The notes under the pieces are model-generated. The model searched no databases. It saw only the letters and a list, made by a program, of their open reading frames with translations, and was not told the origin of the DNA. 41,036 nucleotides of DNA from the NCBI GenBank assembly GCA_035563395.1, contig DATMVH010000250.1, positions 1 to 41,036 on the forward strand, in the 5' to 3' direction. Shown one piece after another: positions 1 to 41,036 of the stretch (position 1 is its first letter; each line of letters starts with the position of its first letter). A program made the position numbers and the translations under genes. Origin of the DNA: Solirubrobacteraceae bacterium. GTDB lineage: Bacteria; Actinomycetota; Thermoleophilia; Solirubrobacterales; Solirubrobacteraceae.

Positions 1-9
1 GGCCCGCTC

Positions 10-777
10 GTGCGCCGGGAGGTCGCGGGCGGGGTCGCGCGGATCACGCTCGACTCGCCGCACAACCGCAACGCGATGTCGGTCGCGCTCCTCACCCAGC
101 TGCTGGAGGGGCTCGACGCGGCACTCGACGATCCGGCTGCGCGCGTCGTCGTCCTCAGCGGCACGGGCCCCGTCTTCTGCTCGGGGGCCGACCTCAAGGA
201 GCAACGGCGATACCGGGAGCGGGGGGAGCGCTCGCCCGTGGCCGACCTGCTCGTGGCGGCGCTCTCGCGCGTGTCGCAGTCCCGCAAGCCCGTGGTCGCG
301 CGCGTGAACGGCCACGCGCGGGCGGGCGGGCTCGGGCTGGTCGGCGCGGCGGACATCGCGATCGCGCCCGAGGAGGCGTCGTTCGGCTTCGCCGAGGTGC
401 GGCTCGGCGTCGTGCCGGCGGTGATCGCGGTCACGACGGTGCCGCGGATGACCCCGCGCGCGGCGCTCGAGCTCTTCCTCACCGGGGAGACCTTCGACGG
501 CCGCCGCGCCGCCGAGCTGGGCCTGCTCAACCGGGCGGTGCCCGCCGGCCGGCTGGACGCCGAGGTCGAGCGCTACGTCGACATGCTGCGCCGCGGAGGC
601 CCGGAGGCCCTGGGCCACATCAAGCCGATGGTCGCGCGCGTGCGGGCGCTGCCGGCCGAGGAGGCGTTCCGCGAGATGGCGGACCTGTCGACCGCGCGTT
701 TCGCGTCCGAGGAGGCGCAGGAGGGGATGCGGGCGTTCGCCGAGCGCCGCGAGCCGGCGTGGGTGGAGGCCGACTGA
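10..777 (+). CDS. enoyl-CoA hydratase/isomerase (crotonase family)
   Basis: 255-aa ORF with crotonase-like motifs (ITLDSPHNRNAMS, FCSGADLKE, VNGHARAGGLGLV, C-terminal EGMRAFAERREPAW). The GTG start lies 9 nt from the window edge and the frame is open to position 1, so the N-terminus may extend upstream. Confidence 0.85.
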   Translation: MRREVAGGVARITLDSPHNRNAMSVALLTQLLEGLDAALDDPAARVVVLSGTGPVFCSGADLKEQRRYRERGERSPVADLLVAALSRVSQSRKPVVARVNGHARAGGLGLVGAADIAIAPEEASFGFAEVRLGVVPAVIAVTTVPRMTPRAALELFLTGETFDGRRAAELGLLNRAVPAGRLDAEVERYVDMLRRGGPEALGHIKPMVARVRALPAEEAFREMADLSTARFASEEAQEGMRAFAERREPAWVEAD

Positions 778-1069
778 TGGCGCGTCCCGAGCGCGACGCG
801 CCCGCCGCGGCGGGCTGCTCGCGCCCCGCGCTCCGCGAGCTCGACCACGTCGTCGGACTTCGGGCCGGCGCCGGTGAAGTACGAGACCGCGCCGTGTCGC
901 ATGAGGTACGTCCGCCGCCGCGTCACGGCGCCGGTCCGCCGGGCGGCGAGGGCAGGAGCACCGGGCGGTGATGGGGAGCACGACGCGTCCGCCGGGCCGG
1001 GCGACTGCCGCATCGCGCCGGAGCGGTCGTCATGCTCCGCGTCCATGACGTCGCCGACGCTGGTCGCAG

Positions 1070-2254
1070 GTGAGTCGTAACCCCCTGACGCCCGGCGTGC
1101 CCGGAGCCGCCGCGGAGCTCGCGGAGCGGACGCGCGCCTTCGTGCGCGACGTCTGCATCCCGGCGGAGGAGCGCTTCTCCGGCCACGACCTCGATCCGGC
1201 GCTGCGCGACGAGCTCCAGGCCGCCGCGCGGGACGCCGGCGTCTTCGCGCCCCAGCTGCCGCGCGAGCTGGGAGGGCACGGGCTGGACATCCGCGGCTGG
1301 AGCGCCGTCTTCGAGGAGGCGGGCTACTCGCTGCTCGGCCCGCAGGCCCTCAACTGCGCGGCGCCCGACGAGGGCAACATGCACATGCTCGAGCTGATCG
1401 CGACCCCGGAGCAGAAGGAGCGCTACCTCGAGCCGCTCGCGCGCGGCGAGACCCGCTCGTGCTTCGCCATGTCGGAGCCCCATCCCGGTGCGGGCTCGGA
1501 TCCCGACGCGCTCGCCACGACCGCGCGCCCGCACGACGGCGGCTGGGTCATCGACGGCGAGAAGCGGTTCATCTCCGGCGCGGAGGGCGCCGCGTTCGCG
1601 ATCTGCATGGCGCGCGCGCCGGCGGGGCCGACGATGTTCCTCGTCGACGCGGACAACCCGGGCTACACGGTCGGCCGGCGCATGCACGCGACGGACACGG
1701 TGGTCGCGGGCGGCCACTCCGAGGTGTCGTTCCGCGAGTGCTTCGTCCGGGCGGACGCGGTGCTCGGCGAGGTCGGCGCGGGCTTCCGCCACGCGCAGGT
1801 CCGGCTCGCGCCGGCACGGCTCACGCACTGCATGCGCTGGCTCGGGCTGGCGCGCCGCGCGCTCGACATCGCGCTCGACCGCGCGGCCGAGCGCGAGCTG
1901 TTCGGCGCCCGCCTCGAGGACCTCGGGCTGGCGCAGGGGCTGATCGCCGATTCGGTGATCGACATCGAGGCGAGCCGGGCGCTGATCGTGCGCGCCGCGG
2001 AGGAGCTCGATGCCGGGCGGCCGGCGCGGCACGAGACCTCGATCGCCAAGGTCTTCGTGGCCGAGGCCGTGTTCCGCGTCGTCGACCGCGCGATGCAGCT
2101 GACGGGCGGCGACGGCGTGACGCACGACCTCCCGCTCGCACGCTTCCTCAACGAGGTCCGGCCGTTCCGCATCTACGACGGCGCCTCGGAGGCGCATCGC
2201 TGGGCGATCGCCAGGCGCGCGTCGCGCCGGCGGGCGGCGGGGCGCGGCGCCTGA
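1070..2254 (+). CDS. acyl-CoA dehydrogenase
   Basis: 394-aa ORF. ACAD-like motifs CFAMSEPHPGAGSDP and GEKRFISGA, plus C-terminal RIYDGASEAHRWAIAR. High third-position GC in this frame. Confidence 0.9.
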   Translation: MSRNPLTPGVPGAAAELAERTRAFVRDVCIPAEERFSGHDLDPALRDELQAAARDAGVFAPQLPRELGGHGLDIRGWSAVFEEAGYSLLGPQALNCAAPDEGNMHMLELIATPEQKERYLEPLARGETRSCFAMSEPHPGAGSDPDALATTARPHDGGWVIDGEKRFISGAEGAAFAICMARAPAGPTMFLVDADNPGYTVGRRMHATDTVVAGGHSEVSFRECFVRADAVLGEVGAGFRHAQVRLAPARLTHCMRWLGLARRALDIALDRAAERELFGARLEDLGLAQGLIADSVIDIEASRALIVRAAEELDAGRPARHETSIAKVFVAEAVFRVVDRAMQLTGGDGVTHDLPLARFLNEVRPFRIYDGASEAHRWAIARRASRRRAAGRGA

Positions 2255-2355
2255 CCGCCGGGCTCGCTCGAAGAATCCGAGCGTTTACTCGTCACCGCTG
2301 GTGGAAAGCCAAAGCGGTGCAGCTGGCACGTGTGGCAGCCCCTAGGGAGGACCTC

Positions 2356-2763
2356 ATGAGCAGTCCGACGGCACGAGCCGATCAGGCGTCGGCGTCCGCG
2401 ACCGGCAGTCCTGGGACGGCCTTCGACTGGCGCGGGATAGAGAGCTCGCCCGAGTTCCGCGAACTCGTCGCCAGCAAGCGCCGGTTCATCGTGCCGGCCG
2501 CTGTCGCGGTCTTCGCGATCTTCCTGGGCTATCTGCTCCTCGCGACGTTCGCCGAGGGCTTCATGGGCTCGGAGATCGTCGACGGGCTTCCGGTCGCGTG
2601 GGCGCTCGCCGTCAGCCAGGTCGTCATGACGTGGGTCGTCACGTGGCTGTACCTGCGCAAGGCGGATCGCGAGTGGGAGCCGCTGGAGCGCCGCGCCGCC
2701 GAGCGCGCGGCCGCCACCGTGGAGGCGGCCCAGTCCCCGTCCGGCGACCGCTTCGTCCGGTAG
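2356..2763 (+). CDS. DUF485 (YjcH-like) small membrane protein
   Basis: In-frame ATG at 2356 preceded by GGGAGG. About 135 aa with two hydrophobic helices (FIVPAAVAVFAIFLGYLLLATF, LAVSQVVMTWVVTWLYL). It lies 13 nt upstream of an ActP-type symporter, the usual DUF485 context. Confidence 0.8.
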   Translation: MSSPTARADQASASATGSPGTAFDWRGIESSPEFRELVASKRRFIVPAAVAVFAIFLGYLLLATFAEGFMGSEIVDGLPVAWALAVSQVVMTWVVTWLYLRKADREWEPLERRAAERAAATVEAAQSPSGDRFVR

Positions 2764-2776
2764 GAGGGTCGGGTCG

Positions 2777-4366
2777 ATGACCATCTTCGCCGCAGAGCTG
2801 CAGGCGCTGCCGCTCGCCGTCTTCGGCATCGTCCTCGCGGTCACGCTCGGGGTCACCTTCTGGGCGAGCAAGCGGACCTCGACCGCCACCGAGTTCTTCG
2901 CCGCCGGCCGTGGGATCTCCGGCTTCCAGAACGGCTGGGCGATCGCCGGCGACTACATGTCGGCCTCGACGTTCCTCGGCTTCGCCGGCCTCATCTTCAT
3001 GTTCGGCGTCGACGCGTTCGTCGGCCTCGCCGCCGCCATCGTGTCCTTCGTCGTCGTCCTGCTCTTCCTCGCCGAGCGGATGCGCAACGCCGGCAAGTAC
3101 ACGCTCGCCGACGTCCTGTCCTTCCGGCTCCGCGAGCGCCCCGCGCGCATGGTCGCGGCGCTCGGGACGCTCGCGGTCGCGAGCGTCTACCTCGTCGCGC
3201 AGATGGTCGGCGGCGGCGTGCTGATCCAGGCGCTCACCGGCGTCTCGTTCACTCCGGCGGTGATCGTGGTCGGGGCCTTCATGCTCGCCTACGTGATCTT
3301 CGGCGGCATGCTCGCGACCACGTGGGTGCAGATCATCAAGGCCGGCCTCCTCATGTCGGCGGGCGTGGTCCTCACCGTGTTCGTCCTGGCGAAGTTCGGC
3401 TTCAACCCGTTCGAGCTCGTCAACCGCGCGGCGGAGCAGCATCCGGAGAAGCACGCCTACCTGGAGCCCGGGCTGCTGTACCCGACCAACCTCGACCTGC
3501 TCTCGTTCGGCCTGGCGTTCCTGCTCGGCACCGCGGGGCTGCCGCACATCCTCATCCGCTTCTTCACGGTGCCGGACGCCAAGGCGGCGCGCGGCTCGGT
3601 CGGCTGGGCCGTGTTCCTCATCGGCTCGTTCTTCGCCATGATCATGCTCGTCGGCATGGGCGCCCGGGCCATCCTCGGCACGGGCGGCGAGGCGGCGGCG
3701 GGGTCCTCGGGCAATCTGGCGATCCCCGTGCTGGCGGAGGAGCTCGGCGGCGGCGACGGCTCGACGGGCGGCGAGCTCTTCCTCGCCATCGTCTCGGCGG
3801 TCGCGCTGGCGACGATCCTCGCCGTCGTGGCGGGGCTCGTGATCTCCGCCTCCGGCGCGATGGCGCACGACCTGTGGTCAAACGTGATCCGCAAGGGGCG
3901 CGACTCCGAGCACGAGGAGGTCTGGGTGGCGCGGATCGCGGCGCTCGCCATCGGCATCCTGTCCATCGTCATCGCGATCCTCGGCGGCGCCGGCTTCAAC
4001 GTGTCCGTGCTCGTCGGGCTGGCGTTCTGCGTCGCGGCGAGCGCCAACCTCCCCGCCCTGCTCTTCGCCCTCTTCTGGCCGCGGTTCAACACCACGGGGG
4101 CGATCGTCGGCGTGCTGGGCGGGCTGATCGCGTCGATCGGCCTGATCATCCTGAGCCCGGCGGTCTGGCCCGGGCCGGACAGCGAAGGATCGCCGCTGGG
4201 CAGCCTCGGGCTCGCGAACCCGGCGATCTTCTCGATCCCCATCGGCTTCGCCTGCTGCTGGCTCGGCACCGTCCTGAGCAGCGAGCGCGGGGCGGAGCGC
4301 GAGTACCACGAGCTGCGCGTGCGGGCCGAGACCGGGCTGGGCGCGGAAGCCGCGTCCGTCCACTAG
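2777..4366 (+). CDS. actP: cation/acetate (monocarboxylate) symporter, sodium:solute symporter family
   Basis: 529-aa polytopic membrane ORF with SSS-family character. It is paired with an upstream DUF485 gene, as in yjcH-actP. Confidence 0.85.
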   Translation: MTIFAAELQALPLAVFGIVLAVTLGVTFWASKRTSTATEFFAAGRGISGFQNGWAIAGDYMSASTFLGFAGLIFMFGVDAFVGLAAAIVSFVVVLLFLAERMRNAGKYTLADVLSFRLRERPARMVAALGTLAVASVYLVAQMVGGGVLIQALTGVSFTPAVIVVGAFMLAYVIFGGMLATTWVQIIKAGLLMSAGVVLTVFVLAKFGFNPFELVNRAAEQHPEKHAYLEPGLLYPTNLDLLSFGLAFLLGTAGLPHILIRFFTVPDAKAARGSVGWAVFLIGSFFAMIMLVGMGARAILGTGGEAAAGSSGNLAIPVLAEELGGGDGSTGGELFLAIVSAVALATILAVVAGLVISASGAMAHDLWSNVIRKGRDSEHEEVWVARIAALAIGILSIVIAILGGAGFNVSVLVGLAFCVAASANLPALLFALFWPRFNTTGAIVGVLGGLIASIGLIILSPAVWPGPDSEGSPLGSLGLANPAIFSIPIGFACCWLGTVLSSERGAEREYHELRVRAETGLGAEAASVH

Positions 4367-4379
4367 GAGGAAGGAAGAC

Positions 4380-5957
4380 ATGACGGAGAGTCCCTTCCGG
4401 CTCGAGCTGAGCCCGCTGAACTTCCTGCGCCGCGCCGCGGACGCGCTCGGGGAGCGCACGGCGGTCGTGCACGGCGAGCGCCGCTACACGTACACGGGGC
4501 TGGACGAGCGCTGCAACCGCCTCGCATCCGCGCTGCGGGCGCGAGGCCTCCGGAAGCACGACCGGGTGGCGGTGCTGTGCCCCAACACCCCCGCGCTGCT
4601 CGAGGCGCACTACGGCGTGCCGCTCGCCGGCGGCGTCCTCGTCGCGATGAACACGCGCCTCAACAGCGACGAGATCGGCTACATCCTGAAGGACTCCGGC
4701 GCCCGGCTGCTGCTGGTCGACGCCGAGCTCGAGCGGCTCGTCGCCGACGCGGACACCGGGGACGTGGAGACGGTGGTCGTCCAGGACACGGGCGAGCCGG
4801 ACGATCCCTACGAGGAGCTGCTCGCCGGCGGCTCGCCGGAGCCGCCCGACAGCTGGCTCGAGGACGAGAACGAGCCGATCTCGATCAACTACACGTCGGG
4901 CACGACCGGGCGCTCGAAGGGCGCGGTGTACTCGCACCGCGGCGCCTACCTCCGCGCGCACGGCGTGGCGCTGGAGACGCGGCTCGGCTACGACTCCGTG
5001 CACCTCTGGACGCTGCCGATGTTCCACTGCAACGGCTGGTGTCTCACGTGGGGCGTCACCGCGGTGGCCGGGACGCACGTCTGCCTCCGGAAGGTCGATC
5101 CCGGGCGGATCTGGACGCTCTTCGAGGAGGAGGGCGTCACCCACTACAGCGGCGCGCCGACGATCCACATCAGCATCGCCAACCACGCGAGCGCGCACCG
5201 GCTCGAGCAGCACGTGACGGTGCCGACCGGCGGCTCCCCGCCGACGCCGACGATCCTCTCGCAGATGCGCGACCTGAACCTGCACCCGATCCACCTCTAC
5301 GGCCTCACGGAGACCTACGGGCCGGTCATGGGGTGCAGCTGGCAGCCGCAGTGGGACGAGCTGCCGCTGGAGGAGCAGGCGCGCGTGCTCTCGCGCCAGG
5401 GTCACACCTACAACGGCGCCGACCTCGTGCGGGTCGTCGACGAGGACATGAACGACGTCCCCCGCGACGGCGAGACGGTCGGCGAGGTCGTGATGCGCGG
5501 CAACAGCGTCATGCTGCGCTACCACAACAAGGAGGAGGAGACGGACGAGGCGTTCCGCGGCGGCTGGTTCCACTCCGGCGACCTCGCGGTGTGGCACCCC
5601 GACGGGTACGTCGACCTGCGCGACCGGGCGAAGGACATCATCATCTCCGGCGGCGAGAACATCTCCAGCATCGAGGTCGAGCAGACCCTCGCGCGCCATC
5701 CGGCGGTCCTCGAGGCGGCCGTCGTGGCCATGCCGGACGAGAAGTGGGGCGAGCGGCCGAAGGCGTTCGTCGAGCTCAAGGGCGGCGCGGACGTCAGCGA
5801 GGAGGACATCATCGGGTTCTGCCGCGAGCACCTGGCGCGTTACAAGGCCCCGGCGCGCGTCGAGTTCGGCGAGCTCCCGCGCACGTCCACCGGCAAGGTC
5901 CAGAAGTTCGTCCTGCGCGAGCGCGAGTGGGCCGGGCGCGAGAAGGCGATCGGCTGA
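4380..5957 (+). CDS. AMP-dependent acyl-CoA synthetase/ligase
   Basis: 525 aa. AMP-binding motifs YTSGTTGRSKG, YGLTETYG, GWFHSGDLA and PRTSTGKVQKF. RBS GGAGGAAGG lies upstream. Confidence 0.9.
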   Translation: MTESPFRLELSPLNFLRRAADALGERTAVVHGERRYTYTGLDERCNRLASALRARGLRKHDRVAVLCPNTPALLEAHYGVPLAGGVLVAMNTRLNSDEIGYILKDSGARLLLVDAELERLVADADTGDVETVVVQDTGEPDDPYEELLAGGSPEPPDSWLEDENEPISINYTSGTTGRSKGAVYSHRGAYLRAHGVALETRLGYDSVHLWTLPMFHCNGWCLTWGVTAVAGTHVCLRKVDPGRIWTLFEEEGVTHYSGAPTIHISIANHASAHRLEQHVTVPTGGSPPTPTILSQMRDLNLHPIHLYGLTETYGPVMGCSWQPQWDELPLEEQARVLSRQGHTYNGADLVRVVDEDMNDVPRDGETVGEVVMRGNSVMLRYHNKEEETDEAFRGGWFHSGDLAVWHPDGYVDLRDRAKDIIISGGENISSIEVEQTLARHPAVLEAAVVAMPDEKWGERPKAFVELKGGADVSEEDIIGFCREHLARYKAPARVEFGELPRTSTGKVQKFVLREREWAGREKAIG

Positions 5958-6745
5958 TGGGCGCGATGGCGGACACGCGGCTCGACCCGGTCGCGGCCTT
6001 CCGGCTCGACGACAAGGTCGCCATCGTCACGGGGGCGAGCGCCGGCCTGGGCGCGCGGTTCGCCCGCGTGCTCGACGGCGCCGGCGCCAAGGTCGTGCTC
6101 GTGGCGCGCCGGCTCGAGCGCCTGGAGCGGCTCGCGTCCGAGCTGGGCGACGCGCTGCCCGTCCGCTGCGACCTGTCGCGGCCGGACGAGGTCGAGCACG
6201 TCGTGGCGGGCGCGCTCGAGCGCTACGGCCGCGTCGACGTGCTGGTCAACAACGCCGGCGTGGTGGACATGGAGCCGGCGCTCGACGAGCCGATCGAGCG
6301 CTTCCGCGAGGTCCTCGACGTGAACCTCGTGTCGCCGTTCGCGCTGTGCCGGCACGCGGCCCGCGCGATGCTCGACGGCGGAGGCGGCGGGTCGATCGTC
6401 AACATCGCGTCGATCCTCGGGCTCGTCGGCGTGGGGCAGATCCCGCAGGCCGGCTACGCCGCCTCCAAGGGCGGGATCGTGAACCTCACGCGCGAGCTCT
6501 CCGCGCAGTGGTCGCGCAAGGGCGTGCGCGTGAACGCGATCGCGCCCGGCTGGTTCGAGTCGGAGATGACCGAGGACATGTTCTCGGAGGAGAGCGGTCA
6601 CAAGTGGGTCGCCCGGCGCGCGCCGATGGGCAGGCACGGGCGCGAGGGGGAGCTCGACGGGGCGCTGCTCTTCCTCGCGAGCGACGCCAGCACGTACGTC
6701 ACGGGACAGATCCTCGCCGTCGACGGCGGCTGGACCTCGGTCTGA
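5957..6745 (+). CDS. short-chain dehydrogenase/reductase (possible acyl/acetoacetyl-CoA reductase role)
   Basis: The ATG at 5957 shares one nt with the upstream TGA (TGATG). Contains TGASAGLG Rossmann motif, NNAG and catalytic YAASK. The PhaB-like role is only a guess from context. Confidence 0.85.
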   Translation: MGAMADTRLDPVAAFRLDDKVAIVTGASAGLGARFARVLDGAGAKVVLVARRLERLERLASELGDALPVRCDLSRPDEVEHVVAGALERYGRVDVLVNNAGVVDMEPALDEPIERFREVLDVNLVSPFALCRHAARAMLDGGGGGSIVNIASILGLVGVGQIPQAGYAASKGGIVNLTRELSAQWSRKGVRVNAIAPGWFESEMTEDMFSEESGHKWVARRAPMGRHGREGELDGALLFLASDASTYVTGQILAVDGGWTSV

Positions 6746-6746
6746 C

Positions 6747-7079
6747 ATGGGACTCGCGAGCGTTCCGTTCTCCCTGCTGAGCGCGGCCGCCGCGCCGCGC
6801 TCCGGGCCGCCCCTGTGGCGGCAGCTCTTCGACGCGGTCGAGCGCCCGCTCGCCACCGCGTCCGAGGCGTGGGTCCAGACCGAGACCTTCATGGACGCGC
6901 TGGCGGTGACCTACCGGGCGCAGCGGCGCGTCACCTCGGAGCTCGCGCGCGCCGTCCAGGGCTCCGCGCGCCTGTGGGGGATGCCGACGCGCGACGACGT
7001 CACCGCGCTCGTCAACCAGGTCGCCGGCCTCGAGCGCAAGGTGCGCGAGCTCGAGCTCCAGCTCGAACGGGAGCGGTGA
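6747..7079 (+). CDS. small PhaE/PhaR-like PHA synthase partner (coiled-coil)
   Basis: 110 aa. It starts 1 nt after the SDR stop, and its stop overlaps the phaC ATG (TGATG). The C-terminal MPTRDDVTALVNQVAGLERKVRELELQLE resembles the conserved PhaE/PhaR helix. Confidence 0.55.
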   Translation: MGLASVPFSLLSAAAAPRSGPPLWRQLFDAVERPLATASEAWVQTETFMDALAVTYRAQRRVTSELARAVQGSARLWGMPTRDDVTALVNQVAGLERKVRELELQLERER

Positions 7080-8197
7080 TGGCGCCGAACCTGCTCGAGC
7101 GCCAGGTGCTGCGCGCCCGCAACGGGCTGGCGTACCTGGCGGGCGCGAAGGAGCCGGACGTCGCGCAGACCCCGCGCGTGCTCGTGTGGAAGCGCGACAA
7201 GGCGCGCCTGTGGCGCTACCGCAGCGAGGAGCGCCGCCACCGCCCGCCGGTCCTCATCGTCCACAGCCTCGTCAGCAAGAGCTACATCCTCGACCTGCTG
7301 CCCGGCAACAGCATGATCGCCTTCCTGCTCCGCGAGGGCTTCGACGTCTTCCTCCTCGACTGGGTCCCCGCGGACCCGGCCGACGCCGAGAACACGCTCG
7401 AGACCTACGTCGAGCACTACATCCCGAAGGCGATCGCCGCGACGCTCGACGAAGCCGACGCGGACGGCGTGACGCTCATCGGCTACTGCTTCGCCGGCGT
7501 CCTGACGCTGCTCCTGACGGCGGGGCAGCGCGACGTGCCGGTCCGGAACCTCGTCACGCTCACGACGCCGTGCGACTACGCGCAGATGGGCTTCATGAGC
7601 AAGATGTTCCTGCCCGGGCGCCTGAACCCCGACGACGTGATCGACGAGACCGGCCTCGTGCCGGCCACGGTGATGGACGAGGGCTTCCAGTCGCTCAAGC
7701 CGACGGATCAGATCGTCCAGCAGGTCAACCTGTTCCAGAACCTCTGGAACGACCAGTGGCTCGAGGGCTACCTCGCCATGAACCGCTGGGCACGCGACCA
7801 GGTCGCGTTCCCCGGCGCCGCGTTCCGCCAGACCGTCGACGTCCTGATCCGGCGCAACGCGCTCGCCGCCGGCGTCGTCCCGTTCGGGCGGGGCGAGGTG
7901 CGCCTGGCGGACATCGCCTGCCCGTACCTGAACGTGTTCTGCAAGCACGACACGATCGTGCCGGCACCGTCCTCGGTACCGCTGACCGCGCTCGTGGGGT
8001 CGAGCGACGCGACGGAGCTGCGCCTTGACTCCGGCCACGTGGGCCTGGTGGCCGGGCGGCAGGCGGCGAGGGTGGCGCAGCCCCAGATCGCCGGCTGGAT
8101 CCGCGGCCACAGCGACGGCAGCGCGACGGGTGCCGGGACGCCGGCGGCCGCCCGCCCGCGGTCGCGCTCGAACGGCAGGGCGGCGACGAGCCGCTGA
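7079..8197 (+). CDS. phaC: class III-type poly(3-hydroxyalkanoate) synthase PhaC
   Basis: 372 aa alpha/beta-hydrolase fold. Lipase-box-like GYCFAG carries the catalytic Cys, followed downstream by Asp (CKHDTIVP) and His (DSGHVGL). The size fits class III/IV PhaC. Confidence 0.85.
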   Translation: MAPNLLERQVLRARNGLAYLAGAKEPDVAQTPRVLVWKRDKARLWRYRSEERRHRPPVLIVHSLVSKSYILDLLPGNSMIAFLLREGFDVFLLDWVPADPADAENTLETYVEHYIPKAIAATLDEADADGVTLIGYCFAGVLTLLLTAGQRDVPVRNLVTLTTPCDYAQMGFMSKMFLPGRLNPDDVIDETGLVPATVMDEGFQSLKPTDQIVQQVNLFQNLWNDQWLEGYLAMNRWARDQVAFPGAAFRQTVDVLIRRNALAAGVVPFGRGEVRLADIACPYLNVFCKHDTIVPAPSSVPLTALVGSSDATELRLDSGHVGLVAGRQAARVAQPQIAGWIRGHSDGSATGAGTPAAARPRSRSNGRAATSR

Positions 8198-8266
8198 ACC
8201 TGGCCGCTGCCGCTCCTCGAACGGGGCTACGACGCGAGCCGGAAGCTCGATCACGTCGCACGGGCG

Positions 8267-8761
8267 GTGCGCGAGGCGCGCCGAGCCGAGGGCATATCGC
8301 AGAGCGAGCTCGCGCGGCGGGCGCGGATCTCCGCGAGCGTCGTCAGCCGTCTCGAGTCCGAGAAGGTGCTCTTCCCGGGACCGCACACGCTCGAGAAGAT
8401 CGCCATCGCGCTCGGGCGCTCGGGGACCGTCCTCGTCAACCTCTCCTCGGGCGCCGACGCCTGCATCAGCGAGCTCGGGCATCTCGACCTGCCGGTGCTG
8501 AAGGAAGCCGCGATCGAGAAGGAGCTGTTCGACACCGGTCGCGCGGACGAAGCGTGGGACCCCACCGATCCCGATGAGCCGGAGCCCGAGCTCTGGGAGC
8601 TCCCGGTCCTCGACTACTTCGTCACCACGAAGGCCACTGACGCGCTCGTGCCCGACGACGTCGATCCGGAGATCCGGACGGCCGTCGCCGAGTTCCTCGA
8701 CACGTGGCGGTCCATCACCGACGAGCGGCGGGAGATGCTGCTGCAGTACATGCGGGATTAG
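8267..8761 (+). CDS. XRE-family helix-turn-helix protein with acidic C-terminal domain
   Basis: N-terminal GISQSELARRARISASVVSRLESEK is a classic HTH_3 motif. The C-terminal ~100 aa are acidic and match no family I recognise. The frame is open back to 8198 but has no ATG/GTG/TTG before 8267. Confidence 0.75.
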   Translation: MREARRAEGISQSELARRARISASVVSRLESEKVLFPGPHTLEKIAIALGRSGTVLVNLSSGADACISELGHLDLPVLKEAAIEKELFDTGRADEAWDPTDPDEPEPELWELPVLDYFVTTKATDALVPDDVDPEIRTAVAEFLDTWRSITDERREMLLQYMRD

Positions 8762-8835
8762 AAGGTGGTGGGCTCTCGGTGGAGCTCGCCGGCGGACGCA
8801 GACGCGCGCCACGACTCGACGGAAGCAGGCGCGTG

Positions 8836-9290
8836 ATGGTCGCTGCGGGGGTCCTCGAGGCCCGTCTCGCAGGGACCGCCGGCACCGTGCGGGTGATGCT
8901 GACCCCGCACGCCCGCGAGCGCTACATCGAACGGCTCCATCCAGGCGCCGATGCGGCGACGGTCACCGACGAGATCGCCCGCCTGTTCGGCATGGGCGTC
9001 GTCGAGCCGCGGCCGGCGTCATGGGACACGACCGTGCGCCCGGCGCTGCTGTACCTGACCGTCGGCGACGTGTCGTTCGTGCTCGATGTCGACCGCCACC
9101 GGCGCGACGAGCTTGTCGTCGTGACGTGCGTGGTGCGCTCGATGCGGTCCCGAGGTCGGGGTTCGCGCACGGTGCGGCGCCGCCCGCAGGACGTGCGACG
9201 GCCGGCCTACCGGCGGCCGAGCCCGGATCGCTCGCGCTCGACCTCTCCATGGACCGATCGATCCTGGACGAACAGCGGTGGGCGGCGTGA
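8836..9290 (+). CDS. small toxin-like protein (weak DUF4258-like pattern), reading frame interrupted
   Basis: ATG 8836 follows GGAAGCAGG. Frame 1 has about 90 percent GC3 through ~9130 (LTPHARERYIERL ... LLYLTVGDVSFVLDV ... ELVVVTCVV) but has no stop until 9630. A different frame ends at TGA 9288-9290, which overlaps the next gene's GTG. A -1 shift between ~9130 and ~9240 is needed. Alternative starts are GTG 8887 and ATG 8896. Confidence 0.4.
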
Positions 9291-10801
9291 GCGCGAAGCG
9301 CAGCATCCCCATCACGCCGATCATGCGCCGCTACCGGCGGCTCCGTCGCGCGCATCAGGCGGCGCGGCTGGCGGAAGCTCGCCGTCTGCTCGCCGACCCG
9401 AACGAGCTGGCCGCAGAGTTCGCGGCGAGCGTCGCGCACTTCTCCCCCTACGACAACCGCCGCGAGCCCTTCTATCCCCCGGACCGCGCAGTCCGCGCCC
9501 CGGGCGACGGGATCGCCCAGACCAACGACTTGGTGCTCCGAATCGAGCGCCAGCGACGGATCGTTCCGGTCGACGCGGCGGCCCGGATCGAGGAGCACGA
9601 CGCCGGTCCCGCGGTCAAGATCCTCGGTGACACGGATCCGTTCTTCGCGCTCGTCCAGGCTCTCGCCTGCGCCGCGCACCTCGCCACCCCGAACCAGTAC
9701 GAGCGGATGCGCCGTCACCTCTACCGCGGCGCGTTTCCGACGCTGCCCGATGGGCCGCGGCTCGACATCGCCATCCTGCTCTACGACGGCCACCGAACCG
9801 GGCAGCCGAGCGCAGGCGCCTACATGGGCGAGCTCACGGCGACGGCCGGGGCCCTCGGGCCCAAGCTGCTCGCGCAGGACACGCTCGGCGCGTCCGTCAG
9901 GCGGATCTCGGCGATCGGCATCGGCCTCGACGGCTCGGGCCGGCTCGACGCCGAGGTGCGGTGGGCCTGGGAACGCCGACTCGCCGGCGACGACAACGCA
10001 TCGGCGGAGCGGGACGGAGAGCGGCGGACGGCCATCCCGATCTTCAACGATCGCGCCGTCCGCGTCCGGACGATGGCCGACTGGCAGCGGCTCGCGCCGC
10101 CGGCGTCGGAGAGCCACTGGCGCGAACACCCCTCCGCGATGGAGCTCGCACGGGCGTGGATCGAGAAGGACCCCGCCCGCCGGATCGAGGCGCTCCTGGC
10201 GGGCCGGCCGCGGCTCGCCGGCGTCAGGCTCGAGCGGGCGATCGCCGAGCGCAAGACGTTCTTCGACGATATCCGGAGCGGGCCACGCAACCACGACCTG
10301 CTCGTGCACGCGCGCTCGGACGCGGGGCCCGTCGTGATCGGGGTCGAGGCGAAGGTCGACGAGAGCTTCGACCGCGACCTCGTGAGCTGGCGGGAGGCCG
10401 CCATCCGGCGCCAGCCGGCGACCCGCGCACCCGAGCGCCTCGACCGGCTGACGCGCGCGTTCTTCGGCGTGACCCTCGACGGGGATCCGCAGCTCGGGCC
10501 GTTGCGCTACCAGCTGCTCGCCGCACCGGCAGGGACGCTCGCCGAGGCCAGGGAGGCGTCGGCGGCCGCTGCGGTGCTCCTCGTGCACGAGTTCGTGACT
10601 CCCGCGGCCGACCCGCGCAACCGTGCCCGCAACGGCGCCGACCTCGACCGGTTCCTCGCACGCCTCGGCGGCGGCGAGCGCACCGGGCACGACGACGGAT
10701 GGCTCGCCGGCCCGTTCCGGGTCCCCGGCAACGGGCATCTGCCGGGCACCATCCCCGTCTACGTCGGCAAGCTGGTCAGCCACACCGCGAGCCCGGCTTG
10801 A
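9287..10801 (+). CDS. ~500-aa uncharacterised protein with a C-terminal PD-(D/E)xK-like nuclease core
   Basis: Frame 2 has high GC3 from ~9290 onward. GTG 9287 overlaps the upstream TGA (GTGA); alternative starts are 9278 and 9323. The C-terminal half contains SAMELARAW, HDLLV...VIGVEAKVDESF (D..ExK) and LRYQLL...AVLLVHEF. The N-terminal ~270 aa have no motif I recognise. Confidence 0.7.
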   Translation: MSAKRSIPITPIMRRYRRLRRAHQAARLAEARRLLADPNELAAEFAASVAHFSPYDNRREPFYPPDRAVRAPGDGIAQTNDLVLRIERQRRIVPVDAAARIEEHDAGPAVKILGDTDPFFALVQALACAAHLATPNQYERMRRHLYRGAFPTLPDGPRLDIAILLYDGHRTGQPSAGAYMGELTATAGALGPKLLAQDTLGASVRRISAIGIGLDGSGRLDAEVRWAWERRLAGDDNASAERDGERRTAIPIFNDRAVRVRTMADWQRLAPPASESHWREHPSAMELARAWIEKDPARRIEALLAGRPRLAGVRLERAIAERKTFFDDIRSGPRNHDLLVHARSDAGPVVIGVEAKVDESFDRDLVSWREAAIRRQPATRAPERLDRLTRAFFGVTLDGDPQLGPLRYQLLAAPAGTLAEAREASAAAAVLLVHEFVTPAADPRNRARNGADLDRFLARLGGGERTGHDDGWLAGPFRVPGNGHLPGTIPVYVGKLVSHTASPA

Positions 10802-10905
10802 TCAAGATCGGCGCGCCTGGCCCGGCTCTCCGGGACGGCGTGGCACGTGCGGTCTGGTAGAACGCCTGCCGCTGCACGCGACGACCGCATGAAGGAGGCG
10901 GCCCG

Positions 10906-11451
10906 ATGACGGCAATCAAGCTCGCTCAGCTGCCCGACGACGTCGCGGCGGAGGTCGCACGCCTGGGCGCCAAGCAGGTCAACCTCTACAAGGCGCTCGC
11001 GCACGCTCCCGAACTGCTGCGCGCCTGGATGGCGTTCGCATGGGCGCTGCGCGGCCATGACACGACCTCGCGCCGCCTCCGGGAGCTCATGATCCTGCGG
11101 ACCGCGCTGCTGCACCACTCCCGGTACGAGTGGCACCAGCACCGGCGGATGGCGCGGGAGGCCGGCGTCACCGACAACGAGGTGGCGGAGCTCGAGATGT
11201 GGCGCCAATCCGACGTCTTCAGCGCTTCCGACCGCGCGGCGCTGGCCTTCACGGACGCGATCGTCGCCGGCGAGGTCCCGGCGGAGGTCAACGACGAGCT
11301 GGCGCGCCACTACGACGACCAGCAGCGGGTCGAGCTCACCGTCACGGCGGGCTTCTACGCCATGGTCCCGCGGGTGCTGGAGGCGCTCGGCGTGCCGGTC
11401 GAGACCGACGAGGACCTGACCGCCGCGCGTGGTCAGCCGCCGGTGACGTAG
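10906..11451 (+). CDS. carboxymuconolactone decarboxylase (AhpD-like) family protein
   Basis: 181 aa. RBS GAAGGAGG. CMD-family pattern (RELMILRTALLHHSRYEWHQH). The 3' end overlaps the convergent monooxygenase gene by 19 nt. Confidence 0.85.
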   Translation: MTAIKLAQLPDDVAAEVARLGAKQVNLYKALAHAPELLRAWMAFAWALRGHDTTSRRLRELMILRTALLHHSRYEWHQHRRMAREAGVTDNEVAELEMWRQSDVFSASDRAALAFTDAIVAGEVPAEVNDELARHYDDQQRVELTVTAGFYAMVPRVLEALGVPVETDEDLTAARGQPPVT

Positions 11452-13268
11452 GGCCGGGCTCGCCGGGCGGGCTCCGGCGCCGCGCTGCGACCGAGCAGCC
11501 GGTCCATGACCTGCCCGAGCACTGCCGTGGGGTCCTCGACGATCGTCTGACTGCGCCACGCCACGTGGGCGTCCGGGCGCACGAGCACGCAGCCGCTCTC
11601 GCCGACCTCGGCGGCGCGCGCCCAGTCGTCGTAGGTGTCGAGCACCTCGCGGCCGGGCCCGATGACATAGGCCGCGATCTCGACGCCGGTGCGCGCGCTC
11701 ACCCGGGCCGCGGCATGCGTCCACGCCTCGCCGCCGATGCCGGTGAAGAGCGCGAAGCGCCCCTTTCCGGCGAGGTCGTGCGTGGAGACCTTCTCGCCCT
11801 TGGCGGCGACGTCGTGGCTCGTGAGCTTCTCGCCCTGGTGCTCCAGCCAGACGTGAGGCAGGCGGGCCCCGGGCCACGTGGTCGGGTGGTAGTAGAGCTC
11901 GGGGTCGCGGTCGTACGGCGGCTCGGGGGTCCCGTCGGGGACGACAGCGGCGGAGCGGTAGCGCTGGCCGAGCTCGACGCCGTGGGCGTTGAACTCGTAG
12001 TTCTTGAACTCGATCGCCGCCCGCAGCTTCTCGCGCGCCTCGGCGCCCCGGGCCGAATCCTCCTTGCGCACCTCCATGTTCGCGCGCATCTGCTCGGGGT
12101 CGGTCGTGTCGAGGACACCGAGGGCGTCGAAGATCGGTGCGAACTCCTCGATGCTCTGATTCGCGCGCGCGACGATCTGCTTGCCGACGGGGGCGCGCTC
12201 GGCGTCGTAGGACTCGAGCAGCGAGGGCGCCGCCTTGCCCTGCAGGACGAGGGCGAGCTTCCAGGCGAGGTTGTAGGCGTCCTGGATGGAGGTGTTGGAG
12301 CCGAGGCCGTTCGAGGGGGGATGGCGATGGCAGGCGTCGCCCATGCAGAACACGCGGCCCTCGGCATACCGGGCGGCCCACATCCTGTTGTTGGACCACA
12401 GCGAGGTGGAGCGCAGCGTGATCGGGATGGTGTCGTCGCCGATCAGCTCGTGGGCGACCTTGGTGGCGAACTGCTCGTCGACCTCGGGCGGCGCCTCGTC
12501 GATGTCGTAGCCCCACACGATCAGCCACTCGTCCCACGGCCGGACCATCCGGACGAGGCCCAGTCCGATGCCTCCGACATCGGCCCCCGGTTGCAGCACC
12601 CAGTACAGGACGCTCGGGCGGTGGGCGACGTACCGGGAGAGATCGGCGTGGAAGATGATGTTCATCGAGCCCGCCACGTCCATCTGGCCCTCCATGGGGA
12701 GGCCGATGTCTTGTGCGACCTTGCTGCGGCCGCCGTCGGCACCGATGAGGTACTTGGCGCGGATCTCGTAGCGCTCGCCGGTGAGGCGATCTCCGACCGT
12801 CGCCGTCACCCCGTCGGCGTCCTGCTGAAGCGACAGGTACTCGGTGTCGAACCGCACCCGGCTCCCGCGCGCCGCCGCGGCGCCGACGAGGATCGGCTCG
12901 AGGATGTCCTGCGGGGTGTCGTTGTGCAGTACCGGACTGGCGAGTCGGTAGTCCGCGAAGCGGCGCGGGTGCGTGCCCCACGTATGGAGTCGGGCGAGCT
13001 CGTCACCGGCGAGGCTCGTGCAGAACACCGTGTCGCCCATGAGGTCGTTCGGGACGGCCTTGGCCTCGATCTCGGCCTGGAGGCCGACGTCGCGCATGAT
13101 CTCCATCGTGCGCTGGTTCGTGATGTGCGCGCGCGGCGAGTTCGCCGTCCAGCGGTACTTCGTCACGACCATGTTGTCCACGCCGTAGGTGCTGAGGAAC
13201 ACCGCGGCCGAGGCGCCGGCCGGCCCGCTGCCGACGATCAGCACGTCCGTCTCGATGGGCATGCTCAC
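11433..13268 (-). CDS. FAD-dependent aromatic (phenol/resorcinol-type) monooxygenase
   Basis: 611 aa. N-terminal DVLIVGSGPAGASAA dinucleotide fold, GDACHRHPP motif and a long C-terminal thioredoxin-like extension typical of PheA/TfdB-type hydroxylases. The GTG start overlaps the upstream stop (GTGA). Confidence 0.9.
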   Translation of the reverse strand: MSMPIETDVLIVGSGPAGASAAVFLSTYGVDNMVVTKYRWTANSPRAHITNQRTMEIMRDVGLQAEIEAKAVPNDLMGDTVFCTSLAGDELARLHTWGTHPRRFADYRLASPVLHNDTPQDILEPILVGAAAARGSRVRFDTEYLSLQQDADGVTATVGDRLTGERYEIRAKYLIGADGGRSKVAQDIGLPMEGQMDVAGSMNIIFHADLSRYVAHRPSVLYWVLQPGADVGGIGLGLVRMVRPWDEWLIVWGYDIDEAPPEVDEQFATKVAHELIGDDTIPITLRSTSLWSNNRMWAARYAEGRVFCMGDACHRHPPSNGLGSNTSIQDAYNLAWKLALVLQGKAAPSLLESYDAERAPVGKQIVARANQSIEEFAPIFDALGVLDTTDPEQMRANMEVRKEDSARGAEAREKLRAAIEFKNYEFNAHGVELGQRYRSAAVVPDGTPEPPYDRDPELYYHPTTWPGARLPHVWLEHQGEKLTSHDVAAKGEKVSTHDLAGKGRFALFTGIGGEAWTHAAARVSARTGVEIAAYVIGPGREVLDTYDDWARAAEVGESGCVLVRPDAHVAWRSQTIVEDPTAVLGQVMDRLLGRSAAPEPARRARPYVTGG

Positions 13269-14194
13269 GTCCCGCCCCTGTCCGAGGTCTCGACCTGTTC
13301 GGCGGGCCGCGACCGGTCGTCGCCGCCCTCGCCCGGCGCGAGCACGATGTCATAGGCCATGACCCAGTACGGGGTCGGCATCTCGCGTCCGTCGGGCGCC
13401 GTGCCGGCCTCCCGGCGCTCGAAGGCCGTGATGAGGTTGCTGCGCACGCCGAAGACCGCGTCCGAGTCCAGGTAGCGGTCGCCGTCGACGAACACGTGCG
13501 TGATCAGCCGCTGGTAGCCGGGGGCGCGTACGAGGAAGTGCACGTGCGCCGGGCGCATCGGGTGACGGCCCGCCGCGTCGAGCAGGCCGCCCACCGGCCC
13601 GTCGGCGGGGATCGGGTAGGCCTCCGGCTTGACCGACCAGAACCACCAGCGCCCCCGGTCGTCGGCGCTCAGGTGCCCGCGCCCGCGCGGCTCGTCGAGG
13701 TCGTCGTACTGCACGTCGTAGAAGCCGTCCTTGTCCGCCATCCACACCTCGAGGTGGGCGCCGGGCACCGGCTCGCCGTCGAGGTTCAGCACCCGCCCCT
13801 GCATCAGGCACGGCTCGCCGGGCGCGCCGTTCGCCAGGTCGTCGCCGTTGGAGAAGCCCGGCGAGCCCTCGACGAAGAACGGCCCGAACACCGTCGACTC
13901 GGTCGCCTGCGGCGGGCGGCGGTTGTTGATGCCGACGACCAGCATCGAGAGTCCGAGCACGTCGGACAGGAGGATGAACTCCTGCCGGCGCTCGTCGGTG
14001 ATGTGCCCCGTCCGGGTCAGGAAGTCGATGCCCTGGAACCACTCCTCCTCGGTCAGCCCGACCTCCGAGGCAAAGGCGTGCAGGTGGCGCACGAGACTGT
14101 CCGCCAGCTCGCGGAAGCGCGCCGACCGCGCCCCCTCGAAGCTGGCGAGGACCGCCCGCGTAAGCGCTTCGTCGGCCAGGTTCCGGGTGCTCAT
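13265..14194 (-). CDS. intradiol ring-cleavage dioxygenase (hydroxyquinol/catechol 1,2-dioxygenase)
   Basis: ATG 14194 lies 6 nt after AGGAG; a TTG at 14212 is the alternative. Intradiol dioxygenase motifs present (EGPFFV-like GPFFVEG, LEVWMADKDGFY, RPAHVHF). Confidence 0.85.
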   Translation of the reverse strand: MSTRNLADEALTRAVLASFEGARSARFRELADSLVRHLHAFASEVGLTEEEWFQGIDFLTRTGHITDERRQEFILLSDVLGLSMLVVGINNRRPPQATESTVFGPFFVEGSPGFSNGDDLANGAPGEPCLMQGRVLNLDGEPVPGAHLEVWMADKDGFYDVQYDDLDEPRGRGHLSADDRGRWWFWSVKPEAYPIPADGPVGGLLDAAGRHPMRPAHVHFLVRAPGYQRLITHVFVDGDRYLDSDAVFGVRSNLITAFERREAGTAPDGREMPTPYWVMAYDIVLAPGEGGDDRSRPAEQVETSDRGGT

Positions 14195-14297
14195 CTCACG
14201 CTCCTGGATCAATCACGCGCGTGACCGCGCCACGCCGCGACTCGGCGCCTCACGCCAGGACGGGCCGTGACCCGCGCCGGCGTCGTACAGCGGCGAA

Positions 14298-14326
14298 TCC
14301 TAACCGCGCGGCGCATCTCCTAACCG
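14298..14326. promoter_or_regulatory. direct repeat TCCTAACCG x2 in a divergent promoter region
   Basis: Identical 9-mers at 14298-14306 and 14318-14326, 20 nt centre to centre. They lie in the ~280-nt gap between the divergent dioxygenase and ABC-transporter operons. Confidence 0.2.
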
Positions 14327-14474
14327 TCGAGCGCGCCGTCAGGTGCCGTCCCGGGCGCACGTCTCGACGGCTCGGTGTCAGCCGGGACCACGACCGTTTG
14401 CCGTGCGAGTGCCCGGGGGAAACACCAGGCACCGGCTTCCCGGCTTCCGCATTCCCGCTTCGGGGGGGAGAGTG

Positions 14475-15802
14475 ATGAGCGATACCGCATACGGCCTGCG
14501 TCGGCGCGAATTGCTGCAACGAGCGGGGGCCGGCGGGGTGCTGCTCGCGTCGGGGTCCCTCCTGTCGGCCTGCGGGTTGAGCGAGGACGACTCGGGCGGC
14601 GGCGGGGGCGGGACGACGCTGAAGATCGGCTACATCCGGCCGCAGACCGGACCGCTGGCCGGCTTCAACGAGGGCGACCCGTACGTGTTGTCGCTCGTCC
14701 GGGAGGCGTACAGGAAGGGCATCACGGGCGGAGACGGCAAGAAGTACACCGTGCAGATCGTCGCCAAGGACGCCGCCTCGGATCAGGCGCGCGCCGCCGA
14801 GGTCGCACGGCAGGCCATGCTCGAGGACAAGGTCGACCTGATCATCACCGGGGGCACGCCGACCATCGGCAACCCGGTCTCGGACCAGGCCGAGGCTCAG
14901 GGCGTTCCACACATCGTCACCCTGAACCCGTGGGAGAGCTGGTTCATGGGCCGCGGCGGCACCAAGGACAAGGGCTTCCGCTACGGCGCGTTGTTCTTCC
15001 CCGGCGGCAGCGTCGAGGTCGAGGGTGTCCCGCCGGTCTTCGAGCAGATGGGCGAGCAGAGCGGCAACCAGACGATCGGCGCGCTGTGGCCCAACAACGT
15101 GGACGGCGACACGTTCCGTGAGGTGTTCACCCCGGCGATCAAGGAGATCGGCTACGAGCTGGTCGACCCCGGCCCCTACGCCGAGCCGTCCCAGAACTAC
15201 AGCACGCAGATCGGGCGATTCCGCCAGGGCGACGCGGGGATCCTGACCGGCTGCCCGGACACGCCGAACTTCGCGACGTTCTGGCGGCAGGCCCGGCAGT
15301 CCGGCTACCGGCCCTACGGCGCCTACATCCACAAGGCGATCCTGTTCCCGGCCGCCGTCGAGTCGCTCGGCGACCTGGGCGAGAACCTGTGCACGAGCGC
15401 CTGGTGGACACCGGACGTGCCGTACACGTCGCAGCTCAACGGCATGACGTCGAAGGAGTTCGGCGACGGCTACGAGCGCGAGATCGGCAAGCAGTGGCAC
15501 CAGCCGTCGGCGTTCTGGTACGCGGCCTTCGAGGTCGCGGCGCAGCTGATCGAGAACACGCCGGAACCGAAGGACAAGGACGCCCTGGCCAGCACCCTCA
15601 TCAAGATGAAGGGCGACACGCTGGTCGGGCCGTACGACTTCGGTGGCGGCCCGACGCCGAACGTGCACGTCAACCCGATCTTCCCGACGCAGTGGGTCAG
15701 GGGTCAGGGCAAGTACCCCTTCGACCTGAACATCATCGACAACACGCTCGCCCCCGACGTCAAGGTCACGGGGGAGCTCCAACCCCTGCCCGACGCGCGC
15801 GT

Positions 15803-15806
<4 letters not shown>
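14475..15806 (+). CDS. ABC transporter substrate-binding lipoprotein (Liv/branched-chain amino acid-type family)
   Basis: ATG 14475. Twin-arginine-like RRRELLQ followed by the lipobox LLSAC. Periplasmic-binding-protein type I character. Confidence 0.85.
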
Positions 15807-16566
<760 letters not shown>

Positions 16567-16570
<4 letters not shown>

Positions 16571-17331
16571 GCGACGCCCCCCGCACGCCGACGCAAGGCA
16601 CGCCGCTGCTCGAGGGCGACTCGCTCGACGTGTACTACGGGCCTCTCCGGGCGCTGCATGACGTGTCGCTCGAGGTCCACGCCGGCGAGACCGTCGCCCT
16701 CATCGGCGCCAACGGCGCGGGCAAGTCCACGCTGCTGCAGACGCTCGCCGGGGCGAAGGCGCCCGGAACGGGTCGCGTCCGGTGGGATGGTGAGGACATC
16801 ACGGCGCTGTCCGACTACCGTCGCGTCGCGCTCGGCCTGTCGCTGACGCCGGAGGGGCGGCGGCTGTTCAAGAGCCTCACCGTCGAGGAGAACCTGCAGG
16901 TCGGCGCGCATCCGGATCGCAGCGGCGACTGGTCGATCGAACGGGTGTACGAGACGTTCCCGCTGGTCGCGAAGCTGCGCCGCCGGCGCGCCGACGCCCT
17001 GTCGGGCGGCGAGCAGCAGGCCGTCGCGATCAGCCGCTCGCTGATGTCCAACCCGCGGCTGCTGATGATCGACGAGGTGTCGCTCGGCCTCGCTCCCGTC
17101 ATCGTCGAGCAGCTCTACGACTCGCTGCGGACCGTCATCGCGCAGGGCACGAGCCTGCTGCTCGTCGAGCAGGACCTCGAGCTGGCGATGGAGGTCTGCA
17201 CGCGGCTCTACTGCATGCTGGAGGGCCGGATCGTGCTCTCCGGCCGCCCCGGTGACGTGACGCGCGACGAGGTGGTCGCGGCGTACTTCGGGACGAGCAA
17301 GGCGCTTCAAGAGAAGGTGGCGGCCGAATGA
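16567..17331 (+). CDS. ABC transporter ATP-binding protein (LivF-like)
   Basis: ATGA overlap. Walker A GANGAGKST, signature LSGGEQQ, Walker B LLMIDEVSLGL. Confidence 0.9.
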
Positions 17332-18197
17332 GGTGGCTCGATGCGGTCATCCACGGGATCCTGCTCGGCGGCGCGTACGCGCTCTTCGCCGCGGGGCTCT
17401 CGCTCATGTTCGGCGTCATGCGCATCGTCAACCTCGCGCACGGCGCCCTCGCGGTGGTCGGCGCGTACCTGTGCAGTGAGGGCATCCGCCGCCTGGGCCT
17501 GCCGGCGGCCGTGGCGATCGTCCTCGCGCTGCCGATCATGGCCGCGTTCGGCTACGCACTCCAGCGCCTGCTGTTCGACCGGACGGCGAAATCCGGCGAG
17601 TTCGCGACGCCGCTGGTCACGTTCGCGCTGTCGATCATCATCGCCAACGTCCTGCTGGCGGCGTTCACCTCCGACGTGCGGTCGATCCCGGTCGGCGACA
17701 TCGGAACCGCGAGCCTGGACATCACGAGCACGACGTCGGTGGGCTGGGTGAGCGTCATCGTGTTCGTGCTCGCGGTCGGGATCCTGGGCGGCGTGCAGCT
17801 CTTCCTGAGTCGCACGCAGCCGGGCAGGATCATCCGCGCGACCGCCGACGACCAGAGCACGGTCCGCCTGGTCGGCGTCAACAACCACCAGGTGTTCGGC
17901 GCGGTGACCGCGTTCGCGGTGCTGACGGCGACCATCGCCGGCATCTCGACGGGGATCCAGTCGAGCTTCGATCCGAACAGCGGCGTCACGCTGCTGCTGT
18001 TCGCATTCGAGGCCGTCGTCATCGGCGGGCTCGGGTCGCTCTGGGGAACCCTCGTGGGCGGCGTGCTGCTGGGCGTCTCGCAGACCGTCGCCGCGGAGAT
18101 CGACCCGCAGTACGCGCTGCTCGCGGGGCACGGGGTCTTCCTCGTGTTCCTGCTGTTCCGCCCGCGCGGGCTGTTCCCGGGAACCTGGCAGGGATGA
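17328..18197 (+). CDS. branched-chain-type ABC permease (LivH-like)
   Basis: 289-aa polytopic ORF with an ATGA overlap. LivH-like N-terminus (GILLGGAYALFAAGLSLMFGVMRIVNLAHG). Confidence 0.9.
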   Translation: MRWLDAVIHGILLGGAYALFAAGLSLMFGVMRIVNLAHGALAVVGAYLCSEGIRRLGLPAAVAIVLALPIMAAFGYALQRLLFDRTAKSGEFATPLVTFALSIIIANVLLAAFTSDVRSIPVGDIGTASLDITSTTSVGWVSVIVFVLAVGILGGVQLFLSRTQPGRIIRATADDQSTVRLVGVNNHQVFGAVTAFAVLTATIAGISTGIQSSFDPNSGVTLLLFAFEAVVIGGLGSLWGTLVGGVLLGVSQTVAAEIDPQYALLAGHGVFLVFLLFRPRGLFPGTWQG

Positions 18198-19267
18198 GCG
18201 CCGAGATCGGCAGCCAGGCCTCGCAGGCGCCGGCCGCGGCCGGCACCGTGGCGCCGAGCGAACGCGGGTACGTGGTCACGCGGCTCGACCGCCTCTCGCG
18301 CGGCGCCCTCGTCGGGTTCGCGGCGCTCGTGGTCCTGCTCGCCTTCGTGCCGTTCTCGTTCGGCAGCTCGACGCAGAACACCTTGACGGGAATCCTGCTG
18401 CTCGTCGCGATGGCGTCGCTGTGGAACCTGCTCGCCGGCTACGCGGGGCTCATCTCGTTCGGCCAGCAGGCGTTCCTCGGCGTCGGCGCCTACTCGGTGC
18501 TCGTGCTGACGCGCTCCGGGATGAACGGGTATGTCGCGATCCCCTTCGCCGCGCTGATCGCCCTGGTGATCGCCGTGCCGTTGTCGGTGGCGCTGTTCCG
18601 GACGCGCGGCGCCTACTTCGCGATCGCGACCTGGGTCGTGGCCGAGGCGTTCCGCCTGCTGGTCATCACGATCCCGGCCCTCGGCGGCGGCGAGGGCGCG
18701 TCGCTGCCGACGGCGCTGGACTACTCGCCGACGGTCCGCACGGCGCTGACCTACTGGGCTTCGCTCGTGGTCGCGGTCGCCTCGCTCGCGGCCATCTGGT
18801 TCCTGATGCGCAGCCGGACGGGGCTCGACGCCGGTGCGGTGCGCGACGACGAGCTCGCCGCCTCGTCGCTCGGCGTCGGGACGGACCGCGCGCGGCGCAT
18901 CCCGTACCTCGTGTCGGCCGCCGGCTTCGGCGCGGTGGGGGCGGTGATCTTCCTGAACGCCCTGCGGGTGGAGCCGGCGTCGATCTTCAGCGTGAACTAC
19001 AGCGCCAATGCGTTCTTCATGACGGTCATCGGCGGCGTCGGGACGATCGAGGGGCCCGTCGTCGGGGCGCTCGTGTTCTACGCGCTCCAGGAGTTCCTGT
19101 CCGGCTGGGGCGAGTGGTACCTCGTGCTCCTGGGGGTCGTGGCGATCGCCGTCATGCTGTTCATGCCGGAAGGGTTGTGGGGTCGCCTGTCGCGACGCTT
19201 CGACCTCGTCCTGTTCCCGATCGGCTACCGCCTGCGGCAGCGCGGCGGAAGCCGCGACAAGCGGTGA
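18194..19267 (+). CDS. branched-chain-type ABC permease (LivM-like)
   Basis: 357-aa polytopic ORF with an ATGA overlap. LivM-like core (LWNLLAGYAGLISFGQQAFLGVGAY). Confidence 0.9.
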   Translation: MSAEIGSQASQAPAAAGTVAPSERGYVVTRLDRLSRGALVGFAALVVLLAFVPFSFGSSTQNTLTGILLLVAMASLWNLLAGYAGLISFGQQAFLGVGAYSVLVLTRSGMNGYVAIPFAALIALVIAVPLSVALFRTRGAYFAIATWVVAEAFRLLVITIPALGGGEGASLPTALDYSPTVRTALTYWASLVVAVASLAAIWFLMRSRTGLDAGAVRDDELAASSLGVGTDRARRIPYLVSAAGFGAVGAVIFLNALRVEPASIFSVNYSANAFFMTVIGGVGTIEGPVVGALVFYALQEFLSGWGEWYLVLLGVVAIAVMLFMPEGLWGRLSRRFDLVLFPIGYRLRQRGGSRDKR

Positions 19268-19286
19268 TGACCGCAGAGGAGGCGCG

Positions 19287-20327
19287 ATGCGAGCGGTCGT
19301 GACCCGCCAGGCCGGGACCATGGAGGTCGGCGACGTCGCGGCGCCGCGAGAACCGGCGGCCGGGGAGATCCTCGTCCGGCCCGAGGCGATCGGCGTCTGC
19401 GGATCGGACTACCACTTCATGACCGGCGAGCTCGCGCTCCCGCCCGAGTTCGGCCCGCAGTTCCCGCGCGTGCAGGGGCACGAGTTCGCGGCGGTGATCG
19501 AGGCGGTCGGGCCGGACTGCCCATCCGAGCTGGAGGTCGGCGCCCGGGTGGCGGTGTGGCCGCTGTCGTCGTGCGGGCGCTGCTACGCCTGCCGCATCGG
19601 CCGGGGAAACGTGTGCCCGAACTTCCGGCTGATCGGCATCCACACCGACGGGGCGCTCCAGGAGCGCCTCGTCGTGCCCGCCGGGCAGGCGTTCCCGGTC
19701 GGCGACCAGGATCCCGTGGCGACCGCGTTCGTCGAGCCGATGTCGGTCGCGGCCTGGGCCGTCCACCGCGGCCGGCTCGCGGAGGGTGAGCACGTCGCCG
19801 TGCTCGGCGCGGGCCCGATCGGCCAGGCGGCCGTTCTCTGCGCCCGCGCCCGGGGCGCCGAGGCGATCATCACCGACTTCGTCCAGAGCCGCCTCGACCT
19901 CGCGGCGACCGCCGGCGCAGAGACGGTGAACCTCGGCGAGCGCGACGACGCCGTCGCGTACGTGCGCGAGTGGTCGGGCGGCGAGGGACCGCAGCTGGTC
20001 GTCGACTGCACCGGCAGTCCCGCCGCCATCCGCGACGCGGTCGAGATGGTGGTGTCCGCGGGCCGGGTGGTGATCGTCGGCATCTCGCACGACGAGGTGC
20101 GGCTGCCGATCTGGAACTTCACGGCGAAGGAGTTCGACATGCTCGGCTCGAGCGTCTGCGACGCGGAGCGCTTCGCCGAGGCGGTGCGGATCGTCGGCGC
20201 GAGCCAGGATCACGTTCGCCGCCTGATCACGCACGAGCGGCCGCTGGAGGAGGCGCCCGCGGCGATCGAGCACGCGATGCGCAATCCGGCCGACGTGATG
20301 AAGCTCGTGATCCGGGCAGCCGGGTGA
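19287..20327 (+). CDS. zinc-dependent alcohol/polyol dehydrogenase (MDR family)
   Basis: 346 aa. RBS GAGGAGG. Catalytic Zn motif GVCGSDYH, structural Zn cysteines CGRCYACRIGRGNVC, and NAD motif VLGAGPIG. Confidence 0.9.
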   Translation: MRAVVTRQAGTMEVGDVAAPREPAAGEILVRPEAIGVCGSDYHFMTGELALPPEFGPQFPRVQGHEFAAVIEAVGPDCPSELEVGARVAVWPLSSCGRCYACRIGRGNVCPNFRLIGIHTDGALQERLVVPAGQAFPVGDQDPVATAFVEPMSVAAWAVHRGRLAEGEHVAVLGAGPIGQAAVLCARARGAEAIITDFVQSRLDLAATAGAETVNLGERDDAVAYVREWSGGEGPQLVVDCTGSPAAIRDAVEMVVSAGRVVIVGISHDEVRLPIWNFTAKEFDMLGSSVCDAERFAEAVRIVGASQDHVRRLITHERPLEEAPAAIEHAMRNPADVMKLVIRAAG

Positions 20328-20349
20328 CCCCGGCGGGAGAGGGGCACAG

Positions 20350-21111
20350 ATGGCCGGCCTGATGAGCGGCAAGGCGGGGCTCGTGACGGGTGCGGCGGGC
20401 GGGATCGGACGCGGCATCGCCCTCGAGCTCGCCCGCGAGGACGCAGCCGCGGTCGTCGTCTCGGACCTCGAGCGCTCGCGCGCCGGGGGCGAGGAGACGG
20501 TGCGGCTGATCGAGCAGGAGGGCGGCACGGCGGAGTTCGTCGCGTGCGACGTGACGCAGGCCGCGGAGGACGAGGCGCTCGTCCGCCACGTCGTCGAGCG
20601 TCACGGGCGCCTCGACTACGCCGTCAACAACGCCGGCGTGGCGACGCACAAGCCGCTCCCCGACGTGAGCGAGGAGGAGTACGACTGGATCCTCGGCGTC
20701 AACCTCAAGGGCGCCTTCCTCGGCATGAAGTACCAGATCGACCAGATGGTCACGCAGGGCGGCGGGGCGATCGTCAACGTGGGGTCGGTGGCGAGCCTGT
20801 GCGCGGTGCGCGACATCAGCGTCTACGTCGCGAGCAAGCACGGCATCCTCGGATTGACCAAGAACGCGGCGATGGAGTTCGGCGAGCACGGCGTACGCGT
20901 GAACGCGGTCTGCCCGAACGCGATTCGCACGCCGTTGATGGACGCCTCGCCGCCCGACTTCGTCGCGGCGCTGATCGCGCCGCAGGCGATCAAGCGCGTC
21001 GGCGAGCCGGAGGAGGTGGGGTTCGCGGTCGCCTACCTGCTGTCGGACCGGGCGGCGTTCGTCACCGGCATCGGGCTTCCCATCGACGGCGGCTACCTGA
21101 CCGGGGCCTGA
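20350..21111 (+). CDS. short-chain dehydrogenase/reductase
   Basis: 253 aa. TGAAGGIG, NNAG and catalytic YVASK. Confidence 0.9.
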   Translation: MAGLMSGKAGLVTGAAGGIGRGIALELAREDAAAVVVSDLERSRAGGEETVRLIEQEGGTAEFVACDVTQAAEDEALVRHVVERHGRLDYAVNNAGVATHKPLPDVSEEEYDWILGVNLKGAFLGMKYQIDQMVTQGGGAIVNVGSVASLCAVRDISVYVASKHGILGLTKNAAMEFGEHGVRVNAVCPNAIRTPLMDASPPDFVAALIAPQAIKRVGEPEEVGFAVAYLLSDRAAFVTGIGLPIDGGYLTGA

Positions 21112-21116
21112 GACCG

Positions 21117-22397
21117 ATGCGGGTCCGCCTTGCGTACGGCGAGCGAGGGCTCGAGACCGAGCTGCCCGATGGCCGCACGACGGTCGTCGAGCCGGCGTAC
21201 CACCCGGGCGCCGACGATCAGCGCGCGGTGCTGCGCCACGCCCTGGAAGCGCCCACGGCGGGCCCGCGGCTGCGCGACATCGCGCGGCGCGGCGCCGGGG
21301 TCGCGATCTCGATGTGCGACGGCACACGCCCGCAGCCGCGCCACCTGATGATCCCCGCCGTCCTCGAGGAGCTCGACGGCCGGATCGACCTGGACGACGT
21401 CGTCGTGCTCGTCGCCACCGGCACGCACCGCGGCAACACCGACGCCGAGATCCGCGCGATGCTCGGCGACGAGGTCTTCGGCCGGGTGCACGTGGTGAAC
21501 CACGACGCGCGCGACCGCGACAGCTTGGTGTTCCTCGGCGAGCGCGGTGACGGCGTTCCGGTGTGGCTCAACCGCCGCTGGGTCGAGGCGGACGTGCGGA
21601 TCACGACCGGGTTCGTGGAGCCGCACTTCTTCGCCGGCTTCAGCGGAGGGCCGAAGCTCGTCGCGCCGGGCCTCGCGGGCCTCGACACGGTGCTCGTGCT
21701 GCACAACGCCAAGCGGATCGGCGACCCCCACGCCACGTGGGGCGTGATCGAGGGCAATCCGGTCCACGACGACATCCGCGCGGCCGCCGCAGCCGCGGCG
21801 CCGCACTTCGCGTTCGACGTGATCCTCAATCGCGAGCAGCGCATCATCGCCGCGTTCGCCGGCGAGCTGGGCCGGATGCACGCCGCGGCGTGCGCCGCGG
21901 CTCGCACGTACGCCATGCGCGCGGTGGCCGCGCCGTTCGACGTCGTCGTGACCAGCAACAGCGGCTATCCGCTCGACCAGAACCTCTACCAGGCGGTGAA
22001 GGGCATGGCCGCTGCCGCCAAGGTGGTCAAGCCCGGCGGCCTGATCGTGTGCGCGGCCGAGTGCCGCGACGGTTTCCCGGGCCACGGTTCCTACCGGGAG
22101 CTGCTCACGGCCCACCCGTCGCCGCGCGCGTTCCTGAGGGCCATCGAATCCGTCGACGTGGTGACGGCCGACCAGTGGCAGTTCCAGATCCAGGCGAACG
22201 TCCAGCACCACGCGCGCGTGGTCATGCACACCGATCATCTGACCGACGAGGAGCTGCGCTCGGCGCATCTCGAGCAGACGCACGACATCGCCGGCACGGT
22301 GACCGAGGCGCTCGACCGCGCCGGGCCGCAGTCGACGGTGTGCGTGCTGCCCGAGGGGCCGCAGACCATCGCCTACGTCGCGGACCAGCCGCGGTAG
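21117..22397 (+). CDS. LarA-like nickel-pincer-dependent 2-hydroxyacid racemase/epimerase (DUF2088)
   Basis: 426 aa starting at ATG 21117. LarA-family motifs VATGTHRG and HFFAGFSGGPK (the Lys-bearing region), plus the overall DUF2088 layout. Confidence 0.8.
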   Translation: MRVRLAYGERGLETELPDGRTTVVEPAYHPGADDQRAVLRHALEAPTAGPRLRDIARRGAGVAISMCDGTRPQPRHLMIPAVLEELDGRIDLDDVVVLVATGTHRGNTDAEIRAMLGDEVFGRVHVVNHDARDRDSLVFLGERGDGVPVWLNRRWVEADVRITTGFVEPHFFAGFSGGPKLVAPGLAGLDTVLVLHNAKRIGDPHATWGVIEGNPVHDDIRAAAAAAAPHFAFDVILNREQRIIAAFAGELGRMHAAACAAARTYAMRAVAAPFDVVVTSNSGYPLDQNLYQAVKGMAAAAKVVKPGGLIVCAAECRDGFPGHGSYRELLTAHPSPRAFLRAIESVDVVTADQWQFQIQANVQHHARVVMHTDHLTDEELRSAHLEQTHDIAGTVTEALDRAGPQSTVCVLPEGPQTIAYVADQPR

Positions 22398-22401
22398 TCG
22401 T

Positions 22402-22451
22402 CCGGAGGGGCGGGCCCGCCCGCCGCGGCCGCGCGGGCCCGCCCGCTCCGG
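22402..22451. terminator. GC-rich palindromic hairpin between convergent genes
   Basis: CCGGAGGGGCGGGC ... GCCCGCCCGCTCCGG arms around a CGCGGCCGCG palindrome. It fills the 54-nt gap between the larA-like stop (22397) and the minus-strand stop (22452). There is no T-tract, as is usual in high-GC genomes. Confidence 0.4.
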
Positions 22452-23663
22452 TCAGCGCGTCGCCGGCGCCTTGTCGGCGTCGATCAGGTCCTCGAAGAAC
22501 CAGACCTTGTCCGTGGCCAGACCGAGCAGCTCGCGCCCGCAGTTCCAGAGGATCGGCGGCGAGGACGTCAAGTGCTGGGTGCCGCCGTGCATGTCGCGGA
22601 AGAAGCGCTGGATCGTGCCGCGGCGAAGCGCGGTCGTCCCCGCCGACTTGTAGACGAAGATCGCGACGTCGTGCGCCGCCCAGGTGACGTGGTTGAGGGC
22701 GAGGCGCACGAGCGTCTCCTGGCGCTGCGTCATCGGCTCGTCGCGCTGGATGGTCTGCTCCACGTCTGCCCAGGTCTCGAGCTCGAACGCCCGCGCGGCG
22801 CGGAACCTCGCCTCGGCCTGCGCGAACTCACCCAGGAAGCTGTCGCTGTCGATGAGCCCCGCGAGCCGCCCGGTGCGGGCCTGCGCCAGGTCGCGCAGCT
22901 CGTCGAGCATCCGCCGCCCGACCCCGAGCGCCCAGCCGGCGTGACAGATGTGGGCGAAGTTGATGATCCCGAGGTTGTAGAGGCTGCCGCCGCGCAGGCC
23001 CTTCTGGAGCGTCGAGAAGTGTGTGAACTCGTCGGGGACGTAGACCTGATCGATGGTGTAGTCGATGCTGCCCGTGCCGCGCAGCCCCATCACGTCCCAG
23101 TTCTCGATCAGCGTCGCCTTCTCCACGGGCAGCACGAAGATGCGGACCTCCTGCGTGCCCTCGATCATCGCGGCGGTGTGGATCCAGCCGGCGTGCTTGA
23201 TGCCCGAGGCGAAGTTCCACGATCCGCTCACCAGGAAGCCGCCGTCGTGTGCCACCGCCGTGCCGGCGCGGGTGCCCTGACCGGCGATCACCGGGAAGCG
23301 CTCGCCGCCGAAGAGCTGCTGGACCGCCTGGTCGGGCAGATAGCCCGCGCCGGTGCCGATCGCGAGCGACGCCGCCATGACGACCCAGCCGGCCGACGCG
23401 TCCGCGTAGGCGATCGCCTCCAGCACCTCCAGTGATTTCGTCGGGGGCACCTCCGAGCCGCCGAGCTCGCGGGGGACCCACATCCCGAAGATGCCCTGCT
23501 CGTGGAGCGCGTCGTCGACCTCGTCCGCCAGCTTGCCCCGCGCTTCGCCTTCGTCGGCATGCCGGTCGATCAGCGGCTGCAGGCCGCGCGCCCGTTCCAG
23601 CAACTCGTCCGGCGAGGGCGGCGCCGCACCGCGATCGGCGGTCGTGGTGGTTCCCTCGGTCAT
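22452..23663 (-). CDS. acyl-CoA dehydrogenase-fold flavin-dependent monooxygenase (group D, HsaA/DszC-like)
   Basis: 403 aa. RBS GGAAGGAGAG. ACAD-fold layout with the C-terminal RFFRDMHGGTQH typical of the two-component oxygenase branch. Confidence 0.8.
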   Translation of the reverse strand: MTEGTTTTADRGAAPPSPDELLERARGLQPLIDRHADEGEARGKLADEVDDALHEQGIFGMWVPRELGGSEVPPTKSLEVLEAIAYADASAGWVVMAASLAIGTGAGYLPDQAVQQLFGGERFPVIAGQGTRAGTAVAHDGGFLVSGSWNFASGIKHAGWIHTAAMIEGTQEVRIFVLPVEKATLIENWDVMGLRGTGSIDYTIDQVYVPDEFTHFSTLQKGLRGGSLYNLGIINFAHICHAGWALGVGRRMLDELRDLAQARTGRLAGLIDSDSFLGEFAQAEARFRAARAFELETWADVEQTIQRDEPMTQRQETLVRLALNHVTWAAHDVAIFVYKSAGTTALRRGTIQRFFRDMHGGTQHLTSSPPILWNCGRELLGLATDKVWFFEDLIDADKAPATR

Positions 23664-23783
23664 GCGCTCTCCTTCCCGGCAAGACGACGGTGCCTTCCAC
23701 TCCGGTATGTGCGCTGGCGGCGATGCTCAAACCCGACGGCGACATCTGCGGCCGGGGCCGGGCGCCGGTCGCGGAGGAGCGGT

Positions 23784-23990
23784 CTACTCGAGGCGGAAGC
23801 CGACCTTCATCGTCACTTGGTAATGGTCGACGGCGCCGTCAGCGACGTGACCGCGGATGGACACGACCTCGAACCAGTCGAGGTGCCGCAGCGTCTCCGA
23901 CGCCTTGCCGATGGCGTTGCTCACCGCCTGCGTGATGCCGTCCGGCGATGATCCGGTGATCTCGACGGACTTGTAGACCCGGTCGGACAC
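23784..23990 (-). CDS. dodecin (flavin-binding/storage protein)
   Basis: 68 aa. GTG start 7 nt after GGGGAGGAA. Near-consensus dodecin sequence ([12 protein letters not shown] ... LRHLDWFEV ... MKVGFRLE). Confidence 0.85.
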
Positions 23991-24115
23991 GAGGTTCCTC
24001 CCCTCGGAGCTCGTCGCCGGCGCCGTCCACCGGTGCGATCCGGTGGCCCGATCCGCCGGCGCTTGGTTCTGGCGCTACCGGTGTGCCCCTGGCGTGGGCG
24101 GTCAACGCGACACGC

Positions 24116-26083
24116 TCAGGCCGTCGGTGCCGTTCGTGACCGTGTGCGCCGCTGTTCCGCGCGCAGCCTGCGCGTCGCCTCGGCGTGTACGACGAGGTTC
24201 TCGGGGTCCTCGTCCGGATCTCCGGAGACGACGACGCCGTAGTCGCGCGCGGCGCCCTCGATCGTCACGTACCCGTCCCGCACGTCGAGCTTGACGCGCT
24301 CGGGCTCCCGTTCGAGGGGATCGCCCCACCCGCCGCCCCCGTTGGTGAGGAAGCGCAGGACCGCCATGGGGCGCGTCTCCCAGAAGGGCCGCTCCAGGAC
24401 ATAGACGTACGCGCCGTCGCGGGACGGGACGTTCGTGTCGGGATCGAGCACGCCCCCGACCGGCGCCGCGCGGCGATACGCCTCCGGGGTCAGCGGCGTC
24501 CGGCCCGGGAACCCGTCCGGCTCCGCGTCCCAGATCCAGATGCCGCCGCCCGCCCCGTCGCCGCCGCCTTGCACGCCGAATCCCGGCGCGTGCTTGTAGC
24601 GGAACGACATGAAGAAGTGGCGGGCGGGCTGGAGCCAGACCGAGTCGCGGACGACCCCGCAACCGCCCCGGTGCGTCCCGGGGCCGCCGGTGTCGGGCTC
24701 GATCTCGTGGCGCATGACGACGACCGGCGCCCCGGACTCGATCGCCTCGATCGCCATGCCGATGCCGTTGGCCTGATAGGACAGCATCTGGCTGTCGGCG
24801 TCCCCGTGCCGGTTGGCGCCGTACGGGCCGACCTCGCCGCCACACTGCGCGGCCGACACCCAGGGCGTTCCGTCGGGAAGCAGGCCGGTCGCGTTGTGGA
24901 GGTCCGCGCTACCGCGGTCCCCGCCCATCGCGCCGGGACCGACGGCCTGGGCGAGCGCCCGCAGGACCGCCGACAGGACGACCTGGTTGAGCTCCCAGTA
25001 GACGAAGACGCCGCCCTCCGGCGGGAGGGCGCTCACCACCGTCTGCTCGGGCAGGATCAGGTCGATCGGCCGCGCGGTCCCCGAGGTGAACGGCGTGCGG
25101 GGGTCCAGCAGGTACTTGAACGCGACGCCGACCGACGTCTTCGCGTCGAGCGCGGTGGCGTTGACACAGGTGCGCGCCTGCCGCGACGTGCCGCTGAAGT
25201 CGACCTCCGCGCGGCGCCCCACCTTGGTGACCCGGACGCGCACGCGGTATTCCTCCGAGTCGTCGACGCCGTCGCAGTCGAGGACGTCCTCGCCCTCCCA
25301 GGCGCCGTCGGGGATGCGGTCGAGCGCCCGCTCCATGTGCTCGGCCGACCGGTCGCAGGCGTATTCCATGGCCCCGTGGACGGCGCCGGCCCCATAGCGC
25401 TCGAGCGTCTCGCAGAGGAGGCGCTCGCCGAGGTCCAGGTTCACGCAGATCGTCTGCATGTCGGGGTACAGCAGCTCGCCGAAGCGCACGTTGGCGTAGA
25501 TCAGCGTCCACGTCTCGCGGACGGGACGGCCCGCCTTCAGGAGCGGTCGCGGGGACAGCACGAGCCCGTTCTCGAAGACGCTCGACTTGGCGGCGCTGAA
25601 CCCCCCCGGCACGGTCCCGCCCATGTCGAGCTGGTGAGCCTTGAGATTGACGAAGCCGGCGAGCCGGCCCTCGTGGAACACCGGTCGCACGAACAGCACG
25701 TCGTTGACGTGCGTTCCCATCCGGTAGGGATCGTTGGCGATGATGACGTCGCCGGGCTCGACGTTCTCGACGCCGTACTCCTCGACCGTGTTGCGCACCG
25801 AGTCGGTCATCGTCCCGGTGAAGAGCAGGATCGTCGCGCTCATCGCGGGCGTGGCGTAGTCCAGCTCCGGGGGTCCGCTCACGGTGGCCGCGAAGTCGTA
25901 GAAGTCGCGCAGGATCGGCGAGAACGCCGCGGTGAGGAGCCGACCGCACATGTGCTCGACGATGTAGCCGTAGCGGTTGGCGAGCACGGTGGCGCTGAAG
26001 CGGTCGCAGCCGTAGCGCCGGGCGAACTGCTCGTCGGAGAGGTCGCGGATGAGCGGCGCGGGAACCGGCGAGGTCAGGGCCAC
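24116..26083 (-). CDS. hydantoinase B/oxoprolinase family subunit (HyuB-like)
   Basis: The real N-terminus is inferred at GTG 26083 (VALTSPVPAPLIRDLSDEQFARRY...), 10 nt inside the hyuA 3' end. The rest of the 987-aa ORF upstream is an out-of-context extension. HyuB-like sequence continues throughout. Confidence 0.85.
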   Translation of the reverse strand: MALTSPVPAPLIRDLSDEQFARRYGCDRFSATVLANRYGYIVEHMCGRLLTAAFSPILRDFYDFAATVSGPPELDYATPAMSATILLFTGTMTDSVRNTVEEYGVENVEPGDVIIANDPYRMGTHVNDVLFVRPVFHEGRLAGFVNLKAHQLDMGGTVPGGFSAAKSSVFENGLVLSPRPLLKAGRPVRETWTLIYANVRFGELLYPDMQTICVNLDLGERLLCETLERYGAGAVHGAMEYACDRSAEHMERALDRIPDGAWEGEDVLDCDGVDDSEEYRVRVRVTKVGRRAEVDFSGTSRQARTCVNATALDAKTSVGVAFKYLLDPRTPFTSGTARPIDLILPEQTVVSALPPEGGVFVYWELNQVVLSAVLRALAQAVGPGAMGGDRGSADLHNATGLLPDGTPWVSAAQCGGEVGPYGANRHGDADSQMLSYQANGIGMAIEAIESGAPVVVMRHEIEPDTGGPGTHRGGCGVVRDSVWLQPARHFFMSFRYKHAPGFGVQGGGDGAGGGIWIWDAEPDGFPGRTPLTPEAYRRAAPVGGVLDPDTNVPSRDGAYVYVLERPFWETRPMAVLRFLTNGGGGWGDPLEREPERVKLDVRDGYVTIEGAARDYGVVVSGDPDEDPENLVVHAEATRRLRAEQRRTRSRTAPTA

Positions 26084-28137
26084 CGGTCGCTCCCGCCCGC
26101 CGCGCGTGTCGCGGCCTCGATCGAGATCTCGCCGACCGTGCCGACCTCCGCGACCTGTCCCGGACAGACGAACGTCGTCGACAGCGCTTCGCGGATGATC
26201 GCCGGTCCTTCGACGCGAGCGCCCACCGGCAGGCTCTCGCGCCGGTACTCCGCCGCCTGCAGCGGCTCGTCGGCGTAGTGGCGCAGGTCGAGCATGCCCT
26301 CCGGCCGCACCTGGGCCGTGCGCTCGGGCTTGCCGGCGGCGTACTGCACCTTCTCCGACCGCACGACAAGCTCGACACGGTAGGTCACGCCCTGCACCGG
26401 CACGTACGGGAAGCGGTTGCCGTAACGCCGTTCGTAGACGTCGTGGAAGCGCTCGACGAGCTCCTGAACGGTGTCCCCGGTGATCGGTCCGCTCGGAATC
26501 TCGATGAACGGCGTCTCCCAGCTGTGGCCGACCAGCCGCCCGTCGAAGCTGCGGCGGAGCGTGACGTCCTCGGCGTCCCTGCCGACGCCGGCGCGCGCGC
26601 GGAGGCGCTGCTCCATCAGCTCGTACACGGCGGCGATCTGCGGCGCGCTCTGCGGCGTGAGCAGCACGTATGCGCTCCGGCTGTCGTAATAGACGCGATC
26701 CGTGCTCAGCAGTCCGAGCGCCGAGAAGAGCCCGGGATGGGGCGGGATGACGACGCGACGCACGTGCAGCAGGTCGAGCGTCGCCGGCAGCAGCATGCCC
26801 CCCGCGGCGCCGTAGGACATCAGCGAGAAGTCGCGCGGATCGACGCCGTGGCGTATCGCGATGTTCGCGATCTCCTCGGCGATGTTGGCGACGGCGATGC
26901 GGAAGGCGAAGGCGATCCGCCGGTCGACCGGCAGCGGCGTGTCGAGGCCCTCGAACGCGCGGCGGGCGAGAGCCGGGTCCAGCCGCACCTGGCCGGCGGC
27001 GAAGCCCTCGGGCGCCAGGATGCCCATGAGCAGGCAGGCATCGGTCACCGCGGGGAGCGTCCCGCCGCGGCCATAGCACGCCGGGCCCGGCTCCGAGCCC
27101 ACGCTGCCGGGACCCACCGTGACGTCACCGGAGGGTGAGATGCCGACGATGCTGCCGCCGCCCGCGCCGACGCTGACCACCTCCGTCGACAGCGCGTTGA
27201 TCACGAGGTCGTGCTCCAGCTCGAAGGTGTTGTTGAGGAAGGGCCGGCCGTCGACCACCAGCGAGACGTCGGTCGACGTGCCCCCGACGTCGGCGCAGAT
27301 CAGGTTGCGGTCGCCGATCGCCTCGCCGAGCCGGGTGCTCGCGATGGTCCCGGCCGCGGGTCCGGCGAAGACGATCCGGGACGGCTTCCGCAGGGCCTCC
27401 CGCCAGGGCAGCAGCGTGGCGGCGCAGTCCGCGAAGTTCAGCTCGCCCCTGAAGCCGAGCGCACGCAGCTCGTCGTCGATCCGGTGCGAGTACGCGTCGA
27501 AGATGAGCTTCATCACCACGTCGATGACCGTCGTGGACGCGCGGGCGTACTCCTTCGCCAGCGGCGAGGTCTCCGACGAGATCGAGACCGGGACGTCGCC
27601 CAGCACCTCATGGACGAGCTCCCGCAACCGCTCCTCGTGGGCGTGGTTGACGTACGCGTTGAGCAGGCAGATCGCCACGCCCTCGACGTTGCACCGCCCG
27701 AAGACGGCGAGCTGGCGGCGCGCCTCGGTCTCGTCGAGGGCCATCAGGACGCTGCCGTCGGCGGCGATGCGCTCCGGCACGCCGCGGCGCAGGTAGCGCG
27801 GGACGAGGGGCTTCGAGGCGTCCCCGAACGGCCGCCGCCAGCTCGGGTCCGTCTGGCGGTCCGGCGGACGCCAGACCCGCCCGCGGTCGAGCATGTCGCG
27901 GTGGCCGTCGGTCGTCAGGAACGCGACCTTGGGCAGTTGCCGGGTGATCACGGCGTTCAGGCCCATCGTGCTCGCGTGGTTGAAGACCGGCACGCCCTCG
28001 ACCCCGAGCCGGCGGGCGCCCTCCACGACGGCCTGCGCCGGATCGGTCTGGCTGCTCGGCACCTTCGTCACGGAGACGCGGCCGTCGCGGATCTCCACGA
28101 CGTCGGTGAAGGTCCCTCCGACGTCGACCCCGATCAT
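26074..28137 (-). CDS. hydantoinase A/oxoprolinase family subunit (HyuA-like, ATP-binding)
   Basis: ATG 28137 gives the canonical MIGVDVGGTFTDVV N-terminus. A second ASKHA-type phosphate motif is present (CADVGGTSTDV). Confidence 0.9.
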   Translation of the reverse strand: MIGVDVGGTFTDVVEIRDGRVSVTKVPSSQTDPAQAVVEGARRLGVEGVPVFNHASTMGLNAVITRQLPKVAFLTTDGHRDMLDRGRVWRPPDRQTDPSWRRPFGDASKPLVPRYLRRGVPERIAADGSVLMALDETEARRQLAVFGRCNVEGVAICLLNAYVNHAHEERLRELVHEVLGDVPVSISSETSPLAKEYARASTTVIDVVMKLIFDAYSHRIDDELRALGFRGELNFADCAATLLPWREALRKPSRIVFAGPAAGTIASTRLGEAIGDRNLICADVGGTSTDVSLVVDGRPFLNNTFELEHDLVINALSTEVVSVGAGGGSIVGISPSGDVTVGPGSVGSEPGPACYGRGGTLPAVTDACLLMGILAPEGFAAGQVRLDPALARRAFEGLDTPLPVDRRIAFAFRIAVANIAEEIANIAIRHGVDPRDFSLMSYGAAGGMLLPATLDLLHVRRVVIPPHPGLFSALGLLSTDRVYYDSRSAYVLLTPQSAPQIAAVYELMEQRLRARAGVGRDAEDVTLRRSFDGRLVGHSWETPFIEIPSGPITGDTVQELVERFHDVYERRYGNRFPYVPVQGVTYRVELVVRSEKVQYAAGKPERTAQVRPEGMLDLRHYADEPLQAAEYRRESLPVGARVEGPAIIREALSTTFVCPGQVAEVGTVGEISIEAATRAAGGSDRWP

Positions 28138-28141
28138 GGCG

Positions 28142-28363
28142 TCAGGGCTCGAGTCCGAGCGGGACGTAGGAGCCATAGCGCGGCGCACGGGTGCGCTCGA
28201 CGGACGCAAGGCACCGCTGGCACTTGCGGACGTCCCAGAGGCCGCCGTCGCTGAGCACGCGGTACTCCGCCAGCGCCGCGGCGCCGCACTCCGGGCACGT
28301 GCCCTGGACGGGCCGGCGCCGCGCGAAGAGGTACTGCTCTGCCGGCCGTGGGAATGTGTGCAC
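28142..28363 (-). CDS. small Cys4 zinc-ribbon protein (possible accessory subunit of the HyuA/B enzyme)
   Basis: GTG 28363 lies 6 nt after GGGGGAG. 73 aa with CPECG ... CQRC. Its stop is 4 nt before the hyuA ATG. The longer 144-aa version would begin inside the divergent gene's start codon and has poor GC3 in its first codons. Confidence 0.45.
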   Translation of the reverse strand: MHTFPRPAEQYLFARRRPVQGTCPECGAAALAEYRVLSDGGLWDVRKCQRCLASVERTRAPRYGSYVPLGLEP

Positions 28364-28574
28364 CGCGTGCTCCCCCTCGCCCCCGATGAGCCCGTGGGCC
28401 GCGCCCGCCGGCGGCCCGTCGGAACGTCCTCCGCGATCATATTCGGCCTCGGCCGGCGCGGCCGCGAACGAGCGTCGCGGCGGGCCTGACGCGAGGTACG
28501 CCGGGACCGCGCGCTCGTATACCGTGCCCCTGCGCGGCCGGCGTATGCAACGAGGACCACCGACAGGGGGCACC

Positions 28575-29648
28575 ATGGCCGATCACGAGCGCGAGTACGA
28601 CCCGGTTACGTCGCGGCGCGGATACTTCTGGGTGGGCATCGAGCTCGCCACGGTGCCGTACGGGACCGTGCCCCGCGGCCAGATGTACGTGGAGTGGGAG
28701 GCGCCCGTCGACGGCGGCCGCCCGTACCCGGTCGTGCTGATCCACGGCGGCGGGGGCCAGGGCCTGGACTACCTCGGCACCCCGGACGGACGGCCGGGCT
28801 GGGCCACGCAGCTCGTGCAGGAGGGGTACACGGTCTACGTCGTGGACCGGCCGGGTCACGGCCGCAGCCCGCTGCATCCCGACGCGCTCGGATCGATGGG
28901 ACCGATGCTCCCGCTCGAAGCGGCCCAGGGCTTGTTCGCGTCGCCGAAGGAGGGCGAGGGGTCGCATCCGCTGGCGCGTCTGCAGACGCAGTGGCCGGGG
29001 ACCGGCGGGCGCGACGATCCCGCGCTCCTGCAGCAAGCCGCCTCGTCGGGACCGATGATGGCCGACTTCGCCCGGGCGCATGCGTTCGAGCAGCGCGCGG
29101 GCGCGGAGCTGCTCGACCGGATCGGGCCCGCCATCGTCGTCACCTCGTCGGCCGGCGGGCCGACGGGATGGCTGATGGCCGACGCGCGGCCCGAGCAGGT
29201 CAAGGCGCTGGTCGCGCTCGAGACGATCGGCCCGCCGTTCGCCGACCTGCCGCTGCTCGGTGTCTCGCTCGTCTGGGGCCTCACCGCCGCCCCGATCACC
29301 TACGACCCGCCCGCGGCGGATCCCTCCGAGCTGCAGCTGGTGGAACGGCCCTCGCCGGTGCCGGGCGGGCCGCCGCTGATGCTTCAGGCGGAACCGGCGC
29401 GCCGGCTGCCGAACCTCAGCCGCATCCCGATCGCGTACGTGTCCGCCGAGGCGTCGCTGTTTCGCAGTTTCGACGCGCACACGGTCGAGTTCCTGCGGCA
29501 GGCCGGCTGCGACGCGGAGCTCGTCCGGCTGGAGGACCACGGCGTGCGCGGCAACGGCCACGGGATGATGGTCGAGCGCAACAACCGGGAGGTGCTCGGC
29601 GTCGTCCTCGACTGGCTGGAGCGCAGGGTGCCGGCCGCCGGCGCTTGA
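28575..29648 (+). CDS. alpha/beta-fold hydrolase
   Basis: 357 aa. N-terminal RRGYFWVG...GQMYVEWEAP, VVLIHGGGGQG, nucleophile-elbow-like VTSSAGG and C-terminal GNGHGMM. Confidence 0.8.
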   Translation: MADHEREYDPVTSRRGYFWVGIELATVPYGTVPRGQMYVEWEAPVDGGRPYPVVLIHGGGGQGLDYLGTPDGRPGWATQLVQEGYTVYVVDRPGHGRSPLHPDALGSMGPMLPLEAAQGLFASPKEGEGSHPLARLQTQWPGTGGRDDPALLQQAASSGPMMADFARAHAFEQRAGAELLDRIGPAIVVTSSAGGPTGWLMADARPEQVKALVALETIGPPFADLPLLGVSLVWGLTAAPITYDPPAADPSELQLVERPSPVPGGPPLMLQAEPARRLPNLSRIPIAYVSAEASLFRSFDAHTVEFLRQAGCDAELVRLEDHGVRGNGHGMMVERNNREVLGVVLDWLERRVPAAGA

Positions 29649-29669
29649 GCACCGTCGCGCGGGTGCCGC

Positions 29670-30788
29670 TCAGCGCGTCGCGGAGACGCCGTTCGAGGCC
29701 CGCGCGGCCACCGCCGCGCCCCGGCGGGCGCCGTCGAGGATGCGGCGGACATCGTCCGCCGAGACCGGGCGCGGATTGTCGGCGGGGATCTTCTCGGCGA
29801 CGACGGCCACCGCCTCGTCGAAGTCCTCGTCGCGCAGGCCGATGTCGTGCAGCCCGTGCGGCGCCCCCACCGCCCGGCCGAGGCGCTGGAGCCCGCTCGC
29901 GGCGCCGTCGGTGCCCCACGGGCCGAGCGCGGCGGCGACGCGCCGGGCGATGCCCGGGATCGCCGGCTCGTTGAACGCCATGACGTACGGCAGCACGATC
30001 GTGTGCATCTCCGCGTGCGGAAGATCGAATGCCCCGCCCAGCGCGTGGCAGACTTTGTGGTGCAGCCCCGAGCCGGCGCTCGCGAAGGCGGCGCCCGCGA
30101 GGTAGGCGCCGTAGAGGGTGAGGCTGCGGGCGTCGAGGTCGTCGCCGCGCTCGACCGCCGCCGGGGCGCCGGCGGCGAGCGCCCGGATGCCCTCCTCGGC
30201 CATCAGCGAGCACACCGGGTTCGCCCTGGGCGCGTAGAACGCCTCTACGCAGTGGGCGACGGCGTTCATGGCGCTCGGTCCGGTGATCGACGCGGGCAGG
30301 CCGACCGTCAGGACCGGGTCGTACACCACCACCCTGGGCAGCACAGCGGCGTCGATCCCCGTCGTCTTGCGCCGGCCCTCGGTCATCCCCCACACCGGGG
30401 TGACCTCGGACCCGGCGTACGTGGTCGGAACGGCGACGATCGGCAGGCGGGACTCGAGCGCCACCGCCTTCGCCGTGCCCGTCGTCGAGCCGCCTCCGAT
30501 GCACAGCAAGGCGTCCGCGGCGGCCTCCCGGGCGGCGGCGCGGGCGCGCTGCGCCACCTCGACGGGGACGTGCGGCCGCACCTCGGTGAAGACGCCGGCG
30601 ACGCGATCGCCCAGCGGCGCGCAGAGAGGCTCCGCGAGCGGCCGCTCCGGCTCACCGAAGATGGCGAGGACGCGCCGCGCCCCGAGGTCATCGAGCACGC
30701 CCGCGAGCCGGTCGCGGGCGGCGTTCGGAGCGAACACGACGCGCCCCGGCAGGGCGTCGTAGGTGAACGGGTCGGGCGTCGTCGTCAT
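29670..30788 (-). CDS. maleylacetate reductase (iron-containing alcohol dehydrogenase family)
   Basis: ATG 30788, 372 aa. Motifs LLCIGGGSTTGTAKA and PTTYAGSE plus a His cluster (AVAHCVEAF, GLHHKVCH) typical of maleylacetate reductases. Confidence 0.85.
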   Translation of the reverse strand: MTTTPDPFTYDALPGRVVFAPNAARDRLAGVLDDLGARRVLAIFGEPERPLAEPLCAPLGDRVAGVFTEVRPHVPVEVAQRARAAAREAAADALLCIGGGSTTGTAKAVALESRLPIVAVPTTYAGSEVTPVWGMTEGRRKTTGIDAAVLPRVVVYDPVLTVGLPASITGPSAMNAVAHCVEAFYAPRANPVCSLMAEEGIRALAAGAPAAVERGDDLDARSLTLYGAYLAGAAFASAGSGLHHKVCHALGGAFDLPHAEMHTIVLPYVMAFNEPAIPGIARRVAAALGPWGTDGAASGLQRLGRAVGAPHGLHDIGLRDEDFDEAVAVVAEKIPADNPRPVSADDVRRILDGARRGAAVAARASNGVSATR

Positions 30789-30947
30789 GGCCGCGGCATC
30801 GGAGCCTCGCAGGTCACGCTCGTTGCATCGGCGCGCCCCCGAGCGGGTACGGCGCGTACACACGTGATCGTATCGAGCGACGCGGAGACCGCCCCGGGCG
30901 GCGGGGTCCGCTCGGGGATCGCGGCTGACGGAAAGGAGAGGAGAACG

Positions 30948-31973
30948 TTGGCAGGCAAGGGCACGATCCGGGGAAGCCATCACCTGACGTACTGCACGGG
31001 TGGAGCGCAGGAGGACTACGACTTCCACGTCAGGGTTCTCGGCCTGAAGAGCATCAAGAAGACCGTCCTCTTCGACGGCGAGCTGCCGATCTACCATCTC
31101 TACTACGCCAACAAGCTGGAGAGCGGCGGCTTCAGCACCGTCCTCACGAGCTTCCCGTACCGCCAGCAGGGCTGGAAGGGCAAGCGGGGAACGAACCAGA
31201 CGCGTCAGCTCAACCTCGCCGTCCCGGTCGACTCGATCGGCTATTGGGCGGACCGGCTGCGCTCCCACAACGTCGAGGTCGAGGAGACGGAGCTGTTCGG
31301 GACGCAGCGGCTGGTCTTCCACGAGCCGTCCGGCATCTCGTTCGCCCTCGTCGGCGCGCAGGGACCCGCGGTCGCCGAGAGCGGCGGCGACGTGCCGGCG
31401 GAGCACGCGATCCACGGCGCCTGGGGCACGACGATCGCGCTGATGGATCCCGAGCCGATGGACTACTTCCTGACGAAGGCGTTCGGCGGGCGCAAGCTCG
31501 GCTCCGAGGGTCGGCATCACCAGTACGAGATCGGAACGGACGAGGGCGCGGGACGCCGGATCGAGCTGCTCGAGGAGAGCGGGCCACAGGGCAGCTGGTG
31601 GTTCGGCGAGGGCACCATCCACCACCACGCCTTCGACGTGATCTCCGCCGACAATCAGGCGGTGGTCAAGGACTGGATCGTCGGCCTGGGCTTCACCGAC
31701 GTCTCCGACGTCAAGGACCGCGGGTACTTCTTCTCGGTCTACCTGCGAACGCCGAGCGGCGCGCTCTTCGAGCTGGCGTACTCGACGCCACAGGGGTTCC
31801 TGATCGACGAGTCGGAGGACGAGCTCGGCACGCACATGTGCATCCCGCCGCACTGGGAGCACCGCCGGGACGAGATCGCCCAGCTCGAGCCGATCAACAC
31901 CGACGAGGCCATGGTCGGGGTGACGGCGTCCGACGCCGCGCCGGAGACGCGGGGCGGCCAGGACCAGCACTAG
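30948..31973 (+). CDS. VOC-family ring-cleaving (extradiol/hydroquinone-type) dioxygenase, MhqO/MhqE-like
   Basis: TTG 30948 lies 4 nt after GGAGAGGAG. 341 aa beginning GSHHLTYCTGGAQEDYDFHVRVLGL, with a second VOC repeat containing GTIHHHAF. Confidence 0.8.
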   Translation: MAGKGTIRGSHHLTYCTGGAQEDYDFHVRVLGLKSIKKTVLFDGELPIYHLYYANKLESGGFSTVLTSFPYRQQGWKGKRGTNQTRQLNLAVPVDSIGYWADRLRSHNVEVEETELFGTQRLVFHEPSGISFALVGAQGPAVAESGGDVPAEHAIHGAWGTTIALMDPEPMDYFLTKAFGGRKLGSEGRHHQYEIGTDEGAGRRIELLEESGPQGSWWFGEGTIHHHAFDVISADNQAVVKDWIVGLGFTDVSDVKDRGYFFSVYLRTPSGALFELAYSTPQGFLIDESEDELGTHMCIPPHWEHRRDEIAQLEPINTDEAMVGVTASDAAPETRGGQDQH

Positions 31974-32013
31974 CCAGCAGCGGGGGCGCCGGCGCGGCGC
32001 CCCCCGTCCCGGC

Positions 32014-32670
32014 ATGACCGGCAACCCGCACCTGGCCGCGCCGCCCGTCCTGGCGGGCGCGCCGCTCGAGAGCGCCGCCGCGGCGGCCGTGCTGGCGCAC
32101 GGGCGCGGCCACGGCGCCGAAGAGATCCTCGCGCTGGTGGAGCGCCTGGCGCTCTCCGACGTCGCCTACGTCATCCCGCTGGCGGCGGAGCGCTCGTGGT
32201 ATCCCGAGCGCTTCATCGAGCCGGTGCGCGCCAACGAGCCCCGGCTGGGCCAGGCGCTGGAGGCGTACGAGGCGGCGGTCCAGCACGCGCTCGGGGCAGG
32301 TGTGCCGCTGGAACGGCTCGTGGTCGGCGGGTTCTCGCAGGGCGCCTGCCTGACCGCCGAGCTCGTCGCCCGCCGCCCGCGGCGCTACGGCGGGGTGGCG
32401 CTGCTCACCGGCGGCCTCATCGGCACGGACGACGAGCTCACGACGCCGGCGGGGCGCCTCGACGGCGTGCCGGTGCTCGCCGCCACGAGCAGCCGCGACT
32501 CGTGGGTTCCGCTGGCCCGCGTGCACGAGACCGTGCGGATCCTCCGGGCGGCGGGCGCGGACGTCACCGTCTCCGTCGAGGACGATCCGGAGCACCACGT
32601 CAGCGACCGCGCGCTGGAGGCGACCCGCACGCTCATCGCGCACGTGGCCTCCACACCCGTGCGCCCGTAG
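32014..32670 (+). CDS. phospholipase/carboxylesterase-family hydrolase (MhqD-like)
   Basis: 218 aa. Nucleophile motif GGFSQGA and acid/His region (SRDSWVP, PEHHV). Confidence 0.8.
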   Translation: MTGNPHLAAPPVLAGAPLESAAAAAVLAHGRGHGAEEILALVERLALSDVAYVIPLAAERSWYPERFIEPVRANEPRLGQALEAYEAAVQHALGAGVPLERLVVGGFSQGACLTAELVARRPRRYGGVALLTGGLIGTDDELTTPAGRLDGVPVLAATSSRDSWVPLARVHETVRILRAAGADVTVSVEDDPEHHVSDRALEATRTLIAHVASTPVRP

Positions 32671-32682
32671 CGCGCCGGCCGC

Positions 32683-33843
32683 TCAGAACGTCAGCGGCAG
32701 GCCGAGGTGCACGCGGCCCGCGGACGTCGCGGTGACCTCGTACTGCGCGCCGATGTGCGTCCGGTACATCGAGACGTCGCGGTAGTAGCGCTGGAGCCGC
32801 GACCCCCGCCTCGCCGCCGAGCTGCCGCCGGTGGCGAACATGAGGTCGACCGCCCGCCACGCGAGCTCCGCGGCCTGCAGCAGCACGCCGCGCAGCTGCG
32901 CGTCGTCGTCGACGGTGAAGTCGTCGCTCCCCGCCGCCCAGGCGTGCGCCTTGCGCATCCAGCGCTCCATGGTTCCGATGACGAGCACGTGCGCCGCCTG
33001 CGCGCGGGCCATCGCCTCGCCGTACCAGCGCTGGAAGTCGACGGACTCCGTGCGCGGGACGCGCGGCGGGAAGCTCGTCAGCTTCGTCCGCATCATCGTC
33101 TCGTACTCGTCGAGCGCCGCCAGTGCGGCGCCCACCTGCGGCGCCACCAGCTCGGCGATGTAGAAGGCCACGGTCCTCCCGACGTACAGCGGATTGCCGT
33201 GCAGCGCGTACCCCGGCGTGCCCTCCGGCCGGAGCACGAAGTCCTTCCAGGTGTACGGCTCGGCGAGGTGCGAGGGGACGAAGACGTCCTCGACCGTCAC
33301 GCTGTTCGATCCAGAGGCGTTGAGCCCGAGCGTTGCCCCGCCGCCCCAGTCGTCGATCACCGTGTACCGGCCGCGCGGGATGACGCACACCATCGGCACG
33401 GGGCGAGCGCTCCCGTCGGGGTTGGGCGCCATCGCCGTGGCGAGGAAGTGCGTGGCGTGCGTGATGCCCGAGCAGTAGTCCCAGGTGCCGCTCACCACGT
33501 AGCCGTTCCCGGCCGGCCGGGCGTGGCCGGTCGCGGCGGCGCGATGAGGCGCGCAGAAATGGCCGTCGCCGAAGATCTCCGCCTGCGCGCGCTCGCTGAA
33601 GAACGACGCCACGTGGAACGCATGGCCGGCGGCCAGGCACATTCCCCAGGCCGTGCCCGGATCGCCGCGGGCGAGCTCGACGATGACGCGGAAGAACGTG
33701 TCCAGGCCGAACTCGTAGCCGCCGAACCTCCGCGGCTGGAGCGTGCGGTAGAAGCCGGCGCGGGTGAAGGCCTCGTGGACGGCGCGCGAGTAGCTGCCGC
33801 GTCGCTCCGCCGCCTCGGCCTGCGCCCGCAACATCGCGCGCAT
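32683..33843 (-). CDS. ACAD-fold flavin-dependent monooxygenase, oxygenase component (HsaA-like)
   Basis: 386 aa from ATG 33843. Homology-like sequence (PDLTPAELVARATG) continues 19 codons upstream to a CTG at 33900 with no canonical start between, so the true start is uncertain. Confidence 0.8.
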   Translation of the reverse strand: MRAMLRAQAEAAERRGSYSRAVHEAFTRAGFYRTLQPRRFGGYEFGLDTFFRVIVELARGDPGTAWGMCLAAGHAFHVASFFSERAQAEIFGDGHFCAPHRAAATGHARPAGNGYVVSGTWDYCSGITHATHFLATAMAPNPDGSARPVPMVCVIPRGRYTVIDDWGGGATLGLNASGSNSVTVEDVFVPSHLAEPYTWKDFVLRPEGTPGYALHGNPLYVGRTVAFYIAELVAPQVGAALAALDEYETMMRTKLTSFPPRVPRTESVDFQRWYGEAMARAQAAHVLVIGTMERWMRKAHAWAAGSDDFTVDDDAQLRGVLLQAAELAWRAVDLMFATGGSSAARRGSRLQRYYRDVSMYRTHIGAQYEVTATSAGRVHLGLPLTF

Positions 33844-33909
33844 GCCCGTCGCGCGGGCGACGAGTTCGGCGGGAGTGAGGTCCGGCTCCGGGGCGCCCAG
33901 GCCTTATAT

Positions 33910-33917
33910 TGCTAGCA
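33910..33917. promoter_or_regulatory. 8-bp perfect palindrome TGCTAGCA within an AT-rich island (candidate operator / -10 region)
   Basis: TTATATTGCTAGCA at 33904-33917 is the most AT-rich stretch I noticed in the window. It lies in the divergent gap between the oxygenase gene and the reductase-GntR gene. Confidence 0.25.
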
Positions 33918-33967
33918 GGTCGGGCCGGTCATCGTGCCCGGGCAGAGGCGAGCGGGAGACGTCAGCC

Positions 33968-35122
33968 GTGAATGCGAACCGTTCCGAGACCGCGCCACCG
34001 CGCGAGTTGACATCGCAGGCGTTCCGCGACGTCATCGGCCACTTCGCCAGCGGCGTCACGGTCATCACGACGGAGCACGACGGAAAGCCGTTCGGCACCA
34101 CGGCCAGCGCGGTCACCTCCCTGTCGCTCGAGCCGCCCATGCTGGTGATCTGCATGAACCGCTCCTCGTCGACCGGTCAGGCGGTGGCGGCCGCGGGCGG
34201 GTTCGCCGTGAACATCCTCGGCGAGGACCAGAGCGACCTCGCGATGCGGTTCGCCGGCAAGGGCGACAAGTTCGCGGGCGTCGAGATCCGCCGCGACCAC
34301 GCGTACCCCCTGCTCGCGGACGCGCTCGCCGGGCTCGTCTGCGAGGTGACCGAGCAGGTGAGCGCCGGGACGCACTACGTCTTCCTGGCCGAGGTGCACC
34401 ATGCCACGGCACAAGCGGGCGCGCCGCTCGCGTACTTCCGTGGCCAGTTCGGGCGCCTCGAGCTGGCTCAGGACGAGATCATCTACCAGGAGCTCAGGGG
34501 CCGGGTCTTCGCCCATGACATCGAGGTCGGCACGCGGCTCGACGCCGCCGAGGTCGCGGCTTCGCTCGACGTGCCCCGCGGGCCCGTCTACCACGCGCTC
34601 TCGAAGCTGGCCAGCGACGGTCTGGTGACGCGGGAGCCCGACGGGACGTTCGTCGCCCGCCCGATCACGATGCGGACGATCGAGGACGTCTACCACGCGC
34701 GGCGTGCCATCGAGCTCGGCGTCGCCGACCTCACCGTCGGGCGCGTCTCGCAGGAGGCGGTCGCCGAGCTCCGGCGCCTGATGGAGGAGACCGCGCCGCT
34801 GATCGCGGGCGGACGGTTCACCGACGTCGAGCGATGGGCGGCGACGAACATGGCGTTCCACGACTACATGGTCGGACTGGCCGGATCGGACGCGCTGCTG
34901 CAGGCCTACCGGCGCCTCGGGCTCGTCGGCATGGACATGCGCGCCTTGAACGTCCAGGATGCGGCCGACGAGATCCTCATCGAGGACCACCGACGGCTCG
35001 TGGAGGCCTACGAGACCGGGGACGTGGAGCTCGCGCGCACGGTCATCGACCAGCACCTCGGGCGTCCGCACGAGATCCGCGCCAAGGCGTCGGCGGAGGC
35101 GGCCTCGGACGGAGACCGCTGA
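33968..35122 (+). CDS. fusion protein: flavin reductase domain + GntR-family (FadR/FCD-type) transcription regulator
   Basis: A single uninterrupted 384-aa frame from GTG 33968. Residues ~15-165 are flavin-reductase-like (FRDVIGHFASGVTVITT ... THYVFLAEV ... PLAYFRGQF). Residues ~170-232 form a GntR winged HTH (LDAAEVAASLDVPRGPVYHALSKLASDGLV). The remainder is an FCD-like helical domain. Confidence 0.8.
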   Translation: MNANRSETAPPRELTSQAFRDVIGHFASGVTVITTEHDGKPFGTTASAVTSLSLEPPMLVICMNRSSSTGQAVAAAGGFAVNILGEDQSDLAMRFAGKGDKFAGVEIRRDHAYPLLADALAGLVCEVTEQVSAGTHYVFLAEVHHATAQAGAPLAYFRGQFGRLELAQDEIIYQELRGRVFAHDIEVGTRLDAAEVAASLDVPRGPVYHALSKLASDGLVTREPDGTFVARPITMRTIEDVYHARRAIELGVADLTVGRVSQEAVAELRRLMEETAPLIAGGRFTDVERWAATNMAFHDYMVGLAGSDALLQAYRRLGLVGMDMRALNVQDAADEILIEDHRRLVEAYETGDVELARTVIDQHLGRPHEIRAKASAEAASDGDR

Positions 35123-35161
35123 GCGGCCTCCGGTCGGCCGCCGGCCGGCGGCTGGGGGAGC

Positions 35162-35700
35162 CCCGCACGGTCCCGAGCTCCACCAGGTCCTGGGGACGCA
35201 GGCGCAGCCGGTTCGCGACGGCCGCCGCCTCGGACGGCGGCTGCTCGAGGATGGCGGTGGCCGCCTCCGGCGTGATCACGGAGAAGTAGCCGTCCGGGGT
35301 GATCCACGCGATCCGCCGGAGGAGCGAGCGCATGCCCTCCCGCATGCGTGAGCCGCCGGACGCGACGAGCGTCACGATCGGGCGTCGCGCCTCGCGGGCG
35401 CGCGGGAAGGCCGGGCGATCGTCTCGCGAGTGGCGTCGCCCGTCGAGCCGCCGATGAAGCGGGAGCCGAACGCCACGAGCTCGGCCTCGACGCCCCCGAG
35501 GCGACCGTGCCCGCAGACGACGGACTCCGGCTCCCCGGCGCGCCGCTGCGCGCGCTTGCGTCGATCCGCGTAGCCCGGCCGGCCGAGGGGGTCCGTCGAA
35601 CACCACGTCGGGGTCGGCCTCGGTGAAGTCCGCGGTGATCGCCTCAGCATGGCGCGCGCTCCGGCCGGCGGCGTCGGCGGGGCTGCGGCGGACTCCATGG
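35162..35700 (-). pseudogene. remnant of an acetyl-CoA carboxylase-type carboxyltransferase (AccD/AccA-like), frameshifted and internally deleted
   Basis: Carboxyltransferase-like pieces lie in different frames. They are AITADFTEADPDVVFDGP, then GRPGYADRRKRAQRRAGEPESVVCGHGRLGGVEAELVAFGSRFIGGSTGDATRETIAR, then RPIVTLVASGGSRMREGMRSL followed directly by YFSVITPEAATAILEQPPSEAAAVANRLRLRPQDLVELG (AccA-like). No N-terminal region is present, and roughly 300 aa are missing internally. Confidence 0.55.
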
Positions 35701-35712
35701 CGACGTCCCGGG

Positions 35713-36522
35713 CTACCCGAGCACCGCCGCGGGAGGCCGGCCGGCGGCGCGCAGCTCGTCGGCCAGCTCGGCGCCGGTCACGATCCGCGCGATGCCATCG
35801 TCGGCGAGCCGCCGCAGTCGCCGCAGGATCCGCGCGTGTGCTTCGCCGACCGGTGGATCGGCGGAGAGGAACGGGTGGAGGACGATCGTGGCGGCAGTCG
35901 GATCCGGCTCCGTGTCGATCTCGTGCCAGAAGCGCTCCTCGAACCGCTCCACGGCGAGGGGCTCGGCGGGCAGTCCGAGGCCGCGTCGAAGCTCGCGGAA
36001 CGGCGCATACAGGTACGTCGCGTCGACGAGCTCCCAGCGGAAGGGCACCTGCGCCATGCCGCGCTCGTCGATGCCGGCGCGGCGGCCCAGCGGCGAGCAC
36101 CAGTCGAAGCCGGACCGGCGGAGCTCGTCCCCCCGCCGCGCGGTCAGCGCGCCGCCGGGAGGCCGGAAGCCCCGCACGGCCACGCCGAGCTCACCGAACG
36201 CCGCCACGCCGCGCTCGACGAGCTCGCGCTCGCGGTCGGCGCCCAGTTCCCCCCACGGCTCGTGGCGCCACGCGTGGAAGCCGACCTCGTGCCCCCGGCC
36301 GGCGATGGAGCGGACCGCGTCCGGATAGTCGATCGTGTTGACGGCCTCGACGAAGAACGTCCCTCGCAGTCCGAGCTCGTCGAGGAGGTCCAGCAGGCGC
36401 GGCAGCGCGGTCACGACCGACGGGTGCTCGCCGCGCGGCCGGCCGGCCGGCCACGCTCCCTGCTCGAGCTCCGCGGCCTCGCCGAGGTTGTCGAAGGTGA
36501 GCACGACGGTCCGCGGCGTCAT
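35713..36522 (-). CDS. polysaccharide deacetylase (NodB-homology domain)
   Basis: 269 aa. Motifs VLTFDN-like TFDNLGEA, HEVGFHAWRHE, and RGFRPPGG. Confidence 0.85.
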   Translation of the reverse strand: MTPRTVVLTFDNLGEAAELEQGAWPAGRPRGEHPSVVTALPRLLDLLDELGLRGTFFVEAVNTIDYPDAVRSIAGRGHEVGFHAWRHEPWGELGADRERELVERGVAAFGELGVAVRGFRPPGGALTARRGDELRRSGFDWCSPLGRRAGIDERGMAQVPFRWELVDATYLYAPFRELRRGLGLPAEPLAVERFEERFWHEIDTEPDPTAATIVLHPFLSADPPVGEAHARILRRLRRLADDGIARIVTGAELADELRAAGRPPAAVLG

Positions 36523-36593
36523 CGCCGGCCGTCGCCGTCATGGCCGTGGTCCGCTGGGAGGCTGGCCGGCACAGCGGACTAGTATGCCCGCGC

Positions 36594-37442
36594 GTGGTGG
36601 CCGGGGCGCGCCCGTTCGACGAGGCGGAGGTCGAGGGCGGCGGCTCCACGAGCATCTACGCGCGGGCGTGCGGGCCGGCCTCGGGGCCGGGCGTGGTCCT
36701 GCTCCACGGCGTCGCGCAGACGTCGGACTGCTGGCTGGAGGTCATGCAGGGAGCGCTCGGCGGGGAGATGCGCCTCGTGGCCCCCGACCTGCGCGGCCAC
36801 GGGCGGTCGGCGAAGCCGGCCGGCGCGTACGACGATCCCGCGCTGTGGGCGCGCGACCTCGCCGCAGTCATCGACGCCTTCGCCCTCGAGCGCCCGGTCG
36901 TCGTCGCCTGGTCGTACGCCGGGCTCGTGTTGTGCGATTACGTGCGCGTGCACGGGGACGAGCGGCTCGGCGGGTGCGCGTTCCTCGCGGCGGTCAGCCG
37001 CATGAACGACCGCACCGCCGAGCCGACCGTCGGCAAGGCGATGCTGCGCGCCGGGCGGGCGCTGCTCTCCCCGGACCCGGCGGAGCGCGCCGCCGGCACG
37101 CTGCAGTTCGCGCGCGACCTGCGTGCCACCCCGCCGGCCCCCGCGCACGTGGCCTCGGCGGTCGCGCAGGCCGAGACGGTCCCGCTCGGGGTCCGCCGGA
37201 GCCTCCTGACCCGCCGCGCCGCGAACGACGACGTGTTGCCGTCCATCCGGCGGCCGACGCTCGTGGCCCACGGGACCGCCGACCCGCTGGTCCTGCTCTC
37301 GATGAGCGAGCACAACGCCGCGCTCATCCCGACCGCGCGGCTGTCGGTCTACGAGGGGGCGGGACACTCCGTCTTCGCCGAGCGACCGGACGACTTCCAG
37401 CGCGACCTGCGCGCACTCGTCGCCGAGGCGCAGCAGGGCTGA
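36594..37442 (+). CDS. alpha/beta-fold hydrolase
   Basis: Motifs VVLLHGVAQT, APDLRGHGRS, nucleophile elbow AWSYAG and C-terminal GAGHSVF. GTG 36594 is preferred over ATG 36540, which lies only 17 nt from the divergent gene start. The start is uncertain. Confidence 0.75.
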   Translation: MVAGARPFDEAEVEGGGSTSIYARACGPASGPGVVLLHGVAQTSDCWLEVMQGALGGEMRLVAPDLRGHGRSAKPAGAYDDPALWARDLAAVIDAFALERPVVVAWSYAGLVLCDYVRVHGDERLGGCAFLAAVSRMNDRTAEPTVGKAMLRAGRALLSPDPAERAAGTLQFARDLRATPPAPAHVASAVAQAETVPLGVRRSLLTRRAANDDVLPSIRRPTLVAHGTADPLVLLSMSEHNAALIPTARLSVYEGAGHSVFAERPDDFQRDLRALVAEAQQG

Positions 37443-37443
37443 C

Positions 37444-38873
37444 CTACGCGCGCGCCCGCTCGCGCGCGATCCGGAGGGAGGAGAGGGAGGCGTCGAGCGC
37501 GGCGGCATCCCCGGCGACGAGACGTTCACGACCTCGGCCGGGTCGACGCCCATCAGCAGGCGCTTGATCGGCACTTCGAGCCTCTTGGCCGTGCGCGTCT
37601 GCGGGATGGCCCGGAACGCCCGGCACCTCGTCGGGCACGTGCCGCGGGGACGTGGAAGCGCGGATCGCGTCGCGGATGCGCGTCACGAGGTCGTCGTCCA
37701 GGCTGGTCCCGGGCTGGAGCGCGATGAACAGCGGCATCCAGTAGCCGCCGTCGGGCTGCTCGACGCCGACGACCAGGCTGTCCGCGATCCCCTCGACGAA
37801 GTCGACCGCCGCATAGATCTCCGCCGAGCCGATGCGGACGCCGTGACGGTTGAGCGTCGGGTCGGACCGCCCGAGGATCTCGCACTCCATCGCCGTGCAG
37901 CACGGCCCAGTCGCCGTGTCGCCCGGCGCCGGGGAACGTCGAGACGTACGCATCGCGGTGCGCTGACGAACGCCGAGCAGATGTCGGTGCCGCCGCTGGC
38001 CGACACGGTCCAGATGCCGACGGCGTCGTGCAGCCACTCGAAGGTCGCGGGCGGCAGCGGGGGCACGGTCGACGCGACGGTCCGCAGGCGCCCGAGCTCG
38101 CGCTCGCGTCCCGGCGCGAAGCCGGACTTCGCGCAGCCCGTCAGGTAGCTGGCGCTGTTGCCGAGGACCGTGACGCCGGCCGCCTCGGCGAGCGCGAACT
38201 GCGCGGCGAGCGACGGATGGCGCGGACTGCCGTCGTAGACGACGATCGTCGAGCCGACGAGCAGGCCCGCGAGGAGCCAGTTCCAGATCATCCAGCTCGT
38301 CGTCGTGTACCAGAACGAGCGATCCTCCGGAGGCTCAGGTCGATGCAGCGCGTGGTAGCGGACGCGGTCCAGCGGCTGGCCGCCATGGCCGTGCACGATC
38401 CCCTTCGGGGCGCCGGCGGTGCCCGAGGAGAACAGGACGCAGAGCGGGTGGTCGAACGGCACCTGCTCGAGCTCCAGCGGCGCCGGGCGGGCGCACAGGT
38501 CCGCCCAGCGCTCGGTCGCGAGCCGATCGAGCCCGTCGAGGCCGAGACGGGGCACGAGCACGATGCCTCGCAGGCCGTCGATCGCGCCCGCCGGCTCGGC
38601 CACGGCGGCGCGGCGGTCGCGCGGGCGGCGGGCGAAGGTGTAGCCGTCCGCCGCGATGATCAGCGCCGGGGGAAGAGCTGTGCGAACCGGTCGATCGCCC
38701 GCGCCGGCCTCGAGGTCGGGCGAGCACGAGGTCAAGGTTGCGCCCACGCGGGCGCAGGCCGGATGGGCGACCACCGCCTCGATGGAGTTCGGCAGGTACG
38801 CGGCCACCACGTCGCCGACGCCGATGCGCGGCGGTCCGCGCCATGCGGTCAGTCTGCCCGGCGGATCGAGCCT
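37444..38873 (-). pseudogene. acetoacetyl-CoA synthetase-like AMP-ligase, N-terminally truncated with multiple frameshifts and an internal deletion
   Basis: AACS-like segments need at least 4 frame changes. Segments: GVGDVVAAYLPNSIEAVVA ... FDHPLCVLFSSGTAGAPKGIVHGHGG ... FWYTTTSWMIWNWL ... SGGTDICSAFVSAP; then YVSTFPGAGRHGDWAVLHGDG; then ILGRSDPTLNRHGVRIGSAEIY ... SPRHVPDEV; then IPQTRTAKRLEVPIKRLLMG. An in-frame TGA at 38874-38876 cuts off about the first 110 aa. Confidence 0.7.
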
Positions 38874-38960
38874 TCAGCCGCTCCGCCGGGCGGTCCGCTG
38901 CACAACAGGATCGCGACCGCTCGCGGCATGCCGCCTGTCGCTGGGGGGCAGAACCCGGGC

Positions 38961-39863
38961 ATGCGCCTCGGCACCTATGACGACGGGAACCGACGGCGGG
39001 CCGCCGTCGCCGTCGGGGACGAGCTGGTGGACGCGGGCGCCGCCGCACGTCGCGCCGGCCTCACCGGAGCCGATGGATGGTCGTCGGTCCGCGCCATCAT
39101 CGCGCAACCCCGCGAGGACCTCGCGCGCCTGGAGGAGGCCGCGGCCGCGCTCGCGCGCGATGGCGATCGCGAGACCGTCCGGGCGCGGGAGGCGACGCGC
39201 CTGGGCCCACCCGTCCCGGATCCCCAGAAGATCATCTGCATCGGCCTCAACTACCGTGCCCATGCGGCGGAGGCCTCGCTCGAGGAGGCGAGCGTCCCGA
39301 CCGTGTTCGCGAAGTGGGCGAACGCCTTGGTCGGCGAGGGCGCGCCGATCGAGCTGCGCGAGCCCTATGTCGACGACCTCGACTACGAGGCCGAGGTCGC
39401 CGTCGTCATCGGGCGCCGCGTCCGCGACATCGCGGAGTCGGATGCGCTTGACGCCATCGCCGGCTGGATGCCGCTCAACGACGTGAGCGCGCGCGGACTG
39501 CAGATCCAGACGTCGCAGTGGACCGCGGGCAAGGCGATGGACGGCTCGGCGCCGTGCGGGCCGTTCCTGGTGCTCGACGACGCGCTGCGCGAAGGCGGGC
39601 TCGAGCTCGAGTCGCGCATCAACGGCGAGCAGATGCAGCACGCGCACACGGACGCGATGATCTTCCCGGTCGCCAAGCTGGTGGCGTTCGTGTCCTCGTG
39701 GGCGACGCTCGAGCCCGGCGACATCATCGCCACGGGAACGCCCGAGGGCGTCGGGATGCACCGCGACCCGCCGCGGTACCTGAGGGACGGCGACACGGTG
39801 GAGATCCGCGTCGGCTCGGAGGTCCTGCGAAACCCCGTCGTCCGCGTGCGGCCCCGGGGATGA
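38961..39863 (+). CDS. fumarylacetoacetate hydrolase (FAH) family protein
   Basis: 300 aa from ATG 38961. FAH-fold motifs KIICIGLNYRAH, DYEAEVAVVIG and GDIIATGTPEGVG. Confidence 0.9.
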   Translation: MRLGTYDDGNRRRAAVAVGDELVDAGAAARRAGLTGADGWSSVRAIIAQPREDLARLEEAAAALARDGDRETVRAREATRLGPPVPDPQKIICIGLNYRAHAAEASLEEASVPTVFAKWANALVGEGAPIELREPYVDDLDYEAEVAVVIGRRVRDIAESDALDAIAGWMPLNDVSARGLQIQTSQWTAGKAMDGSAPCGPFLVLDDALREGGLELESRINGEQMQHAHTDAMIFPVAKLVAFVSSWATLEPGDIIATGTPEGVGMHRDPPRYLRDGDTVEIRVGSEVLRNPVVRVRPRG

Positions 39864-39989
39864 GAGCGGTCCGGCAGCCGGCGAGGAGATCGCGCGGCTC
39901 GCTCTTCGCCCGCCCGACCGGGACGTCGTCATGCCGGCGGAGCCAACCGGGTAGAGCAGACGAACACGACAGGTAGGAGGAGTCAAAGG

Positions 39990-41021
39990 ATGCCGCCACG
40001 CCTTCTCGGGCCGCACCACTTCACGGGCGTCACCGCCGACGTCACGACGAACGTGGACTTCTGGTGCCGCGTGATGGGTCTTCGGTTCGTCAAGAACACG
40101 CTCAACTTCGAGACGACCTTCCGCTACCACACCTACTTCGGCGACGAAGAGGGGAACCCCGGCAGCGTCGTGACCTTCCTGGAGTTCAAGGAGCTCCCCA
40201 GGGGCCGGCCCGGTCGCGGCGACATCCAGCGGATCGTCCTCCGGGTCCCCTCGTACGACTCGCTCGAGTTCTGGATGGACCGCCTGATCGGCGAGCAGGT
40301 CTTGAGCGAGCTGCTGCGCCTCGACCCGACCCAGCCCCAGAGCCTCGTCTTCGAGGACCCGGAGGGCCACGGGGTCGAGCTGATGGTGTCCGACACGCCG
40401 GACAAGCCGCTCACGGCGGATGCCGACGACATCCCCGCGGAGCACCGGATCGGGGGCATCGAGGGCGCGCGGTCGTTCGCGACGGTCGAGGACCAGCTGG
40501 CGGTCACCGAGCACATCGGCTTCCGCCAGGACGGCACGCGCCTCGTGCTCGATGGGGAGAAGGGCAGCGCCCGCTGGTACTTCAGCCCGCCGCCCGACCG
40601 CCCGAGCAACGACACGCACGTCGGCGTCTGGCACCACTACGCGTTCGGCGCGGGCGACCACGACGAGCTGCAGGCCATGCGCGACTACGCCAACGACGGC
40701 CCGATCCCGTATACCGCCGTCTTCGACCACTACTTCTTCGACTCGTGCTACACGATGTCGCCGGCCGGGCGGATCGAGCTCTGCACGAGCGGACCGGGGT
40801 TCCAGCTCGACGAGTCGCTCGAGGAGCTGGGCAACCGGCTGTCGCTCTCGCCGCGGACCGAGCCGCTGCGCGCGAAGCTCGAGCGCGAGCTGACGCCGAT
40901 CGTCAACCCGCGGCCGCGCACGAAGCGGGACGAGGTCAAGGGCGTGCCCGCCGAGGCCGGCGGCGACGAGTCGGTCCCCGGTGCGGACGGCGGTGGCGTC
41001 GAGTCGGCGACGGTGCGCTGA
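39990..41021 (+). CDS. VOC-family ring-cleaving dioxygenase (paralog of 30948-31973)
   Basis: 343 aa. RBS AGGAGGAG. N-terminal GPHHFTGVTADVTTNVDFWCRVMGL and a second VOC repeat with GVWHHYAF. Same two-repeat layout as the 30948 gene. Confidence 0.85.
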   Translation: MPPRLLGPHHFTGVTADVTTNVDFWCRVMGLRFVKNTLNFETTFRYHTYFGDEEGNPGSVVTFLEFKELPRGRPGRGDIQRIVLRVPSYDSLEFWMDRLIGEQVLSELLRLDPTQPQSLVFEDPEGHGVELMVSDTPDKPLTADADDIPAEHRIGGIEGARSFATVEDQLAVTEHIGFRQDGTRLVLDGEKGSARWYFSPPPDRPSNDTHVGVWHHYAFGAGDHDELQAMRDYANDGPIPYTAVFDHYFFDSCYTMSPAGRIELCTSGPGFQLDESLEELGNRLSLSPRTEPLRAKLERELTPIVNPRPRTKRDEVKGVPAEAGGDESVPGADGGGVESATVR

Positions 41022-41036
41022 AGGAGGCGTTCACCG

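Follow-up and report, generated by a model that had tools for sequence, protein, structure and literature searches.

Between two metabolic operons, the window (the whole 41,036-nucleotide stretch of Solirubrobacteraceae DNA analysed here) contains three co-directional genes on the + strand, which raises the question of what these genes encode and whether they work together. On the left, the genes are flanked by PhaC, SDR and AMP-ligase genes; on the right, they are flanked by CMD, FAD ring-hydroxylase and catechol-dioxygenase genes. This arrangement agrees with the first-pass annotation, which had described a three-gene set between metabolic operons, and coding in all three genes is backed by GC3 frame plots. 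The same annotation had seen no ATPase, helicase, methylase or Cas gene at the locus; our analysis found none either, and neither gene 2 nor gene 3 has a match in PADLOC. The defence-island setting that it proposed to look for is not present in the window, where the module sits between metabolic operons.

Neither an integrase nor a tRNA was found near the module in the window, and its G+C content equals that of the flanks; on these grounds, a recently integrated prophage or island was rejected. Scans for promoters, terminators and inverted repeats gave no convincing operator, promoter or terminator. When the PADLOC-DB v2.0.0 models were searched, gene 1 gave generic HTH matches only (HTH_VI, capH and RmrA), and there were zero matches for gene 2, gene 3, P0009 (an intact relative of the N-terminal half of gene 3) and other DUF6946 proteins.

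Gene 1 encodes an XRE-family protein with an acidic C-terminal domain

Gene 1 (8267–8761, + strand) encodes an XRE-family HTH protein of 164 residues. The HTH (residues 1–55) is followed by one conserved acidic C-terminal domain (residues ∼59–164), whose pI is 4.05. The HTH is matched by Pfam HTH_3 (residues 1–54, 1.1e-9) and by HTH_31 (4.3e-9), in line with the earlier description of gene 1 as an HTH plus an acidic domain of ∼100 residues. Over its full length, gene 1 shares 41–49% identity with the HTH proteins located upstream of gene 2 homologs at loci L003, L004, L006, L007 and L010; the acidic C-terminal domain is also present on the partners of gene 1 in other contigs. Gene 1 is identical in three assemblies. 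Compared to its partners, it is shorter by 35–60 residues; the homology goes on upstream of the GTG at 8267 (LDHVARAV), and no start codon occurs there before a stop is reached. Judged from its sequence, gene 1 is a putative repressor, which may also serve as an antitoxin-like neutraliser.

Gene 2 encodes a small basic protein with a predicted RelE-like core

Gene 2 (8836–9290, + strand) would encode a small basic protein of 151 residues if intact, as defined by frame analysis and by the intact relative P0066; it is frameshifted in the window. Its ATG at 8836 is separated from gene 1 by 74 nt, exactly as first annotated; from one alternative GTG at 8779, the gap is 17 nt. The protein contains a BECR/RelE-like core (residues ∼17–100) and an Arg-rich tail with a YRRPxPGxL motif. 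The tail is of low model confidence and probably disordered, and it carries this one short conserved motif. With a pI of 11.3, the protein was rejected as an acidic DNA-mimic nuclease inhibitor.

In addition to P0066, which is 99% identical, gene 2 has ten more close relatives, and its family comprises 378 superfamily clusters at 50% identity. Pfam has no model for the family, and no toxin model matched; in the longer relatives of gene 2, the Pfam search revealed no extra domains. Gene 2 weakly matches phrog_8252. The pattern HA-x-ER followed by VVTCV, already noticed in the first reading, coincides with the conserved positions of the family, which are H25, R29, R33, T97 and C98. The His is near-invariant and located at the start of helix 1; conserved residues are also found on the last strand. 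In colicin-like BECR proteins, one His is located in the pre-alpha element and further residues are located on beta4 (bioRxiv 10.64898/2026.08.28.747851). By analogy, H25, R29, R33 and T97/C98 of gene 2 may form a comparable active-site layout.

An AF2 model of gene 2, which was built on 11 sequences only, has a pLDDT of ∼90 in the core. Foldseek search against the PDB placed RelE1, RelE2, ParE, HigB2, PrpT and CdiA-CT at the top (best probability 0.98, E 0.029, TM 0.52). The matches are weak, with E of 0.03–0.1 and TM of about 0.5, and nearly all the top neighbours are toxins. According to the model, the core thus weakly resembles RelE/ParE/colicin-type (BECR) toxins best. The first-pass annotation had compared gene 2 with DUF4258-type toxins, and this comparison stands for the fold and fails for the family. 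RelE, ParE, HigB and CdiA-CT, the best fold matches, belong to the superfamily of DUF4258; however, a search with the DUF4258 model gave no match for gene 2 at E ≤ 1, and 0 of 67 superfamily members gave one at E ≤ 0.1. Membership of gene 2 in DUF4258 was rejected owing to this absence of an HMM match. DUF4258 has been placed in the BECR superfamily, and the antitoxin-before-toxin gene order is tabulated for DUF4258 and for most RelE/ParE families (PMC11980606).

Gene 2 is frameshifted in the window

The shift site (9220–9228, + strand) reads AGCCCGGAT, where the GG at 9225–9226 is one G short compared to P0066; in the JGI assembly, the intact P0066 reads ...YRRPSPGSLALDLSMDRSILDEQRWAA across the same site. 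One G has to be added at 9225–9226 to obtain the gene 2 that was first annotated. Since the P0066 protein implies this G, gene 2 is frameshifted in the window. The shift falls within the conserved YRRPxPGxL motif, and the frame past the shift encodes the tail motif that is kept in P0068–P0073.

In the first-pass annotation, gene 2 ended in a GTGA stop/start overlap with gene 3, which is not correct as written. The frame in which gene 2 starts meets its first stop only at 9630, whereas the TGA at 9288–9290 is in another frame; because gene 2 is one G short, the GTGA at 9287–9290 (+ strand) is never reached. This GTGA would place the start of gene 3 on the stop of a gene 2 if intact, and TGATG equivalents are found at L003 and L010. 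The shift may be a mutation or an assembly error; the latter is suggested by its location in a G run and its absence from the JGI assembly.

Gene 3 is a fusion of a core-deleted domain and a DUF6946 domain

Gene 3 (9287–10801, + strand) encodes 504 residues from the GTG at 9287, which is also the start in the NCBI annotation; the ORF is open from 9278. Its homologs form two non-overlapping sets, which cover residues 4–233 and 253–501, respectively. The protein is identical in three assemblies; its pI is 9.95, and GC3 is 0.9–1.0 along the whole gene.

The C-terminal half (10034–10798, + strand) belongs to DUF6946 (PF22187), a family of the PD-(D/E)XK clan. The Pfam match (105.9 bits, the cut-off being 27; 2.5e-30) covers residues 264–444 of the 507-residue ORF. 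The motif is intact and reads NHD(337)LL...GVE(354)AK(356), with D337 encoded at 10295–10297, E354 at 10346–10348 and K356 at 10352–10354; in alignment A7, D337 and E354-A-K356 occupy columns with little or no variation among the homologs. These data confirm the D...ExK nuclease-like core first noticed at the C-terminus. DUF6946 is a member of clan CL0236 and was made from AlphaFold 'dark' clusters (PMC10584680). No functional study of DUF6946 was found in the literature.

The N-terminal half (9287–10030, + strand), first regarded as an unknown domain of ∼270 residues, derives from a nuclease-like family of ∼291 residues, of which it is a copy with the core deleted. Residues 4–233 of gene 3 are 37–49% identical to this family in single BLAST alignments and higher in split ones, with E down to 2e-79. 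The family (P0008–P0065) has an invariant core of E126, D151 and E166-x-K168, and the family stands alone elsewhere. In alignments A1 and A5, ∼57 residues are missing in frame from gene 3 at 9616/9617; they held strands with the invariant D151 and E166 (P0009 numbering). The D...(D/E)xK motif is gone from the N-terminal half, which falls short of a full-length member of the ∼291-residue family. Outside the deletion, every family-invariant residue is kept. The AF2 model of the intact P0009 has a pLDDT of 93, and its strands at 110–168 coincide with the stretch missing from gene 3; Foldseek gave only weak PD-(D/E)XK matches for this model (SfsA, MunI, FAN1, FokI and HincII). As a core-deleted remnant, the N-terminal half was rejected as a new functional domain.

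The 291-residue family and DUF6946 were also considered as homologs of each other, and this was rejected; the hhalign match was an artefact, caused by the presence of the fusion protein P0003 in the alignment, and without P0003 the probability is 0.5%. Two fusions in which the DUF6946 and 291-residue families are joined in opposite orders point to a functional link between both uncharacterised nuclease-like families.

The three-gene operon recurs in diverged loci

At least four further metagenomic loci, which are diverged, share the order HTH, gene 2 and DUF6946, with identities of 41–61% to the window. These are L003, L006/L007/L012 together with one 18-kb JGI contig, and L010. Loss of synteny elsewhere had been named at the outset as a result that would speak against a module; synteny is instead present in several diverged contigs. 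Stop/start overlaps of the form TGATG occur at junctions in L003, L006 and L010, and the gene 2/DUF6946 junction is also TGATG-coupled. In P0077, the C-terminal domain of gene 1, gene 2 and the N-terminus of DUF6946 are located in one single ORF.

Some of the relatives are damaged. At L002, DUF6946 is intact, gene 2 is deleted and gene 1 is truncated, so that the gene 1 C-terminal domain lies beside DUF6946. At L005 and L008, gene 2 is kept and gene 1 is cut to an N-terminal remnant; at L003 and L006, gene 1 and gene 2 persist and DUF6946 appears broken. The survival of single genes at L002, L005 and L008 suggests that neither effector is obviously lethal alone, unless these copies are inactive. 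At L011, one distant relative of gene 2 is located downstream of a staphylococcal-nuclease homolog, not of an HTH gene.

Scanning the gene 2 alignment over genome contigs and over metagenome contigs gave one locus each. With tblastn, gene 2, P0009 and DUF6946 had zero matches in the plasmid collection, and the phage DUF6946 had zero matches in the plasmid and phage collections; viral scans with gene 2 and with the 291-residue family gave zero matches as well. Profile searches of PDB sequences with DUF6946, with the 291-residue family and with both gene 2 profiles returned chance-level matches only. We read the three-gene operon as rare and conserved, with hosts that are uncultured and apparently high-GC bacteria. 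Both its frequent decay and its patchy distribution are in keeping with a selfish element or a defence element.

Possible function of the module

The composition and synteny of the module, of which we are highly confident, are much firmer than any functional model. Our preferred model, which is tentative and has somewhat less than an even chance, sees in the operon a module of toxin-antitoxin-like or defence-like type, in which one XRE regulator would control two effectors that target nucleic acids. The HTH of gene 1 would repress the operon. The acidic C-terminal domain of gene 1 would bind and neutralise the gene 2 protein, which is basic (pI 11.3), and possibly also the nuclease, which is basic as well (gene 3, pI 9.95); the pI of the domain itself is 4.05. 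If the gene 1 protein disappeared or were titrated away, as after infection or stress, gene 2 would cleave RNA and DUF6946 would cleave DNA. In favour of the model we counted the domain assignments, the fold and active-site layout of gene 2, the synteny, the antitoxin-before-toxin gene order, the translational coupling, the in-frame fusion, the charge contrast, the frequent decay with patchy distribution and the 'HigB-1/DUF6946' pair that is tabulated for Vibrio cholerae (PMC12654330). Against it we counted the weak Foldseek matches, the lack of a toxin or PADLOC match, the metabolic setting, the loci with a lone effector, L011 and the frameshift. More specifically, the operon might represent a tripartite system for abortive infection or addiction that is new to the literature. 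Here, the new acidic domain of the XRE protein would restrain a new BECR-fold RNase and a DUF6946 DNase, and the YRRPxPGxL tail would couple the small protein physically to the nuclease; in this full form, we consider the proposal unlikely.

The DUF6946 gene may have less to do with its neighbours than the preferred model assumes. Genes 1 and 2 could be one ordinary type II toxin-antitoxin pair, and DUF6946 an independent co-transcribed cargo, such as a restriction-like or repair nuclease. DUF6946 does occur without genes 1 and 2, at L014 in a moron position among phage tail genes, and at L013 it is fused to the 291-residue family and adjoins a vWA protein; the persistence of genes 1 and 2 beside a broken DUF6946 (L003 and L006) fits as well. 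The TGATG coupling at the gene 2/DUF6946 junction and the in-frame fusion in P0077 speak against independent cargo, and L002, where the gene 1 C-terminal domain adjoins DUF6946 after the loss of gene 2, hints at a link between gene 1 and DUF6946. We regard cargo as rather unlikely. It is slightly less likely again that the operon encodes no toxin at all. Gene 2 would then be a basic nucleic-acid-binding protein that serves nucleases as an accessory subunit or specificity factor, and gene 1 would be a plain transcriptional regulator of DNA or RNA processing. Such a role would suit the Arg-rich and probably disordered tail with its short motif, the survival of single-gene remnants and the location of gene 2 relatives next to two unrelated nucleases, DUF6946 and the SNase homolog of L011; but the conserved His and Arg positions of gene 2 match BECR active sites, its top structural neighbours are nearly all toxins, and a conserved acidic domain on an HTH protein is typical of antitoxins.

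The copy in the window is altered. Gene 2 is frameshifted, and gene 3 has taken up an adjacent second nuclease-like gene, from which the catalytic sheet is missing; the module may thus be partly decayed, and in the window copy the DUF6946 domain may be the only intact effector. A further reading is that the cassette is a decaying remnant without function, with gene 2 a pseudogene, the N-terminal half of gene 3 gutted and the N-terminal extension of gene 1 lost. The frameshift, the 57-residue core deletion, the shortness of gene 1 (by 35–60 residues, with homology upstream of its only start codon) and the similar damage at related loci all speak for it. Nevertheless, three assemblies share identical copies of gene 1 and of gene 3, GC3 stays at 0.9–1.0 along gene 3, the N-terminal half keeps all invariant residues outside the deletion, and DUF6946 retains its motif; the frameshift, located in a run of G and missing from the JGI assembly, may be an assembly error. 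We think complete loss of function improbable, the least probable of these readings.

The toxin-antitoxin-like or defence-like reading, if true, would for the first time place DUF6946, which emerged from the 'dark matter' survey of AlphaFold models, in a functional context. A new BECR/RelE-like family of 378 clusters that current models miss would be added, and so would a toxin-antitoxin-type module to which a PD-(D/E)XK nuclease is coupled; PADLOC-DB v2 contains no such arrangement. The system is rare and known from uncultured organisms only, and the window copy is damaged; L010 or the version that bears P0066 is the better copy for study.

Comparison with known systems

In gene 3, the DUF6946 domain is fused to the end of a domain that belongs to another family and has lost its core. 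Gene 2 begins its first helix with an HA-x-x-R-type motif, which it may share with DUF4258 (PF14076); unlike DUF4258 and Ntox49, however, gene 2 has no HMM match and carries the long Arg-rich tail with YRRPxPGxL. Three-gene modules that contain a toxin-antitoxin pair or a BECR protein include paaR-paaA-parE and the toxin-antitoxin-chaperone systems. In ptuXYZ, three co-transcribed genes encode a BECR-fold protein and a nuclease-like partner (PMC11980606). Compared to these systems, the module described here has zero homologous components and lacks a P-loop ATPase; its third gene encodes a predicted PD-(D/E)XK nuclease in place of a chaperone, second regulator or ATPase.

A further likeness is to type II toxin-antitoxin systems with an XRE/HigA-type regulator and a RelE/ParE BECR toxin. 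Like these, the module has adjacent, co-directional small genes with close or overlapping codons (a gap of 74 or 17 nt in the window and TGATG stop/start overlaps in the homologs), and it combines an acidic partner with a basic one. Unlike these, gene 2 lies outside the existing toxin models and the C-terminal domain of gene 1 has no known relative; moreover, the module possesses a third conserved gene, a predicted nuclease gene that is translationally coupled downstream.

Genomic setting and conservation of the three-gene module

Positions 8267–10801 of the window contain three ORFs on the + strand, and the coding of each is backed by third-position GC. G+C content is 70–77% across the window; at about 72–74%, the module region is the same as its flanks. 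The left flank encodes an AMP-ligase, an SDR and a PhaC-type α/β hydrolase ending at 8197, and the right flank a CMD-family protein, an FAD aromatic-ring hydroxylase and a catechol-type dioxygenase; the metabolic flanks proposed in the first-pass annotation are borne out on both sides. The window contains no tRNA, and no integrase was found adjoining the module. Immediately 5′ of the PhaC-like gene, one 110-aa ORF (6747–7079) is without Pfam match; going by its location, it may encode a PhaE- or phasin-like partner.

Gene 1 (8267–8761, + strand) encodes 164 residues, with one complete XRE helix-turn-helix (HTH) at residues 1–54 (HTH_3, 1.1e-9) and one acidic C-domain of ∼105 residues (pI 4.05). 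On other contigs, the HTH proteins encoded directly 5′ of gene 2 homologs are 41–49% identical to gene 1; because they align over its whole length, the C-domain is recurrent rather than a one-off. The N-terminus of these partners is 35–60 residues longer. In the gene 1 frame, the 8198–8266 stretch, 5′ of GTG 8267, resembles their helix 1 (LDHVARAV), and it contains no ATG, GTG or TTG before the upstream stop. Judging from the sequence, the N-terminal extension of gene 1 seems to have been lost, directly 3′ of the phaC stop codon. Gene 1 and gene 3 are each identical in three assemblies.

The first-pass annotation had read the three genes as one toxin-antitoxin, abortive-infection or anti-phage-like unit, and their order does recur elsewhere. 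HTH, gene 2 and DUF6946 (the family of the gene 3 C-terminal half) follow one another in L003, in L010 and in L006/L007/L012 together with one 18-kb JGI contig; in L004 and another JGI contig, at least HTH followed by gene 2 is preserved up to the point where contig or synteny stops. These loci are diverged copies, since their proteins share only 41–61% identity with those of the window. Their gene junctions are TGATG stop/start overlaps, and in P0077 a single fused ORF spans the C-domain of gene 1, gene 2 and the N-terminus of DUF6946. Many of the copies are incomplete or damaged. DUF6946 is interrupted by a single frameshift in L003 and by two frameshifts in L006, which may be assembly errors. 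Gene 2 is absent from L002, where DUF6946 adjoins a gene 1 without the front of its HTH; in L005, L008 and L009, gene 2 is fused to a degenerate gene 1 N-terminus, DUF6946 is missing, and gene 2 has diverged faster than the flanks (68% versus 85–90% identity).

Gene 2 is frameshifted and its predicted fold weakly resembles RelE/ParE-superfamily toxins

Gene 2 starts at ATG 8836 on the + strand, 74 nt 3′ of gene 1, as the first-pass annotation had placed it; however, the stop of the GTGA overlap that it assigned to this gene is out of frame. The frame from ATG 8836 is open to 9630, and the TGA (9288–9290) lies in another frame. P0066, one intact 151-aa protein from a JGI assembly, is 99% identical to gene 2, reads ...YRRPSPGSLALDLSMDRSILDEQRWAA and terminates at TGA 9288–9290. 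Comparison of the frames indicated that the window is one G short in the G run at 9225–9226, and the post-shift frame is genuine, because it contains the YRRPxPGxL motif conserved in other relatives. On this comparison, gene 2 is frameshifted in the window, either by true mutation or by assembly error. Several members of the gene 2 superfamily (P0066, P0067, P0190 and P0214) share a W-A-A ending; at 9276–9290 of the window, the W-A-A codons (CGGTGGGCGGCGTGA) also contain a Shine-Dalgarno-like GGTGGG as well as the start codon (GTG) of gene 3, so that an embedded ribosome-binding site, or else a C-terminal tag, could account for the motif.

Close relatives of gene 2 are very rare, 11 proteins in 5.8 billion. 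When 1.84 billion cluster representatives were scanned in full with HMMER, 378 matched at E ≤ 1e-3, 55 of them at E ≤ 1e-10. The sampled relatives, mostly 100–160 residues in size, have in common the pattern HA.ER...ER..P...P.W...YL..GD...L.A.TC and, after it, an Arg-rich tail. Of the top 17 Foldseek matches of the gene 2 model in the PDB, nearly all are RelE/ParE-superfamily toxins; the neighbours include Mycobacterium tuberculosis RelE1 and RelE2, Thermus thermophilus RelE, PrpT, ParE, HigB2 and a CdiA-CT. The best match is weak, with a probability of 0.98, yet an E of 0.029 and a TM of about 0.5. Against viral models, small uncharacterised phage proteins score best, and phrog_8252 is matched weakly.

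DUF4258, to which gene 2 had been likened at first, belongs to the RelE/ParE (BECR) superfamily, with the gene order antitoxin then toxin (PMC11980606); a 2026 preprint reassigned it to a colicin-like branch, with a catalytic His in the element preceding the core helix and more residues on the last strand (bioRxiv 10.64898/2026.08.28.747851). In the gene 2 model, helix 1 opens with the near-invariant H25 and also bears R29 and R33, and the last strand carries T97/C98, a layout comparable to the colicin-like one. The resemblance therefore holds for the predicted fold and superfamily, but not at the family level: none of the 67 sampled superfamily members matches DUF4258 or any other relevant Pfam family.

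The superfamily also has a second, unrelated nuclease partner. In one Solirubrobacteraceae MAG (L011:5324–6450), a membrane-anchored staphylococcal-nuclease homolog (Pfam SNase, 9e-22) lies upstream of a distant gene 2 relative of 163 residues, which overlaps its stop codon.

Gene 3 is a fusion of two nuclease-like families

Gene 3 starts at GTG 9287 on the + strand, as in the NCBI record. It is a fusion, because its homologs split into two non-overlapping sets, one covering residues 4–233 and the other residues 253–501. The latter half is 52–66% identical to DUF6946 proteins (Pfam DUF6946, 105.9 bits), a family assigned to PD-(D/E)XK clan CL0236 by its founding paper (PMC10584680). Its motif NHD337LL...GVE354AK356 is intact, with columns invariant or nearly so among homologs, confirming the C-terminal D...ExK core noticed in the first-pass annotation. 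Several DUF6946 proteins (L010:2216–3538, P0002, P0007 and that of L003) share a conserved ∼180-aa C-terminal extension with a CPCxC/CTCGC cysteine motif, which gene 3 of the window does not carry. A lone DUF6946 gene (261 aa, GGPRNHDLL...GIEAKGNE) was found on a low-GC siphophage contig (L014:5935–6720), between a tail-chaperone-like gene and the tape-measure gene, a typical 'moron' position.

Residues 4–233 have ∼55 stand-alone homologs of about 291 residues each, without Pfam domain. This 291-aa family has its own invariant pattern (E126, D151, E166-x-K168); its AF2 model is excellent (pLDDT 93), and its structural neighbours, all weak, are only PD-(D/E)XK enzymes (SfsA, MunI, FAN1, FokI and HincII). 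Homology between this family and DUF6946 was not detectable. The N-terminal domain described at first as unknown is present but not new: it is a copy of the 291-aa family from which the core is deleted. One in-frame deletion of ∼57 residues at 9616/9617 removes the strands bearing D151 and E166, and every family-invariant residue outside it is kept.

P0003 (L013:1344–3053), a protein of 569 residues, contains DUF6946 at the N-terminus and the 291-aa-family domain at the C-terminus, the reverse of the order in the window, with both cores intact. This second natural fusion, of opposite order, speaks for a functional connection between them. Its neighbours are a vWA-domain protein and an AAA/DUF5925 gene. 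The contexts of stand-alone 291-aa genes are variable, including integrase fragments, a UDG-like gene, a metallo-β-lactamase fragment, NERD and AAA_14. At L001:5471–6876 and L015:5395–7460, the gene adjoins a metallo-β-lactamase C-terminal fragment (4-nt overlap) or a UDG-like gene; phage-integrase fragments are near both, and NERD and AAA_14 are also near L001.

A proposed toxin-antitoxin-like operon with a coupled nuclease

Taken together, the first-pass description is partly confirmed, the two main corrections being the frameshift in gene 2 and the gutted N-terminal domain of the gene 3 fusion, and its interpretation is partly supported: the module looks like a toxin-antitoxin-type operon to which a PD-(D/E)XK nuclease is coupled. 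Beyond domain identity and synteny, the mechanism is inference throughout; in the preferred model, gene 1 would repress the operon and neutralise gene 2, and possibly DUF6946 too, with gene 2 acting as an RNase-type and DUF6946 as a DNase-type effector. The reduced loci and the staphylococcal-nuclease association keep three other readings open, namely that a plain two-gene toxin-antitoxin pair carries a passenger nuclease, that gene 2 is a non-toxic accessory of the nuclease, or that the cassette is merely decaying in this genome.

Three elements of the proposed operon are unannotated, namely the C-domain of gene 1, the gene 2 family and the 291-aa family, in addition to one DUF. This novelty is real. 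The system is rare, however, has been seen solely in uncultured organisms and is damaged in this copy, and it would not greatly surprise a toxin-antitoxin or defence specialist.

Neither gene 2 nor gene 3 matches any of the PADLOC models, in line with the initial remark that the set lacks the ATPase, helicase, methylase, cyclase or Cas components of named systems. The sole functional mention of DUF6946 found is a 'HigB-1/DUF6946' pair listed for Vibrio cholerae (PMC12654330). Like type II toxin-antitoxin systems, the module combines an acidic HTH protein with very basic partners (pI 4.5 versus 11.3 and 9.95) and has the order putative antitoxin then putative toxin with translational coupling; its small protein is predicted to be BECR-like, and it is patchily distributed and often decayed. 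Different from the type II architecture, it contains an extra nuclease.
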